From the UHGV virus genome UHGV-0131811: a stretch of 64,000 bases of DNA. The stretch is one strand, 5' to 3'. A program made the position numbers and the translations under genes. Each line of letters starts with the position of its first letter. The stretch's first letter is position 1. Under the pieces are notes generated by a model. The model was not told where the DNA came from, did no database searches, and was given only the letters and a program-made list of their open reading frames with translations. The DNA is from a virus. Below are positions 1 to 64,000 of this stretch, in pieces.

Positions 1-70
1 GGATTTAGTGGTAAAGCTCTTTATCTGGGGCTTACTTTATCGAACTATAAGCCCCCTGTAAAGCACTTTA

Positions 71-451
71 TTAGTTAATTTTGAAGATTGTTACATAACC
101 ATCACTACCAATTATTTGAGACACTCCAGCTTTTTCTACTTGATAGCCCATATTTTCAAGATGATAAACAGCATCATCGTAACCATATGCGCCACCCTGA
201 TAACGTCTCTTATCGCATCTTATCAGGTTTTTACCACGTCCAGCAAGTGCATGTAAAATGGCTTTTTCACTTGAAAGAGTACCATCTAGCATTGTCGCCG
301 TGTAATGGTTGATTTTATTCCCGTTAATATCATACTTGAAATTGAACGAGTGGACAACAATAACGTTACCTTTAAAATTCTCATCAAGTGACTTCTCCAG
401 TGCGTTGCGAAAGTTGTCTTTATTGATGAATTTAGGTGCACGATATGCCAT
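71..451 (-). CDS. hypothetical protein (126 aa)
   Basis: ORF with GGAG about 9 nt upstream of the ATG on the minus strand; no recognisable motif. Confidence 0.5.
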   Translation of the reverse strand: MAYRAPKFINKDNFRNALEKSLDENFKGNVIVVHSFNFKYDINGNKINHYTATMLDGTLSSEKAILHALAGRGKNLIRCDKRRYQGGAYGYDDAVYHLENMGYQVEKAGVSQIIGSDGYVTIFKIN

Positions 452-973
452 TTTTGAATCTCCTAGTTTAAGGACTTTACTTAGTGGGAAAGGTCATTCC
501 CTCCCCGTTGATGCAAATACTAGATAACCCAGTTCAAAGAGTCAAGAAAAATTTTAAAAATATTTTTGGAAAAACTGTAATGAAACGTGCGCACACGACT
601 ACCACAAAACAGAACACAAATCAAGAATTATTTTTCAATCCGCTACAAATTTTTCTCTTGACTTTTGGGGAGAGGGGGAGTAATAGGGGGAGAGGGGTTG
701 GTCTGGCTCCCCATAAAAACCTACCTGCACAATTCTAAAATGATTTTTCTTGCCCGACCTGAGCGGGGTCTGCACGTTTTGAAAATGAAAAAGCTCTTTG
801 GAGATTACCTGCACAGTTTGAAAATGAATTTTCTCTTTGGAGTTCTAAATTCTCTCTACAGATTTCTCTACAGAACTCTACCTGCACAATCCTGAAATGA
901 AAAAGCCCTCCTTACCTGAAAAATTTACCAGATAAGAAAGGCTTAGTCTATTGTGAATATTATACAGAGTTTC

Positions 974-1759
974 TTAGTTCTTTGCGTCTAAGAAGGTAAC
1001 TTCCGGTGAAGAGAATACCGTCTCGATATCCTCATCAGTTCTTGCATAAATATATGTATCTGCATCACTGCCAAATGTTACGGCTATCCTGTGATTGCTC
1101 TTCGACAGGTGGGTAACTAGAGCGTTACTTAGAGACATCTTCTCAACCGGAGGGTTACTTTGATGTATCTTACCTTTTCTTCGTCTGAAGAGGGTAACTG
1201 CATTATCCGTGAACACAACTACACCTGCAAAGTATTCTGGTTCACAGTAGTTCTTCCAACCTGAGCGTAACTTGTGGTACACCTCTCCTTCATAGACATA
1301 TAGATAAACATCTACACTCTTCATCACCTGATTGATGATAACTGTGACGGCTTGAGGGTCAAGTCCACCGATACCTGCACCAATCATAGGTAAACCAACT
1401 TTCCTCAACTGATTAACTTCACAGTATCTGTTAAGCTGTTTCAAAGATGACTCTAAAGCACTATATCGGGCATCTTTACCAGTCTTAAGCTGAGTGTAAA
1501 GGTTAGCTATACGACCTTGTTTTAAACGTGCTACAGAGAAATTACCCAGTAAATTTTCACAGGGTTTGTGTCCTATACCACCTGCATAGAGATAAACTTC
1601 TGTATCGGTCTCATATGCTTTTGGGTAAAGCTTAGAAATCTTGTCAGCGATACCTGCACCCATTAGGTTCATGCAGTTACAACCATGACCAATGATGTCA
1701 AACTTACCTTTATCAAATGCAGCAAAGATATCACCATTGATGATTTTTACAATACCCAT
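974..1759 (-). CDS. macro-domain (ADP-ribose binding/processing) protein with uncharacterised C-terminal domain
   Basis: N-terminal NGDIF...FDIIGHGCNCMNLMGAGIADKI and later LPMIGAGIGGLDP resemble the two glycine-rich macro-domain motifs; about 110 aa C-terminal extension of unknown fold. Confidence 0.55.
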   Translation of the reverse strand: MGIVKIINGDIFAAFDKGKFDIIGHGCNCMNLMGAGIADKISKLYPKAYETDTEVYLYAGGIGHKPCENLLGNFSVARLKQGRIANLYTQLKTGKDARYSALESSLKQLNRYCEVNQLRKVGLPMIGAGIGGLDPQAVTVIINQVMKSVDVYLYVYEGEVYHKLRSGWKNYCEPEYFAGVVVFTDNAVTLFRRRKGKIHQSNPPVEKMSLSNALVTHLSKSNHRIAVTFGSDADTYIYARTDEDIETVFSSPEVTFLDAKN

Positions 1760-1996
1760 TTAACATCTCTCCCAAGATTCTTTATCTTCTGAAGGTTTTA
1801 CACGCTGTCCTTCGTGGTCTACCCAGATGCACCCACAGCCTTCACAGATTACTGGCATTGCGTAGCCAGCTTTAAAATCATCTTCAGTGATGAGACCTTT
1901 TAAGTCACCTGTATCACGTCCAAACATTTCGATAGAACAGTCTTTGCAGAAGTCAGCCATGAATAATTGCCTCTTGAATGATGATACCTTTACCAC
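1760..1996 (-). CDS. small Cys-rich (putative Zn-binding) protein
   Basis: 78 aa, CKDC...CEGCGC cysteine pairs; abuts downstream gene. Confidence 0.45.
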   Translation of the reverse strand: MVKVSSFKRQLFMADFCKDCSIEMFGRDTGDLKGLITEDDFKAGYAMPVICEGCGCIWVDHEGQRVKPSEDKESWERC

Positions 1997-2186
1997 GACG
2001 GCTTTTAAAGTCTTCTAATGGTTCAGAGAAGAAGTCACGGAAACGGTTACTGAACTCACGTTTCATCACCTTCTTGTAAGTTAACACATCTTCTCCTGCA
2101 AACGGGATGACTTCATCTCTCCCTATGAATACTGCTGAACTTACAATTTTACGGGTCTTTTTATCTCTGGCTAGTATTACTTTCAT
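1953..2186 (-). CDS. hypothetical protein
   Basis: 77 aa ORF in co-directional dense block. Confidence 0.4.
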   Translation of the reverse strand: MKVILARDKKTRKIVSSAVFIGRDEVIPFAGEDVLTYKKVMKREFSNRFRDFFSEPLEDFKSRRGKGIIIQEAIIHG

Positions 2187-2526
2187 AGTTTACCTTCTCA
2201 GTTAGCTCATATAAATCAACATGCTCGATACTGTCAATGTTGATATCAATCTTTTTGAAACGCTCCATCACTTCGTTATCAGTCATCCATATCAGACACC
2301 AATGATTCTGGATGGATTCTTCAAGAAGGTCAACACAATCTTTAAAAGTTTTTGTATCACTTCTTGTCCCTACTACTGCGATTGTTCCATATAGCCACTT
2401 ACCATTGCCATAAGATACTTGTGCTACACCAACTTCTTTACCTTTCTCGTAGTAAACGGCTACAAAGTCTCTCCCATTAATCTGCATTTGTAAGTTCCTC
2501 TGTTGGTAATTCACCATTTTCAGCAA
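2161..2526 (-). CDS. hypothetical protein
   Basis: 121 aa ORF, co-directional. Confidence 0.45.
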   Translation of the reverse strand: MLKMVNYQQRNLQMQINGRDFVAVYYEKGKEVGVAQVSYGNGKWLYGTIAVVGTRSDTKTFKDCVDLLEESIQNHWCLIWMTDNEVMERFKKIDINIDSIEHVDLYELTEKVNYESNTSQR

Positions 2527-2791
2527 AGTATTGGAGGTACGGCAACAACTCTTTTACCTGTTCTTGATTGAGCTTCATTCTTTGATTACCTACAAAATCT
2601 TTACCAACTAATGCTGGGATATCAAGTGTTTTCCAGCCATTATCTAGGTACTGAACAGAGACCTCTTTAGCACCTAACCAGATACATGGTTCGTATGATG
2701 AACTCTCTTGTAAAGTACAAATTTCCCCTTTAGCATCTTTAAATTCTGCATAAGAAAATCCACGATTTGTTGGCTGGAATTGCATAATCAT
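2477..2791 (-). CDS. hypothetical protein
   Basis: 104 aa ORF, co-directional. Confidence 0.45.
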   Translation of the reverse strand: MIMQFQPTNRGFSYAEFKDAKGEICTLQESSSYEPCIWLGAKEVSVQYLDNGWKTLDIPALVGKDFVGNQRMKLNQEQVKELLPYLQYFAENGELPTEELTNAD

Positions 2792-3057
2792 TTCCTCGTT
2801 TTAAGAACTGCTAAGATTTCTTTAGAATCTGGTAAGAACCATGTGTAGTGATTCTCTTTGATTTCTGGATGAGTGTCAACCTTTATTTTGCACTCCTTAC
2901 CAACATGCTTAAGCTGTGCTGTGACACCTTGCATAAAGATATGACACATCACATTATCCATAATGGTTGGTATGAAGTCAATTCGCATATAAGTTTCTTT
3001 TGGTCGCGGTAACAGTAAGTACCCTTCTACGTAAAAAGTATCTTCATTCTCTGTCAT
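2788..3057 (-). CDS. hypothetical protein
   Basis: 89 aa ORF, 4-nt overlap with upstream gene. Confidence 0.45.
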   Translation of the reverse strand: MTENEDTFYVEGYLLLPRPKETYMRIDFIPTIMDNVMCHIFMQGVTAQLKHVGKECKIKVDTHPEIKENHYTWFLPDSKEILAVLKTRK

Positions 3058-3323
3058 TGCTGTTTATTTCCTAATAAAATCATATCAATAAGGTTATTAG
3101 CTTTGATTGTGCACTGGTAAAATCCATCACGATAGAACTCAAGGGCTGCTGCCACATCACTACCAGTATTACCTTTGATAGTGAATCTTGAGTCTTCTTG
3201 AGTGTACTTATCACTCTCACTTACTTGGGAGTTTTTGAATGTACTGTTCACTTTGTTCGTTGAACACCCTGACATAATTATCAGTAACACAAACATTATA
3301 AAACTCTGGCTTAGTTTTTTCAT
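3054..3323 (-). CDS. lipoprotein, possible o-spanin
   Basis: Signal peptide with lipobox (IIMSGC); overlaps the 3' end of the upstream membrane-protein gene in another frame, an Rz/Rz1-like arrangement. Confidence 0.4.
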   Translation of the reverse strand: MKKLSQSFIMFVLLIIMSGCSTNKVNSTFKNSQVSESDKYTQEDSRFTIKGNTGSDVAAALEFYRDGFYQCTIKANNLIDMILLGNKQQ

Positions 3324-3564
3324 ATGTTAATACCTCTTTTGTATGCTTATTCTTAGCAAGCACATCTTTCAAATCATTTTTGTAATTGGTGCTCAGTGTG
3401 ACTAATCCTTCCTGATAAGCATCTTTAGCAACACTTATGAGCTTTTGATTGTTTAGCTCAGTTTCAGCAACTTGATAGTCTCTGTAAGAGTATCCTCCCC
3501 AGACACCTGCCCCAACTAAGAAAACAATTATGAAAGTAGCTTGACAGAACTCTTTAAATGTCAT
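3217..3564 (-). CDS. N-terminal transmembrane protein, possible i-spanin
   Basis: 115 aa, single N-terminal TM helix (FIIVFLVGAGVWGGY) followed by a helical periplasmic region; overlapping lipoprotein gene downstream. Confidence 0.4.
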   Translation of the reverse strand: MTFKEFCQATFIIVFLVGAGVWGGYSYRDYQVAETELNNQKLISVAKDAYQEGLVTLSTNYKNDLKDVLAKNKHTKEVLTYEKTKPEFYNVCVTDNYVRVFNEQSEQYIQKLPSK

Positions 3565-3583
3565 TTAACAATCTCCTGAAATG

Positions 3584-3604
3584 AAAAAGGCTCCCGAAGG
3601 AGCC
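3584..3604 (-). terminator. rho-independent terminator hairpin (GGCTCC-CGAA-GGAGCC) with U-run on minus strand
   Basis: Perfect 6-bp GC stem with tetraloop, followed by TTTTT on the minus strand, just downstream of gene 3617..4081. Confidence 0.55.
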
Positions 3605-3616
3605 TGTATCTTAACC

Positions 3617-4081
3617 TTAACCGAGGACTTTAGCAAGGATATTCGCAGCCATCGAAGAGGCTTTTGCAGCAGCAACTACGCCAGCTTTGACAGTGCTATC
3701 CTTAATAGCAGATACCGTTGCAGCATCAGTAAAGAGATAAGTGATTGTTTTAGAACCACTTGTAAAGGAAAGCATAAGAGTAGTTTCCAGATTGAAAGAG
3801 CGATACGGAGCACCTTCTTTAACGATACCTTCAGCACCTAACTCTGAAGCCTTACCCATATCATAGATAGTCATCAGGTTTTCTTTGTGTGCAGTCGTTG
3901 AACCAGCACCTTTTACGTGTTTTTTAACATTCAATAATGCACGATATTCACGAATGCTGCCATCAGCTTTTACATTAACAGCACGGAAAATTTTACCTTC
4001 AAAGTTACCTTGAATCATTTTACGAACTACTTCAGATTTGTTTGCCGTATCGTCCAGTGCTACCGTAATGATATTGTTCAT
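3617..4081 (-). CDS. hypothetical protein
   Basis: 154 aa ORF followed by terminator. Confidence 0.5.
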   Translation of the reverse strand: MNNIITVALDDTANKSEVVRKMIQGNFEGKIFRAVNVKADGSIREYRALLNVKKHVKGAGSTTAHKENLMTIYDMGKASELGAEGIVKEGAPYRSFNLETTLMLSFTSGSKTITYLFTDAATVSAIKDSTVKAGVVAAAKASSMAANILAKVLG

Positions 4082-4091
4082 AAGTTTTCTC

Positions 4092-4787
4092 TCAATGTTT
4101 AACTAACATGGTTTTAATGTGTGGAAGGATTCTGTTTACCTTCTGAACATTCTTCTCTGTATCTTCTATAAAGCATACTATATTAAAGTAAGGAAGAATG
4201 CAAGACTGAATCATCCTCACTTTCAAACTTTCTGCACTTATAGAGTTAGTTCCAAAACCACGCATAAAAAGCAAGTAATCATGCTCTATATTGTGCCTTA
4301 AAAACATCTCAGTAGGTATTCTCTGAGATTCACCTCTTGCTGTCAAGAGTCCAACTGCTGCATGATTTGCAATTGCATCAATAATGTTGAAAACATATGT
4401 TGGTTTTGCTCTTACAGAATCAAGAAGATTAGTGTACTGTGAGAATGACCCATCAGTCAATTCCGTTGAGCAATCTTCGTGATTAAAATTTGTAAGAACG
4501 CCATCAATATCTGCTAAGATGAGGTTACCTTTTTCTACAAGGTCTTTATTGACTATGACTAAACTATCACGCCTTACACCTATAGTTTGTCCAGTCTCTT
4601 TGTCCACAACGTTCACAATTGGTTCTGATGTGTGGAACTCTTCAAGTGAACATACAACTTCTCTTGCAGTGTCTTCAAAATCCCTGCACTGTTCTGGAGT
4701 CCATACACAGGAATCAAGACCTAACTCATGAGGATGCAAGTCATAAGCGTGGCACAGGACTTCATCAGACTTTCTTAATTTTTTCAT
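4092..4787 (-). CDS. HAD-superfamily phosphatase, putative (deoxy)nucleotidase
   Basis: LILADIDGVLTNF matches the HAD motif I (DxDG[TV]); phage nucleotide-metabolism context. Confidence 0.5.
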   Translation of the reverse strand: MKKLRKSDEVLCHAYDLHPHELGLDSCVWTPEQCRDFEDTAREVVCSLEEFHTSEPIVNVVDKETGQTIGVRRDSLVIVNKDLVEKGNLILADIDGVLTNFNHEDCSTELTDGSFSQYTNLLDSVRAKPTYVFNIIDAIANHAAVGLLTARGESQRIPTEMFLRHNIEHDYLLFMRGFGTNSISAESLKVRMIQSCILPYFNIVCFIEDTEKNVQKVNRILPHIKTMLVKH

Positions 4788-5313
4788 GATTTACCTTAGA
4801 AATGTTTGTTGCAAATTCACATTGAGCGATAACTTTCATATTGTTATAGACATCTTGAGAGTATTTCTTAGCTTTAGGGATTTTGTACGAATACCCAGCA
4901 TTATATGATGCTAAAACTTTTTGTAAAGTCTTCTTTGACTTTGGCTGACCATGTACCTTTGTCCAAAACTCAAGCTCTTTATGTGTTTCTTTTGCGGCAT
5001 AGTCAAAGTCTTTTAAGAGTTTCTTTTTAGCAACATTAGGACTAATTTTGTTACGCTTTACAACAGTCTTCAAGTGATTCTGGAAGATACCATAGTCATG
5101 GGTCTTTTTATTTTCTACCTTCAGACCTAACTCTGACTCTTGTAAGGCTATAGCTGCTAGAGTGATACCCCAACCTTTACCCATGTTATTCTCACCATAC
5201 TGGTAAGCTTTTAACATGTTCACTTTTTGGCTAATTGATAGCTCTGGGCAGTCAACTGCATAAGATAAGTGTGCTGTAAACATTAAGCACAAACCTAGAA
5301 TCAATTTCTTCAT
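4765..5313 (-). CDS. secreted lytic transglycosylase (SLT domain)
   Basis: Cleavable signal peptide (MKKLILGLCLMFTAHLSYA); catalytic-Glu region LQESELG, GIFQ, and AxYNAG motif. Confidence 0.6.
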   Translation of the reverse strand: MKKLILGLCLMFTAHLSYAVDCPELSISQKVNMLKAYQYGENNMGKGWGITLAAIALQESELGLKVENKKTHDYGIFQNHLKTVVKRNKISPNVAKKKLLKDFDYAAKETHKELEFWTKVHGQPKSKKTLQKVLASYNAGYSYKIPKAKKYSQDVYNNMKVIAQCEFATNISKVNHEKIKKV

Positions 5314-5374
5314 TGGTTCTCCTGTTTAGTTTATCGTGACAACAATTATACAGCACTCTGCACAAAATACAAAT

Positions 5375-5400
5375 AAAAAAGGCCGCCGAAGCAGCCTTTT
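5375..5400 (-). terminator. rho-independent terminator (bidirectional-looking)
   Basis: GGCCGC-CGAA-GCAGCC hairpin (one G-U wobble) flanked by A-run and T-run, downstream of rIIB-like gene. Confidence 0.5.
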
Positions 5401-5414
5401 AAGAGAATTACTTA

Positions 5415-6524
5415 TTAGATTTCACGTTTACGTTGAGAGATGAGTTCACCAGCAGTGCCAACGATGACATGCAAAGCTTCAGTCTTACCGTCCCATGCTT
5501 CCAGCACTTTACGTTGATTATCAACGATTGCTGCAACTTCATAACGAGAGGAACGCATCTTCATATCGTTGTAATCAGTTGGAACAGATACAACATCTCG
5601 TGGATGTACGCGAACCTTCAGGATTGTATCACCTGAGAAGCAACGAACATAATCCCAAGCACCAACATGAAGACCTTGAGAGCAAGTTACGTTACGGTTA
5701 TTATCAACCATCCAACGTGGCATTTCTACAATGTTACCCAAATCATTAGGCACTTTGTAGGTGTGAGAGTCAACCAGCTTGCCTTCACGAGTAGAGACTT
5801 TCTTCCAACCAATGATGTAGCCTTCTTCATCAATTTCAACATCAAGGTGAGATACAAATCCCCAAAGTTGTTCTACAGAATCTTTAGATGGGTTTTCCAT
5901 CAGTTTTTCGAAGAACATTACAAGTCGTTCAAAACCTTTATCGCCAGTTTTCATCATGTGAAGAATACGGTCAACCAGAGTAGAACGCATCTCAACAGCA
6001 CCGTAGAATAGCTTGTCGCCTTTGATTGTGATAGCACCCTGAGTGAAGTTTTCGATAGACTTACGAATGTTCATCAGTTCAAATGCTTTCTTGAACTCAC
6101 CTTTCACAACATGAACTACAATCTCTTGATAGTTCGGATGAGTAGACTCAACAATTTCAGATTCTGAACCATAAGTCATAATTACAGAATCACCAGTAAT
6201 CATGTACTCAATCTTGTCATCTTTCTGCATAGCTTCGTGCAGTTTATTTACTGGAGCTTTCTGTACAGTGTCTTTAACGACCTTTTCAACTGGTTTGCCA
6301 GCTTTCTTTTTAAAAGTCTTAGCAACTTGTTTCAAAGTCTTCGTAGCTGGTGTAGAAGTTGCCTTCTTCTTGCCTTTTAAGGTTGCTTCATGACGCTCTA
6401 CAGCACGACCAACTGAACGGGTTGAAGTATTGAACTTCTGTGCAATAGCTGTTTTAGTCAGCTTACCTTCTTTAACCAGTTTGTAAATTTCTGCGTCAAT
6501 CTGTGCTTTAGTTTTAGTAGTCAT
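5415..6524 (-). CDS. rIIB: rIIB-like protein
   Basis: 369 aa, immediately downstream of rIIA-like gene; N-terminal HTH-like region and conserved C-terminal block (VHPRDVVSVPTDYNDMKMR) as recalled for T4 rIIB. Confidence 0.65.
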   Translation of the reverse strand: MTTKTKAQIDAEIYKLVKEGKLTKTAIAQKFNTSTRSVGRAVERHEATLKGKKKATSTPATKTLKQVAKTFKKKAGKPVEKVVKDTVQKAPVNKLHEAMQKDDKIEYMITGDSVIMTYGSESEIVESTHPNYQEIVVHVVKGEFKKAFELMNIRKSIENFTQGAITIKGDKLFYGAVEMRSTLVDRILHMMKTGDKGFERLVMFFEKLMENPSKDSVEQLWGFVSHLDVEIDEEGYIIGWKKVSTREGKLVDSHTYKVPNDLGNIVEMPRWMVDNNRNVTCSQGLHVGAWDYVRCFSGDTILKVRVHPRDVVSVPTDYNDMKMRSSRYEVAAIVDNQRKVLEAWDGKTEALHVIVGTAGELISQRKREI

Positions 6525-6603
6525 CTTATTACTCTCTCTTGTTAGTTAATCAATCAATTTGTGAGGCTATTCTAAGGGGCTTCAAAGCCCCTTGTCAAAC
6601 ACT

Positions 6604-8970
6604 TTAATCGTAAATTGTTGTACCTTCTGGAACACATTTCACATTAAAGCCTAAAAACTTACTCACTTCGATAGGTGATACTTTATTCCAATCTAAGTGT
6701 GAAAGCAAGAAGTTTTCTTGTTTTCTTTTTGAAAGATAGTTTGTCAGCTTGATAACCATGCGGTCACCTGCTTTTTTAATCTTTTTGTACAGTTTTGTGT
6801 CATTATCAAGGCATGACTTCAAATCCTGAAGAACACTGATAGTGTAAGTGTATGCAAACGGTGCAGCCACATACTGAATCTTACCGAACATTGCCTCAAC
6901 AGCATCTTCATTCCCTTCTAAGAAGATTGTCTTAATAGTATCCCTTGAATAACAATACCCGCGAGAAATCTTCCTGTTATTGAACGTAAAGTTTCTGGCA
7001 ATAATCCAACTGCTTGTAAGGTCGAGGACACCATCCATGTAGATGCGTGTCATATACCTGTTATGGTTAATCCAATGAACATCAGTTAAGCTGTCGTTCA
7101 AGAGCTTCTCATCTACTTCAATCCAGTCTTCTGGTATCTTTTTCCAATTTGCTTTTCGGAAAACATAGACTGTCTTGCCTGTAACATTAGCAACTGACTT
7201 AGCTACATCCTCTGGAGATGAGCAAAAACATCTACCATCAACTGTGTCACCTACTGCCTTAATATAAAGCTGAGGCTCTTCAATTGTGTCTAAGTCTTCT
7301 GACACCTCTTTGTATGAAGCTTTAGTTTCTGCTGGAACAGCTTTCCAGAGTTTTACAACACCCCTTACAGCTTCTTTACGCTGATAGTGGTGTTCCTTAT
7401 CAGACATCTTCACAATCTTTAACAAGCTTTTATCAAGTTTGTGTAGATTGATTAAATCATCTAACTCTTTTTCAGTCGAGAATACAAAGACAATACCATT
7501 GTATCTGTGAAACAGATTTGACTCACTGGCGTAGTCTCGACATGCACCACGCAAAATTTGATTGCGTCCTACAGTCTTCTCAGTACCGTTTTTATTGCGA
7601 CGGTCATTAATCACGAACAAAAACTGTTCAATTTGGCTTTTACGCATTGCACCAAAGATATTGAACATGCTTGCCTCTTGAGTGTAGGAAAGTGCTGTTG
7701 CACGAATCTTACTCTCTAAAGAGTTGAACTTGACATAAGCAACTGGGTCATAAAGATAATCTACTTTAGGGATATTGTTCCCGTTCCTATCAACCTTAAT
7801 ATTGCCTTTACCGTCACGTTCATAAATGACTGAGCCGTCTTCTGCGTAGATAATTCCACGACGAATGTTTAACAATTCTTCTTCCAGAGAATCAAGCTTA
7901 ATGCCTCCCCACTCTAGCTTTGGACACACAGCATTAAACATCTCTCGTGAGTTCAAACGTAGCTCTGCATAAGCCTGTGCAGCATCCATGAGTGTAGGTT
8001 GGCTATTAACTTTCTTGATAACATCCTTTGTAATTGCTTCAGTTATCTTTTTGGTAGCCTCGATGATAACATTTTTTGTCGTATCATTCATCTGCAATGC
8101 TTCACGAGAAGCTGCTATAGCAACTGAACCAATAGGCATGTAGATGTTTACAAGGTCTACGCTCCTACGGAAAAACTCTGGCAAGACTTTGAAGAAATCA
8201 TCACCAAGTAATGCTTCCATGTTCACTGGATAGGCAATATTACCCATCACCACATTAAACTCTGTCCTGTTACCACTAGAACGCCAGCTTTGCTTATGAA
8301 TCATGGCATCATAAACACCTTCTTCACGGGCAATGACGTTCATATCTGCTAATACATCGTCGTACTCAATATTACTTTCTGGTTTTACAGTGAAGTATGA
8401 GTACACATTTCCAGCTTCTTCAAAGAACTTTGAGATACGGTGGTCAGCAACTGCCACACGTACAGCTAAACCATTAGGTTCTTTTGTTGGGTTAGTGGTC
8501 AGCTTAGTTACTTGAGGGATACCATTCTCAAGATAAACAGAGTACTTATTAACAACACCATCAACATAGCTAGATACTGTGAATGACTGAGCAATTGCAA
8601 ATGGGGATTTTGAGCCGATACCCATTGCACCAATGTAGTCATTAGAGTCATTCTTCGTAGAAGCCCCGTAGTTTAGGTACAAACTCATAACTTTATCATG
8701 AGTCAATCCAGTTCCAAAATCACGAACTTCAAAGTAAGGCTCAAAACGAGTAGGTAAATGCACATGGAACGGAATGTTCTCTTTTCCAGCTTCTTTCTGA
8801 GCATCTACTGCGTTACATGACAGTTCACGAATCACTGCCCTTTCTTTAAAGGTATACACACCAGAACTCAAAAGGCTGAACATCTCAGGTGTCATTGTAA
8901 TCTGTGCTTGAGACGTCTCTAAAGAAGTTGAACTCTTAATCACTTCTGCGTGGTCATTTACCATGCGCAT
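6604..8970 (-). CDS. rIIA: rIIA-like protein (GHKL/HATPase_c N-terminal domain)
   Basis: 788 aa; N-terminal ATPase motifs (ELSCNAVDA, VRDFGTGLT); size and rIIA-rIIB pairing. Confidence 0.7.
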   Translation of the reverse strand: MRMVNDHAEVIKSSTSLETSQAQITMTPEMFSLLSSGVYTFKERAVIRELSCNAVDAQKEAGKENIPFHVHLPTRFEPYFEVRDFGTGLTHDKVMSLYLNYGASTKNDSNDYIGAMGIGSKSPFAIAQSFTVSSYVDGVVNKYSVYLENGIPQVTKLTTNPTKEPNGLAVRVAVADHRISKFFEEAGNVYSYFTVKPESNIEYDDVLADMNVIAREEGVYDAMIHKQSWRSSGNRTEFNVVMGNIAYPVNMEALLGDDFFKVLPEFFRRSVDLVNIYMPIGSVAIAASREALQMNDTTKNVIIEATKKITEAITKDVIKKVNSQPTLMDAAQAYAELRLNSREMFNAVCPKLEWGGIKLDSLEEELLNIRRGIIYAEDGSVIYERDGKGNIKVDRNGNNIPKVDYLYDPVAYVKFNSLESKIRATALSYTQEASMFNIFGAMRKSQIEQFLFVINDRRNKNGTEKTVGRNQILRGACRDYASESNLFHRYNGIVFVFSTEKELDDLINLHKLDKSLLKIVKMSDKEHHYQRKEAVRGVVKLWKAVPAETKASYKEVSEDLDTIEEPQLYIKAVGDTVDGRCFCSSPEDVAKSVANVTGKTVYVFRKANWKKIPEDWIEVDEKLLNDSLTDVHWINHNRYMTRIYMDGVLDLTSSWIIARNFTFNNRKISRGYCYSRDTIKTIFLEGNEDAVEAMFGKIQYVAAPFAYTYTISVLQDLKSCLDNDTKLYKKIKKAGDRMVIKLTNYLSKRKQENFLLSHLDWNKVSPIEVSKFLGFNVKCVPEGTTIYD

Positions 8971-9156
8971 AATACTTTCCTCTTAGTTTACTGTTAAATT
9001 ACTTATTAAACATTTTACCAGAACCACCACACATAGGGCAACAACCTGCTCTTGTATACCCTTCCCCATTGCAGTAGTCACACTTCTTGTGTTCTGCAAA
9101 GTACTTGCAAAGAAGGTAAACAAATACTGCTACGCTACCAAGTGACAGTAAAATTT

Positions 9157-9492
9157 CTATCCAATATGCTTGCATGACTCACCTCTCATATTTTTGTAAA
9201 GGATAAAGCTTCTGTCATGGACGATACTTGTAGATACTGCAAAGTTACTTTCAAGCATCTGTTTGTTTGGATTGTAGAAGCTTTTTTTAAACTCGTCAAG
9301 CGCAAATTGGTGGTTGTCTGGAAGACCTTTTACACAAACTTTTATTGTGACTGCTGCTGCAATCTTGCCATTCAGTTCTTCTTTAGCTGCTACTAAAATT
9401 TTGTTAAGGAACTTTTTACCATCTTCAGGTTTCTTAATATTCTCCCAACGTTCTTCTAAGACAATGTTGATGTTCATCTCTTTGATTTTCAT
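9157..9492 (-). CDS. hypothetical protein
   Basis: 111 aa ORF. Confidence 0.45.
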   Translation of the reverse strand: MKIKEMNINIVLEERWENIKKPEDGKKFLNKILVAAKEELNGKIAAAVTIKVCVKGLPDNHQFALDEFKKSFYNPNKQMLESNFAVSTSIVHDRSFILYKNMRGESCKHIG

Positions 9493-9505
9493 AATCTTCT
9501 CCAGA

Positions 9506-9530
9506 AATTAAAAAGGCTCCCGTAGGAGCC
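9506..9530 (-). terminator. rho-independent terminator hairpin (GGCTCC-CGTA-GGAGCC)
   Basis: Perfect GC stem plus U-run on minus strand, 16 nt downstream of the Nampt-like gene. Confidence 0.55.
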
Positions 9531-9545
9531 TCTTATCATATACTT

Positions 9546-11327
9546 TTAAAGCTGATTGTCAATATTATTTCGAATATCACCAAGAGTTGTGTAACCGTAC
9601 TGCTCAGAGTCGCTAAAGACTAAACGTAAAGCACAAGCTGGATGTTCAAGTGCATCTGCAAAGCTCTGGAATCCATAGCCATCTACAGCTTTCAAATTCT
9701 CACCATCCCACATAGGTGCTACACCACCAAAGGCAGATTTCTTAACACCACTATCTGTTTTAGGGTCTTTTGCAAGCATAATCTCTTTGCCACCAATGCT
9801 TGCAAGAGTTGCTTTGACAGCAAATGCAAAGGTGTCACGAGTCATGTACTGGTAAGTGTAAGAGCCTACACCAAACACCACGTTAGAGCTTGCAAACCCC
9901 ATTTCATACAGACGCTTCAGGATTTCGTTTGCACGTTCCAACGTGATAGAGTCACCATAGATAAGTCCAATGTGCTCATCCAGTACCTTAAAACCTTTAG
10001 AGTTGATAGTTCCTCCAAAGATGTTATACAAGGTCTTAATAGCTCCATCAACCTCTGCTACAGGGCGTGTTACAACGTTTGCAGAACCAACCATATAAGC
10101 GTTCTTCAACATCACTGTATCAGCAACTTCAAAGTCTTCTCTGTCAACAACCATTTCGTAGCCTTCTGACAGTAGCCATCCAGCAATACCATAGTTGATG
10201 TTTTCAAGCTTCATGTTAAGAACAGCATTCAACATTGTGTCACTGACTTCCAGCTTGCTTAGGTGCTCGTAATAAGCCTTCTTAGCACATTCTAAGTGGA
10301 TTGCTTTATAACCTGTGACAATATGTACAGGGTCTCCAGAGTCAGGGCGAATTACCAGTTTGCCATCACGTTCCATAATTTCTTTACGAAGTGCTGGTAA
10401 GATTTCTGACACAGTTCTCCAGAAGTTATAAGTGTCTGAAACAACACTTGCAATACCAGTTGGGTAAGTTTCTGTTAAGAAACGACGGAAGGTTTGTAAC
10501 TCACCTTTAAAGCGTCTTTCTTCTTCAATCAACTCATTACCACCTTCCCAAGCAATGTTTGCACACATTACAGAGTGTTCAGTGGCTGGTACAGAGCTAC
10601 CAATATCAGAGATTGAGTAGGACTGTCCATAGATTCGTTTAGCCGTGTATACAGCAGGGAAGCTATCAGTCCCTTTAAAGCTGGTTAAGTGACCTACAGC
10701 GTTAAATGCGTCATCAGTAAAGCCGGACATACCACGCATAGCAAAATCATGGCACTGATAAGGTAAATGTAAGTCATTGTCACAAGTAAGGTCAGCCCAC
10801 TTCTTACAGATGCGTTTGTAATGCAATGCAATAGTTGCAATGGTGCAAGCCTTCCAAATTTCAGCAGAGAAAGCATCTTCCAGATAACCTGCTACCCAAT
10901 GAAAACCTGAAACAGTGTTCTGAAAGACAATCATCGGGACACGCATTGGAACAACTGTGCCTTCTTCTACAGCGTATACTTCAACTGGTAGATAACCTAA
11001 GTCGTGAAGTGCTTCCCAATGCTCTCGACCGATAGCATCTTTACCCAGAACACCATTCATGACTTCTAAGATTTCATCAATGGCTTCTTTTTTATCACGT
11101 TCAAAGAAAGTGGCATTCCAGTGGTCTATCAAGTAATCTTTAACAAAACGTTGAATACCAAAAGCCACTACACCGTCAATTGCTAAAGGGCTGTTAAACC
11201 ATTTATCACTACGTGGTGTCAGGTTGAACATCAAGTATTCTGTTGCACTAGGATACTGGTAAACATGACCAGATTTGTAAGCATCTGCATTTAAACCTGC
11301 TGGTACTGCATAAAGTGATTTAGTCAT
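9546..11327 (-). CDS. nadV: nicotinamide phosphoribosyltransferase-family enzyme (NadV/Nampt-like; possibly Namat of the NARP1 pathway)
   Basis: 593 aa; family-level resemblance to Nampt over its length (N-terminal NADAYKSGH... region, GTDS-type motif); adjacent to Prs-like gene. Confidence 0.75.
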   Translation of the reverse strand: MTKSLYAVPAGLNADAYKSGHVYQYPSATEYLMFNLTPRSDKWFNSPLAIDGVVAFGIQRFVKDYLIDHWNATFFERDKKEAIDEILEVMNGVLGKDAIGREHWEALHDLGYLPVEVYAVEEGTVVPMRVPMIVFQNTVSGFHWVAGYLEDAFSAEIWKACTIATIALHYKRICKKWADLTCDNDLHLPYQCHDFAMRGMSGFTDDAFNAVGHLTSFKGTDSFPAVYTAKRIYGQSYSISDIGSSVPATEHSVMCANIAWEGGNELIEEERRFKGELQTFRRFLTETYPTGIASVVSDTYNFWRTVSEILPALRKEIMERDGKLVIRPDSGDPVHIVTGYKAIHLECAKKAYYEHLSKLEVSDTMLNAVLNMKLENINYGIAGWLLSEGYEMVVDREDFEVADTVMLKNAYMVGSANVVTRPVAEVDGAIKTLYNIFGGTINSKGFKVLDEHIGLIYGDSITLERANEILKRLYEMGFASSNVVFGVGSYTYQYMTRDTFAFAVKATLASIGGKEIMLAKDPKTDSGVKKSAFGGVAPMWDGENLKAVDGYGFQSFADALEHPACALRLVFSDSEQYGYTTLGDIRNNIDNQL

Positions 11328-11372
11328 CTTTTAATCTCTCTCAAAATGGGGCTTTTAAGCCCCTATAAAGTT

Positions 11373-12269
11373 TCAATCAAGGTTTGCTACAGTAACTTGA
11401 CCATAATGTGTTAAGCCACGGTCTTTAGCTTCCCCTAAAGAGTTTGTAGTGTAGATGTGGTCAATGCCATTGTCAAGAAGGTTTTCAACATCTTTAGAGA
11501 AGATACCATGTGTTACATAGAGTTCCACACGTTTTGCACCTGCTTCACGGAGATGCTTAGCTGCTTCTATGAAGGTTCGACCACCATCACAGATATCATC
11601 CAGAATCATGACGGTTTTATCTGTCAAATCAACATCATCAAGGATTCGCATACCAGTAATTTCACCAGTCTTAAGGTTACGCACCTTAGACATTGTGATA
11701 TATGGTTTATCCACCTCTTTAGCGGTCTCTGCAACCTTCTTAGCAGCACCTGCATCTGGGGCTACTAAGTAATCAACCAGTGGGTCATTTGCATAGTGGA
11801 CTGCAATCTCCTTTTGAGGAATACTCTGGAAGCAGTTAAACAGGTTATCTGGTACATAGCTGTGAGGGTCAACTGCACAGACTGCGCCAAATCCCATTGC
11901 ATTAATCTGTTTAGCAAAAACCTTTAAAGCTGCTGCGTCACCTTTAAACATGTGACGGTCATATCGTGCATTTGGTAAGTAGTAAAAGATGACAGTCTTT
12001 AAAGCATAATCATGAGGAATTAAATCATCAATTGCTTCTTTAGCAAGTGCCACAGCAAACAATGTGTCCTTGTCATAACCTTTTACAATCATAATCACAT
12101 TGTTGATGGATGATGCTGCATAAGCAGTAAAATCAACAAACTCTGGCGAAAAGTGTCCACCAATCTCACCAGAAGGGAATTGGACGATGTTAAACTCTTC
12201 TTCATGAGTCCCTTTAGTTGGTGAATGAACTGTAACACGGATAGATGTTTTCATAGTTTTCTCTCTCAA
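11373..12269 (-). CDS. prs: ribose-phosphate pyrophosphokinase-family enzyme (Prs-like; possibly ADPR-PP synthetase Adps)
   Basis: About 295 aa; PRPP-synthase-like phosphoribosyl-binding region (VMILDDICDGGRTF); true start may be the second Met (MKTSIR). Confidence 0.7.
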   Translation of the reverse strand: MREKTMKTSIRVTVHSPTKGTHEEEFNIVQFPSGEIGGHFSPEFVDFTAYAASSINNVIMIVKGYDKDTLFAVALAKEAIDDLIPHDYALKTVIFYYLPNARYDRHMFKGDAAALKVFAKQINAMGFGAVCAVDPHSYVPDNLFNCFQSIPQKEIAVHYANDPLVDYLVAPDAGAAKKVAETAKEVDKPYITMSKVRNLKTGEITGMRILDDVDLTDKTVMILDDICDGGRTFIEAAKHLREAGAKRVELYVTHGIFSKDVENLLDNGIDHIYTTNSLGEAKDRGLTHYGQVTVANLD

Positions 12270-12544
12270 TCAAAAGTTACGTTTGTTACTGCCATTGCAG
12301 ATTTGCATTTTGCAGGGTCTACAACGTGATAAAGTACACTACAGTTACCTGTGCTGTCTGGTACAGGTTTAACCCATTGTTGCTTGACAGTTGGTTCGCC
12401 TAAGTCTTTGTAAGAACCATCTGTAAAGTTGTTTACCATCTCAAGTGCAATTGGCTCTGGAACATGACCACGTATCATGTACATTTCACAACCATTACCT
12501 CCTTCACTGACTAATGGTAAAATCTCCCACTTTTCTTTAGCCAT
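12266..12544 (-). CDS. hypothetical protein
   Basis: 92 aa ORF overlapping the Prs-like start by 4 nt (translational coupling). Confidence 0.45.
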   Translation of the reverse strand: MAKEKWEILPLVSEGGNGCEMYMIRGHVPEPIALEMVNNFTDGSYKDLGEPTVKQQWVKPVPDSTGNCSVLYHVVDPAKCKSAMAVTNVTFD

Positions 12545-13052
12545 TATAAGTTGCCCTATAAACTGTCTCGAACTTCAACAGGAGAGATATTGCCAAATCT
12601 GTATAGTTGTTGTCAAGCACATCTGGCATATTATTTTTGATATATTTCTCTTGCTCTTCATAGGTCATCTTAGGGATACTTAGGAGGCTATCTCCTTGCT
12701 TCTGGTTATCAGCTTTAGTTTGGATAAACCAGTTTGCACAGTGATGTTCACCACCTTTTGTAACAGGTTTGTGATGACCTAATGTAAATGTTTGCTTACC
12801 CGTATACCTGCAAAGATTGTTCAGTGTTGCAATGGTGTTCTTCACAACACACCATTCATACAGGTTATCTATTGTGTAGTGTGGGTAATAACGGACAAGT
12901 GCTCTTTCACGGAAGTTATCACGATTCCAAAGAACCATGTGATTAGAATTTGAAGGGTCATATTTGTGGGAGTCTATAAACTCTTGACGCTCATCAAAAC
13001 TGAGTCTTAACACTGACATTGCAGCAGAACGTTTCAGGTTTGACAGATACAT
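12537..13052 (-). CDS. HNH endonuclease
   Basis: GHHKPVTKGGEHHCANW is an HNH-type motif. Confidence 0.55.
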   Translation of the reverse strand: MYLSNLKRSAAMSVLRLSFDERQEFIDSHKYDPSNSNHMVLWNRDNFRERALVRYYPHYTIDNLYEWCVVKNTIATLNNLCRYTGKQTFTLGHHKPVTKGGEHHCANWFIQTKADNQKQGDSLLSIPKMTYEEQEKYIKNNMPDVLDNNYTDLAISLLLKFETVYRATYNG

Positions 13053-13103
13053 ATTATCTCCAAAATAAAAAGGGAACCTTTACAGTTCCCTTATAGTATC
13101 TGC

Positions 13104-13424
13104 TTACTGAGCTACTTTCAAGATTCTTGTGAATGGAATTTCACTTTCTTCCATTAATTCTTTAGTTTCTTTGGTAACTTTCACAAAGTTATCTAGGCAG
13201 ATAATCTTCTTATCTTTCTTACTATAGGTTAATTTAACCTTTTCAATATCTTTCTCAGAGCTTTTCTCTTCATTGAAGAGTTTTACAGCCTCTTTGAATG
13301 GGAGATATGAGCCATCATTATCACTAATGAATCCTGTACCACAATAGTAGGAGTTATGCTCTCTAGCCATAAACTGGCACAGTAAGAAAATCTGTAATTT
13401 ACGAGTGTTATAAACTTTGCTCAT
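13104..13424 (-). CDS. hypothetical protein
   Basis: 106 aa ORF. Confidence 0.45.
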   Translation of the reverse strand: MSKVYNTRKLQIFLLCQFMAREHNSYYCGTGFISDNDGSYLPFKEAVKLFNEEKSSEKDIEKVKLTYSKKDKKIICLDNFVKVTKETKELMEESEIPFTRILKVAQ

Positions 13425-13426
13425 GA

Positions 13427-13684
13427 TTATTTAGCCTTCTTATTACGTTTACGGTTACGAGCTTTCTTAGCTGCTCGTTTAATTGCTGCTGCACCAGTCG
13501 GACGATGGGCTTGCTTCTTACCACCTTTGCCACGGCCTACATAGATGCTTTTCATAATCTCATTAGCCAGTTTCTCATCCATCTTGAAGTTCTGCATAAG
13601 ATGAGTCACATCAACACCAGTGAGTATACCTAATGAAGCTAGTGCTGCTTTCACTTTTGATTTAAAACTATTCCAGAGTCCCAT
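13427..13684 (-). CDS. hypothetical small basic protein
   Basis: 85 aa, lysine/arginine-rich C-terminus. Confidence 0.45.
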   Translation of the reverse strand: MGLWNSFKSKVKAALASLGILTGVDVTHLMQNFKMDEKLANEIMKSIYVGRGKGGKKQAHRPTGAAAIKRAAKKARNRKRNKKAK

Positions 13685-13808
13685 TTCATATCTCTCTCAA
13701 TCTTTTCACAAAATGTTTTAAGTTCTTCTTCAGTGATACCAACGGTTAAGTTTGTTCTGTAGAACATTGTAAAGTGGCTTTTACCGATAACCTACTTTAT
13801 AACGAGAT

Positions 13809-14294
13809 TTACTCTGCTCTCCACTGACAATCACCTTGCCATCCGTACTCTTTTCTCCAGAGGTTTTGGTTATCTGAACCACGATACGGTTTAACTGTTG
13901 GTTTAGATGAATCATACTTACCATCAATCACCACGTCAACATATTTCATCACATCAAGGTGAATTTTTTCGTGCAGTTGAAAACCTGTCCAAAGCCATAT
14001 AGACTTTTCTGGATAAACAGTTTTAATACGCTTGCATATGTTGGTAACCTCTTGAATATTTCTATCATCTAGAGGTTCTCCACCAAGTATTGACAGCCCA
14101 CTGATGGCATTATCATCCATTAACTTAATGATGCCATAAAGGTTTGCATAAGTGAACTCTTTACCAGCATTAAACTTCCAAGATTCCTTATTAAAGCAAC
14201 CTTCACAGTGATGCTTACAACCAGCTACGAAGAGGCTTACACGAACCCCTTCACCATTAGCTGTGTCAAATGGTCGAATCTCCATGTAATTCAT
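13809..14294 (-). CDS. nrdG: anaerobic ribonucleotide reductase activating protein (radical SAM)
   Basis: CKHHCEGC cysteine cluster near N-terminus; about 160 aa; near nrdD. Confidence 0.75.
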   Translation of the reverse strand: MNYMEIRPFDTANGEGVRVSLFVAGCKHHCEGCFNKESWKFNAGKEFTYANLYGIIKLMDDNAISGLSILGGEPLDDRNIQEVTNICKRIKTVYPEKSIWLWTGFQLHEKIHLDVMKYVDVVIDGKYDSSKPTVKPYRGSDNQNLWRKEYGWQGDCQWRAE

Positions 14295-14303
14295 CTAGTT
14301 ACC

Positions 14304-14603
14304 TCACCAATACATATAAGTGTTCTTAGCGGCTTTCTTTGGAGACTTGCTATCAATATCAAAATCTTCATCTAAGAAGGATGTCTTAGAAAGCTGCCTT
14401 ATTTGTGTTCTTGTAAGACGTTTAGTGGCCTTCTTAATCTCTCTACAAGGCTGGCTTGTGAAGTCGTAAGAGCCACCTTTTCTGGACATCATATCAGAAT
14501 GGAAGTAGACATCTGAAGCATTTTCTCTGTTACGTACCTCATTTCTCCACTCATAGAGTCCATGAACGTTCTTTAAACCTTTTCTTCGAATTGTTTTACT
14601 CAT
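14304..14603 (-). CDS. hypothetical protein
   Basis: 99 aa ORF. Confidence 0.45.
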   Translation of the reverse strand: MSKTIRRKGLKNVHGLYEWRNEVRNRENASDVYFHSDMMSRKGGSYDFTSQPCREIKKATKRLTRTQIRQLSKTSFLDEDFDIDSKSPKKAAKNTYMYW

Positions 14604-14995
14604 TCAAACACCACCTGACAAGGAACCTGTTTAGTAATAAATTCTTCGCAGTGTTCTTTAATGAAGTTTTGTAATGGCACACAATCTTGTGCACAAGTCA
14701 TTAGTATAATGTACTCTGGATTCATAATGTTTTCAAGAGTGTAGAAGACAACATCGTTAGATAATTCATGACCATCTTCTTCAGACCAAGTTCCAGAGAC
14801 TACAGCTAATTTGTCAAGCAATTCATTAGGTAACGCTACGCCATCTTCTACGGAATCACTTAGAACGTTGTCGCTGATGTACAATGTGAAGGTCGTATGG
14901 AATGTTGAATATCTTACGTGATTCTTTTCGCAAGAGCCACACTCTGAGGCATAATCTTTAATCCGCTCTAACTGTTTTTTGTTCAACTTAATCAT
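14600..14995 (-). CDS. hypothetical protein
   Basis: 131 aa ORF, 4-nt overlaps on both sides. Confidence 0.45.
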   Translation of the reverse strand: MIKLNKKQLERIKDYASECGSCEKNHVRYSTFHTTFTLYISDNVLSDSVEDGVALPNELLDKLAVVSGTWSEEDGHELSNDVVFYTLENIMNPEYIILMTCAQDCVPLQNFIKEHCEEFITKQVPCQVVFE

Positions 14996-15192
14996 AATTT
15001 CACCTTAGTTGGCAATGCACTGAATGTTATGACTAACCCTAAAAATGGTTTGAAGCATGACCATAAATCCATCTGACCCTGATATGCGAAACTCCATTGT
15101 GGGTCTGAAAAACCCCATACCATAACACTAACCCCAAAGAAGAAGATTAGAATGTGGAGAATGTATATCAACGCTTTTGATATTTTAAACAT
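14992..15192 (-). CDS. small membrane protein
   Basis: 66 aa, two hydrophobic segments. Confidence 0.4.
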   Translation of the reverse strand: MFKISKALIYILHILIFFFGVSVMVWGFSDPQWSFAYQGQMDLWSCFKPFLGLVITFSALPTKVKL

Positions 15193-15346
15193 TTTAACTT
15201 GCCTCTTAATTCACAATAAGAGAGTCCTAAAAAGAACCCTAGTAAGACAGAACCTATGAACAACCCAATAATACTCTCTGCCATGTCTAACATCCAATAA
15301 AAAAGGTGATGTAAGCCTATCAAGACTCACACCACCATGTCAAGTT

Positions 15347-17491
15347 TTACATAGAAACTCTGTCACGAATCTCAGCGATTTTTGCATCGTTCATTCGGGA
15401 TTCACCTTTAATCTTAGTCCATCCAAGATACCCACACACCCTGTTAATCACAGAGATATCATGTGAGTGACAAACTTCACATTCTTCAACATCAGCCTTT
15501 GGCCTGTTACCACAATGTTCACAGATTGCTAAGTCAAAGTTAAGTCCCTGATAGAAACCTTTCAACATCCCTCTTGTAATACAGCTCTTAAGTGCTGATA
15601 AGTTTTCTGGGTTAGCTACTCTTACATACTGGATTCTACCGCCTCTACAGATATGGAAGAATGTCTCTTCTAAGTCCTGCTTCTCAAATGGTGAGATGTC
15701 TGCTGCAACATTCATATGGAAACTGTTTGTAAAGTATTCCTTATCGGAAACACCTTTGATAACCCCAAACATATCTCTGAACTGTTTTAGCTGAGTCCCA
15801 CATAGTGATTCTGCTGGAGTACCATAGACGGCATATAAGAAGCCATCTTCATTTTTAAACTCTTCGGTTTTCATGTTAATGTATGCCAGAACATCATATG
15901 CAAAACTATAGCTTCCAACTTCATGAAGTCGTTCACCTTCAGCAAGAACAGACAACTCATCAAGCGCAGTAACACCAAAAGAAGCTGTGAAGGACTTCAC
16001 AATATCCCAACCAACCTTGTCAGTAGGTTTCTTAGTTCCTTTGTACAGACCACCTTGTGTGAACGCAAGAGGGTTAGAACTTGCTGGCATATTAGCAATC
16101 ATTTCGTAGCGTTTCTTGTGGAAGTTGCGAATCATCTCTAGGTACTTATCAAGCTCTTTCCAGAAATCTAAACCATTCTCTTTAGAATACTGGTAAATCA
16201 TCGGTAAGTTCAAAGATACAGCACCAATGTTAGCACGACCAACATAGAACTCTTCCCCATCCTCATTAAGATATGGAGATAAGAAGGCTCTGCAACCCAT
16301 CGGTGAAATTACCTTGCCAGAACGCTCAAAAGCCTCTGCTACAGCACCATGACCAGATACACTTAAGAAGTCTGGATACATTGCTTTAGAGCAACACTCA
16401 ATAGCTTTACTGTACAGGTGACCTTGACAGATATTCTCATCATGTCTCTTCTGGTCATAAATATAAACCAGTTTAGGGAATACAACAGGTTTTTTACTCT
16501 TGCCTTGTCCATTCATACGAACATCTAGGAGAGTACTTGCAATCATGTATTGTAGTCGATTATCCTCATTAGACATATCTGAGTCAAGTAAACCAAATGT
16601 TAAAGTTGTGAATGCAAAATCACCACGGCTACAAGGTACGGTATTTAGTTTCATCTCAAGTGACTGAAAACCTTGAGTCAGTTCAATTTGTAACTGCTCC
16701 ATTACATAATTGTGGTAATGCTCTTTAGGAATACCATAAGATGATGCTTTCTCAGCATGATAGCGTAGAGACTTCTTAGCATACGGTACAAGTACCTTAT
16801 CAATCTCTGCTAAAGTAAAACCACCAAATTGCTGTGCAGTTGCTGAAAGTACTACGTCACCAATAACCTGCAACGCTGACAGTACAGATTTAGGTTCACA
16901 GTACTCAATGCCGGACATTTCAAAGCCACCTTTTAGTACTTTACCAATGTCAAACAGGCAACAGTTAATACCACCAAAAATCAGGTCTCTCAAATCGTGG
17001 ATATAGATAAAGCCTTTCTCAATGGCTTCAAGTTCCTCTGGTGTTAGATGATACTGTTTAAAGATTTCTTTAGTCAGGTAACCACGGATAATTGAACCTT
17101 TCGTAGAAATTAAACTGCTGTCAAAGTTAGCATTTTCACGGTCACCTAAGAAGAGTGTATCTTTAGTCTTCTGGTAGAGTTCGTCCCAATTTTGAGCAAC
17201 CTCTTTACGGTAATTTCTGTATGTTGAGTAAGACTCATAAATCTCGTGATTGACCTCTGCCAAAGCACCTTCAACAATACTGTGAATATCATTTACCGAG
17301 ATAAGCAAATTATTCTGCTTAGTGGACTTTACCAAAATCCTCATGAATGCTGACTCAAGAGCTTGGGTAACATCTGGTGGCAGTTCTTTATATCCAACCC
17401 TGTTAGCTGACTTTGTTACTGCCGCTAAAACTTTTTTGATATCAGGTTCTTCAAGTGAGCCATTCTTTTTAATAATCTGTACTTTGTTCAT
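15347..17491 (-). CDS. nrdD: anaerobic ribonucleoside-triphosphate reductase
   Basis: 714 aa; N-terminal ATP-cone; C-terminal Zn-Cys cluster (CEHCGN...CEVCHSHD) and glycyl-radical motif RVCGYLG. Confidence 0.9.
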   Translation of the reverse strand: MNKVQIIKKNGSLEEPDIKKVLAAVTKSANRVGYKELPPDVTQALESAFMRILVKSTKQNNLLISVNDIHSIVEGALAEVNHEIYESYSTYRNYRKEVAQNWDELYQKTKDTLFLGDRENANFDSSLISTKGSIIRGYLTKEIFKQYHLTPEELEAIEKGFIYIHDLRDLIFGGINCCLFDIGKVLKGGFEMSGIEYCEPKSVLSALQVIGDVVLSATAQQFGGFTLAEIDKVLVPYAKKSLRYHAEKASSYGIPKEHYHNYVMEQLQIELTQGFQSLEMKLNTVPCSRGDFAFTTLTFGLLDSDMSNEDNRLQYMIASTLLDVRMNGQGKSKKPVVFPKLVYIYDQKRHDENICQGHLYSKAIECCSKAMYPDFLSVSGHGAVAEAFERSGKVISPMGCRAFLSPYLNEDGEEFYVGRANIGAVSLNLPMIYQYSKENGLDFWKELDKYLEMIRNFHKKRYEMIANMPASSNPLAFTQGGLYKGTKKPTDKVGWDIVKSFTASFGVTALDELSVLAEGERLHEVGSYSFAYDVLAYINMKTEEFKNEDGFLYAVYGTPAESLCGTQLKQFRDMFGVIKGVSDKEYFTNSFHMNVAADISPFEKQDLEETFFHICRGGRIQYVRVANPENLSALKSCITRGMLKGFYQGLNFDLAICEHCGNRPKADVEECEVCHSHDISVINRVCGYLGWTKIKGESRMNDAKIAEIRDRVSM

Positions 17492-17510
17492 TATTGCCCC
17501 TTTACATGCT

Positions 17511-17533
17511 AAAAAGGTCTCCGAAGAGACCCT
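17511..17533 (-). terminator. GC hairpin with CGAA/UUCG tetraloop and U-run about 20 nt upstream of nrdD start
   Basis: GGTCTC-CGAA-GAGACC; on the minus strand followed by UUUUU; could be a terminator/attenuator or processing site. Confidence 0.45.
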
Positions 17534-17539
17534 TTCATT

Positions 17540-17746
17540 TTAAATCTTTTTAGAAAACTTAGAAACGAGTTTTCTCAGTTTTTCAGTGATGCCTAGCTGT
17601 ATCTCTAATATTTCAAAGATAACCCATAGTAACATGGCCCCAAACAATGAACCTTGTTCAAAATCAGTAAATAGGTTAACAACAAGCATACCAATCACAA
17701 TAGCTGGTGCATCAACAACCAAACCTTCCCAAAGGCGTTTAAGCAT
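17540..17746 (-). CDS. small membrane protein
   Basis: 68 aa, hydrophobic. Confidence 0.4.
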   Translation of the reverse strand: MLKRLWEGLVVDAPAIVIGMLVVNLFTDFEQGSLFGAMLLWVIFEILEIQLGITEKLRKLVSKFSKKI

Positions 17747-17981
17747 TATTCACCTCTGCCATAAAATTCTGTAGCGTTCCAACAGGTTTTAGGTTTTGTC
17801 CATCAGTTTTCATGATGAACGGCATCTGACGAACTGGCATCTGTGCAATATCCATCAGGTCTGACAGTTCATAATCCTGCCCTAACATTCTCACAACATG
17901 GTCAATACCACGAGCTTTTGCAAAATTCTTTGCAGTCTCACACTGAGGGCATCCAGTTTTGGAGTAAATCACATAAGTCAT
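17739..17981 (-). CDS. glutaredoxin/NrdH-like redoxin
   Basis: 80 aa with CPQC active-site motif near N-terminus; sits beside the RNR genes. Confidence 0.7.
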   Translation of the reverse strand: MTYVIYSKTGCPQCETAKNFAKARGIDHVVRMLGQDYELSDLMDIAQMPVRQMPFIMKTDGQNLKPVGTLQNFMAEVNNA

Positions 17982-19054
17982 TAAGGAACCTCTAAAAATC
18001 CACTATTCAAATCATCTACAACAGTATTCAACAGGTACGCACCGTTCTGTTGCTCCTGATTAGCATTCTGCTCTTTATCAATTTCCATCTTCTTAATCAT
18101 ATACTTCAAAGGTGGTTCTTTAGGAGCTACAAAATCTCTGGGAATGCCAAACATATCATACAGTGGGGCAGCATTATAGTAAACCCACTCATGAAGAAGC
18201 TTTGTATTTAAGCCAACTACAGCACGTCCTTCGGAGAAGATATAATACGACCATTTCTCTTCACTTTCAACTACTTCATCTAAGATTACTTTAATCTCTG
18301 GAAGAATTTGTTGAAAAGCTTTCTGCCACTCATCATCTCTTAAAGTTTCTTTTAAAACTTCAATATCAATTTTAGTGTGAAGGATTTCATCAAGCATAAT
18401 CTTCTGCACAGCTTGAGCAATACCCTGAAATTTATCTTGAGCATCAAGTGCAAAAGTACATGCAAAGGATGCCATAAAAGATATACCTTCCAGTGCAGTC
18501 ACTGCAAATAGACCTTTTAGAATCACTTTATGGAAGTGTAAAGGGTCTTTGTCCAGAAGCGAATCACGCACATAACTCAGGCGATAGTTTATACCTTCAT
18601 CCAGTAATTCTTCAAGAACACGATTCACAGTTTTTAATCGGTCTTGCACAGCAACATTCTGGTTAATCTCATCTAAGATTGTTTCAGGGTTTTTAATACA
18701 TTGTCTTACAATCTCTGAGTAAGTAAGAGCATGTAGGTTTTCAATCTCAGACTGCTTCATAATTGCAGTTGCATAGATGTCATCAGAGATAAAGGGTGCA
18801 AAGGCAAATGCCAAGCTCTTAGCAACTTGAGTGTCTGCTTCCCATTGCCACTTAAGAATCTCAAGCATTACACCTGACATTGATGCTGGAACACTCTCAA
18901 AATCAAGACGTGATTGTTCAAAAGGGAACTCATCTTCTGACCAGTCTTGTGCTTTTTGTTGTTTATAAAGTTCAAAGATTTTTGGGTAGTGCTTATTAAG
19001 TGAGTCAAAAGTTTTTCTCTCACCACCTAAAAAGATTGGGTGCTGGTTAATCAT
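17981..19054 (-). CDS. nrdB: ribonucleotide reductase small subunit (class I beta)
   Basis: Ferritin-like RNR-beta motifs; start placed at MINQHPIF (ATG at 19054, GGAG upstream, ATGA overlap with the upstream ORF) rather than the longest-ORF start 19114. Confidence 0.8.
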   Translation of the reverse strand: MINQHPIFLGGERKTFDSLNKHYPKIFELYKQQKAQDWSEDEFPFEQSRLDFESVPASMSGVMLEILKWQWEADTQVAKSLAFAFAPFISDDIYATAIMKQSEIENLHALTYSEIVRQCIKNPETILDEINQNVAVQDRLKTVNRVLEELLDEGINYRLSYVRDSLLDKDPLHFHKVILKGLFAVTALEGISFMASFACTFALDAQDKFQGIAQAVQKIMLDEILHTKIDIEVLKETLRDDEWQKAFQQILPEIKVILDEVVESEEKWSYYIFSEGRAVVGLNTKLLHEWVYYNAAPLYDMFGIPRDFVAPKEPPLKYMIKKMEIDKEQNANQEQQNGAYLLNTVVDDLNSGFLEVP

Positions 19055-19392
19055 AGTGTGATTTCTCCTTTCTTTATCATTTCTAAGGCTTGTTTTCTGT
19101 CTAAAACTTCCCAATTTTCTTTGTTAAACATCTCATAAGGTCTTGCGTAGATTTTACCATCTGCTGTAGAGATATAAGAGGCTCCAGTGACCCATAAGTC
19201 ATCATTCTGCTTTATCATGATACCTGTACTGCTCACATAGTACAATGTTTTGCGGGGTTTGTAGAGCAAGTATATTGGTCGCTCATGTTTTTCTATTAAA
19301 TCTTTCACGGTCTCTCCAAAGTTATTTTTAGAGGGTCTTTTACGACCCTCATAATTGTTAAAACTAAACACCACAACCCTCGCAATAAGCAT
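19051..19392 (-). CDS. hypothetical protein between nrdA and nrdB
   Basis: 113 aa ORF; ATGA overlap with nrdB. Confidence 0.45.
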   Translation of the reverse strand: MLIARVVVFSFNNYEGRKRPSKNNFGETVKDLIEKHERPIYLLYKPRKTLYYVSSTGIMIKQNDDLWVTGASYISTADGKIYARPYEMFNKENWEVLDRKQALEMIKKGEITL

Positions 19393-21598
19393 CTTGCAGT
19401 GCAGATTTACCTACACCAATGCGACTGTTAAGGTAGTACATGGTTTTCATACCTACCGAGTTGGCATAAATCATGTACTTCAAAGCTTGAGCCAATGATA
19501 CCTTCTTAGCTTTTGCGTAGTCAACATAGAAATCTGAAGAGATAGCTTGACCAGTGAACTTTTGAACAATTGCATAACAATCAATCAGGTCAAAGGTGTC
19601 AATACCCCAAGCAATTTCATATACATACTTCAACTCTTCATAATCTGGAACAATAAACAGTACGTTACCAGTTGCAGACTTTTTAGTTAAAATAAAGTCA
19701 CGAATTGGATACAAGCCATTTGTCGTATTGGTTGCCAGTGAAGAACTCTCATTAGGCATGTAAGCTTCTAATACAGAGTTTCGGATTCCACCATTTTCTT
19801 TGATACGTTGTGCTAAGTCATCCCAATCATATCGTAGTTTTGCATCATGCTTTTCATCAATCTTCTTGTTAGCTGTCTTTGGAGGAACCCAGCCTTCAGG
19901 ATACTTAGTGAACTTCATGTACTCTGGCACGCCACGTTCTTTAGCAAGTCTCAGAGAGGCTTCATGCAGATAGTAAGAGTGCATCTCTGCCAGTTCATGA
20001 AGTTTCGTTTTACCTGCTCGTGAAGAGTAGTTCACGTAGTTCTTCGCAAGGTAATGAGCCACATTTGTAAGGCCAATCCCAACAGAACGACGCTTCTGAA
20101 CGTGGTTACGCATCGACGGATACGGATAATCCATAAGGTCAATAACGGAGTCAACCATTGCAAGAGCATAATAAGCAACGTCAGCGTATTCATCTTCTGA
20201 AATTCTCCCTGCAACCAAACTAGCTAGGAAGCAAAGAGCCACCTCACCATCCTCTTTCACAGCATCGTCTCTGTAAAGGTCTGTCTCTTTCTCAAAACCA
20301 TACACTGGCAACACAATTTCCATACAAAGATTTGACATCTTCAATGGTTCTTTAAATGGTGTATGTGTGTTCGCATTGTTAGTGAAGAATGGATACACAC
20401 GACCTGTAGCATAACGCTGTTGAATAAACAGCTTAGCAATTTCACGAGCCTTTACTCGTCTGTGCTTAACTCCTGAATGTACTGCGTGACCAACTGCCAT
20501 AGCAAACTCATCAGCAGATGCTGTGTAGAACATGTCATAGAGTTTTGGTGCATCTTTGTAAGAGAATAGTAACCAATCCGTATCATACTGAACACACTGC
20601 CAGAAATAATCGTTTGTGCCGAATGAGTAGTCCATCTCATTAATACGTTTAGAAGGAACCGTTGTAGGGTGCTTCAAACGCAGTAAGTCCTCAATCTGTG
20701 GGTCTAGAGCAGTGTAGAAGTTATTAGCTGAACCACCACGGCTCTTCTGTTTATTTGCCTCTACAGATGAACGTACAAGCTTGTAATAAGGTAGCTTACC
20801 CATGTGCTCAATCGTGTTTTGACGGATACCATCGCCAATAGTGCGAGTCTCCATCAGCATCCCGATACCAGCTTGCTTTGTAGTCATGTCATAAGCAACC
20901 TTTGCAGCAATACCGAGAGATTCGGCAGTATCATTTGCCTTAATCAAACAGCATGACGCATAGCCCGATTTAGTTGCTCTTAACCCATTCAGATAAGGCG
21001 TAGGAGCATTAATCTTAAGGTCAGATAGGTAAGTGTACAGTTTGATAACATCTTGCAGTCTACGGTGCTTTGGTTGCTTCTCAAAGGCTTTCATAGCCAT
21101 ACCCATAAACATAAATTGTGGTGACTCAAAAAGTCTTCCCGTTTTAATATCACGGATACCATACTTGTCTCTGAACTGTTTCAAGACTGCATAACCGTAA
21201 GAGATATCTTTTGAGTGCACAATGTACCCTTGCAGATATTCAAGCTCTTCCTGAGAATAGTCCATCTTCTCCCAAAGTCCTGCTCTCTCCATATTTTTAA
21301 CGAAGGTAACCAGCGTAGGAACCTTAGTAAAGCCTCCAAAGGCTTCTTTGTAGATAATACCCAAAAGCAGTCGTCCAGCCATATCTGAGTACTCTTGAGT
21401 TTGTTTATCAACACAAACATCAATCATGGCTTGGTGCATCTCTTTTGTAGTGCAACCCTCATAGACACGTTTCATAGCTTCCATAGTGACTTCTGACCAG
21501 ATAATTCCACGTTTATCTGCCCATGATGCCCACTTATTCAGTCTTTCTGGGTCAAAGCTTACTACTGTACCATTTGATTTTTTAATTGTCTTAATCAT
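19364..21598 (-). CDS. nrdA: ribonucleotide reductase large subunit (class I alpha)
   Basis: 744 aa; N-terminal ATP-cone; C-terminal Cys pair (CEGCGV). Confidence 0.9.
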   Translation of the reverse strand: MIKTIKKSNGTVVSFDPERLNKWASWADKRGIIWSEVTMEAMKRVYEGCTTKEMHQAMIDVCVDKQTQEYSDMAGRLLLGIIYKEAFGGFTKVPTLVTFVKNMERAGLWEKMDYSQEELEYLQGYIVHSKDISYGYAVLKQFRDKYGIRDIKTGRLFESPQFMFMGMAMKAFEKQPKHRRLQDVIKLYTYLSDLKINAPTPYLNGLRATKSGYASCCLIKANDTAESLGIAAKVAYDMTTKQAGIGMLMETRTIGDGIRQNTIEHMGKLPYYKLVRSSVEANKQKSRGGSANNFYTALDPQIEDLLRLKHPTTVPSKRINEMDYSFGTNDYFWQCVQYDTDWLLFSYKDAPKLYDMFYTASADEFAMAVGHAVHSGVKHRRVKAREIAKLFIQQRYATGRVYPFFTNNANTHTPFKEPLKMSNLCMEIVLPVYGFEKETDLYRDDAVKEDGEVALCFLASLVAGRISEDEYADVAYYALAMVDSVIDLMDYPYPSMRNHVQKRRSVGIGLTNVAHYLAKNYVNYSSRAGKTKLHELAEMHSYYLHEASLRLAKERGVPEYMKFTKYPEGWVPPKTANKKIDEKHDAKLRYDWDDLAQRIKENGGIRNSVLEAYMPNESSSLATNTTNGLYPIRDFILTKKSATGNVLFIVPDYEELKYVYEIAWGIDTFDLIDCYAIVQKFTGQAISSDFYVDYAKAKKVSLAQALKYMIYANSVGMKTMYYLNSRIGVGKSALQDAYCEGCGV

Positions 21599-21615
21599 TT
21601 TCGAATCCTACAGAT

Positions 21616-21640
21616 GAAAAGAGCCTCCGAAGAGGCTCCC
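21616..21640 (-). terminator. GC hairpin (GAGCCTC-CGAA-GAGGCTC) plus U-run upstream of nrdA
   Basis: 7-bp stem, tetraloop, UUUUC on minus strand. Confidence 0.45.
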
Positions 21641-21644
21641 TAGT

Positions 21645-21980
21645 TTAAATCTTGAAAATTTGCTCATTCTGCCACATATCGTAAAACTTATCACTTACTT
21701 TTGTGATAGACGAAGCGTGCATACAATTTAAGAGCCATGATGGAGTCTTGCTATCCATGATTATTTTGAGCTTTTGTGCGACGTTGCCATCCATATCTGA
21801 AACAACATAATTACCGCGTATTTTACATACAACTTTTCCAAACAAGATTGCACTTCTTCCTCTTCGGTCATCACAGTACATAACTGTGTCTCCGTGTTTA
21901 ACGTCCCGTCCGAGACTGTCAACACCTAATTTAGCACCAGAGATAATGGCATCGTAATCTAACTTCTTTGCTTTAAACAC
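21645..21980 (-). CDS. hypothetical protein
   Basis: 111 aa ORF. Confidence 0.45.
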   Translation of the reverse strand: MFKAKKLDYDAIISGAKLGVDSLGRDVKHGDTVMYCDDRRGRSAILFGKVVCKIRGNYVVSDMDGNVAQKLKIIMDSKTPSWLLNCMHASSITKVSDKFYDMWQNEQIFKI

Positions 21981-22305
21981 GGTATTTCTCCAAGTTTCTT
22001 TTTAGATATAACCAACCGTAGTCAGTCCTTTCTACACCCATAAAAAGTGGAGCCATCACAACTTTACCAAAAGTATTCCTGTGTTGGCAGATTTCAAAAG
22101 AATACTCTTTCTCAATGTCAATCCCGTATTTGTACAGGACTGCTTTTAAAACTTGTTCATTATCCAGAAGTGTATCTGGAGTCTCACCATACTTTTCAAG
22201 TAACGGGTCATTCATAAACACCGTCATAGAAATATTGTAGTTTGAGAAGTGGCTCTTCTGAGCCACACCCTCTTTATTAATGTTCTGTGAATCCATTATA
22301 ACCAA
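21973..22305 (-). CDS. hypothetical protein
   Basis: 110 aa ORF. Confidence 0.45.
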   Translation of the reverse strand: MVIMDSQNINKEGVAQKSHFSNYNISMTVFMNDPLLEKYGETPDTLLDNEQVLKAVLYKYGIDIEKEYSFEICQHRNTFGKVVMAPLFMGVERTDYGWLYLKRNLEKYRV

Positions 22306-23032
22306 CCCCTTTTAACCAGCACTTCAGGTTATTAGCATCATAATTCAGTTTCGGGTATGAGGTTACATGGAACTGCTCACCATCATAGTAGACAATATCT
22401 GCAATCCATAGTCCGTTCTCTTTACAGAAATCTTTATCTGCTTTAGAGGTAATTGGATTAACTTCTACAAAACCATCTACACCCAAATCCTTTAAGCTAC
22501 CTACAATACCTTTGCAGATAACGCATGTCTCAGATACTACCACAAAAAGTTCTTGGCTTTCAAGTTCTACAATGTATTCACCAAGCTGTACTTTTGGGAG
22601 ATTCGATTGCTTCATAATCTTCCCATCGGCTACACGAACAATTGCGTACCACTCTTTACCATCAACTACTGACATTCTGACAATACAATCTTGACCAGTA
22701 CGCTTCTCAATATCTGCAAGACGTTTTAAAGCTTCTTCATAATCGTCTGTGTATTTCAGGTCATTATTATGGCAAACAGCTTTCATAGCACCGTTATGGT
22801 CATGTTGTGACAGGTAAATCAAACCGTCAAGAACATATTGCAAATCTGCCTGAGCATCCAGTGTCTCAATGGGGTCTTTCTCTTCAATTGCTTTTACAAG
22901 CTCTTTTGCTTCTTCAAGCATACACAGAGCTTGAGATTTCAAAGACTCCCAATACTCATTACTGTATGGTTGTTTTTGAGTTTTTCCGCAACGAAGATTC
23001 CAGTTTTTTACTGATTCTCTTGAGTTAAACAT
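22277..23032 (-). CDS. putative MazG-like NTP pyrophosphohydrolase domain protein
   Basis: N-terminal helical region (EEAKELVKAIEE...LDAQADLQYVLDGLIYL) resembles the MazG/HisE acidic motif; C-terminal domain unknown. Confidence 0.35.
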   Translation of the reverse strand: MFNSRESVKNWNLRCGKTQKQPYSNEYWESLKSQALCMLEEAKELVKAIEEKDPIETLDAQADLQYVLDGLIYLSQHDHNGAMKAVCHNNDLKYTDDYEEALKRLADIEKRTGQDCIVRMSVVDGKEWYAIVRVADGKIMKQSNLPKVQLGEYIVELESQELFVVVSETCVICKGIVGSLKDLGVDGFVEVNPITSKADKDFCKENGLWIADIVYYDGEQFHVTSYPKLNYDANNLKCWLKGVGYNGFTEH

Positions 23033-23271
23033 TCGGACTCCTTAAAATATCTGTTAACCTTTAGCTCTCGTGTTTCAATATATTCCAGATGCTCACGTAG
23101 CTCTTGACGTTTAAGCATTAGGTGCTGCATTTGAGATTCAACAGCTTCAACTTCTCTAATTATTGACTCTCTGGCATTTGCAAGAATGCGCCCAAGTTCT
23201 TCAATCTTGCTGTCAACTTTTGCTACATGACTCACAGCTTTACTTTTGTTAAACATTTTATTCTCTCTCAA
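23008..23271 (-). CDS. hypothetical coiled-coil protein
   Basis: 87 aa, helical/charged. Confidence 0.4.
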   Translation of the reverse strand: MRENKMFNKSKAVSHVAKVDSKIEELGRILANARESIIREVEAVESQMQHLMLKRQELREHLEYIETRELKVNRYFKESECLTQENQ

Positions 23272-23277
23272 TAGTTA

Positions 23278-23775
23278 TCAAGCACAATTTGCTTTCATTA
23301 CCTTATGGATTCTTTTTTCAGCATCTTCATAAGTTTCTTTAGTAATAAACTTAATTGCTGCAATATTGGCATTGTAGAAGAGTCTGAGCTTAGAGTCAAT
23401 CCTTTTTGTCATTACATCGAATTTATGTTGAAGGTTTGCTTCACCATAAACTAGCCCACCTTTTGTGCAGTAGGTCTGGATAATGTAAAAGTCAAAAAAT
23501 TCTTTTCCAAAGCTCTCAATATCTTTTTTAATATACTCAGAAGAAGTCTCATAAGTCATCCAATCACTTTCCTTAGTGACTACCTTCTTCCGAGTCTTGC
23601 CAGCAACTTTTCTTTTGGTCACACTATTAAGTTGTTTCTTTCCGATATAATATTGTCCGGTTTTCTTACAGTGTACTAAATAGACAAAACCAAAATGTTT
23701 AGTGGGGTCAACTTCCCCACATAAAGACACCCAATGACCATAGGTAGGGCAATTGCCAAATCCTTTAATCTTCAT
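23278..23775 (-). CDS. GIY-YIG nuclease-like protein
   Basis: FGFVYLVHCKKTGQYYIGKK matches the GIY-(10-11)-YIG spacing. Confidence 0.5.
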   Translation of the reverse strand: MKIKGFGNCPTYGHWVSLCGEVDPTKHFGFVYLVHCKKTGQYYIGKKQLNSVTKRKVAGKTRKKVVTKESDWMTYETSSEYIKKDIESFGKEFFDFYIIQTYCTKGGLVYGEANLQHKFDVMTKRIDSKLRLFYNANIAAIKFITKETYEDAEKRIHKVMKANCA

Positions 23776-24296
23776 TCATAAGCTTCTCCGTGATTTGAAA
23801 ACTCTTTATGTAGTTCTTCTCTTTTCTTTGTGACTGCATCTTTGGCATCTTCAATACTGTCAAAATACCCCAGAAAGTGAGATACTCCGTGTGTCATAAC
23901 TCTGGCCTTCCATTTTTGGTTAGCCTTATAGAAAGATACACCCTTAACTCCAGATGTGTTGTTGGAGTGTGTTCTTCTATTCCAAGAGTTTTCAGCTTGT
24001 GTGCAAACCCTTAGATTTAATCTCCGATTATCATTAGTAATACCGTTGCGATGGTCTACTCTGTTAGGTAGGAAACCATCTGTGTACAGGATTGCTAAAT
24101 CATGAGCCATATAGGGTTTTCTTTTAATTTTTATCCTAATATAACCTCGCTTATGTGGTGTACCTGCAATGGAACCTATAACTGTTCTGTTAGCTGATTT
24201 CTTTATCCACGTAAAGACCCCTGTTTCGGGGTCATAGTGTAGATATTCTTTAAGTATCTGCTGAGTCAACATTTGGAGTCCAACCATACTTTTCAA
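23772..24296 (-). CDS. HNH homing endonuclease with AP2-type DNA-binding domain
   Basis: VDHRNGITNDNRRLNLRVCTQAEN (HNH_3-like) followed by an AP2-like region (GVSFYKANQKWKARV, GYFDSIEDA); paralog of 33836..34387. Confidence 0.65.
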   Translation of the reverse strand: MKSMVGLQMLTQQILKEYLHYDPETGVFTWIKKSANRTVIGSIAGTPHKRGYIRIKIKRKPYMAHDLAILYTDGFLPNRVDHRNGITNDNRRLNLRVCTQAENSWNRRTHSNNTSGVKGVSFYKANQKWKARVMTHGVSHFLGYFDSIEDAKDAVTKKREELHKEFSNHGEAYE

Positions 24297-25296
24297 ATGA
24301 AAAAATATCTGATTTATTTCGCTCTTGATAAGCTAGGAAGAAATGTTGTTCCATTAACTCTAATGGTGTTTTGGTAACAGTCTGTCCATCCCATGACACA
24401 TAGGTGTAAGACTCTTTTTTAGCATAAAGTTCATAGATAGCGTCAAGACACTCTTTGTAGGTCTCTTTACCCTCTAAAGCATTCATCACAGCTACTTTAC
24501 CAGCACCTTTTAGGCCGAAGTAGTTGTCTGCATTATCTCCAGCAACAGCCTGATAACACAAGAATTTAAAACCTACGCCAACTGTTTTTGCAGCTTTTGG
24601 TTTTGATTTGATAGGGCAATCCCAGATATCACCAACATTATTGTCAGCAATAAAAATTAGTGGTGACTTTTCATAAGTCATATCAATACAATAAGTTCCT
24701 TCAGCTTGTCGAAGGTCTTTGTCAATACTCATAAGAGCAGCTTTCTTACCCATCTTTTCAGCTTTAGCGATTACGATTGAATCGGCTTCGAAGCCCCCCT
24801 TTAAGAGCTTAAACTCTGGTCTTGACAGAAGGTATTCACGACAAGCAACTAAGTGTGTTGGTGTGACAGCATCTTTACGGTTGCCTTGATATTGGTGCTC
24901 AAGACCTTTAACGTCTTTATGTTTATGCACACCTTTCTCTGTTAAATAGCCTACCCAAGTTCTCTCTTTCCCAACAACCTTAAGCCATTCCTGAAGCACC
25001 TGTTGAGTAGCCATGATAGCTTCTTTTTCACTCTTAGCTTCTTTCCAAGTCTGTCTTTCCCATTCATCTTCATCAAATGTCAGGCCAAGCTCTTCCACAA
25101 GGATTCTCTGGTCTGCTAACCATCTTGCAGCATCTTTCGCATTATCAAATGGTTCAGATTCTTCTGCTGTGAGTTTATTAACGTATTTATACTTTGCTTT
25201 CTCAACTACACAAGCACCTTTATAGGCAATGCTGTCAGAGTCAATAAAGACATGTGTAACTGAATCGGGAAGCTTTGTTAATGTGTACTTCTCCAT
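24250..25296 (-). CDS. 5'-3' exonuclease / flap endonuclease (RNase H family)
   Basis: N-terminal acidic cluster (HVFIDSDSIAYK) and later helix-hairpin-helix-like glycine motif (LKGAGKVAV); replication-module context. Confidence 0.5.
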   Translation of the reverse strand: MEKYTLTKLPDSVTHVFIDSDSIAYKGACVVEKAKYKYVNKLTAEESEPFDNAKDAARWLADQRILVEELGLTFDEDEWERQTWKEAKSEKEAIMATQQVLQEWLKVVGKERTWVGYLTEKGVHKHKDVKGLEHQYQGNRKDAVTPTHLVACREYLLSRPEFKLLKGGFEADSIVIAKAEKMGKKAALMSIDKDLRQAEGTYCIDMTYEKSPLIFIADNNVGDIWDCPIKSKPKAAKTVGVGFKFLCYQAVAGDNADNYFGLKGAGKVAVMNALEGKETYKECLDAIYELYAKKESYTYVSWDGQTVTKTPLELMEQHFFLAYQERNKSDIFSFEKYGWTPNVDSADT

Positions 25297-25358
25297 TATG
25301 GCTCTCCATATGAAAAAGCCCCATACTAAGTACAGGGCTTTAAAGTAACTTTTAGAGA

Positions 25359-26216
25359 TTAGTCTTCTGTATCGAAGTCTTCATCTTCTTCGTCATCTGG
25401 GTCTGGCAAGTCTTCATCGTCACCATCATCAGAATCATTCGAAGATTTATGGTCTGTTGCGTCTTCTTCAGTGATTTCACCGTTATCTTCGACACCATCA
25501 AGACCAAGCATAGCCAGTTCATCTTCATCCAGTTCAGGTTCACCGTTAGCACCGTTACCACCAGTGTAAGGTACAAGAGTATCAATGATAAACTGTTCCT
25601 GAATAGGCTTTGTCAAGACATTGTTCTCAAAAGTGTAGAAGTGAGTAGAAAGAATCACACTACCAAAAGAACCGTTACCAACTGCAATATCTGGATGAAT
25701 TACATCATAGTTCTTATCATCTTCATGTTTGTCAGATGCTTGAGCTTTGATTTTCTTCATCGGCTGCTTAACAGCTACACGCTTACCATTTACTTCTTCA
25801 ATCAGCATTACAGGGAATGACTGTTTAGCTGTCCACACAGCACCATCCTTATAAGCTGCTGCACGACTTACTTTCAAGATGTAGTAAGTGTCTGCTTCAA
25901 AAGGTGGTTTGCAACCAAACTTCTCTTCGAAGTCGTCTGCATCAACTGCTTCAGTAGTAACTTTATCCCAACCTTCTGGGTTTTTCTTAGACTTAGTAAA
26001 CTCTTTAAACAGTTTGTTACCATCTTCTGCCAGAATTGAAACGCTGTAGTTACAATCTTTTCCTGGGAATTTCTTATCAATAGACTTACCTTTTCCCGGA
26101 CGTGGTGAAGTATTCAGGTAATAAAACCAGACATCTTTCAGCAGGTAACGCAGAGTTTGACGTTCAGTACCATTGTACTTCTCTACCGGAGCTTTCATTT
26201 TAACAACTTTAGACAT
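25359..26216 (-). CDS. single-stranded DNA-binding protein
   Basis: 285 aa with strongly acidic C-terminal tail ending DEDFDTED, beside the primase-helicase gene. Confidence 0.5.
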   Translation of the reverse strand: MSKVVKMKAPVEKYNGTERQTLRYLLKDVWFYYLNTSPRPGKGKSIDKKFPGKDCNYSVSILAEDGNKLFKEFTKSKKNPEGWDKVTTEAVDADDFEEKFGCKPPFEADTYYILKVSRAAAYKDGAVWTAKQSFPVMLIEEVNGKRVAVKQPMKKIKAQASDKHEDDKNYDVIHPDIAVGNGSFGSVILSTHFYTFENNVLTKPIQEQFIIDTLVPYTGGNGANGEPELDEDELAMLGLDGVEDNGEITEEDATDHKSSNDSDDGDDEDLPDPDDEEDEDFDTED

Positions 26217-26434
26217 TATTTAAACCTCTATCTCAATTTATGAAGAGTACCAATTCTAATTTGTTGATACTCTATTGTCAAACATTAATTACTGGAAGTT
26301 GTGCTTATCTTTAGAAGCTGCTTTACGTGCAGTTTTTCCAGTTCTTACACGTTTTTCTTCATAGTATTTTGCTGGTTTTCCAGCAGTGGCTTTTAAAGAG
26401 TCCCCAAAAACTTTTTCAAATGCTTTAGAGTGTT

Positions 26435-26728
26435 TCATGATATTCTCCGATATACTTGATATTCAAACACATTTTCTTTCATTATAAACAGCCAACCAAT
26501 ATTATGTTCAGGTATAGTAATAGTGACTGTGATAATACTGTGATGGAACTTTTCTTCTACCTCAACACCCCCATCACATTTCATGTAGAGCATTCTATAG
26601 AACCTATCAATCTTTGTCAAACACTCTTCCTGAAATTTATTTAAACTTTTTTCTTCAAAGAAGGGTGTGAACCCCTCTCTTTTATAACTATCACTCAGTT
26701 TCAAACGGGCAGTCATCTGCATCCTCAC
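26435..26728 (-). CDS. hypothetical protein
   Basis: 97 aa ORF. Confidence 0.4.
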   Translation of the reverse strand: MRMQMTARLKLSDSYKREGFTPFFEEKSLNKFQEECLTKIDRFYRMLYMKCDGGVEVEEKFHHSIITVTITIPEHNIGWLFIMKENVFEYQVYRRIS

Positions 26729-28682
26729 TTAATACAGGTGGAATCGTTGAGCTTTGACGTTGTTCTTCAGTATAGACTCCACCAGTCTCACGGTCAAACA
26801 CTTCATCCTCATAATGTGGCAAAGAGTCATCGTAATGGTCTTCAGCCTCACCAATACCAAACTGTTGACGGATATTTTCTGCTGCACCATCAATGTCAAC
26901 TCCACAACCAGATGCTTTAATGAGACGCCCTGTATCTGGATTGTACCAAGTATGACCAGCAATACCCGTTGACTTACCGTGACGACGACATTTAGTTAAC
27001 TTGATTTTTGTCAAGTTTTTCTTAACAGGGTCTGGGTCAACCTTGTTACGCATTAACAAAATATTATTCATGGAAATCTGGAAATACGCACCAGAACCCT
27101 TGATATCCTCTTCAGAGATATCCCCACCTTCAGAGTTAGCTTTCTGACCACCTGCACTCTTACGAACGTGACATACGTTTACCTGCGCATACTGGTAGCG
27201 TTTGCAACGACGCAATAGCTCAGACAAAACTTCCTCTTCATCCGTATCTGAACGTGACAGAGCTAACGTGATAGGGTCAAGAATAATAATCTTACAGTCT
27301 AAACTGTTAACAAGATAGTCAACAAATTCCAGCAGGTTATCTTGGTCAATTGCACCTTGATGGTCTACGATGTGGATACGACGACCTTTAGATAGCTCTG
27401 CATGTGCTTCCTTCAATTCATCCCAATCACGTTCGTCATAAGGAATCTCAGAAATCTGCTTGCTGAGGTGGATTGCACAGAGCATCTCCATCAACTCTTC
27501 ATAGGTATCTTCGACCGGAATTACACCAATATTGTAATCGGTATCTTTCCAAGCAGTATAAATCATTTCACGAGTGTATGCTGATTTACCCACTGAAGAT
27601 GGTGCTGCCAGAGTTGTAATCTCACCTAAACCATAACCGCCATAAGTCAGCCTGTTCAAATCTCCGAAAGATTCTGGGAAAGGAATCAATGGAATCTGAC
27701 CACGATTCTTCATTGCCTCAAAACCATCTGCGAAGTTCTTGATACCAGCAGGGCAGTAACGGGGCGCATTGTAGATACGCTGCTTAAACCCTTCAAGAAC
27801 TGTGTCTTTCTCTTTATAGAACTTTGTCCACCATTCGTTAAGGTCTTTTACACCTTCTGGATACTGGAATAAACGAACCTTCTCAATAGGTAGGATACCA
27901 GCAGCCTCTTTGGTAGCTTTAGCACCTGCTTCATCGTTATCAAAGCACAAGTAAATTTCATCAAATGATGTAATGTACTGATAGTTATCTTTGATAGACT
28001 TAATGTTTGCACCTGACGGAACAGATACGTGACAGTAATTCTTACGACGAGACTTATCTTTAATCGCCAAAGAAGTCATGTAGATTGCTGTCGCACATTC
28101 CATCTCACCTTCCCAGATGAATAGACGGTTACCACCTTCTGGAGCAATCCATGAGCCGAACATTGCCAGTTCACCTTTAATGTCTCCAACACCACCAGAA
28201 AAGTCTTTTAGCTTACCACGTAGGTGCTCTTTTGGATGGTCTTCTGGGTAACGGTGACGAACACGGTAGCCAACATGTTCTAGCTTACCATCTTCATTAC
28301 GTTTGTAAGTTGGATAGAAGTGCGCATCAATTTCACCGTCACTGTCAATGTCAACCTTGATACCTAAGCGTTCAAGGACTTTTGCAGGAATCTTCCTGTC
28401 TTTCAAGTCCATTGCTTCTAGGTTTTCTTTTACATCGTCTAAATCCATTCCACGGAAAGTACGGTTTTTATTGTCTGAACCAGTAGAATAAGTGCTCACG
28501 ATTTGTCCTTTATCAAAATCCCACTCTGGGAAACCTTTGTTACAACTAAAGCAAGTCATCGAATAAGAATCATCGTCATGATGATAGATTGAACCAGCAT
28601 CTGATGAACCACAACGTGGACATGCACAATGACCAATAAACTGACCAGCCTCTTTCAATTTACGACCTTTAGACATTAGCAC
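26691..28682 (-). CDS. bifunctional DNA primase-helicase (T7 gp4-like)
   Basis: N-terminal Zn-ribbon (CACPRCG...CFSCNKG), TOPRIM acidic motif (FDNDEAG), Walker A (APSSVGKS) of a DnaB-family helicase. Confidence 0.85.
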   Translation of the reverse strand: MLMSKGRKLKEAGQFIGHCACPRCGSSDAGSIYHHDDDSYSMTCFSCNKGFPEWDFDKGQIVSTYSTGSDNKNRTFRGMDLDDVKENLEAMDLKDRKIPAKVLERLGIKVDIDSDGEIDAHFYPTYKRNEDGKLEHVGYRVRHRYPEDHPKEHLRGKLKDFSGGVGDIKGELAMFGSWIAPEGGNRLFIWEGEMECATAIYMTSLAIKDKSRRKNYCHVSVPSGANIKSIKDNYQYITSFDEIYLCFDNDEAGAKATKEAAGILPIEKVRLFQYPEGVKDLNEWWTKFYKEKDTVLEGFKQRIYNAPRYCPAGIKNFADGFEAMKNRGQIPLIPFPESFGDLNRLTYGGYGLGEITTLAAPSSVGKSAYTREMIYTAWKDTDYNIGVIPVEDTYEELMEMLCAIHLSKQISEIPYDERDWDELKEAHAELSKGRRIHIVDHQGAIDQDNLLEFVDYLVNSLDCKIIILDPITLALSRSDTDEEEVLSELLRRCKRYQYAQVNVCHVRKSAGGQKANSEGGDISEEDIKGSGAYFQISMNNILLMRNKVDPDPVKKNLTKIKLTKCRRHGKSTGIAGHTWYNPDTGRLIKASGCGVDIDGAAENIRQQFGIGEAEDHYDDSLPHYEDEVFDRETGGVYTEEQRQSSTIPPVLSEDADDCPFETE

Positions 28683-28869
28683 CTCTTCGTTGTAGTTCTG
28701 CCTTCAATCCATTTTCAATCTTGTCCAGTTCATGAATTTCATCTGCAATCTCTTTCCTTCGTGATTCAACTCTCTTAAGACGTTCAATCATTACCTCATT
28801 GGAAAGAGATGAGAGTTCCACTAAACGGTGGTCAATAACTTTAAAATTGTCTTTTACTCTCATCTTCAT
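28669..28869 (-). CDS. hypothetical protein
   Basis: 66 aa charged helical ORF. Confidence 0.4.
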   Translation of the reverse strand: MKMRVKDNFKVIDHRLVELSSLSNEVMIERLKRVESRRKEIADEIHELDKIENGLKAELQRRGANV

Positions 28870-28877
28870 TCTCTCTT

Positions 28878-29621
28878 TTAAACTTTAATGATGGCTCTTA
28901 GCTTGTTCTCAAGGTCTGCAAGAGTACCATTATTATGAATAATGTCACGCTCATATTTTGTAGAAATCCCATTTTCTGAAACATGTGATGAAACTTTGTC
29001 CACATTGTCTCTTTTTACTTCAATAGTTTGGTGTGCAAATCTACTCAGCCATTCAGCTTCAGAGTCAAATCTTAAATCACTGATTAAGACAAAACCATAT
29101 TGATTTCTAAGTGAGCACATTTCATGGAATCTAACCATTCTTTTTTCAAGGTCTTTAGACCAGAACTTGTCGCCCATTACTTTACGGACAACTTCAGTAC
29201 CCCAAATCTGTTGAATTTGTCTTGATGAGAATTTATACTTTTTACTAAATCCCAGACGTGTTAATAGGGTAGGTTTAGCAACCTTCTTAAGCTCCATGAT
29301 TAATCGTCCGGTTAACTCTGACATAAGCTTGAAGTCCATATGGTAACGTTCATCTCTGAAGGTGAACTCCATAGCTTCCGTAACTTTAAACATCAGTTCA
29401 GGATATGATAAGTCAAAAACCTGTGGAGTCTCTTTAGTTTCACCGTACAGGTCATTCCAAGTCAAGTCAAATATCTTTGATGCAGATAGTTTAAGGTTGT
29501 CTGCAAAGGCCATTACTTCAACATTGTAGCCATACTCATCCTCTAAAATGTTCTTCACAATAGAACATGAGGTGTCTTTTCCAGAACGTGCCTTTCCAGT
29601 AAAGGCGATAATATTACTCAT
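28878..29621 (-). CDS. deoxynucleoside monophosphate kinase
   Basis: P-loop FTGKARSGKDT close to that of T4 gp1 dNMP kinase. Confidence 0.7.
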   Translation of the reverse strand: MSNIIAFTGKARSGKDTSCSIVKNILEDEYGYNVEVMAFADNLKLSASKIFDLTWNDLYGETKETPQVFDLSYPELMFKVTEAMEFTFRDERYHMDFKLMSELTGRLIMELKKVAKPTLLTRLGFSKKYKFSSRQIQQIWGTEVVRKVMGDKFWSKDLEKRMVRFHEMCSLRNQYGFVLISDLRFDSEAEWLSRFAHQTIEVKRDNVDKVSSHVSENGISTKYERDIIHNNGTLADLENKLRAIIKV

Positions 29622-29682
29622 TTTATCTCCATTAATTACTAAAAAGCCCCCAACTAAGGAGGCTTGTAAGATTTATAAAGAC

Positions 29683-30483
29683 TTAGTGCAGTTGCTCAGC
29701 AGACTCTTTTTCAGCCATAGCTGAGATTTGCTTCACAAAATCATCACCGAAGTTAATGCGTAGTTTCTCTTCAATGATTGAAGCACCGATGTTCACCAAA
29801 ACATCATTGATTGCTTGCATACTAACGCCACCAGTCATCTCTTCAATGAACTCAATACTTACACCCATCATCTGTGAAAGTTGGATTAGTGCAACGATAT
29901 TCATCATCGTAGAGATAGCTGGAATCATCAGTGCAACTTTCACCTGAAGAGGTTCTATATCAGCTACAGAGTCATTTTCAACAGCTTCTTCCAAAGACTC
30001 TTTAGTTTGCTGGATAATTTCTTTGATTCGTGGGCTTAACTCTTCTACGCCCCAATCAAGTTTTTCATATCGTGAAAGTTTCTCTTCCATGCGCTTCTCA
30101 AGAACTGCCATAACAGCACTTGTTGATGAGATTAGTGTGTCAATAAGGAAATCAGTATCCTTAGTCAGCAATAGTTCCTTTTCTTCATCTGACATCCTGA
30201 TATAGTCATTCTTTTGCATTTCATAAAAAATGAACTCTGCAAGCGCATCAACACCGACTGCAATAGATGCAAGGGCAAGTGTAGTATCTGACAACATCAT
30301 ATTAACCTGCTCTGCAAAAGCACCGTTATCAGTTTTATCTTCAGGCAAGTTATAGCTTTTTGGCATAAACTGTTCTGTATAGTTATTTCCACGAAGAATC
30401 ATAGCCATGCTTTCTACAGCATTGATTAAAAATGCTTCATCAATACCTTTTTCTTTAAGCATTTGGTCTACAGTAGTATTCAT
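29683..30483 (-). CDS. hypothetical early protein
   Basis: 266 aa acidic helical ORF. Confidence 0.5.
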   Translation of the reverse strand: MNTTVDQMLKEKGIDEAFLINAVESMAMILRGNNYTEQFMPKSYNLPEDKTDNGAFAEQVNMMLSDTTLALASIAVGVDALAEFIFYEMQKNDYIRMSDEEKELLLTKDTDFLIDTLISSTSAVMAVLEKRMEEKLSRYEKLDWGVEELSPRIKEIIQQTKESLEEAVENDSVADIEPLQVKVALMIPAISTMMNIVALIQLSQMMGVSIEFIEEMTGGVSMQAINDVLVNIGASIIEEKLRINFGDDFVKQISAMAEKESAEQLH

Positions 30484-30484
30484 A

Positions 30485-30907
30485 TTATTTCTCTCTCAGT
30501 TGGTTAAGTTTCTTTCTAGAGCATTTTAAGTTTTCAGATGAAGAAAAGTCAAGTGTCTTTTCAGAACGTGGATAGTAATGCCTGTCCCAAGAAGTTTCAA
30601 CATCGTTAATCAGTGATGCTAGATTACACAGGTCTGTACCACTTTGCAACCTCTTTTTAAGAGAATCTAGTAAAGCAACTGTATCTTTAGCTTTACGTCT
30701 AGCTATAGCAACATCTTTCATGTGCTCGAACACAGAGCATTTTAAGTCATCTTCATAGTCTTCTGATAACTCTATTTCATGTTGTATATCAACCATTCTC
30801 CTGTGATGGTGAGCATATTCCCGTTGAGCAGCAATGTCAAGTTCTTCCAACTTCTGCAAAGCTCTAACAAAGTCAGCTATGTCTGGGTGAACAAACATTT
30901 TCTGCAT
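30485..30907 (-). CDS. hypothetical early protein
   Basis: 140 aa ORF, first gene leftward from the divergent region. Confidence 0.5.
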   Translation of the reverse strand: MQKMFVHPDIADFVRALQKLEELDIAAQREYAHHHRRMVDIQHEIELSEDYEDDLKCSVFEHMKDVAIARRKAKDTVALLDSLKKRLQSGTDLCNLASLINDVETSWDRHYYPRSEKTLDFSSSENLKCSRKKLNQLREK

Positions 30908-31164
30908 GTAAGCCTCTTTTAAGTAACTATTAAGTTTTAATCTTTTATCTTAACGTATTCTATACGTTATACTTTAAAGCTTTTTAAAAGCTATTAAATA
31001 ATCTTTTAAGAGCTTTAAAGTATCTGTATAGTTAAACTGTTAAGTAACCTTTTAAGTAAAAACCCACTTCGCAAAGATTAACACCTTGTCAAGTACATTG
31101 TCAACTTGCTTTTTATAATTTTTTGCAGTAATGTATGAGGTTAATGATTTTAGAGGGAGTAAAA
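30908..31164. promoter_or_regulatory. AT-rich divergent intergenic control region
   Basis: 257 bp between oppositely oriented first genes; palindromes CTTTAAAG and AGCTTTTTAAAAGCT; a TATAAT hexamer at 31114..31119. Confidence 0.45.
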
Positions 31165-33864
31165 ATGGAAAACGTAGATTTTAAAAACTTACATTTAGTT
31201 GGTGATACAGAAACTGATGGTTTACTCCTTGAGTTCACTAAAGTTCACGTAATGGCTTTCGCAGACTACAAATCTGACGACGAAGAACCACCAGTATGGG
31301 TCTTTACTGATGAGCCTATTCTCGGTCACAAGTACACTAAGTACATCAAGGGTGGATTACGTGAAGGTATTGAGTTTGCGTTGAAGGCAAAACGACTTTG
31401 TATCCATAATGGTCTCGGTTATGACTGGTGGGTTTTCAATCACATTGCACCGGATTTATGGAACTTTGATAACCCAAAATGTAAGCCGTGGAGTAATTTC
31501 TTTCAGGACTCTCTTATCCAGTCTCGTGTTCAGTGGATGGATAGACCAACTCCAAAGGGTTATAAAGGTGCTCATGGTTTGGCTGCATGGGGTGCTCGTG
31601 TTGGTGTTCGTAAGCCAGAGATTGAACATTGGGGTGTGTGGAATGCAGAAATCTTCACTCGTGTTGTAGAAGATATCCGTATTAACGCCAAAACTAAACG
31701 GGCACTTGATAACGAGTTTCTCAAGCTTAAGAAGTGTGGTATAGACACTTATGAAACCTACATGCGAGCTAAAGAAACATCTTTCTGGATGAGTCAACAG
31801 GCTATCAATGGTTGGAAAGCTGATAAAGAGCTTATGGAGTTCCATGTAAAGGAGCTTGACAAATTGACTAATGAACTTGCTTCAGAGGTTGAACCACATC
31901 TACCTCCAACTATTAAGACCAAAGGTAAAGTCACTGGAGAAGAGTTTGCAAAAGCTTGGAATGAGTATGTTGAAACATTCGGTCATGCAGATGGACTGAA
32001 GAGAATTACCAAGTACCCTAAAACAAAGTATCGTCAGCAGGTACGTAACGGTGAGATGCAGACTTATGAAATCAAACCATTTGGTAAGCCAACTACAAAG
32101 ATTTTTAACATTGAAAAGAGAAATTGCTATACACCAACCAACTCTGTAACTGGTGAAGAGTACAAGGAAGGCTTTGTAGCAATGAAGGATGCTCGTGCAA
32201 TTTGCAATGAGTTGAATGCAAAGATTGGTAAGAAATGCAAAGACTGGAAGCCAGTAAAAACAGTCAAAACTGTGAAGTACTATAACAGCCACGTTGTTAA
32301 CCACTTTGAACTTGAGTCAAGTCGCTACACAGGATTGATTGATGCACCATATACACCAATTGAGTTTGAAGTTTCTCGTATGACTCAGGTAGCAGTTGTA
32401 AAAGACTACTTGAAATCAGTTGGTTGGATTCCAGATGACTGGAACTACAAGAAAGACTCAGACGGTCGCCCTGTCAAAGTTTGTCGTTTCAAAGACAATA
32501 AAAAGATGATTACAAAACATCCTAAGTGGCAGGAGATGGTAGAACGGTGTGGATTGAGTTATGTCGAGCATGAAGGCGTCCAGTACATCGAGCATAACTG
32601 GTCTGTGAAGAAGTACACAGATTTGCTTGAACCTTGCTTAATCCGTACTTCACCAAAACTTACGGAATCATCTTATGATACGATTGAAGGTGAGCTTGGA
32701 CAGAAGATTGCTAAGTACTATACTTTGATGCACAGACGCAGAACTATTGAGAACTCAAAGGATGATGAAAAAGGTTGGTTGAACCAGATTCGTCCTGATG
32801 GTCGCCTTAGTGCTGGCGCAATGGTGTTTGGTACTTCAACTGGACGTATGACACAATATGGTATTGTAAACGTACCGTCTGGTGCTGCTGTCTATGGGGA
32901 ACCAATGAGGGCAGTGTGGATTTGCGAGGAAGGTACTAACGTTGTCTCTGTAGATATGAACTCAGCCCAGCTAGTTCTTCTTTGTAACTTTATGGGTGAT
33001 AAAGAGTTCACCAAAGCGGTAACGCAAGGTAAAGAAGAGATTGAGTTTATTCGTCAAGAAGATGGACGCTATTACTGCAAACATTTTGATGAGTACCTCA
33101 ACCCAGAGATTGATAAGTACCTTCGCTATGACTCTGAGAATGACCTGTACGTTGTCTATTCAGGGACTGATGCACATACACTGAACAGTATTTACTTTAG
33201 CTTGAATGATGAGCAGGACATCTTGACTTGTCGAGCTACTCAGGATGAGAATCTTCTTCATGAGATTAGTAAAGGTCGTAAGAAAGCTAAGAATGGTATC
33301 TATGCACTGCTGTTCGGTGCAGGGGATGAGAAGTTTGCTAAGACGATTAAAGCTGCAACTACTCAGGAAGGTGCACTGACTAAACAAACTTACTTTATTC
33401 GTTTGCCTAAAATTAAGAAGCTACTAGATGACTTGGAAGCTGACTACAAAGCAACTAAAAAGGCACTTGAAGAGGTGTTTGGTAAGACTGCTGCAATCTC
33501 TAAAGGGGGTTTTGTAAAGGTTGCTGGAGCTTGGTTGTGGTGTAAATCTCCACATAAGTTATTGAATTATTTGCTCATGGGTTCAGAGGCTCAGATTCAA
33601 AATGAGGCAATTAACCTTGCTTGTAGAAGAGCATGTGAAGAAGGATTGACAAAATTAAATGGACGAAAACCAGCAATTGGTGCTAGGCTTTTGCTGGCAT
33701 ACCACGATGAAAACAGTTGGGAATGCCCAGAAAGTATGACTCAAGAAGTTAAAGCCATAACTGACTGGATGTATGGTCAGGCATCTAAGAATTTAGGTTT
33801 GAAGAGTGAGACGCTTGTAACTGGCACAGGTAAGGTTGGTAAGAGCTGGTTGGAAGTACATTGA
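31165..33864 (+). CDS. DNA polymerase, family A, with 3'-5' exonuclease domain
   Basis: Exo I motif VGDTETDGL; C-terminal YHDE motif; start set at MENVDF (GGAG 7 nt upstream), not the longest-ORF start 31135. Confidence 0.85.
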   Translation: MENVDFKNLHLVGDTETDGLLLEFTKVHVMAFADYKSDDEEPPVWVFTDEPILGHKYTKYIKGGLREGIEFALKAKRLCIHNGLGYDWWVFNHIAPDLWNFDNPKCKPWSNFFQDSLIQSRVQWMDRPTPKGYKGAHGLAAWGARVGVRKPEIEHWGVWNAEIFTRVVEDIRINAKTKRALDNEFLKLKKCGIDTYETYMRAKETSFWMSQQAINGWKADKELMEFHVKELDKLTNELASEVEPHLPPTIKTKGKVTGEEFAKAWNEYVETFGHADGLKRITKYPKTKYRQQVRNGEMQTYEIKPFGKPTTKIFNIEKRNCYTPTNSVTGEEYKEGFVAMKDARAICNELNAKIGKKCKDWKPVKTVKTVKYYNSHVVNHFELESSRYTGLIDAPYTPIEFEVSRMTQVAVVKDYLKSVGWIPDDWNYKKDSDGRPVKVCRFKDNKKMITKHPKWQEMVERCGLSYVEHEGVQYIEHNWSVKKYTDLLEPCLIRTSPKLTESSYDTIEGELGQKIAKYYTLMHRRRTIENSKDDEKGWLNQIRPDGRLSAGAMVFGTSTGRMTQYGIVNVPSGAAVYGEPMRAVWICEEGTNVVSVDMNSAQLVLLCNFMGDKEFTKAVTQGKEEIEFIRQEDGRYYCKHFDEYLNPEIDKYLRYDSENDLYVVYSGTDAHTLNSIYFSLNDEQDILTCRATQDENLLHEISKGRKKAKNGIYALLFGAGDEKFAKTIKAATTQEGALTKQTYFIRLPKIKKLLDDLEADYKATKKALEEVFGKTAAISKGGFVKVAGAWLWCKSPHKLLNYLLMGSEAQIQNEAINLACRRACEEGLTKLNGRKPAIGARLLLAYHDENSWECPESMTQEVKAITDWMYGQASKNLGLKSETLVTGTGKVGKSWLEVH

Positions 33865-34387
33865 TGGTGTTGAAATGATTACAGAAATTCGTCTTAAGGA
33901 GCTATTGGACTACGACCCCGAAACAGGGGTCTTTACTTGGAAGTTTAGAGAAGGTAATGCAAACTTTAACTCTAGATTTGGAGGTAAGAGGGCTGGAAAC
34001 TACAGAACAAATACTGATGGACACAAGTCAGTTCAGTTGCTGATTGATGGAAGGGGTTACCAAGCAAATCGTTTAGTTATCTTGTATATGGATGGATATC
34101 TACCTGATAAAACCTTACAGGTTGACCATAAGAATGGGGACGGTTGGGGCAATAGGTACTTGAATTTAAGGGTTTGTACAGCTTCACAAAACTCTTGCAA
34201 TCGGTCAAGAGAGTCCCCATCTGGGTTGCCAAAAGGTGTACAGAAGATAAGTAAAAGGTTTCGAGCAATGATACGTTTACAAGGTAAAAACTATCATCTT
34301 GGTATGTTTGACACACCAGAAGAAGCCCATAAAGCTTACTGTGAAGCTGCTATTAAACTCCACGGAGAATTTGCAAAACTAAGTTGA
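33836..34387 (+). CDS. HNH homing endonuclease with AP2-type domain
   Basis: VDHKNGDGWGNRYLNLRVCTASQN plus AP2-like C-terminus; shares the YDPETGVFTW block with 23772..24296; start may be the internal Met at about 33878. Confidence 0.65.
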   Translation: MVRAGWKYIDGVEMITEIRLKELLDYDPETGVFTWKFREGNANFNSRFGGKRAGNYRTNTDGHKSVQLLIDGRGYQANRLVILYMDGYLPDKTLQVDHKNGDGWGNRYLNLRVCTASQNSCNRSRESPSGLPKGVQKISKRFRAMIRLQGKNYHLGMFDTPEEAHKAYCEAAIKLHGEFAKLS

Positions 34388-34438
34388 CAAGGTGCTCATG
34401 GAAGAGTACCATATACAATATCTTATATAGGAGGGCTT

Positions 34439-34648
34439 ATGAGCCATCGTGGAAGAACCCATGCAGCAATGATGAAAGGTGCTTCAAAGGAAACTATCAA
34501 GAACCGTAAGCAGAAGTTGTTTGAGAGAATGAATAGACTCATTGATAACACTTCCCTGTCTGGTGGTGAGAAAGTTTTCCTTAAAAGTAGCCTTAAAAGC
34601 ATTGCACAAGAACTTGTAGATATTGAATATTGGAGACATCAAAAATGA
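34439..34648 (+). CDS. hypothetical protein
   Basis: 69 aa ORF. Confidence 0.45.
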   Translation: MSHRGRTHAAMMKGASKETIKNRKQKLFERMNRLIDNTSLSGGEKVFLKSSLKSIAQELVDIEYWRHQK

Positions 34649-34863
34649 CACTTGCAGACGTTATTCAGCAACTTCATGATAACTGCTACACTCCAGATTT
34701 AATTCAGGAGATGTCCATTGTAGTCATGCCTAGCAAGTTCGTAAAAACCTTTAACAACGACGCTTTAAGGTCTACACACATCCTTATCGTTGACGGTAAG
34801 ATTGCAAAAGACCGTACTGGAGTACTCAAAGGTGAACGTGTTGATATTCTGGAGTTGCTATGA
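34645..34863 (+). CDS. hypothetical protein
   Basis: ATGA overlap with upstream stop, GGAG 9 nt upstream; longest-ORF start 34630 less likely. Confidence 0.45.
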   Translation: MTLADVIQQLHDNCYTPDLIQEMSIVVMPSKFVKTFNNDALRSTHILIVDGKIAKDRTGVLKGERVDILELL

Positions 34864-35006
34864 AGAAAATGTACAGTCTCTGGGGAAGGGTTGGTAAAGG
34901 TTTTGACTGGACACTTCTTCGTTCAAACGTTAAACGTAGTGACTTACCAGAACTCATCACTCACTATTTAAAAACATACAGAGAGGTAGACTATCGTGAA
35001 CAATAA
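34860..35006 (+). CDS. hypothetical small protein (48 aa)
   Basis: ATGA-coupled small ORF with GGAG upstream; below the ORF-track length cut-off. Confidence 0.3.
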   Translation: MKKMYSLWGRVGKGFDWTLLRSNVKRSDLPELITHYLKTYREVDYREQ

Positions 35007-35253
35007 GGTTAAGAGTTGTGTGAAAGCAATGGTTGCACTTGGAGTAATTTTTCTGGCTGGCTGCAACCCATCTTATGAAAACAAAGATGCTTCTTACAGC
35101 CTCCCTCCAGAGATGCAAGACTGCAAAATCTACAAACTCAATGGTGATGCTATAAGCAGAGATATTGTTGTTGTCAGATGCCCAAACTCTCAAACAACAA
35201 CATCTTATAGCTATGGCAAAAATGGTCAATCACATACTACGGTTATTGAGTGA
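34996..35253 (+). CDS. small lipoprotein (candidate superinfection-exclusion factor)
   Basis: GTG start; signal peptide with lipobox (FLAGC); 85 aa. Confidence 0.5.
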   Translation: MNNKVKSCVKAMVALGVIFLAGCNPSYENKDASYSLPPEMQDCKIYKLNGDAISRDIVVVRCPNSQTTTSYSYGKNGQSHTTVIE

Positions 35254-35263
35254 GGTTTTCACG

Positions 35264-35470
35264 ATGGAAGCCCTAGTAAACTATATCTATTGTTATGATG
35301 TTGTTCACTCCACTACAACCGTAGCTCAACGTAACCCAATCGTCCCACGAGAAGGTGAATTGGTTCGCATTGAGGGTTGGACTTACACTGTGGAAAGTAT
35401 CATTCATAAGTTTGATGTTGCTGGTGATGTTCAAGTTATCGACGTAGAGATTGGTGGTAAGAGAAAATGA
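35264..35470 (+). CDS. hypothetical protein
   Basis: Start at MEALVNY with GAGG upstream, avoiding overlap with the lipoprotein gene. Confidence 0.4.
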   Translation: MEALVNYIYCYDVVHSTTTVAQRNPIVPREGELVRIEGWTYTVESIIHKFDVAGDVQVIDVEIGGKRK

Positions 35471-35625
35471 AACCTAAGCAAACAATGACAGATGCAACCT
35501 TCACAGTGCGCAGTTTCGAAAGGTTGCACATCAAAGATGCAAAAGATACACCAAAATGCGTTGTGCATTTCATTAAAAGGCGTAGTAACATGTCATATAT
35601 GAAATCTGACAAAGGCAAGAGATAA
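35467..35625 (+). CDS. hypothetical small basic protein (52 aa)
   Basis: ATGA-coupled small ORF filling the gap before 35626. Confidence 0.3.
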   Translation: MKPKQTMTDATFTVRSFERLHIKDAKDTPKCVVHFIKRRSNMSYMKSDKGKR

Positions 35626-35844
35626 ATGAACAAAGAAGATAAGCATAAAAATACTGTACGAACTCCTGATGGAAAGGTTCAATCCTTCATCCTTACAGTT
35701 GGTGGAAAGCCATTTCGTTGCCACTGCGGAGCAAACTGTTTCCATAAACCAGATAAAAATGACTTAGAGCTTTACGCATGTAATGCTTGTGACACTTGGT
35801 ATCACTCAGAGGTGAAAAATGACAACACTGTACAAACAAAATAA
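35626..35844 (+). CDS. small Zn-finger-like protein
   Basis: CHCGANC...CNAC cysteine/histidine pattern. Confidence 0.45.
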   Translation: MNKEDKHKNTVRTPDGKVQSFILTVGGKPFRCHCGANCFHKPDKNDLELYACNACDTWYHSEVKNDNTVQTK

Positions 35845-36919
35845 AGACGGTTCCTTCAACATCTGGTCATGCGGTGCTATAGGTAACAAAGTTATTACAA
35901 CCTACGGTAAAGAAAATGGCAAGATGATGTTTGAAGAGTATACAGCAGAACCTAAAAACATCGGTAAAAAGAATGAGCGTAACGCTGAACAGCAAGCTCT
36001 CTTTGAAGTTGCTGCTAAGTATAAAAAGCAAGTTGACCGCAAAGGTTATGCTTACACAAAAGAGTCTGCACAGAATACTGAGAAGGTAGGTGTACAGCTT
36101 GCTCATGATGCTGCAAAGGTTAGTCATGCAAAGTATCTGAAGTTCCCTGCTGATGCTCAACCAAAACTTGATGGTGTTCGTTGTAGAATTTCAAGAGATG
36201 CTGATTCAGTTAGCTTCACGGCTTATTCTCGTGAGAATACTGTTTACAACGTCCCAGTAGAACTAATCCCAGATTTGCTTTTGTTGCTTAAATTACATCC
36301 ACAAGTCGAAGACTTTGATGGTGAGATTTATGCTCATGGTTGGGACTTAGAAGATATTGTGTCTATGATTAAGAATGCTGACAATCCAGACCGACATCTA
36401 CTCCAGTTCTACTGGTATGATATCTGTGACAGTGCTAAGACGTGGCCTGAGCGTAGAGATATTATTGAGACTTCACCATTGAATGACTTCAGAGACGGCT
36501 GTAAAGTTGTCCCTGTTAAGTCTCGTCGTGTTAACTCTTGGGAAGAGTTTGATGAAGCTCATGATAAGTGGGTTGAAGCTAAGTTTGAAGGTGCAATGTA
36601 CCGTTCAATCTCTGAAGACTCCTTCTATGAGTGTTGTCACCGTTCGTACTTCTTGATTAAGCACAAGAAGATGCACACTGAAGAGTTTAAAGTGACTGGT
36701 GTCAAGACTGATAAACGTGGTCATGGCAAGTTCGTTGTAGAGACTCTTCCTAATGTCTTTGTAGATGTCTCATGGAAGACTACTCATGAGAAGAAACAGT
36801 ATCTTGCTGAGCATCCTGATGAGTTTATCGGGAAGCCTTTAACGGTTCAGTTCCAGAAGATGACTCGTAAGGGCTCTTTACAGTTCCCTGTCGGGCTAGT
36901 TATTAGGGATTATGAATAA
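35819..36919 (+). CDS. ATP-dependent DNA ligase
   Basis: Adenylation motif I KLDGVR; about 366 aa. Confidence 0.7.
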   Translation: MTTLYKQNKDGSFNIWSCGAIGNKVITTYGKENGKMMFEEYTAEPKNIGKKNERNAEQQALFEVAAKYKKQVDRKGYAYTKESAQNTEKVGVQLAHDAAKVSHAKYLKFPADAQPKLDGVRCRISRDADSVSFTAYSRENTVYNVPVELIPDLLLLLKLHPQVEDFDGEIYAHGWDLEDIVSMIKNADNPDRHLLQFYWYDICDSAKTWPERRDIIETSPLNDFRDGCKVVPVKSRRVNSWEEFDEAHDKWVEAKFEGAMYRSISEDSFYECCHRSYFLIKHKKMHTEEFKVTGVKTDKRGHGKFVVETLPNVFVDVSWKTTHEKKQYLAEHPDEFIGKPLTVQFQKMTRKGSLQFPVGLVIRDYE

Positions 36920-36922
36920 ACT

Positions 36923-37069
36923 ATGTTAAGTACAATCATTCTGTTTGCATTAGTTATCTTTGTGTTGTCTTACATCACAAGTAAGCTTTTGAACACATCC
37001 TTTGCAATGGGTGTCTTGTTCACAATCTTCTGTTTTGTAACGCATATAGTTATCAGGACTTTTATATAA
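36923..37069 (+). CDS. small hydrophobic membrane protein (48 aa)
   Basis: Two hydrophobic segments; starts 4 nt after the ligase stop; preferred over antisense ORF 36950..37138. Confidence 0.35.
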   Translation: MLSTIILFALVIFVLSYITSKLLNTSFAMGVLFTIFCFVTHIVIRTFI

Positions 37070-37074
37070 AGTTG

Positions 37075-37102
37075 TTGACATAGAAAATTTGGTGAGTATA
37101 CT
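37075..37102 (+). promoter_or_regulatory. sigma70-like promoter (TTGACA-16 nt-TATACT) with inverted repeat overlapping -10
   Basis: Consensus -35 at 37075..37080 and -10 at 37097..37102; GGTGAGTA (37091..37098) pairs with TACTCACC (37123..37130). Confidence 0.5.
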
Positions 37103-37167
37103 GAGCAGCATAAACCAACGGGTACTCACCAACATCACTTAAGAGTCTTCTAAGAGGGTTTTTAAGT

Positions 37168-37262
37168 AATGTGATGTTTGGTTTGGTGTGGTCAGGTAAT
37201 GTGATGTCTGGTTTAGTGCGGTGATGTGCGGTCCGGTAAGGTCCGGTGCGGTAAAGTGCGGG
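37168..37262 (+). repeat. phased pentamer array A: 19 units with invariant GT every 5 nt
   Basis: Read directly: aatGT gatGT ttgGT ttgGT gtgGT cagGT ...; no open frame. Confidence 0.9.
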
Positions 37263-37302
37263 TAGTTAGTCTCAGCTACATTAAAATGAGACTTACCTTT
37301 TT
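37261..37302 (+). terminator. type-1 hairpin (AGTCTCA / GCTACATTAAAA / TGAGACT) followed by TTTTT
   Basis: 7-bp stem plus GGTA/TACC extension, then T-run; same loop with a different stem in locus 2. Confidence 0.45.
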
Positions 37303-37329
37303 AAAAGGTCTTTAAGAGGGTCTTTTAAT

Positions 37330-37399
37330 AAGGTGCTGTATGGTAAGGTGATGTCTGGTGTGGTAGGGTGAGGTTAAGTGAGGTGAGGTATGGGTGGAT
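37330..37399 (+). repeat. phased pentamer array B: 14 units NNGGT
   Basis: aagGT gctGT atgGT aagGT gatGT ctgGT gtgGT agGGT gagGT ... Confidence 0.9.
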
Positions 37400-37425
37400 G
37401 GTAGTAGCCACGTTAAAAATCTACC
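37400..37425 (+). other. type-2 hairpin (GGTAG / TAGCCACGTTAAAAAT / CTACC)
   Basis: 5-bp stem; locus-2 counterpart has GGCAG/CTGCC, a compensatory change. Confidence 0.4.
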
Positions 37426-37483
37426 AAGTTTCTAAAGAGTCTTCTGTTGAGGGTTCTTTACAAACAACTTAACAATCAACTAA

Positions 37484-38089
<606 letters not shown>

Positions 38090-38091
38090 TT

Positions 38092-38532
38092 ATGAATACA
38101 AAAGCATTAGCAGCAAAGTTTAGTTACGGTGACACTGTATCACACTCTGAGATGGATACCTTCTTAGGTATTGTGAAGCCAACTTATCAAGGTGACATTG
38201 TTAAGTACGAAGATGAAATGAAGGCTTATGCGCTTACACGTCTAAACCGACTTGAGAAATTTATTGAGAAGCTTCTTAAAGAAGAGAAGATTTATCTGGT
38301 TGCTTCAATGGGTGTTGGTTATCGTGTGGTTGAGCCTAAACATCAAGCAACTATTGCAAAACGCAAAATGTCTGGTAAGATTGGTCGAGCTTTAAAGCAA
38401 GCCACTCAAGCAATTGAGAATGTGAACACTATGGCACTTAGCCATCAAGAACGTTCACGACTGATTGAACAGCAAAACCATTTAGCTGCTATGAAAGCTA
38501 ACATTAACAAGCAACGCAGAAAACCTTTCTAA
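38092..38532 (+). CDS. hypothetical protein
   Basis: 146 aa helical ORF followed by terminator. Confidence 0.55.
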   Translation: MNTKALAAKFSYGDTVSHSEMDTFLGIVKPTYQGDIVKYEDEMKAYALTRLNRLEKFIEKLLKEEKIYLVASMGVGYRVVEPKHQATIAKRKMSGKIGRALKQATQAIENVNTMALSHQERSRLIEQQNHLAAMKANINKQRRKPF

Positions 38533-38543
38533 GTTGACTAGGT

Positions 38544-38566
38544 AGCCTCTTCGGAGGCTCCTTTTT
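38544..38566 (+). terminator. rho-independent terminator (AGCCTC-TTCG-GAGGCT plus T-run)
   Basis: GC stem with UUCG tetraloop then TTTTT; directly precedes repeat locus 2. Confidence 0.6.
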
Positions 38567-38594
38567 AAAAGGTCTTTAAAGAGGGTCTTTTAAT

Positions 38595-38664
38595 AAGGTA
38601 AGGCACGGTTATGTCAGGTATGGTACGGTACGGTTAGGTAAGGTGAGGCGGAGTAAGGTATGGG
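38595..38664 (+). repeat. phased pentamer array C: 14 units NNGGT
   Basis: aagGT aagGC acgGT tatGT cagGT atgGT acgGT acgGT tagGT ... Confidence 0.9.
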
Positions 38665-38666
38665 TA

Positions 38667-38697
38667 GTTAATCGGAGCTACATTAAAATTCGATTAC
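38667..38697 (+). other. type-1 hairpin (TAATCG / GAGCTACATTAAAATT / CGATTA)
   Basis: Loop core GCTACATTAAAAT as in locus 1, stem sequence different but still complementary. Confidence 0.4.
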
Positions 38698-38731
38698 ATC
38701 ACTTAAGAGTCTTTTAAGAGGGTTTTTAAGT

Positions 38732-38806
38732 GAGGTGTGGCACGGTAATGTTAGGTAGGGTCAGGTCAGGTCAGGTGAGGTAAGGTAAGGTGATGTATGG
38801 AAGGAT
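38732..38806 (+). repeat. phased pentamer array D: 15 units NNGGT
   Basis: gagGT gtgGC acgGT aatGT tagGT agGGT cagGT cagGT cagGT gagGT aagGT aagGT ... Confidence 0.9.
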
Positions 38807-38832
38807 GGCAGTAGCCTTATAAAAAATCTGCC
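38807..38832 (+). other. type-2 hairpin (GGCAG / TAGCCTTATAAAAAAT / CTGCC)
   Basis: Counterpart of 37400..37425 with compensatory stem change. Confidence 0.4.
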
Positions 38833-38851
38833 AAATAAGCTATAAAATCTG

Positions 38852-38880
38852 TTGACAAGTCAGGTGTTATAGCTTATTTT
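38852..38880 (+). promoter_or_regulatory. sigma70-like promoter (TTGACA-17 nt-TATTTT)
   Basis: Consensus -35 at 38852..38857; -10-like TATTTT at 38875..38880; upstream of gene 38925. Confidence 0.45.
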
Positions 38881-38924
38881 TATACTCAATGTAATACAAA
38901 ATTTAATATAACTTTGAGGTCATT

Positions 38925-39308
38925 ATGAAAAAGATTTTATTAGCCGCTGCAATGGTTATGGTAATGAACTTACCAGTCAATGCAACAGAACTTCCAAATG
39001 TGGACTTATCAGGTGTTCCAAAAGACACTTGCCAGATTGTTAAAGGTGTTGCTTTGACTAATGGTGAGTTACTTAAACCAATCTCTGAAGAGTCTTTAAC
39101 AGAGATGACTGATAAGGTAACTGACTATCAGTATCGTGTTCTTGCAGAGTATTTCCTGCAATCTGCAAACATTAAAGAGAAGCACCATGATGATATTGAT
39201 GTACAGGCGATGCTCAACCACCGTATCCAGTTTAAAGAAGATTTGATGCAAAAAGCTATGTATGGTGTTGAGTATTTCTTAGAAAACAGAAGCTGCACAG
39301 GTATTTGA
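38925..39308 (+). CDS. secreted/periplasmic protein
   Basis: Signal peptide (MKKILLAAAMVMVMNLPVNA) with likely cleavage after VNA; 127 aa. Confidence 0.55.
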   Translation: MKKILLAAAMVMVMNLPVNATELPNVDLSGVPKDTCQIVKGVALTNGELLKPISEESLTEMTDKVTDYQYRVLAEYFLQSANIKEKHHDDIDVQAMLNHRIQFKEDLMQKAMYGVEYFLENRSCTGI

Positions 39309-39309
39309 T

Positions 39310-39522
39310 ATGGCTCTTAAAAAGTTACATCCCAGAAGCGGTTATGGTAAGATAATTGACGATACAGACGGCTTTACAGTCTTTACAGTTATCTGTCAAG
39401 ATGATTCACAGATTGAAAAGGTTCTTGATGATTATCTTAATGATAAACGTGAAAAGGTTAGGGCTACAAACATAGATTCATTGATTGACACTTCACGTAA
39501 ACGGAAGAAGAAAGATGAATGA
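39310..39522 (+). CDS. hypothetical protein
   Basis: 70 aa ORF. Confidence 0.45.
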   Translation: MALKKLHPRSGYGKIIDDTDGFTVFTVICQDDSQIEKVLDDYLNDKREKVRATNIDSLIDTSRKRKKKDE

Positions 39523-39814
39523 GGTTTTTGACCCTTATGCTCCACAAGATGATTGGGAGGCTGATAGAGAGGCTGAAATGGAGAGTTATATTTGTCCAAT
39601 GGATGTAGACGAAATGAGAGACTTCGTTGCACATCGTTTTAAGAGAGAGATTAAATCCAGAGGTCTTTCTCAAGAACAAGTCGCTAAAATTTGTGGTATC
39701 TCTCAAGCTCGTGTATCCAACATAATCCACCTCACTGGGAATGTCTCTCTTGAGTATATGTTGGAAGTGTGTGAAAAATTTGGTGTTAATTTCAATTTAA
39801 GGTTGGCAGATTAA
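39515..39814 (+). CDS. helix-turn-helix DNA-binding protein
   Basis: LSQEQVAKICGISQARVSNI is an HTH-like segment; start at MNEVFDPY overlapping the upstream stop. Confidence 0.5.
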   Translation: MNEVFDPYAPQDDWEADREAEMESYICPMDVDEMRDFVAHRFKREIKSRGLSQEQVAKICGISQARVSNIIHLTGNVSLEYMLEVCEKFGVNFNLRLAD

Positions 39815-39815
39815 T

Positions 39816-40175
39816 ATGAAACGTGAAAACATTATCCACTCTGAAAACTTCGCATTAGGCTTTTATGGTGCACCTACTCACCTTGAAAAGTACTACGGTG
39901 TAAAAATTCTTTCCAATCTCATTATGGCTTACAAAGATGGTAAGATTAAGCACACTGAGAAGAAACGTGTCATGGGCTACATGGCTGTAGGTTCAGCAAT
40001 CTCGAACATTAAGCTGGAAACCACTAGCAGTCAGATTGTAAAAGACCACTTCATCAAAGAGCTTTACCATAATCTTGATGGTGTAGATGTTCAGGCTGTT
40101 TGGCTGGATGTTGACGGTCACAACTATACAAGTTTCGTTTTCAAAAACGATGACATTAAGTGTTTGTTCCCTTAA
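39816..40175 (+). CDS. hypothetical protein
   Basis: 119 aa ORF. Confidence 0.45.
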   Translation: MKRENIIHSENFALGFYGAPTHLEKYYGVKILSNLIMAYKDGKIKHTEKKRVMGYMAVGSAISNIKLETTSSQIVKDHFIKELYHNLDGVDVQAVWLDVDGHNYTSFVFKNDDIKCLFP

Positions 40176-40188
40176 TAGGTGATTAACC

Positions 40189-40704
40189 ATGATTGATATC
40201 TACTTACAAGATGCTCATGCAGACTTCCTTAAAGTGATGCTTAAAAAGTTTATGGCTTCACAGGGTGAGAATGAAGCATCTTTTAAAATAGTTACATGTG
40301 GCGATGAAGCTGGTTTTGTTGAGATTGAACATGAAGGTACTGGAAAGATTGTTTGTAAACTACCTGACAGTATGTTCTCTAGTGCATTCTTAACAAAGAC
40401 TAGCATAAATGTTAAGCTTGTCCCTCAGATTGAAACATACTCTGGTACAGATTACCCTAAAGGTTTCAAGTCGCTGATGAAGTACTTCTTAGATGACTTT
40501 GTGAGTAATCTTCTGAGGGAGGTAAAAGAAAGTCGTACAGTGTTGACTGTAGAGAACATTGGAGGAACTATCAGGGTTACTTCTGACTGTTTTGTGATGA
40601 GCCTCTTCGACTTCGTTCCTAAGAACTTTGATGGTATTCTGGATGAAGAAGATGACTGTGTAGACTTTATATTGGTTCTTGAACCAGTTTTTGAGGTTAA
40701 ATAA
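40189..40704 (+). CDS. hypothetical protein
   Basis: 171 aa ORF. Confidence 0.45.
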   Translation: MIDIYLQDAHADFLKVMLKKFMASQGENEASFKIVTCGDEAGFVEIEHEGTGKIVCKLPDSMFSSAFLTKTSINVKLVPQIETYSGTDYPKGFKSLMKYFLDDFVSNLLREVKESRTVLTVENIGGTIRVTSDCFVMSLFDFVPKNFDGILDEEDDCVDFILVLEPVFEVK

Positions 40705-40965
40705 ATGAAAATTGAACACTGCTATGAGCCTGACGGAACACCTATCCGATGTCCACATTGTGGGTGTACAGACTTGCAAGGCGAGGTAAGTGAAATAGTC
40801 AACGGTCATATCGCTGAAGAGAGTACAAGGTGTACAGAGTGTAATGAAATCATTGCTTTCTGGGCTTATGGTTCATACCAACCTACACCACACTTAATCT
40901 ACCATAGCAATAAAGCTGTGAAGAATGTTATCAACTGGTTCATTAAGAAAGGGTTTACAAAATGA
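40705..40965 (+). CDS. Zn-ribbon protein
   Basis: CPHCGC...CTEC cysteine pairs. Confidence 0.45.
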   Translation: MKIEHCYEPDGTPIRCPHCGCTDLQGEVSEIVNGHIAEESTRCTECNEIIAFWAYGSYQPTPHLIYHSNKAVKNVINWFIKKGFTK

Positions 40966-41507
40966 TTAAGCTAATATTTGCAAGTGGTGAAAACGGTGAA
41001 TTTGGTACACCGACTGGTATGCCGTGGCCTCGACATAAACAGGACATGCAAGAGTTTAAGAGACTCACTAAAAATAACTTAGTAGTCATGGGTAATGAGA
41101 CTTTTAAGACTCTGGGTAGTAAACCTTTACCAGAACGTGCAAACCTCATCTTAACAAATTCTGTACCATACTTAGGCATAGACTTTGGCAAAGATGATGT
41201 AATGTATGCTAAAGCCAGTAAAGAGTCATTTGGAGCATTTTTGAAGTATCTTGATAGCTCTATTGATGAAGATGTCTTTGTAATTGGTGGTGCAGGTATC
41301 CTTGTCAATGCTTTACCGTATGCTAGTGTGGTGTTCCATACTGTTTTCCATAAAGTTACTGAAGAGGCCACTGTGCATTTACCTTTTGAAAACTTCTTTG
41401 AGAAGCTGTATGATAACCGTGTGTTTACAAAGGTACAGTCAAAACCATCAGAGGATGGTAAAGCAACTTTTGAAATTTATGTTCCACAAGTAAAAGGACA
41501 CTTTTGA
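40962..41507 (+). CDS. frd: dihydrofolate reductase
   Basis: IFA...GMPW, VVMGNETFKTLG and PLPERANLILT align with bacterial/T4 DHFR motifs. Confidence 0.8.
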   Translation: MIKLIFASGENGEFGTPTGMPWPRHKQDMQEFKRLTKNNLVVMGNETFKTLGSKPLPERANLILTNSVPYLGIDFGKDDVMYAKASKESFGAFLKYLDSSIDEDVFVIGGAGILVNALPYASVVFHTVFHKVTEEATVHLPFENFFEKLYDNRVFTKVQSKPSEDGKATFEIYVPQVKGHF

Positions 41508-41508
41508 T

Positions 41509-42408
41509 ATGTCACAAGCAGATACAAGTTACAAAAATATCCTGAACCATGTTTTATCCGTTGGTGAACTGCGTACTACACGAACTGGAGATGTTATCTC
41601 TGCTTTTGCTCCACCTCAGTTTCGTTTTGATATGAGGACTGGTTTCCCGCTCTTAACATCTAAACAGGTGTTTACACGGCAAGTTATTGGGGAGGCTTTA
41701 TGGTTCCTGAATGGTGAGAATAAGCTGGGTGAACTTCGTTACCGTACTTGGGATGAAAATGACGGAGAACGCTGGACTATCTGGTCAGATGATTTTAAAC
41801 GCTGGTTAAGTTCTAATTATTCTTCTGAACAAGATTGGTTAGAAGATGCAGGTGGGAGAATCTATGGGGTTCAGTGGAGAAACTTTGAAGGTCATAATGG
41901 TTGTGTTGTAGACCAGCTAGAGACCTTAGTAACGAAGATGAAGGGTGATATCACAGACCGTTACATGCTTGTTAATGCTTGGAATGCAGCAGATATTGCA
42001 GCAAACTCAATGGCTTTAGCACCTTGTCATGTTCTGTTTCAGATTTATATCACTAATGAGGGTGAAGTTGACTTACAGTGGTATCAACGTTCAGTAGACA
42101 CCTTTTTAGGACTTCCGTTTAATATTGCGTCTTATGGTTTCATCTTAGAAGTTCTTTGTAAGATGACTGGATACACTCCACGGTACTTGATAGGTGTCTT
42201 TGGGGATACCCAGATTTATCAGAACCATATGAAGCAGGTTTATGAACTGATGAACAATGAAGAGTTCCATGCACCTACTTTTGAGATTGGTGTACCACTT
42301 AACACACTAAGTGACCTAAAACACCTTACTGCAAGTGATTTTATTGGTGGCATTTACAACTACCAACATGCAGGAAAGATTGAAGCACCTCTGTCAGTAG
42401 GTAAGTAA
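41509..42408 (+). CDS. thyA: thymidylate synthase
   Basis: Active-site region LAPCHVLFQIY and conserved downstream blocks; 299 aa. Confidence 0.9.
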   Translation: MSQADTSYKNILNHVLSVGELRTTRTGDVISAFAPPQFRFDMRTGFPLLTSKQVFTRQVIGEALWFLNGENKLGELRYRTWDENDGERWTIWSDDFKRWLSSNYSSEQDWLEDAGGRIYGVQWRNFEGHNGCVVDQLETLVTKMKGDITDRYMLVNAWNAADIAANSMALAPCHVLFQIYITNEGEVDLQWYQRSVDTFLGLPFNIASYGFILEVLCKMTGYTPRYLIGVFGDTQIYQNHMKQVYELMNNEEFHAPTFEIGVPLNTLSDLKHLTASDFIGGIYNYQHAGKIEAPLSVGK

Positions 42409-42454
42409 AAACAAAAAAGGCTCCTTTTTACGGGAGCCTTAAATTTTATTTTTC
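42407..42454. terminator. bidirectional rho-independent terminator between convergent blocks
   Basis: AAGGCTCC / TTTTTACG / GGAGCCTT hairpin flanked by A-run and T-run. Confidence 0.6.
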
Positions 42455-42817
42455 AGTATTCTTTGTGTTCTTTTCAGTAATAGCTTGCAAGGCTGATACT
42501 GATTGAGCCAGATTGTTCACACTGTCAGAGAATTTATCAAGGGTTTTGGTAAGTTTTGCGTTTTCACCCTTAACATTCTCTAACTGAACTTTCTGGTTCT
42601 CCATCCCTAGCTGAATCAATCTCATGTCAGACTGTAAATCACGAATAGCTGAATAGTTACTTTTGGAATAATTATCTAGCTGCTGTAACTTTGTTGTGAC
42701 AGACACTTCCTGCTTACCACTTGAGACTTGCATAGTGGTATACATCCCAATAACACTAAAAATACCAACTACAATTGCACCAATATTATTTTTAAAAGCT
42801 TCCTCTAGCCACTTCAT
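42446..42817 (-). CDS. membrane-anchored coiled-coil protein
   Basis: 123 aa; N-terminal TM helix then helical region. Confidence 0.45.
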   Translation of the reverse strand: MKWLEEAFKNNIGAIVVGIFSVIGMYTTMQVSSGKQEVSVTTKLQQLDNYSKSNYSAIRDLQSDMRLIQLGMENQKVQLENVKGENAKLTKTLDKFSDSVNNLAQSVSALQAITEKNTKNTEK

Positions 42818-43012
42818 TTATTTCTCCCCCTTAAAAGCTTTTTCTAAGTTATCTACGAACTCATCATCAATAGGTGTATCTGTTTTACTCGCAAGGTATC
42901 TTGCAAGCTTAAAGAACACTTTCTCAATCATGTATTCACTTAGAAGGGATAAAATGAGTTTCCAGAAGAAGCTACCTAGATTTTTTAGAAGAATTGCTAG
43001 GATTGTAGGCAT
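42818..43012 (-). CDS. small membrane protein (holin-like?)
   Basis: 64 aa, hydrophobic N-terminus, charged C-terminus. Confidence 0.35.
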   Translation of the reverse strand: MPTILAILLKNLGSFFWKLILSLLSEYMIEKVFFKLARYLASKTDTPIDDEFVDNLEKAFKGEK

Positions 43013-43091
43013 TTAATCACCTCATCAGCCAAGATGGTGAGAATACCTATAAAGAATATTAACACCATCTTAACAATCAGTCAACAAGGGA

Positions 43092-45626
43092 TTAAGCAGT
43101 TCTTACCCAAGCCATTAACTTATAGAACTGGTTAGTAACACTGAATGCTGAACCAGAACCAGTACCACCAGTGTTACCACTAACTGTGTGGCTGTGAGCA
43201 CCAATACCAACAGTGTGGCTGTGGTTACCTGTTGTATTCGTTACACCAGACCAGTTTCTTGATGCGTTGAAGTTGACAGGGATACCATTAGTAAAGTGAT
43301 TACCAGTATACCCTTTAGAACCTGCCTGACTACCGAGGTGGAATGCACCACTTGCTGTGTAGAAGCTGCTAGTGTCACTCCTGAAGTAACCAAATGAACC
43401 AGTAATCTCCATAGTACCTCTGTTGTGGTTATGGTTACCAGTTGTGCTAGAAGTCTTAGTACCATAATCAAATGATGAAGTGGTAGCAGAGAAACTGTGT
43501 GTATGTGAAGGTAAGTTACCAACAGATAACGTTACAGAGTCTGAACCACCAGTTGTAGCAACATCTGAACCGTTTGCTGCTGCAATTCTAATAGTTCTAC
43601 CAACACCATTATTCAGGTACGTCCAAGTTAACCCAGGAAGTGCTGTATTAGGGTTAACATTACTGTTAAACCACGTTACAATACCTACTGGATAGATTTT
43701 ATTCAGGTCTGTAGAGTCACTAATTGCTTCTGCAATCTTCTGGTCAGTTTCTGCTTTAGTGTATGCACCAATATCTGAAGGGGTTGGTTTTTGCAAACTT
43801 GTGTAGTATTTTGCAATTGTACCCTTCACAATACCTTGTGGAGCATCATCAAATGTCTGTGGGACTTCAAACAACTGTACACTTGCATTACTAGAAGATT
43901 GAACCCTAGATACCGTAGAATTTTGGTAGCCTCCAACCTTACAGTAAATATCATAAGTGTCACCAGAAGTGTTAACGTAACCAATATCCGTGATGAGGGC
44001 ATTATCTGCTGTTCTCCAAGCTACAGCATTTAAATCCTTTGGATTATTATTTGATGTTCGTAAAACAATTTCACACTTGCCTGATTGGTATGGGTTATTC
44101 GCATTAAAACCAGCACCTCCAAAAACCTCAATAACTGCTGTAGATGTTGATTGTGGCATTACAACAGTAGCGATTTTAGCCCACTTTTCACCGTTTCCTA
44201 AATTAAAACTGGTGCTTCTGATTCTCAGGTATCTGCTATCACTAGCACTTTGAGTAAAATATCTAGCATCTAAGTTAGAGAAATCTGAAGGTTGAACTTG
44301 ACCAGTGATTGCTAAAGTTGCATTCATTTCAAATACTGAACCAATGTTAAGCCCTTTACCTGTCTTGTAGTTATACAGGTTTAAGATATCACTGGCATCA
44401 CCATTACCGATATACCACTTGCTGGTTCCATCAACAGCCTTCCCTCTAATAAATAATGACGATGCAGTTTTTGCTTTTAACGCAAGAGCTTCACCATCAG
44501 AGTTGATAACCTGTTGTGCAGAGAATGTGTTAGCAGCATTGGTTCTTGCAATTGTACTTAATGTGGCTGCCGGAATATATCTAGAATCAATATTAGTCCA
44601 ATCCGAAGGTTGAACTTGACCAGTGATTCTGAAGTTCTGGTTGACTGAGATATAGCCATTATCAAGTCTGATATTTGAACCGTGTACATAGTTGTGTAGC
44701 AGCACAGAGGCTGTGTTATCCCCGTTCCCTACATACCACCTGTTAGTGTTCTGAGAGTCAACACCCTGAATGAATAGTGAGCTAGCTGTTGCATTTTTCA
44801 ACCTTAAAGCAGCACTGTCACTAATGATAGTTAGATTTCTACTAAACGTGTTAGTGCCCGTGAAATTATTATTAGCAGCTAACTGTGCAAATCTCTGATT
44901 AGCAACTGTCTGAGTGAAATATCTAGCATCTAAGTTAGAGAAATCTGAAGGTTGAACTTGACCAGTGATTGCTAAAGTTGCATTCATTTCAAATACTGAA
45001 CCAATGTTAAGCCCTTTACCTGTCTTGTAGTTATACAGGTTTAAGATATCACTGGCATCACCATTACCGATATACCACTTGCTGGTTCCATCAACAGCCT
45101 TCCCTCTAATAAATAATGACGATGCAGTTTTTGCTTTTAACGCAAGAGCTTCACCATCAGAGTTGATAACCTGTTGTGCAGAGAATGTGTTTGTGATAGC
45201 AAGTCTTGCGTATCTTGCATCATTCTCTTCATTAGTCCTCATACCAAGCTCATTAGGACTTGGCTTATTCAGAGTATGATAAACAGTTGCTGACCTTGAA
45301 GCATCTGCAATAGTTAGTTTAAGACCATTTGCGTTAATTTTAAAAGTCTTTAAAATATCCCCAATAGTAATCTCAGAAGAGCCTGTAGGGTCAAATACAG
45401 ACTTTCCACCGTAAAGTAACTTGACAATACCTAAATCCCCAGTCATAGTGCTTCCAGCAATCTGAACAAACCTTTCTAGTTTGAAGGAAGCTAAGAAGTC
45501 TTGATAGGTCATTCTACGGTCTTCATCACCCAACATTTCAGGTCTTTTCTTAACTCTGATGTGCAATAGGTCTTCTGAACGAATTGTGTCGATTGAGTTT
45601 AATTGACTCAATTTGTAATCTGCCAT
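43092..45626 (-). CDS. tail fibre protein with internal repeats and His-rich C-terminal tip
   Basis: 844 aa; three about 110-aa repeats; C-terminal HxH motifs (SHTHSF, GNHNHN, GNHSHTVGIGAHSHTV); last late gene after baseplate genes. Confidence 0.7.
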   Translation of the reverse strand: MADYKLSQLNSIDTIRSEDLLHIRVKKRPEMLGDEDRRMTYQDFLASFKLERFVQIAGSTMTGDLGIVKLLYGGKSVFDPTGSSEITIGDILKTFKINANGLKLTIADASRSATVYHTLNKPSPNELGMRTNEENDARYARLAITNTFSAQQVINSDGEALALKAKTASSLFIRGKAVDGTSKWYIGNGDASDILNLYNYKTGKGLNIGSVFEMNATLAITGQVQPSDFSNLDARYFTQTVANQRFAQLAANNNFTGTNTFSRNLTIISDSAALRLKNATASSLFIQGVDSQNTNRWYVGNGDNTASVLLHNYVHGSNIRLDNGYISVNQNFRITGQVQPSDWTNIDSRYIPAATLSTIARTNAANTFSAQQVINSDGEALALKAKTASSLFIRGKAVDGTSKWYIGNGDASDILNLYNYKTGKGLNIGSVFEMNATLAITGQVQPSDFSNLDARYFTQSASDSRYLRIRSTSFNLGNGEKWAKIATVVMPQSTSTAVIEVFGGAGFNANNPYQSGKCEIVLRTSNNNPKDLNAVAWRTADNALITDIGYVNTSGDTYDIYCKVGGYQNSTVSRVQSSSNASVQLFEVPQTFDDAPQGIVKGTIAKYYTSLQKPTPSDIGAYTKAETDQKIAEAISDSTDLNKIYPVGIVTWFNSNVNPNTALPGLTWTYLNNGVGRTIRIAAANGSDVATTGGSDSVTLSVGNLPSHTHSFSATTSSFDYGTKTSSTTGNHNHNRGTMEITGSFGYFRSDTSSFYTASGAFHLGSQAGSKGYTGNHFTNGIPVNFNASRNWSGVTNTTGNHSHTVGIGAHSHTVSGNTGGTGSGSAFSVTNQFYKLMAWVRTA
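44251..44531. repeat. near-identical direct repeat, copy 1, inside tail fibre gene
   Basis: About 281 bp repeated 660 bp away with a single mismatch seen. Confidence 0.85.
44911..45191. repeat. near-identical direct repeat, copy 2, inside tail fibre gene
   Basis: Same as copy 1; in-frame offset of 220 codons. Confidence 0.85.
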
Positions 45627-45642
45627 TATAAGTTTTCCTCTT

Positions 45643-45662
45643 AAAAGGGGCTATAAAGCCCC
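45643..45662 (-). terminator. hairpin (GGGGC-TATAAA-GCCCC) with U-run between the two fibre genes
   Basis: 5-bp GC stem followed by UUUU on minus strand. Confidence 0.4.
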
Positions 45663-45672
45663 TGTAAAGAAA

Positions 45673-46848
45673 TTAAGCTGTTCTCTGCCACACATACACT
45701 ACAAAAGATGGCTGCTCAACACTGAATGCTTGACCACCACCAACAGAACCAGTTGTCCCTGAGTGTGTATGCTCAGAGCTAGAAACAGTAACAGTGCCTG
45801 TATGACTGTGCGAACCAATATTAACAGTGTGGCTGTGAGCACCAATTGCGACAGTATGACTATGAGCACCAGATGATGCAGTTGTACCTGAGAAGCTATG
45901 GGTGTGAGCACCAGCTAAATCAGTATACATAGCATTACCAACACCAGCATCAGCAGATGCAGTAATAGCATTTGTGCCACCCCTATCATTACCCCTCATA
46001 GGAACTCTATGGTTGTGGTTACCAGCATTACTTGTTGTGCCACTAAACGTGTGAGTGTGAGCACCAGCACTATTAGTCGTTTTTGTACCGTAATCAAAAG
46101 TTGATGTGCTTTTTGAACCATAATCAAAACTAGAGATAGATACACTTGCAGAGTGTGTATGACCACCACCTGTTAGGTAGATAGAGTGAGTATGTGCTGG
46201 TAAATTATTATTTGTTAATGCTACAGTCTGAGAACCAAACATTGAACCAACAGGTCTAGAATCTGTATCATAACCAACTAGTGCCCTACCTTTAGAAACT
46301 AACTCCCAAGTGCCACCACAAAGCAAGTAAGTGGATGGGTTAGCAGAGTTAACAGACAGATGAATAGTCCCCACTGGATATGATGCTTGGATAGCTTTGT
46401 ATAAGTTATTCACTGCTCTCGCTGTAGCATACTTATCAGCATCTTCATTGTACAGATTAGATGTTGTCCAGTTCTGAACATTACTTAAACCAACCTGTGC
46501 TTTCGTTGTATTGTGTGGGTTACTTTTGTCGTCAATATGTTGCTGAATTAAGTTATTCACTTCCTCTGACGACATAATTTGTAGATTTGCTCTTGCCTCA
46601 GCAACATTCACAATGTCTGACAAGTTATTAGCTGCAACTAATTGAAGAGAGTTAATAACATTATCAAGACCCACTTGTGATTTAGTTACACCATGAGGAT
46701 TATTCCTCAGAGATGCGTGAGGTGCTAACAACTGCTCAAGCGTACATCTTTTATCCTCAACACCTTGCTTAAGGTGGAAGATATCACTCAAATCAATTGG
46801 TAAGGCCGCTTGTGGCAAGGCACTAATTTGAATTTCACCTACTGCCAT
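45673..46848 (-). CDS. tail fibre / receptor-binding protein with His-rich tip
   Basis: 391 aa; multiple HxH motifs (AHTHSI, GHTHSA, AHTHTF, GNHNHR, AHSHTVAIGAHSHTVNIGSHSHT); C-terminus similar to the 844-aa fibre. Confidence 0.65.
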   Translation of the reverse strand: MAVGEIQISALPQAALPIDLSDIFHLKQGVEDKRCTLEQLLAPHASLRNNPHGVTKSQVGLDNVINSLQLVAANNLSDIVNVAEARANLQIMSSEEVNNLIQQHIDDKSNPHNTTKAQVGLSNVQNWTTSNLYNEDADKYATARAVNNLYKAIQASYPVGTIHLSVNSANPSTYLLCGGTWELVSKGRALVGYDTDSRPVGSMFGSQTVALTNNNLPAHTHSIYLTGGGHTHSASVSISSFDYGSKSTSTFDYGTKTTNSAGAHTHTFSGTTSNAGNHNHRVPMRGNDRGGTNAITASADAGVGNAMYTDLAGAHTHSFSGTTASSGAHSHTVAIGAHSHTVNIGSHSHTGTVTVSSSEHTHSGTTGSVGGGQAFSVEQPSFVVYVWQRTA

Positions 46849-46850
46849 TA

Positions 46851-47153
46851 TTAAGCTCCTACATATTCATATGTGTAAAGGTTTCTTGTACTTGTTGATG
46901 CAGTCCCTGTCTCAGACTTAATGAGGTTCCAGCCATTAGCCACTAAATCTGGTTGCTCAGTTGCATATGAACGAACTTCACCAACAGTGCCATTTACTTT
47001 ATTCAGCAGGTAGTTGATAATATAGTTGAACCACTGCCTACCCATAGGCTCACCCTTTAAAAGACCTGTCTCTTGAACTTCCGGTGGTGGTAAAACTTTT
47101 AACTGATTACCATCAGTATCTACTTCGTTTGTAGACCAATTTAGAACTGCCAT
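46851..47153 (-). CDS. hypothetical tail/baseplate protein
   Basis: 100 aa between baseplate and fibre genes. Confidence 0.45.
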
Positions 47154-48007
47154 TAAGAATTTCCTTCTTGTTGTGATTTATCTTTTCTGCCTTTGACAAT
47201 TTGTGCAACCTCAGCCATGATTCCGTATGCACCACCTGCAATAGCTTCTTTACCAACGATGAAATAACCACTCTTATTAGACCTATCTACAGTCATATAA
47301 TCATCGCTCTGTGAGTTTGCTGTTCTGTCAACCTTAAAGTAACCATCAATAACACCAGCATCTGCAAGACTCCCTACTAGGTTGGACTCCAGAGAGCCAC
47401 CAGTGTTATTTGTGACCAGACCTCTGTTAGCATCAGTTACAAACCAGTTCTCTTTATCATCAACAATAGCAAGTGATGAATCAGCAACCTCTACAGGTGT
47501 CCAAGCAGTCCCATTTAAAGTAACATCTCTTAAGATAACAGCGGAACCAGTGGTTGTTGCAGAAATCTTTGACAGTGTATATGCAGCATCAAGAACGCTT
47601 TTTCTAGTATTAATACGGATAACGATACCACCAGTCTTAGGAGTAATATGCTCAAAAATCTGAGAGAAAGTTGCACCATACAATGTCATAATTGCTTTTT
47701 GCAAGAATGTTGGAGTAGTATCAGAACGTCTTAGGAAGATTTGGATATAAAGCATAGCTCTGTATGTTTCATCATCAGCACCTAAAGGTCTAGGAACTTT
47801 AATCAGTGAGCCAATATTATCAAGTTGTTGACCTACTGACGTCCTGATATTTCTCTCTGTGTGCATCTGCCAGCAAACATCCTCTAGTGTTTGTAGCTCA
47901 TCAGTGATTGCTTTCAAGATACTTGTATAGATAAATTTATCTTTAAACTGTGTTACAGTCCTTTCATCAAGTGTTTTATAATAAACACTATCAATCTTTT
48001 CAAACAT
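47153..48007 (-). CDS. baseplate protein (P2 gpI-like position)
   Basis: 284 aa, directly downstream of the J-like gene in the W-J-I-fibre order. Confidence 0.4.
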
Positions 48008-48009
48008 TA

Positions 48010-49478
48010 TTACTCCTTAGTGATGGTATACTGGCTACTTTCCCAAACAGTATATTGGTCACCGTCAACAGTAATTCTTGCTGTAGTATATTGTCCGTCA
48101 CTAGGTGGAACTGATTGGCTGTTTGATAATGCTACTTTCACCTCATTAATCTCAATACCTTTGATTACGTCATAGATGTACCCATAAATTCTGTTAGGGA
48201 TAACATCATTACCAACCTTAAGAGTTCTTCCGTAGGCGTTAATACCTTGCACAATACTATCTCTGATATCTTCTTCAGGGATTGTCAAACTTTCTTCGTC
48301 ATATAATGAGTAAGACACCTTAACAAATGCGTATTTTGGTGTTGGTCTGCTAAAATAGATATTATGTGCCAGACCACCTAAATCATAGGCTGTACCAAAA
48401 ATTGAGCCATAAGCCCTGATACCAGCAGGTTTTGTATCCCAGATTGCTTGAGCAACATTATCATTTTGACCACCAACTACAACAATCTTAAAAGATTTTG
48501 GTGGAAGACCTTCTGAGTTTGTCTCTTCAGTATCATTCTCAACACCTGAAGCATCTGAGACACCTTGAACTCTTTTAACAGCAGCTACAATTGCATCCAA
48601 AGTCCCTACACCAGTAACTGCTAAGGATTCTAAATATCTCTGTCTAAGTTCTGTGTCAGTTTCTTCGTTTCTACCAGTTGTTAAGTCATACCTGTTATAA
48701 ATACTGTCAAGACCATCAACAGTTGTCTCAATCTCAATAAGCGTACCAGCCAAAGCAGGGGTAGCACCAACCTCTTCAGCTACTACATCTGAAATAGTTG
48801 TAATCTTTGTAAAGGTCAGAAACGTTGTTGCAGTGACAACCATAGGGTTTGTTCTTGCAATGATATCACCTTCATCTTTATAGACTCTTAATGCGGCTCC
48901 ATCATTAATGACTTCTGCTTTTGCTACAATACCACCATTAATAGCTTCTGCTAATTTTGTTAGCAGCGTGGTGATTGTATCTAATGAGGTTGGTTTATAT
49001 GAGAAAATGACGTTATCAATAATAATAACATAATCTGCATCAGTTCGTAAAGAGTTAACTTCAAGGGTAGCTTCAACACAATATGATGGAGTAAGAGTAA
49101 TGTTATTAACTGGATAAAAGATGTTTCCGGCAGTACTTCTTAATCTTGTTGTTGAAGGAATGGTAGCACCAGTAGTTCCAGTAAACTCAACTTGACCTCT
49201 TGTTGCCTGAGCAACGTATCTGTATACCGCATTTAAAGCTGTAATATCATCAAGGTTAAAGCCTTCAGCCTTATCAATTGTACCCCCATCGTAGATTTCT
49301 GATAGAATCTCATGAGTATCTGCTAAAGACCTTGCAATTGAAGCTAGGAAGAGACCTAATTGACTGTCTTCAGAGACGTCAAGGTTTGGTGAAATATCTC
49401 TAAGAAGTCTTGATTTGATATTATCAAAAATCTCCTGATATCTTAGAGTTTGTAATCCTGTTGTAGTTAGTCCTGCCA

Positions 49479-49479
<1 letters not shown>
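48010..49479 (-). CDS. baseplate J-like protein
   Basis: 489 aa in the position of P2 gpJ / Mu gp47. Confidence 0.5.
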
Positions 49480-54863
<5,384 letters not shown>

Positions 54864-54864
<1 letters not shown>

Positions 54865-55103
54865 TACATTTTTCCTGCTCTTCTAAGTTCGTTGTAAGCA
54901 ATTTCCTCTTTATACGACCTCTGAATCTCAAGAAATTGTCTCAATGATAATAAATCAGAGAATGTCATAGCAAAGAGTTGGTCAAGTGTTTCTTTACACC
55001 CTTCCATACCATAAATAGCAAGCACAAATTTCATCTCGTCTGCTTCTTCATAGGTTGCCTCTACAGCAGCATCAGTCAGTGGTGTCTGTAGAGTGTTACC
55101 CAT
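54864..55103 (-). CDS. tail assembly chaperone, T-like frameshift extension
   Basis: 79 aa ORF in the -1 frame relative to upstream G-like gene. Confidence 0.45.
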
Positions 55104-55105
55104 GT

Positions 55106-55504
55106 TTACTGAGAAGTTAGGCTTTTGAAAATGCTTGCTTCGAAAAAACTTCCGAAGTTTGCCTCCAGCGCAAATGCTAAGTAATCAATAAATTCACCGT
55201 AGTTTGCTTGGAAGTAGGTATCAATATTTAGTGGGAAGTCATCAACAGTCGCCCCTTGAAATAGTAAGGTAGCCATTTCTTCAAGGTTAATTTCTTCAAT
55301 TCTGTCAAAACAAGCTTCAACAAGTTCTTTAAATGGAACCATTGGAGCTTCTTTCTTGTCTTTATCAGTCAGACTTGACAGCATCTGTGCAAAGGTTGGA
55401 ACAACAATTTTACCCAACTTCATAGACATCTTAATACCATCTCTTGCCCCAAGCAGAACGATATTTACTTTCTTACCATTAATTACTCTAGATTCTGTTT
55501 TCAT
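55106..55504 (-). CDS. tail assembly chaperone (G-like)
   Basis: 132 aa acidic protein between tube and tape measure genes; slippery site near 3' end. Confidence 0.5.
   Translation of the reverse strand: MKTESRVINGKKVNIVLLGARDGIKMSMKLGKIVVPTFAQMLSSLTDKDKKEAPMVPFKELVEACFDRIEEINLEEMATLLFQGATVDDFPLNIDTYFQANYGEFIDYLAFALEANFGSFFEASIFKSLTSQ
55142..55148 (-). other. putative -1 programmed ribosomal frameshift site (U UUU UUC)
   Basis: Heptamer in zero-frame register 40 nt before the G-like stop; -1 frame stays open into the 54864..55103 ORF. Confidence 0.45.
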
Positions 55505-55529
55505 TGTGATTCCTTAATATTTTTAAAAG

Positions 55530-55569
55530 AAACAAAAAAGGGGAAGACCTTTTAAAGTCTCCCCCTTAT
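55530..55569 (-). terminator. rho-independent terminator after tail tube gene
   Basis: 9-bp stem (one G-U) with 8-nt loop and UUUUUUGUUU on minus strand. Confidence 0.55.
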
Positions 55570-55577
55570 AGGATTTA

Positions 55578-56024
55578 TTAAACACTTGACGCTGGAATTG
55601 TAGAAGTGTAGTCTAGCTTCTCACAACCAAAAATCCAAGTCTTAGAGTTCTGGTCACGACCAAGTTCAATCTGTGGTAATTCCTGCAACCAAGCATTAAT
55701 ACCAGTTGCCAGAACAGAGCCTGATGGGTCGTAGATTACGAAGTTAGAAGAGATATCTTCTTCAAGTTCCATATTGTCTTGTTTAGCTTGAATTGCAGAA
55801 AGCATCTGGTTAGAGAGAGAAGTCTGCATTAGCTCAATCTCAATAGTACCTGTCTTGTCTGCATTTCTTGTCAGAGCAACTTGACCACCTGCACCTACAA
55901 CTGGTGTCACAAGTGGTGATGTTCTCTGTAGACGTAAGAATGAGTCTGGGGCAAAGCCTTCAATGGCAATACCATTCCAGCTACACACAACGTCTTTAGG
56001 GGAATATTGCTGATACATAGCCAT
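55578..56024 (-). CDS. tail tube protein
   Basis: 148 aa immediately downstream of sheath-like gene. Confidence 0.5.
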   Translation of the reverse strand: MAMYQQYSPKDVVCSWNGIAIEGFAPDSFLRLQRTSPLVTPVVGAGGQVALTRNADKTGTIEIELMQTSLSNQMLSAIQAKQDNMELEEDISSNFVIYDPSGSVLATGINAWLQELPQIELGRDQNSKTWIFGCEKLDYTSTIPASSV

Positions 56025-56039
56025 TCCAATTTACCTCTA

Positions 56040-57392
56040 TTATTCGTAAGCCACTGTACCTTTCAAGTCAACATCCAAGATAGCCCCTGCTAAGATACCT
56101 GAGAAGGTAACGTCTTTCAGGATACGAGCTTTCTTGTCTGCCAAAGCAACTTGAGAGGCTTTAGGAACATTAACTGTGTAAGATGACAGGAAGTTTCTGT
56201 TGACTGCTCTTTGCAGAGAGGTTTCAATGACTTGACGAATACGGGTAATACCAGTATCATCATAAGTAATCTTACCACCCTTCTGGTTAATTAGCAAGTC
56301 TCTCAGAGAAGTTTTCAGGTCTGATTCTAACCAGTCAACACCACGGATGATATCAATCCATTCCCCACCAGAAGTAATCCCTCTACGAACCACTGGAACA
56401 CCACCATCAAGGTCAATAAAGTTACAGTGACGTGCATCTAAAGCTGACTTCTGAATACTTGTCAGAGGTCTCTGATTAGATGGCTGTAGAGAAGCAGCTA
56501 CACCAGTTAACTGTGCGTTACCCCAAGCAATTGAACCTGCATCATAAGGAGCACCATAAGCAATGTATGCCATTTCTGGATAATCTTCTGCTGCTGTGTG
56601 ATGCCACAAGCAAACTGTATGAGTGTACTTATTCTTAGCAAGTTGTGCTGGAACATCATTTGCACTGGATAATTCTGTACCTTGTAGGGCTGTTACATCA
56701 GAGTTAGCTGTAAAGAAAATCTTCTTACGAGCTTGAATCTCAGAAGCCATTGCTAAGACAAACTGTTGAGTTCTATCTTCTGCTGCAATGAAATACCAGT
56801 CAGTTGAATAAGCCTCAATAGCTGCCAGAGCAGTCGATGCTGTGTCAGCAGTTGTACTTGCAATTGACACTGTTTGTGCTGTAGTGGTAACCTTCACGAA
56901 GTCATTGTCACCCGCTTTGGTGATTACCATTGTTGCTGAACCACCAGCACCAGTTACATTGACGGTAACAAGGTCTTTTACAGAAGGCTCTGCTTCAATC
57001 TGAGTTTTAAGCTGCTGTAGCACCTTCTCAGCAGTATCTTCTGACTGTGAAGTGTACTGGAATGGCTGAGAAACTCCACCGCTCACAGCTACAGTTAAAG
57101 AATAGTCGGTGCTCTCAGTAACCTCATCAGGAATTGATACAGTGTACTGCATAGCACGTCTACCAATATAAAGCTGAGTTACTTTAGGAGTCTGACTCCA
57201 AAGTTGTTTAGCAGCCTTATATGCAGCAGAGTTTTCATCGAAATCTTCAGCAACTTCAGTTAAGGAAGTGTAACCACGGACTCTTTCTTCAAAGTTATCT
57301 GTTGAAGCTAAAAATAGTGGTAGCCCAAAACCTTCTCTTGTAGTTCCTGCGGTGTTCAATGTAATATCTACATTAACAATTGGATTCCACAT
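56040..57392 (-). CDS. tail sheath protein
   Basis: 450 aa upstream of tube gene in a contractile-tail gene order. Confidence 0.55.
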   Translation of the reverse strand: MWNPIVNVDITLNTAGTTREGFGLPLFLASTDNFEERVRGYTSLTEVAEDFDENSAAYKAAKQLWSQTPKVTQLYIGRRAMQYTVSIPDEVTESTDYSLTVAVSGGVSQPFQYTSQSEDTAEKVLQQLKTQIEAEPSVKDLVTVNVTGAGGSATMVITKAGDNDFVKVTTTAQTVSIASTTADTASTALAAIEAYSTDWYFIAAEDRTQQFVLAMASEIQARKKIFFTANSDVTALQGTELSSANDVPAQLAKNKYTHTVCLWHHTAAEDYPEMAYIAYGAPYDAGSIAWGNAQLTGVAASLQPSNQRPLTSIQKSALDARHCNFIDLDGGVPVVRRGITSGGEWIDIIRGVDWLESDLKTSLRDLLINQKGGKITYDDTGITRIRQVIETSLQRAVNRNFLSSYTVNVPKASQVALADKKARILKDVTFSGILAGAILDVDLKGTVAYE

Positions 57393-57992
57393 TTATTTTA
57401 CCCCTTTGGAGTCTACATCTAGATGGATAGTATATTCTGGTGGCTCTTGTCCTTCTTCGTAAACTAATTCACCATCAACAATGACACGTTCAATAATTCC
57501 CCCACGTTCATCTTTCAGGACTGAATTTTTTACAAGAGTTACAACAAGAGGCGCAGAATTTTCGAAATCTGTATTGAGATAGGTATAGTCATTCGGGATA
57601 GCTCCAGTGTCTAAAACTGTAGCTCCTGTCTCTTCAAGAATTAAATCTCTGACTGAACTCATCTCTAATCGTTGTTTAAGCTCAAGCATAATACTGTGAG
57701 CACCTTTACCATTTACCGTAATTAATACTGGAATCTGAAAAGCAATTCTGTAGCAAACTACATCATCCTCAACAAACTTATCAAGAACCCAACCATAAGG
57801 TGTTGCAGCATCTTGACAATATACGGTAATAAATGGCTGGTCAGGTTTTAAACCTTTGTCATTTGAGTTATCAGAAGGGTAAGCTCTAATTACATTTGGT
57901 CTATTATTTTTATCACGAGCTAGTCTGTGACCAATAACATCCACTAAGGTTCTAACTAGACCTTTTTCAAGTTCTGCTGTTTCTAACTGCAT
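57393..57992 (-). CDS. head-tail joining / tail completion protein
   Basis: 199 aa; position only. Confidence 0.35.
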   Translation of the reverse strand: MQLETAELEKGLVRTLVDVIGHRLARDKNNRPNVIRAYPSDNSNDKGLKPDQPFITVYCQDAATPYGWVLDKFVEDDVVCYRIAFQIPVLITVNGKGAHSIMLELKQRLEMSSVRDLILEETGATVLDTGAIPNDYTYLNTDFENSAPLVVTLVKNSVLKDERGGIIERVIVDGELVYEEGQEPPEYTIHLDVDSKGVK

Positions 57993-58368
57993 TCATTTTA
58001 TCCCTTCTAATAATGATATATTCATAATGGGACGTATGGGCTAATTGCTGTGACCAATCCATAGTCATAAATACTTCATACTCATGACCATCAATCATAA
58101 CAATGTCAGACTCATTCCACTCTACATCATCTGAAGTTCTAAGTTTATATGTAGTATACAGGATTCTTGTATCGGTAAGCCTGATACCTTCCGGTAAAGC
58201 AATCTGTGTACCGTTCTTTACAGAACCTTTGATATATGGCTGGATATTACCTTTGCAGTTAACCTCTACAATATCTTGTGAAGCTACCCAATCACCATCA
58301 TCATTGTAATAACCGTCTTCAGAGACTTTACGCTTTACTACAAAGCTGTGTCTGTTTAAGAGTCTCAT
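57967..58368 (-). CDS. head-tail joining protein
   Basis: 133 aa; position only. Confidence 0.35.
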   Translation of the reverse strand: MRLLNRHSFVVKRKVSEDGYYNDDGDWVASQDIVEVNCKGNIQPYIKGSVKNGTQIALPEGIRLTDTRILYTTYKLRTSDDVEWNESDIVMIDGHEYEVFMTMDWSQQLAHTSHYEYIIIRRDKMNAVRNSRT

Positions 58369-58847
58369 TTCTTAATACCCTTCTTAGTAGAAATTTTATA
58401 AGCAAGGTTATCCCTTAAGTCACCTGTCTCAACAAGAGGTGCATTAAAGCCTTTTTTCTTGACTGTGGAAGGTGCGTTAGGAGGGAGGATAGCAGAATTA
58501 CCAAAACCTCTTTTAATTGCCTTTTGAGCATTCTTTGCAAATGCTTCTAGGGTATTTGAAGGGTCTGTGTTGAGACTGCTAAGTTGCTTATATAGATTCT
58601 TCTTAGTCTGCTCTAACAAGGTCTGTCTGTTTAGCATCATAGTGATTTCAAACAACCTACGATATACTTTACCAGAAGCTGAGGGAACCCCAATAACTTC
58701 TTGCAAATACATTAAAGCAGGATAAGAAAAACCAGAGCTATGTTGACCTTGTTCTTGAAAATACCCAACTTGAGCATTAGCCGTTTGCAAGTTCTTCATA
58801 GCCCCGACTAATTTTGCTCTAGCGGGGTGAATAACCCTTTTAACCAT
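58365..58847 (-). CDS. head-tail joining / head completion protein
   Basis: 160 aa; position only. Confidence 0.35.
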   Translation of the reverse strand: MVKRVIHPARAKLVGAMKNLQTANAQVGYFQEQGQHSSGFSYPALMYLQEVIGVPSASGKVYRRLFEITMMLNRQTLLEQTKKNLYKQLSSLNTDPSNTLEAFAKNAQKAIKRGFGNSAILPPNAPSTVKKKGFNAPLVETGDLRDNLAYKISTKKGIKK

Positions 58848-59296
58848 TATTCATCTCGCTCGATAATAAATACGCCATTAACACGGTTGCAGTAATCTCT
58901 GCCTTCGTATCTGGCAGCATCACCATATTCTGTGTATTTCTTGACAGAGCAAGGATTCTGACGACGCATATCAATATCGCACTGGTTAATACCACCTGCA
59001 TAGGGTAGTCCTGAAACAGAGCTTTTAACAAGGTCATCATAAACAGCTTTCAGAGATTTGAATCTGGAAGAGTTACGTAAATAAACACCACCAACCTTCT
59101 CATCTCCCATCTTGGCTACTTGAAAGAGTAAATATTTAAGAGCTTTGATGGCTGCTTTCTTTTCATCCTTTCCAGATTCTAGATAGAACCACTCTAGCAC
59201 AGACTGTTCAATAAGAATTTCATCATTATTGGTGTCTGTGCAGAGGATTCTTACTCTATCAAGAGGGTTATTGGCTGGGTCGCCTGTATAACACAT
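58847..59296 (-). CDS. head-tail connector protein
   Basis: 149 aa, directly downstream of capsid gene. Confidence 0.35.
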   Translation of the reverse strand: MCYTGDPANNPLDRVRILCTDTNNDEILIEQSVLEWFYLESGKDEKKAAIKALKYLLFQVAKMGDEKVGGVYLRNSSRFKSLKAVYDDLVKSSVSGLPYAGGINQCDIDMRRQNPCSVKKYTEYGDAARYEGRDYCNRVNGVFIIERDE

Positions 59297-59317
59297 TCAT
59301 AACCCTCCTTAAGAATA

Positions 59318-60424
59318 TTATTCGTCTTTAGCGTCAGAACGAACGTCTACCAGCAACTGAGGACGAGTACAGTATGGCAGCATGTAAGAGTGAGCTTCGA
59401 AGTCAATACCTTCATCACGGTCTTTTTCGTATTCGAATACATACAGTTCCTGACCAAGTGTATTTGCGTAACCCATCTTAGGGCATGGGCCATAAGCCAC
59501 TTCGAAGATGTTGTTTGCTTCACCCAGCATAGAAACGTTAGGGAAAGCGTGTCCTACACCAACCTCTGCACCAGCACCATCAATGCTCACCAGAGTATGA
59601 ACCTTACCACGCTTGTCTTTGAACTTACCGTTGTACTGGACAAACTTAACACCACCGTAGTAGAAAGTGTTCATGTGAGCCTGAACGCCGTCAGTACCAC
59701 CAGTTCTCAGAGAACCAGTAATCTGTTGCCAAGCCAGTGGGGTCTGCTGTGCAAGATAGGCATCACGAATCTTAGGGTGTTTAGTCAGCTTGCTGAAGAA
59801 TACACGGTCAACAACTACGTGAATTTCTTCACCGTTGATTACAGTGCCAGTCTTAGCTTCGTCTTCCATGTGCATACGCAGTTCTTCAATAGAAGCGTCG
59901 ATGTCAGCATTAGGGTTGTCAAGGTCGAAGTAAACAGTCTTCTTCTCAACGTCGAACTGCTTGTACAGGTCAGCATACAGAGTACCACGAGCATCAACAA
60001 CTTTACCCTTCAGAGCTTGCATAAACAGGAACTCACGAGTAATATCGAACTTGGTACGAATCTTCATCAGCTTCTTAGCACGTACTACAGCTTCAGTAGT
60101 CAGTTCGTTTGCAGTGCCTGGCTGACGTACACCCTGAATTTCATCAGGAGTAATGCTTTCAACTTCTTTGAAGTACATCATTGGGAAGCTGATTTGACGA
60201 ACACGCTCAGGTGCGCTAGTCTCTGCTTTACGGCTATCACGGTCTACCGCATCAAGCAAGCTAACATCCCAATCAGTCAAGTCCATAAGGAAAGTAGTTT
60301 GGGTGATTGGTGCTGAACGGAACAGACCTAAGTTGGAAATATACCCATAAGTATTTGGGATAGACTGGACTTCACCAGTCAGGTCAGCAAGGAAAAATCT
60401 GCTTTTTTCAGAATTAGTCAACAT
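59318..60424 (-). CDS. major capsid protein (lambda gpE-like position)
   Basis: 368 aa following protease and decoration genes. Confidence 0.6.
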   Translation of the reverse strand: MLTNSEKSRFFLADLTGEVQSIPNTYGYISNLGLFRSAPITQTTFLMDLTDWDVSLLDAVDRDSRKAETSAPERVRQISFPMMYFKEVESITPDEIQGVRQPGTANELTTEAVVRAKKLMKIRTKFDITREFLFMQALKGKVVDARGTLYADLYKQFDVEKKTVYFDLDNPNADIDASIEELRMHMEDEAKTGTVINGEEIHVVVDRVFFSKLTKHPKIRDAYLAQQTPLAWQQITGSLRTGGTDGVQAHMNTFYYGGVKFVQYNGKFKDKRGKVHTLVSIDGAGAEVGVGHAFPNVSMLGEANNIFEVAYGPCPKMGYANTLGQELYVFEYEKDRDEGIDFEAHSYMLPYCTRPQLLVDVRSDAKDE

Positions 60425-60457
60425 TGTAAAATTCTCCAGAATGTCTTATTATTGTTA

Positions 60458-60835
60458 TTACAGGCCAGTTGGTACGAAATCAATACCTTTAGCAGCCAGA
60501 GCTGTCTTGACGCTCTCGGCATTAACACCAGACTCAAGAGTCAGCATGTCTTTCAGTTCTGCGTCACGGTAAATACCAACAACTTTCAACTGACCGTGGT
60601 AAGACAGTTGCAGGTCTGCATAAAAGTTAACGATACATACAGAATCAGCCTGAGCTTCTTCCCCTGCTGCAACTTTAGTACCATCTGCTTTCAGAACTTC
60701 ACCTACACGATATTCTGTAGATGCCTGTGGGGTGTACTCTTTACGAGAGTGGCCTGTTGGGGTAACCTGTTCCCAAAGAATGATATCATTCAGAGGTTCT
60801 CTTTTACCTAACTTAGTAAAACCTTGATATGCCAT
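60458..60835 (-). CDS. head decoration protein (lambda gpD-like)
   Basis: 125 aa between protease and capsid genes. Confidence 0.5.
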   Translation of the reverse strand: MAYQGFTKLGKREPLNDIILWEQVTPTGHSRKEYTPQASTEYRVGEVLKADGTKVAAGEEAQADSVCIVNFYADLQLSYHGQLKVVGIYRDAELKDMLTLESGVNAESVKTALAAKGIDFVPTGL

Positions 60836-60846
60836 TATTGTGTTCC

Positions 60847-62193
60847 TTATTTGATAAGAGATTTTAGAGCATTCTGGAGAGCCAGTTTGCGTTGTTCAGC
60901 GGTGTCTTCGGAAGCATTCTTAGCTGGTTCTTTTTCTTCTTCAACTAAATCAGCTTCGCCGTCATTACCCACTTCTTCCATAGCGTTGGAATGTTCAAGA
61001 ACAGCACCAGCAGTTTCTTTCAGCTTGGTAATTTCTGATTCTTTTTCTTCCATTGCAGAAGCATGGGACGCGATAGTTTCATTAAGTTTCTGGTTAGCAC
61101 CTTCCATAGCATTCATAAACAGAACACTCAGAGGGTTATCAAGACCAGCACCTAAAATAGTCGTTGCAGCTTCTTTTGCATCAAATCCAAAAGCTTCAGC
61201 AGAAGCAGAAATCTTATTAGTCAAATCTGACAAAGCAGCTTCCTGTTCTTTAGCTTTCATTTGAGCAACCTGAAGACGCAAAGCTTCTAGTTCTTGCTTT
61301 TCTTGTTCAGTCATTTCTTCACCTGAATTGTTAACGTTTAAACTTACAGGAGCCTCTTCAGAACCTTGTAAGTAATTTAAGAAATCATCTTGAGACATGA
61401 TTGAGTTAATTAAACCAAGTTCAAGAGCTTCCTGAGCAGAATAAACATTCGCCTCAGTATTCTTTACAGCTTCTTCAGAGATATTACGAGCTTCAGCTAC
61501 AAAACCTGTAAAGGTTGCGTAGGTATCATTAATTCTCTTTTGAAGTCTTTCTTTGCTTTCTTCTGAAAGTGCTTGGAATGGTGAACCCATACCTTTAAAC
61601 TCACCAGCTTTGATGACGTTAATTGTTACGCCATTCTTTTCAAATGCCTTAGTTAATTCCTGATGAACCATGATTACACCAATAGAACCAACATCTGCAT
61701 CTGGTGATGCAATAATTTCTTCAGCAGAAGATGCAAGAGCATATGCAGCGGAACAAGCGAACTCATCTACATAAGCAATAATTTTCTTTTGGCCTCTTGA
61801 AGCCATGATGTGACGTGCTAATTCAAAGCAACCTGAAGCTTCACCACCACCAGAATCAATATGCAGAACAATAGTCTTGATTGACTCATCTGCTAAAGCT
61901 TCGTCAAAGCCTCTACGTAAACCCTCATAAGAGCTTAATCCACCTGTACACATTGCATCAATGAACGTCATACGATGAGTTAAACCACCCATAATAGGGA
62001 TAATAGCAATGTCATCTTTTACTTTTAAAAGACTTCTTGCGTCACCTTTGGGTTTATCAAAGTTTACTGCTGCTTGGACATCACCCAGCAATCTGTTATT
62101 CACATAAGTTGCTGCTGAGTGAGCTAATGATTCAGTGGCTAGTAAAGGTTGGTTGAATAATCTATCAGCAAGTCTGAAGATATTCGAACTCAT
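60847..62193 (-). CDS. prohead protease / scaffold (S49 family, lambda gpC-like)
   Basis: 448 aa; N-terminal S49-like region, C-terminal coiled-coil region. Confidence 0.6.
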   Translation of the reverse strand: MSSNIFRLADRLFNQPLLATESLAHSAATYVNNRLLGDVQAAVNFDKPKGDARSLLKVKDDIAIIPIMGGLTHRMTFIDAMCTGGLSSYEGLRRGFDEALADESIKTIVLHIDSGGGEASGCFELARHIMASRGQKKIIAYVDEFACSAAYALASSAEEIIASPDADVGSIGVIMVHQELTKAFEKNGVTINVIKAGEFKGMGSPFQALSEESKERLQKRINDTYATFTGFVAEARNISEEAVKNTEANVYSAQEALELGLINSIMSQDDFLNYLQGSEEAPVSLNVNNSGEEMTEQEKQELEALRLQVAQMKAKEQEAALSDLTNKISASAEAFGFDAKEAATTILGAGLDNPLSVLFMNAMEGANQKLNETIASHASAMEEKESEITKLKETAGAVLEHSNAMEEVGNDGEADLVEEEKEPAKNASEDTAEQRKLALQNALKSLIK

Positions 62194-62204
62194 TTTTACT
62201 CACC

Positions 62205-62537
62205 CTATTTGTTTAAATCTACAGAGACTGAAGAGATAACATAAATACCTTCTTCAGCAAAGAATTGAGGTTTGCTAAGAGCACCAGTTGCCACGCATTT
62301 ATCGTTAGCATCCCACAAGCTATAGTGTGAGACCGTTGCAGAAGCTGGAACAGTAATATTAACTGTGTCTTCTGAGGCAATTAAGCCGTTATCCGGTTCA
62401 GAAAAATAAATAGCCACTGGCTGAGTAACCTTATTTGCTGTAGGGTCTGCCGTTGGGTCTACATTGTGTAAAATAATAGTCGTTGGGGTTAGCGTGGCGA
62501 GGATTTTATTCTTACCATCAATAGTTAATGTTCCCAT
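62205..62537 (-). CDS. hypothetical head-associated protein
   Basis: 110 aa. Confidence 0.4.
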   Translation of the reverse strand: MGTLTIDGKNKILATLTPTTIILHNVDPTADPTANKVTQPVAIYFSEPDNGLIASEDTVNITVPASATVSHYSLWDANDKCVATGALSKPQFFAEEGIYVISSVSVDLNK

Positions 62538-63037
62538 TAATTAAACCTTACTTTTTGTTTAAGGACTGTTGAATGGTTACCAGATTCATCTACCACATTT
62601 ACAATCATATCATATACTTTACCTTTGACAAGTACTTTGTAATCATTTTGTGAAAAAATGTATTCAAGTCTGTTTGTTTCTTTATTAACTGTCATTGGAG
62701 ATTGAAATGCAGTGTCGAGGGTAATGAAAGCGGCTTCAATGCTATTAACATTGATACGTTTATTCTCGCAGTTATATAACTTTACACCCAAAAGGCATGA
62801 ACTGTCAAATGGAATTTTAACAATTTCACTACAATTTCCTGAAATAAACGGTTTCCCACTCATTGGAGCATCAAGTAACCTGCAAATAGTGAAAACGTCA
62901 GAGGTTTCACCATCACTTACATAACCTGAAAGGCTGACCCTTGAGCCAACCTCTACAGATAATTTGTCAGTGATAATAAGAACACCTCTATACGAATGCA
63001 CTCGTGTAGCATTTGAAATAGAGATAACTTCAGCCAT
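62537..63037 (-). CDS. hypothetical head-associated protein
   Basis: 166 aa. Confidence 0.4.
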   Translation of the reverse strand: MAEVISISNATRVHSYRGVLIITDKLSVEVGSRVSLSGYVSDGETSDVFTICRLLDAPMSGKPFISGNCSEIVKIPFDSSCLLGVKLYNCENKRINVNSIEAAFITLDTAFQSPMTVNKETNRLEYIFSQNDYKVLVKGKVYDMIVNVVDESGNHSTVLKQKVRFN

Positions 63038-64000
63038 TATTTATTTGCCTTATTTGCTGTGCTTGGGTCTTTCGCTGAAGGTGTCTTTGCAGTACCTTCT
63101 CCAGCGGTCTTATAACCATCTCCTGAACGGCTTTGGCTATTTGGAGAAAGCTTTTCAGATACTGGCTGAGACTCATCAGCAGGAGGAAGACCAATATGCT
63201 CTCTAAGCTTGTTAGATAGTTCTTTGTCAACTTCCAAAGCACCTACTGCAACAGTCTTCTGAATATAAGAACCAATTGCTTCAAGGTCTGGAGTTTCGAT
63301 ATCATCATATGTGATTTGTACATGTTCTTCATCATCCCACATATTAAGAGCATAAGTCTGTGCAACTAAGTCACGGTTAATTACGTTCTTAATTTGCTTC
63401 AGCAGAATATCTACTGACATCGCTAATAAGCTTGTCTTAGAATCTGCAAGAGAGAATGAACCGTATTTTGACTGACCCATAGCAAGAACATCTGACATAA
63501 ATGCCATCATAATCTGCTTGGAGTATCTGTCAATAATAGAACCTGTATCGTATGCTTTAGCACCCTGTCTAGAAACTAATGAGAACTCGAAAATATCCTC
63601 TTTAGTATCTGGGTCGATATATCTAGGCCAGATTAAACCTGCTCTGTCATTAGCAATCATATCGTTGACAACAGTTTTGCAGTATTGTACGAAAGCTTTC
63701 TTTTCAGGTTCTGCATTTTCATCCAGATAATCTGGTGGTAAACCAATCTTTGGCATACCTACCAAGTCTCTTGAAACACCAACAGCTTCATACTCTTCAA
63801 TCTGTACTTTATACTTCCACGGTACATAAGCATTAAGTAATGGTGAACGACCTTCTGGATTTCCATATTCATCGTCATACTTGAACAGCATGAATTTAGC
63901 TCGTGGAAGTTTTCTTGTTAGTGGTCTTTCTCCGAGATTAATTGCTCCAGCAATATGTGAAACATTTCTCAGATTCTGCCTAACACCTGTAACTTTTCTA
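63037..64000 (-). CDS. portal protein, C-terminal part (5' end beyond window)
   Basis: Frame stays open upstream of the first Met to the window edge; disordered C-terminus; position upstream of protease. Confidence 0.45.
   Translation of the reverse strand, partial: RKVTGVRQNLRNVSHIAGAINLGERPLTRKLPRAKFMLFKYDDEYGNPEGRSPLLNAYVPWKYKVQIEEYEAVGVSRDLVGMPKIGLPPDYLDENAEPEKKAFVQYCKTVVNDMIANDRAGLIWPRYIDPDTKEDIFEFSLVSRQGAKAYDTGSIIDRYSKQIMMAFMSDVLAMGQSKYGSFSLADSKTSLLAMSVDILLKQIKNVINRDLVAQTYALNMWDDEEHVQITYDDIETPDLEAIGSYIQKTVAVGALEVDKELSNKLREHIGLPPADESQPVSEKLSPNSQSRSGDGYKTAGEGTAKTPSAKDPSTANKANK

Follow-up and report, generated by a model that had tools for sequence, protein, structure and literature searches.

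Positions 38544-38850 of the viral sequence analysed here (64,000 nucleotides, called the window when the whole 64-kb stretch is meant) were identified as the downstream guide-RNA array, made up of vrRNAs C and D, of a type II VIPR locus in a Felix O1-like phage, and we put the probability of this reading at about 95%. The assignment was made because the Vipr protein encoded beside the array is identical to SUSP1 Vipr at 190 of 195 residues (97%), the residues cited as holding G1, G2 and Y3 and clamping the DNA are conserved (H17, K33, R39, E71, M72, K82, G87, K88, R138, C173, D177, W178 and R179, all of them) and the vap1 product is 99% identical to its SUSP1 counterpart. The system itself is already known, since the element sits in the clade where VIPR was described.

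VIPR stands for Viral Interference Programmable Repeat and was reported in two preprints of April 2026 (bioRxiv 10.64898/2026.04.26.720920, 10.64898/2026.04.26.720927). Its components are the RAMP protein Vipr, a vap accessory gene and the vrRNAs, which in their published form carry a pseudoknot tail 3' of 9-16 YNNGG repeats; on the vrRNA Vipr forms a polymer with one protomer per repeat, sequestering GGY and presenting NN, double-stranded DNA is recognised as NNx, each repeat skipping one base, and binding silences transcription (10.64898/2026.04.26.720920, 10.64898/2026.04.26.720927). In SUSP1 the expressed vrRNAs are ~100 nt long, are recovered together with Vipr and silence transcription, the guides of the SUSP1 clade are mostly aimed at a satellite phage in E. 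coli genomes, and the authors propose that the system predates CRISPR (10.64898/2026.04.26.720920, 10.64898/2026.04.26.720927). Satellites with vrRNAs are also mentioned there (bioRxiv VIPR preprints, April 2026).

If the phage studied here follows the SUSP1 mechanism, Vipr protomers would polymerise along each vrRNA, one per pentamer. Each GGY would be flipped out and held by Vipr, and the NN dinucleotides would be presented and would pair with double-stranded DNA reading NNxNNx..., one base being skipped per repeat; the bound filament would then block transcription. Expression of the vrRNAs as ~100-nt RNAs, formation of an RNP and silencing are expected in this phage by analogy with the preprints.

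Identification of the protein was made by a profile search against PDB sequences, in which the 195-aa product matched entry 36pp_D, 'SUSP1 Vipr protein', with E=6e-81. Its AlphaFold (AF2) model had a pLDDT of 94, and the best PDB folds were the Csm3/Cas7 backbone subunits of type III and type VII CRISPR systems. The protein has 527 homologs and no Pfam domain. Pfam gave nothing meaningful for the two proteins bracketed by the arrays and PHROGs returned families of unknown function only, and neither a Cas family nor a ToxN-like family was found by Pfam in seven ORFs around the locus (35819-39814). The start of vipr is more likely the ATG at 37502, giving 195 aa, the length of the homologs, than the GTG at 37487. 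In distant contigs with vipr homologs at 41-49% identity, a partner gene of ~167 aa again lies 3' of vipr, and (GGYNN)n arrays adjoin vipr, on both flanks in one contig (L124) and clearly in the downstream intergenic gap in another (L125).

Residue 175 is V both in the window's Vipr and in the SUSP1 sequence (IMG/VR, L142), whereas the structural preprint names T175 as the Y3 contact (bioRxiv VIPR preprints, April 2026); this mismatch is probably a detail of numbering or text. Several other candidates were dropped once the protein was identified as Vipr, namely a TRAP-like sponge, a tRNA 3'-CCA sponge, an anti-Shine-Dalgarno sponge, G-quadruplexes, Chi-like GT-rich DNA and a ToxI-like antitoxin.

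Layout of the two array loci

Both strands of the window were scanned for GT in 5-nt phase, using segments of 60 nt. Four arrays were found, all on the + strand (37142-37280, 37304-37412, 38579-38677 and 38711-38819), with phase scores of 10-12 out of 12. All segments scoring at least 6 fell inside these arrays on the + strand; outside them, the maximum over the window was 5 on the + strand and 5 on the - strand, and no comparable GT-phase array was present in ~1 Mb of unrelated viral loci. The two GT-pentamer units which the earlier note on this DNA had placed at 38544-38850, and the two in its locus 1, are therefore real, with nothing similar elsewhere in the window.

Every unit has the same anatomy: a 5' hairpin (previously termed the leader), a run of pentamers and a 3' structure (previously termed the hairpin), which we read as an H-type pseudoknot. 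In each pentamer, positions 1-3 are the constant GGY and positions 4-5 the free NN. The segment 38544-38850 thus holds two tandem units on the + strand, each running from hairpin through 13-14 GGY+NN pentamers to pseudoknot, and locus 1 holds two further units. The features, all on the + strand, are:

37075-37102, + strand: sigma-70-like promoter TTGACA-16-TATACT upstream of locus 1, 11 of 12 consensus matches
37137-37167, + strand: 5' hairpin, leader type 1, before vrRNA A (-10.1 kcal/mol, z -2.95)
37165-37293, + strand: vrRNA A, 19 GGY/NN repeats (37165-37259) and type-1 pseudoknot tail (37260-37293)
37296-37333, + strand: 5' hairpin, leader type 2, before vrRNA B (from folding and pair conservation)
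37332-37425, + strand: vrRNA B, 12 repeats (37332-37391) and type-2 pseudoknot tail (37392-37425)
37433-37460, + strand: third copy of the hairpin element, between vrRNA B and vipr (from folding and pair conservation)
37502-38089, + strand: vipr, 195-aa RAMP/Cas7-like protein (from PDB profile match, SUSP1 identity and fold)
38092-38532, + strand: vap1 accessory gene, 146 aa, 99.3% identical to the SUSP1 gene downstream of vipr
38544-38566, + strand: intrinsic terminator-like hairpin and T run after vap1, hairpin AGCCTCTTCGGAGGCT (38544-38559) followed by the T run
38560-38598, + strand: 5' hairpin, leader type 2, before vrRNA C (-12.2 kcal/mol, z -2.96)
38597-38695, + strand: vrRNA C, 13 repeats (38597-38661) and type-1 tail (38662-38695), AAUCGGA/UUCGAUU variant
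38700-38732, + strand: 5' hairpin, leader type 1, before vrRNA D (-10.4 kcal/mol, z -3.42)
38729-38832, + strand: vrRNA D, 14 repeats (38729-38798) and type-2 tail (38799-38832), AAGG/CCUU and GGCAG/CUGCC variant
38833-38879, + strand: AT-rich hairpin and T run closing locus 2 (read from the sequence)

The repeat counts of B (12), C (13) and D (14) are inside the published range of 9-16, and that of A (19) is outside it. Much of what had been noted about this layout was borne out: the terminator before locus 2 is present at 38544-38559 with its T run, CAGGT stands three times in tandem in array D, and the two loci bracket two genes, now recognised as vipr and vap1, with which the arrays belong. 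The module combinations were also as described, namely leader 1-array A-tail 1 and leader 2-array B-tail 2 in locus 1, and leader 2-array C-tail 1 and leader 1-array D-tail 2 in locus 2. What had been called a shuffled module order is better described as a tail type set by position, tail 1 being internal and tail 2 last in the array. Each tail-1 variant travels with the hairpin 3' of that tail, and the constant blocks of tail and hairpin are ~75 nt long and of several types; the variable parts between them are pentamer-periodic.

No canonical promoter was found for locus 2, and the terminator lies directly upstream of vrRNA C. The hairpin that closes locus 2 (38833-38879) has 13 bp, AAATAAGCTATAA / TTATAGCTTATTT, and its 21-nt loop holds the -35 element TTGACA (38852) of the next gene's promoter. 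At the promoter of locus 1, an inverted repeat, GGTGAGTA (37091-37098) ... TACTCACC (37123-37130), spans the -10 element and the start region; it could be an operator. No match to Rfam 15 was obtained for the whole window at gathering thresholds, and a search of the literature on Felixounavirus non-coding RNA and on Felix O1/wV8 direct repeats returned nothing relevant.

Predicted guide targets in E. coli satellites and probable loss of the cassette

The relatives of the window are Felix O1-like phages (Ounavirinae), with Salmonella phage SeKF_63 as the best match (98%); locus 2 of E. coli phage ASO1B is identical to that of the window. Between related phages the arrays are hypervariable although their flanks are 90-98% identical, and the number of vrRNA units per phage ranges from 1 to 5. 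In 73 unique arrays from these phages we counted 7-20 repeats, with a mode of 12, and array lengths differed by multiples of five. Conservation was 76% at G1 (non-G in 24% of repeats), 98.5% at G2 and 100% at Y3; the entropy at N4/N5 was 1.9 bits, and the final NN was usually AT. The earlier note had described the region as non-coding, with the 5-nt phase conserved and not the sequence, and this holds. It had explained the phase by periodic contacts, and in the published SUSP1 structures there is indeed one Vipr protomer per GGY. That explanation was right but incomplete, as the guide-RNA nature of the arrays and the targeting information in NN had been missed: what had been taken for array differences in detail are NN dinucleotides that carry information and would specify satellite DNA targets.

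When 5,426 complete E. coli genomes were searched with the locus by BLAST, tail-like sequence turned up in 150 chromosomes. Three of these regions were examined (L207 4868-16939, L208 and L209) and proved to be ~12-kb satellites with recombinase, baseplate, tape-measure and HNH genes and a lone vrRNA that has a tail 2 of the phage type. This vrRNA has its own sigma-70-like promoter, TTGAC(G/A)-N17-TA(T/A)(A/G)AT, and neither vipr nor vap was detected by tblastn in the three satellites. Together with four IMG/VR contigs they gave the seven satellite-type loci that were scored.

The four guides were decoded by the 1-nt-skip rule and are predicted, from sequence matches, to be aimed at this ~12-kb satellite element of E. 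coli chromosomes. In guide A, NN 10-18 matched at 18 of 18 bases in the tape-measure gene of satellites L207, L209 and L210, and NN 1-10 matched at 19 of 20 in a 203-aa ORF of satellite variants L211 (8756-8784, - strand) and L212. The first 10 NN of guide B matched perfectly (20/20) in a satellite CDS annotated as 'transposase'. Guide C reached 23 of 24 NN bases (one mismatch) at L207 14591-14625 on the - strand; this stretch has no annotation, appears to be non-coding and lies ~370 nt from the vrRNA of the satellite, and the target is present in only one of the seven satellite-type loci examined. Guide D reached 23 of 26 (three mismatches) in a hypothetical-protein gene in six of the seven loci scored. 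The predicted NNx target sequences are AACTCTTAACAGATAACTACCTAGAAAGAAGGGAA for C and GATGCTACCAATTACAGACAGCAACATGAAAAGATTGG for D; an exact-pattern scan of IMG/VR for the target of vrRNA C gave no match. The C target and the satellite vrRNA (about 14992-15084) both lie in a 2.6-kb stretch of L207 (13356-16012) that has no annotated gene or long ORF.

The guides matched the satellite solely under the 1-nt-skip rule: with skip lengths of 0, 2 and 3 the best scores were 15-22 matched bases, which is background. Among 200 order-shuffled versions of guides B, C and D the top scores were 19-21. With the long guide A one shuffle reached 26, the same as the score of the full-length guide, and it is the 18/18 sub-window that stands out. 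The best hits to the 64-kb window itself were 16-23 of a possible 22-36, again background, and thus no self-target was seen in it. Across related phages, 36 of 72 arrays scored at least 18/20 against the seven satellite-type loci, compared with 0 of 72 after shuffling. Between satellite variants the bases at skipped positions vary and the NN bases hold. The NN adjoining the tail was never matched in any target and is therefore part of the scaffold. By arithmetic on the annotated frames, guide B and the 3' half of guide A skip the wobble base, guide D skips codon position 2 and the 5' half of A skips position 1.

These matches suggest that vrRNA A is a fusion of two guides, each with a specificity of its own. 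An origin of vrRNA A by a 30-nt internal duplication was also considered and rejected, as the repetition in its NN pattern corresponds to a repeat within the target.

By megablast, vipr-vap was present at 95-99% identity in 118 of 231 related phage records and absent from 113; the Salmonella phages are mostly of the type that lacks it. The vrRNA layout was read in two of the 113, Felix O1 (L215 2440-2660) and VpaE1_ev78 (L216). Both have a promoter, hairpin 1, one vrRNA and tail 2 without vipr or vap, and this orphan unit occupies the same site as the VIPR locus of the window. In Felix O1 it is preceded by the same promoter as locus 1, and the inverted repeat described above is kept there as well. 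A deletion between the two leader-1 hairpins of the window, which stand in direct orientation, would be expected to leave just this layout. Scored against the seven satellite-type loci, the orphan vrRNAs of Felix O1 and VpaE1_ev78 gave background only.

The idea that the two loci recombine and that the genes between them form a cassette thus gains partial support from the 113 records without vipr-vap and from the two that keep one unit at the same site. The same facts, the range of 1 to 5 units per phage and the two direct leader-1 copies could also be taken to mean that the loci are recombination substrates flanking a mobile two-gene cassette and that the arrays have no function of their own. 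We consider this very unlikely, because GGY conservation combined with near-maximal NN entropy across a GC content of 39-65% argues for function, and the NN code matches satellite DNA specifically. With the arrays read as guides, guide turnover and loss of the cassette probably come about through recombination at the conserved blocks, which is not the purpose of the arrays themselves. An orphan vrRNA might be a relic or might act in trans, using the Vipr of a co-infecting phage.

RNA structure of the units and DNA-level readings

A hairpin of 12-14 bp with a loop of 3-4 nt, rich in G.U pairs, precedes each vrRNA and also vipr (37137-37167, 37296-37333, 37433-37460, 38560-38598 and 38700-38732). 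These hairpins fold better than shuffled sequences (z -1.8 to -3.4). Their stem sequences are of three types, with compensatory changes between the types; across the 40 hairpin variants compared, 12 consensus pairs are kept, four of them with compensatory changes. Several G.U pairs are invariant and make sense only as RNA of this strand. We found no description of this hairpin in the text of the two VIPR preprints. We infer that it marks the boundaries of the units, serving in processing or halting the filament at its 5' end; by analogy, as a boundary or processing signal it could be the counterpart of the hammerhead ribozymes of other VIPR types. The leader motif had also been considered as a general class of phage promoter, which was rejected since the motif is confined to the VIPR locus; a look-alike at 19328 is an ordinary hairpin.

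The pseudoknots were examined by counting pairs in the unique tail sequences of related phages together with the satellite copies. Type 1, with S1 GUAG/CUAC and S2 AGUCUCA/UGAGACU or AAUCGGA/UYCGAUU, was 100% paired and showed three compensatory pairs. Type 2, with S1 GUGG/CCAC or AAGG/CCUU and S2 GGUAG/CUACC or GGCAG/CUGCC, was 95.6% paired with four compensatory pairs. When the partners were slid by 1-3 columns as a control, pairing fell to 24-47%. Both tails covary as pseudoknots.

The arrays also keep to one strand in distant relatives. Among 80 loci with Vipr homologs, spanning GC contents of 39-65%, 194 GG-pentamer arrays were on the strand of the gene and 3 on the other. In one locus (L180 884-1173, - strand) three arrays lie upstream of vipr on the opposite strand. 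In a distant VIPR locus of high GC content (L125, 5100-5710), each array is followed by a tail with the same GGGTGGATGG..GCAGCC core and an inserted T-arm-like hairpin (GGTTCGAnTCC).

Public records describe parts of the vrRNAs as 'DR_4' repeats (wV8, L001) and as a 'possible binding site of StbAB' (KhF3, L002). Such labels, and the fact that the units are short, tandem and non-coding, would suit repeats bound by a protein at the DNA level, as in iterons, a partition site or an origin. Against this stand the strand asymmetry of 194 to 3 arrays, the covariation of the flanking helices as RNA pseudoknots and the reliance of the 5' hairpins on conserved G.U pairs that exist only in RNA of this strand; moreover, no known iteron has a period of 5 bp with two free bases and the adjacent protein is a solved RNA-binding RAMP, so that DNA-level repeats are extremely improbable. 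A decayed tandem duplication of coding sequence, or a cryptic small-peptide gene, is no more credible, for although short ORFs overlap the arrays (e.g. 37368-37472), none is conserved, a 5-nt period cannot hold a reading frame, array lengths vary by multiples of five (7-20 repeats) and variation is concentrated at pentamer positions 4 and 5, not at every third base. In the ASO1B record (L214) the hairpin and vrRNA elements are labelled rho-independent terminators, and in the records of wV8, KhF3 and ASO1B vipr and vap are labelled hypothetical proteins.

Significance and comparison with known systems

The window brings no new principle; it is an independent recovery of the VIPR system from sequence alone, in which periodic arrays were seen in raw DNA and then tied to the solved Vipr protein, and the published targeting rule was replicated on independently decoded guides. 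VIPR is a recently reported form of RNA-guided DNA recognition with a non-contiguous code and a very small protein. Public annotations ('hypothetical protein', repeats, terminators) can now be corrected, and from the decoded guides it can be predicted which variants of the satellite are open to silencing by this phage. The 5' hairpin, the vrRNA with two targets and the orphan vrRNA of the Felix O1 type are not mentioned in the text of the VIPR preprint and offer handles on vrRNA biogenesis and guide turnover. Whether the three together throw new light on the making and evolution of type II vrRNA arrays is rather doubtful in our view, though they may do so.

The closest known system is the type II VIPR locus of SUSP1. 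Shared with it are the proteins (Vipr 97% and Vap1 99% identical), GGY/NN pentamers with a 3' pseudoknot, the same tail sequences, arrays that flank vipr-vap on the same strand, and guides that match the same kind of E. coli satellite by a 1-nt skip without a self-target (here in the 64-kb window). The two differ in arrangement, with two upstream and two downstream vrRNAs in this phage and one and three, respectively, in SUSP1, and in guide content, including a vrRNA A of 19 repeats with two target matches; in addition, the skipped base falls at the wobble position in only two of the four coding targets here.

The backbone of class 1 CRISPR effectors, Cas7/Csm3 on crRNA, resembles VIPR in the RAMP fold with its G-rich loop and thumb, in having one protomer per fixed RNA step with bases flipped out periodically, and in a variable guide that is capped by a conserved structured handle, the variable parts being arrayed between conserved blocks. 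In class 1 CRISPR, however, the step is 6 nt with five bases read, whereas in VIPR it is 5 nt with three sequestered and two read. VIPR has no cas1/cas2, no repeat-spacer array and no effector nuclease, is encoded by a phage, and its target is dsDNA read as NNx triplets. A CRISPR array proper consists of identical direct repeats of 24-40 nt with unique spacers near cas genes including cas1/cas2, and the present locus is not of that kind.

Two further RNA systems are similar in outline. In the Bacillus trp leader, the TRAP oligomer contacts a (G/U)AG triplet in single-stranded RNA about every 5 nt, with free spacers, so that it shares with VIPR a protein oligomer on a conserved single-stranded RNA triplet at a spacing of ~5 nt; TRAP, however, regulates attenuation as a closed ring of 11 subunits, no targeting information resides in its spacers and its fold is unrelated to that of Vipr. 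ToxI/ToxN, a type III toxin-antitoxin system, likewise has tandem pseudoknot RNA units behind a promoter and upstream of a gene for a protein of ~170-200 aa. Its ToxI units are near-identical 36-nt repeats without a hypervariable part, whereas the repeats described here are not near-identical and their partner has the RAMP/Cas7 fold and no ToxN-like Pfam match.

Follow-up and report, generated by a model that had tools for sequence, protein, structure and literature searches.

We analysed a stretch of 64,000 nucleotides of the virus genome UHGV-0131811 (hereafter the window), which carries a long open reading frame on its minus strand at 43092..45626. Its product contains three copies of the gp37_trimer domain (Pfam PF20744, E 3e-57, 191 bits against a cut-off of 21.7), and three module domains were also found with a purpose-built module HMM. 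At the DNA level, the gene shares 83-93% identity with Felixounavirus genes annotated as tail fibres, for example those of D4, wV8 and Mushroom, and it matches 228 phage records, nearly all of them Felixounavirus. The genome context is Felix O1-like: the gene lies downstream of the baseplate genes and the shorter fibre, its neighbours carry Gp10_C, Baseplate_J, thymidylate synthase and DHFR, and it is syntenic with D4 and with the closest relative, L029. Judged from these similarities and the gene order, it is the long tail fibre (LTF) gene of a Felixounavirus (Felix O1-like phage); the sequence-only reading was right in calling it a tail-fibre gene. Tail fibres determine the host range of phages, and Felix O1-like phages find use in the typing and biocontrol of Salmonella and E. 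coli. No tRNA genes turned up when the window was scanned for them. The LTF gene is divided as follows.

43092..45626, minus strand: LTF gene, 844 aa, encoding protein P0001 (ORF list, PF20744, DNA identity, synteny)
45228..45626, minus strand: N-terminal region, aa 1-133, conserved with hardly any variation in 60 homologues
44895..45227, minus strand: module 1, aa 134-244, probable recipient, its core now of module-3 sequence (HMM domain envelope)
44553..44906, minus strand: module 2, aa 241-358, the diverged middle module, unchanged (HMM domain envelope)
44235..44567, minus strand: module 3, aa 354-464, probable donor (HMM domain envelope)
43809..44225, minus strand: a further, fourth beta-rich domain, aa 468-606, after the modules and before the tip (AF2 pLDDT 70-88, all-beta)
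43095..43709, minus strand: C-terminal region with HxH motifs, similar to the collar and needle of T4 gp37 (PDB 2xgf match)

By analogy with the LTF of phage Bas63 (PMC12609058), the protein would be a homotrimeric fibre attached to the baseplate, with aa 1-133 as the baseplate-binding part. At the other end, aa 702-823 match PDB 2xgf (E 1.6e-6), in keeping with a T4 gp37-like needle. HTH, HNH and HSH motifs are seen in the C-terminal translation, and the region also gives a weak Pfam Gp10_C match; the product of 43095..43709 is probably the receptor-binding tip. The AF2 model of the full-length monomer (mean pLDDT 54, pTM 0.28) was confident only for the module cores and aa 468-606, with low confidence in the C-terminal needle part; its strands in module 1 cover aa 152-214. 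Module 2 matches residues 48-117 of PDB 4a0t (E 1.2e-6), and aa 166-342 match PDB 7boz (E 8e-6). Foldseek against the PDB returned 4a0t (T7 gp17, E 5.6e-5) and the WceF N-terminus with significant E-values but poor TM-scores, and we take this fold match to T7 gp17 as indicative only. The T7 gp17 pyramid domain (PDB 4A0T, 7BOZ) is a structural relative of the Pfam gp37_trimer module; T7 gp17 has one such domain directly before the tip, whereas the shaft of the window fibre has three in a row, and a further domain and a T4-like needle come after them.

A repeat search of the window returned a family (D1) with two 281-nt copies, both within the LTF gene.

44251..44531, minus strand: repeat copy in module 3, the probable donor copy (repeat search, base comparison, four-way module alignment)
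44911..45191, minus strand: repeat copy in module 1, the probably converted copy (repeat search, base comparison, four-way module alignment)

The copies agree at 280 of 281 positions and are in frame at an offset of 660 bp (220 codons), as the sequence-only reading had claimed. Base-by-base comparison placed the sole mismatch, which is synonymous, at 44256 (A) versus 44916 (G); the longest exact run is 275 nt, and identity drops sharply beyond the limits of the copies. At the protein level, residues 146-239 equal residues 366-459 across 94 aa, and the middle module has 45-46% identity to modules 1 and 3, which bears out the earlier description of two identical modules of about 93 aa flanking a diverged third. 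The spurious plus-strand reading frames that had been attributed to the repeat are also present (44419..44613 and 45079..45279, with their first 37 aa identical) and are trivial by-products of it. Within each of 27 related fibre genes, exact direct repeats have a maximum length of just 0-58 nt, so the 281-nt repeat is not due to chance.

The module HMM detected three modules in 119 of 120 LTF homologues. These shaft modules are about 110 aa each, share only about 40-47% identity with one another and are separated by short conserved linkers. Identity between modules 1 and 3 of the same protein has a median of 47% among the homologues, whereas the window gene alone reaches 97%, and the window LTF is the only one among the 120 proteins to hold the same module type twice. 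Its module 2 is 100% identical to that of P0002, and its module 3 is 100% identical at the protein level to module 3 of P0002-P0005 and P0007. The nearest neighbours of its module 1 are all module 3 of other phages (97%), and the best other module 1 reaches 60%. The closest relative gene is that of L029 and L030, two other metagenome assemblies with sequences identical to each other. Compared with it, the window gene shows 12 scattered SNPs and one replaced patch at 44978-45178, in which 114 differences fall within about 201 nt; the L029-type module 1 core is exemplified by GGAACTCAAAATATTCAAGGTGATGCTAAC. The outgroup phage D4 carries the L029 version of this patch, and the state in the window is therefore derived. 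The flanks of the module 1 core are still orthologous to module 1 of the relatives, and the gene length differs by only 6 nt, in frame (2535 nt versus 2541 nt in the closest relative). Thus the recipient differs from its orthologues but matches a paralogous donor, the donor has not changed, and copy number and reading frame are preserved, as in intragenic gene conversion.

In the four-way module alignment, module 1 of the window is module-1-like up to AACACATTCTCTG, then module-3-like, and returns to the module-1 type between 44919 and 44916.

45179..45191, minus strand: 5' junction, the 13-nt microhomology AACACATTCTCTG common to modules 1 and 3 (four-way module alignment)
44978..45178, minus strand: patch differing from the closest relative, covering the entire beta-domain core of module 1, aa 150-216 (alignment with L029, L030 and D4)
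44920..44977, minus strand: 3' junction region, a 58-nt block encoding the conserved linker LAITGQVQPSDFSNLDARY (module alignment, exact-repeat comparison)

The module 3 counterpart of the 13-nt microhomology lies at 44519-44531. That of the 58-nt block lies at 44260-44317, and the block was already identical between modules 1 and 3 in an ancestor-like relative. On the 3' side, marker 44919 (T) agrees with module 3 and marker 44916 with module 1; the former is a weak marker, because it is a synonymous site at which the fibre family is polymorphic. The replaced tract is 260-275 nt long, and donor and recipient have the same sequence at both of its ends, as in conversion. It is identical to the resident module 3 at 275 of 275 positions, and module 3 of the window differs from that of L029 by 1 nt. 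At this SNP (44421), modules 1 and 3 of the window both have C and module 3 of L029 has T, so the donor matches the window's own module 3 and not the L029 allele. Dating of the event by this SNP failed, because C is ancestral (D4 has C) and the site tells only that the donor was not the L029 allele.

These results suggested that the repeat very probably arose by non-reciprocal recombination (gene conversion) within the LTF gene, and that it did so very recently. The polarity of donor and recipient, the limits of the tract, the constant number of modules and the recurrence of such transfers in the family are evident from the alignments. The core of module 1 (aa 150-216) would have given way to sequence copied from module 3 of the phage itself, on the same molecule or on a sibling genome in the replicating pool, and module 3 would have been left intact. 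We favour a route in which strand invasion or template switching starts from the 58-nt block and is resolved at the 13-nt microhomology. The microhomology is short for classical homologous recombination, and the allele is a singleton on a short-read metagenome scaffold from sample SAMN06051249 (ENA assembly ERZ28650236); both points count against conversion. The hybrid fibre is assumed to be functional. The repeat itself serves no regulated function. Where the sequence-only reading had offered recent duplication or ongoing conversion, conversion agrees with the replaced patch, and duplication does not agree with the ancestral three modules and the shorter gene.

The main rival explanation is an assembly artefact, a caveat fairly raised by the sequence-only reading. 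In that case the fibre gene would be of the ordinary L029-like type in the real population, possibly alongside a second strain or a deletion variant, and a path wrongly threaded through the shared 58-nt block would have written the core of module 3 twice. The 58-nt exact repeat between modules 1 and 3 of L029-type genes could indeed tangle a k=55 graph of such a metagenome scaffold, and by our reasoning exactly the present structure could result from mis-threading of a mixture of the wild type and a variant that has lost 660 bp, with its junction at the 13-nt microhomology. The allele was also found nowhere else: the recombinant junction 31-mer had no match in IMG/VR, JGI metagenomes or GTDB genomes, and no INPHARED phage spanned the 131-nt junction region. 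However, the 13 shared nt at the 5' junction are fewer than any usual k, so reads joining the module 1 flank to the module 3 core must exist. On the 3' side, the module-3-like T at 44919 and the module-1 marker at 44916 are 3 nt apart, and this combination is absent from L029, L030, D4 and 26 other loci. Both junctions thus require k-mers that are missing from the closest relative, which makes the artefact unlikely. The sequence has no Ns, the contig is recorded under 2 samples, and transfers elsewhere in the family at 92% nt identity (P0011) or in two samples (P0106) indicate that the process is real.

Import from another co-infecting Felixounavirus, which would have supplied the module 1 core from its module 3 or from a module 1 of the same type, is much less probable than the artefact. 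Module types are freely reassorted between phages (50 types in 70 combinations among 120 proteins), and the same module 3 type is present in at least 16 proteins. On the other hand, the tract matches the resident module 3 without exception, whereas module 3 of even the closest relative is already 1 nt off, and position 1 never holds this type in the other proteins among the 120. A donor phage with an identical module 3 cannot be distinguished from a sibling genome.

Recent tandem duplication, by which a two-module fibre gained a third copy, would leave two near-identical copies flanking a diverged one, as found here, but it can practically be dismissed: three modules are ancestral, the gene is shorter and not longer than that of its closest relative, and the flanks of the module 1 core have kept their orthology. 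We rejected it because the window gene has no more copies than its close relatives. A diversity-generating retroelement (DGR) acting on the fibre through a template and variable repeat pair is hardly credible. A pair of near-identical repeats, about 100-300 nt long, within a tail fibre gene is the signature of a DGR, but adenine-specific changes are absent (0 of 88 coding-strand adenines of the tract changed), and the single mismatch, T/C when read on the coding strand, is the ancestral base of the module 1 flank. Both copies encode protein and belong to the shaft rather than to the C-terminus, and the 8.5 kb around the orthologous D4 gene lack a reverse transcriptase annotation.

Independent intragenic transfers of a related kind were also seen in other members of the family. 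In P0106, a copy of module 2 occupies the C-terminal half of module 3, 141 nt of it exact, and this gene was assembled in two samples. In P0011, the C-terminal half of module 3 was copied from module 1 and matches it at 92% nt identity, a divergence that an assembly-graph artefact cannot explain. Isolate phages, for example DaR-2019a, DaR-2019b and SPJ41, share module types across positions. The nearest neighbour of a module is nevertheless at the same position for 351 of 359 modules, and conversion in the family appears to be occasional and not pervasive, with no family-wide concerted evolution. The ratio pN/pS within a module type is about 0.15-0.18. Codon identity at identical-aa sites is 0.64-0.68 in linkers versus 0.44-0.48 in cores; this excess is modest, the loci are not independent, and we do not take it as proof of selected recombination joints.

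Judged from these comparisons, shaft variation consists of discrete module types under apparent purifying selection, reshuffled by recombination at the conserved linkers. That a module core can occupy another position suggests that the positions are largely interchangeable. We tentatively consider a wider reading, in which the shaft modules form a combinatorial cassette system with linker blocks as joints, and the cores, exchanged between phages and positions, are functional determinants. The cores may then serve, for example, as secondary glycan contacts or host-defence targets and not as inert spacers; the window would hold the freshest event, and its 275-bp repeat would make the fibre length unstable. 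The types and combinations counted above, the cross-position sharing, pN/pS and the linker codon identity are consistent with this possibility.

Recombination at conserved motifs ('His boxes') in the distal tail fibre genes of T-even phages was reportedly described by Tetart et al. in 1998, and Haggard-Ljungquist in 1992 and Sandmeier in 1994 are said to have dealt with tail fibre mosaicism in general. The window gene resembles these cases in that short conserved blocks flank variable cassettes and serve as crossover points, giving mosaic genes. In those cases receptor-binding segments are swapped between phages, whereas in the window two positions of one gene are involved, they lie in the shaft, and donor equals recipient afterwards. 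The event also resembles gene conversion among tandem paralogous repeats, being non-reciprocal with an unchanged donor, ends in shared homology and a constant copy number; the modules of the Felixounavirus LTF family at large, by contrast, show no concerted evolution. The literature, searched for gene conversion among the repeats of tail fibres, yielded nothing specific. We regard the event as a clean natural instance of known tail-fibre mosaicism, ordinary in kind and without a new principle.

The structure paper on Bas63 reported an unexpected sequence variability of the repeat domains at a constant repeat number and left the reason for the variability open (PMC12609058), and our findings bear on this question. 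The LTF studied there by cryo-EM (Bas63 gp27 / Sf14 gp53 type) has the same genus-level genome context as the window LTF and shares with it a conserved N-terminus, tandem beta repeats, short helical linkers and a T4 gp37-like HxH tip, and its constant repeat number fits the 119 of 120 three-module proteins. In the window, unlike in the Bas63-type LTF, two repeat domains are identical, one copied over the other. Modules 1-3 probably correspond to the 'beta helix repeats 2-4' of Bas63 (PMC12609058).

For fibre engineering, a design rule would be to exchange cores at the linker joints. The 275-bp direct repeat could, as the sequence-only reading had proposed, aid further in-frame deletion or expansion by 660 bp, a reasonable idea that predicts instability of fibre length in the window phage. 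One exact deletion of a single module was found among the relatives, in P0041, with its junction within the conserved ITGQVQPSD motif.

A repeat search found two 281-nt copies spaced by 660 nt, at exactly the coordinates where the sequence-only reading had described a near-identical direct repeat, and both copies lie within a minus-strand ORF. The features of this region are as follows.

43092..45626, minus strand, long tail fibre gene (844 aa)
44251-44531, within this gene, repeat copy in module 3
44911-45191, within this gene, repeat copy in module 1
45673-46848, 391-aa Gp10_C gene lying upstream, probable short tail fibre gene

Base-by-base comparison revealed a single mismatch between the copies (44256 A / 44916 G), with a maximum exact run of 275 nt and an immediate drop in identity beyond both limits. 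The copies are offset by 220 codons and their one mismatch is silent, making residues 146-239 identical to residues 366-459 over 94 aa. Exact repeats within a single gene reached at most 0-58 nt in 27 related fibre genes. The mirror ORFs foreseen on the plus strand are present at 44419..44613 and 45079..45279; they are real and trivial.

The fibre ORF matches annotated tail fibre genes in 228 phage records, nearly all Felixounavirus, including D4, I14.1, wV8, Mushroom, and O157 typing phages (83-93% nt identity). Its neighbours (the 391-aa Gp10_C protein, Baseplate_J, thymidylate synthase, and DHFR) are ordered as in phage D4. Pfam assigned three gp37_trimer domains (PF20744, E 3e-57), the tandem shaft modules 1, 2, and 3, and a weak Gp10_C match. 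In PDB sequence searches, the module matched the T7 gp17 fibre (4a0t and 7boz, E about 1e-6), and aa 702-823 matched the T4 gp37 needle (2xgf, E 1.6e-6). The AF2 monomer was poor overall (pLDDT 54), but short helical linkers in it connect all-beta domains predicted with confidence, at roughly aa 150-225, 285-330, 370-435, and 468-606. Foldseek on this model found T7 gp17 and tailspike N-terminal domains at low TM-scores. Cryo-EM of the long tail fibre of the felixounavirus Bas63 revealed a T4 gp37-like tip with HxH motifs, and its repeats 2-5 were unexpectedly variable while repeat number was constant (PMC12609058). Likening the two fibres by description, we infer that window modules 1-3 are among these repeats. 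The protein starts with MADYKLS in the window phage and most relatives. Annotation of the D4 CDS (L001 3001-5607) places its start about 23 codons earlier (868 aa, start MCGREQ...), and the equivalent start at the wV8 locus (L007) yields the longest ORF, of 871 aa; these upstream starts overlap the preceding gene, and the longer versions are probably over-extended annotations.

The core of module 1 has been replaced non-reciprocally by module 3 sequence, with both tract ends located in shared sequence. Of 120 homologues searched with a module HMM, 119 contained three modules, with median within-protein identities of 41% (modules 1-2), 47% (modules 1-3), and 41% (modules 2-3), and among these homologues only the window protein had modules 1 and 3 at 97% identity. 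Thus, the three-module layout is ancestral and the near-identical pair is unique to the window phage. The closest relative gene encodes P0002; two other metagenomes yielded identical assemblies of it (loci L029 and L030), and it is 2541 nt long versus 2535 nt in the window. It differs from the window gene by 12 scattered SNPs and by a block with 114 differences at gene nt 449-649 (window 44978-45178); upstream of this patch, the contigs are 99.7% identical across 3.4 kb. At this patch, D4 agrees with L029 (27-29 of 30 nt in each 30-nt window), indicating that the window state is derived. In a four-way alignment of modules 1 and 3 from the window phage and L029, window module 1 tracks module 1 as far as AACACATTCTCTG (45179-45191), the only 13 nt common to modules 1 and 3 at this end, and then tracks module 3. 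The other tract end falls inside a block of 58 nt (44920-44977) over which L029 already has no difference between its modules 1 and 3. Past this block, 44919 is module-3-like and 44916 is module-1-like, so the tract is 260-275 nt. It swaps aa 150-216, namely the whole beta core, and retains the linkers; 44251-44531 is the donor copy and 44911-45191 the recipient. At the sole site where L029 module 3 differs, window module 1 has the window's own module 3 base; this shared base is ancestral, and therefore only the L029 allele is excluded as donor.

The window fibre protein has the same sequence as P0001, recorded on one ENA metagenome scaffold only (ERZ28650236, scaffold_10, 89,177 bp), and the window contains zero N. 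Felix O1-like genomes carry a tRNA cluster. ARAGORN found no tRNA genes in the 64-kb window, and the cluster presumably sits in the remaining 25 kb of the contig.

It is improbable that a de Bruijn mis-path or mis-threading during assembly made this structure. The window allele was seen once only: its junction 31-mer had no match in IMG/VR, JGI metagenomes, or GTDB genomes, and zero INPHARED phages spanned the junction. The 58-nt block is usable by a mis-path, and mis-threading is conceivable in principle if wild type was mixed with a variant carrying a 660-bp deletion. However, the other junction is only 13 nt, under any usual k, so that reads carrying it must exist. Moreover, such a mixture would not produce the 44919/44916 marker combination, which was seen in 0 of 29 other loci (although 44919 is a polymorphic synonymous site), and transfers in two other fibre proteins, P0011 (92% nt identity) and P0106 (two samples), indicate that the process is real in this family. 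Nothing supports import of the module 1 core from another phage, which would be indistinguishable from a sibling-genome donor. The sequence-only reading had proposed recent duplication or ongoing conversion: conversion stands, whereas tandem duplication is refuted by the ancestral three modules and by a gene shorter than that of P0002. A diversity-generating retroelement was rejected: 0 of 88 coding-strand adenines were altered, both copies are coding and belong to the shaft, and the annotation around the D4 orthologue lists no reverse transcriptase.

In the conversion of module 1, its 58-nt linker block would have paired with the module 3 counterpart on the same genome or on a sibling one; copying of about 200 nt would have followed, and return would have occurred at the 13-nt microhomology, by template switching or synthesis-dependent strand annealing.

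Within the family, the nearest neighbour was at the same position for 351 of 359 modules, which identifies the modules as positional orthologues without concerted evolution. Clustering at 80% identity gave 50 module types in 70 combinations among the 120 proteins, a cassette-like mosaic; four types were shared across positions, and the window protein alone had one type twice. pN/pS inside module types was about 0.15-0.18, so the cores are constrained, not drifting. Similar events were as follows.

L032:1050-1222 / 1716-1888, P0011, C-terminal half of module 3 equal to its own module 1 over 173 nt (2 aa differences; 11 of 13 nt differences without amino-acid change)
L033:1385-1558 / 1709-1882, also L034, P0106, C-terminal half of module 3 equal to its own module 2 (141 nt exact)
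ENA metagenome contig of 23,301 bp, P0041 (740 aa), one module precisely deleted, compared with window aa 330-440

The crossover in both P0011 and P0106 is at the conserved mid-module RW[WY]xGxG motif. The P0041 junction lies within the conserved ITGQVQPSD linker motif, and this protein is either a genuine fibre with two modules or the product of an assembly collapse. Among isolates, positions 2 and 3 of DaR-2019a are occupied by a module-1-type and a module-2-type, respectively, DaR-2019b and DR094 have a module-1-type at position 3, and module 3 of SPJ41 is 92% identical to module 1 of another phage. In DaR-2019a (P0064, a Salmonella phage tail fibre), the module order appears displaced by one position: its second module resembles the common module-1 type (~90% identity) and its third the common module-2 type (90-96%), suggesting unequal exchange with one module gained at the front and the last lost. 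Codon sharing between paralogous modules at identical-aa sites was higher in linkers (0.64-0.68) than in cores (0.44-0.48), which, with non-independent loci, is suggestive of occasional homogenisation at linker joints.

The window gene adds a new and unusually fresh example to the known mosaicism of tail fibres, in a protein family that is itself known, with some bearing on why Felixounavirus shaft repeats vary. Assembly of a near-complete genome suggests that the hybrid fibre is functional, in which case each of positions 1 and 3 would tolerate the core of the other. The 275-bp repeat could now permit a 660-bp in-frame deletion (624-aa fibre) or expansion; module-number change is rare in the family (1 of 120). 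In 36-60-nt segments at 60-78% identity (repeat families D2, D4, D5, and D10), the C-terminal HxH part of the long fibre gene (43137-43234) also resembles the C-terminal region (45718-46077) of the upstream Gp10_C gene, and recombination between this related needle-coding sequence in the two fibre genes could also occur.
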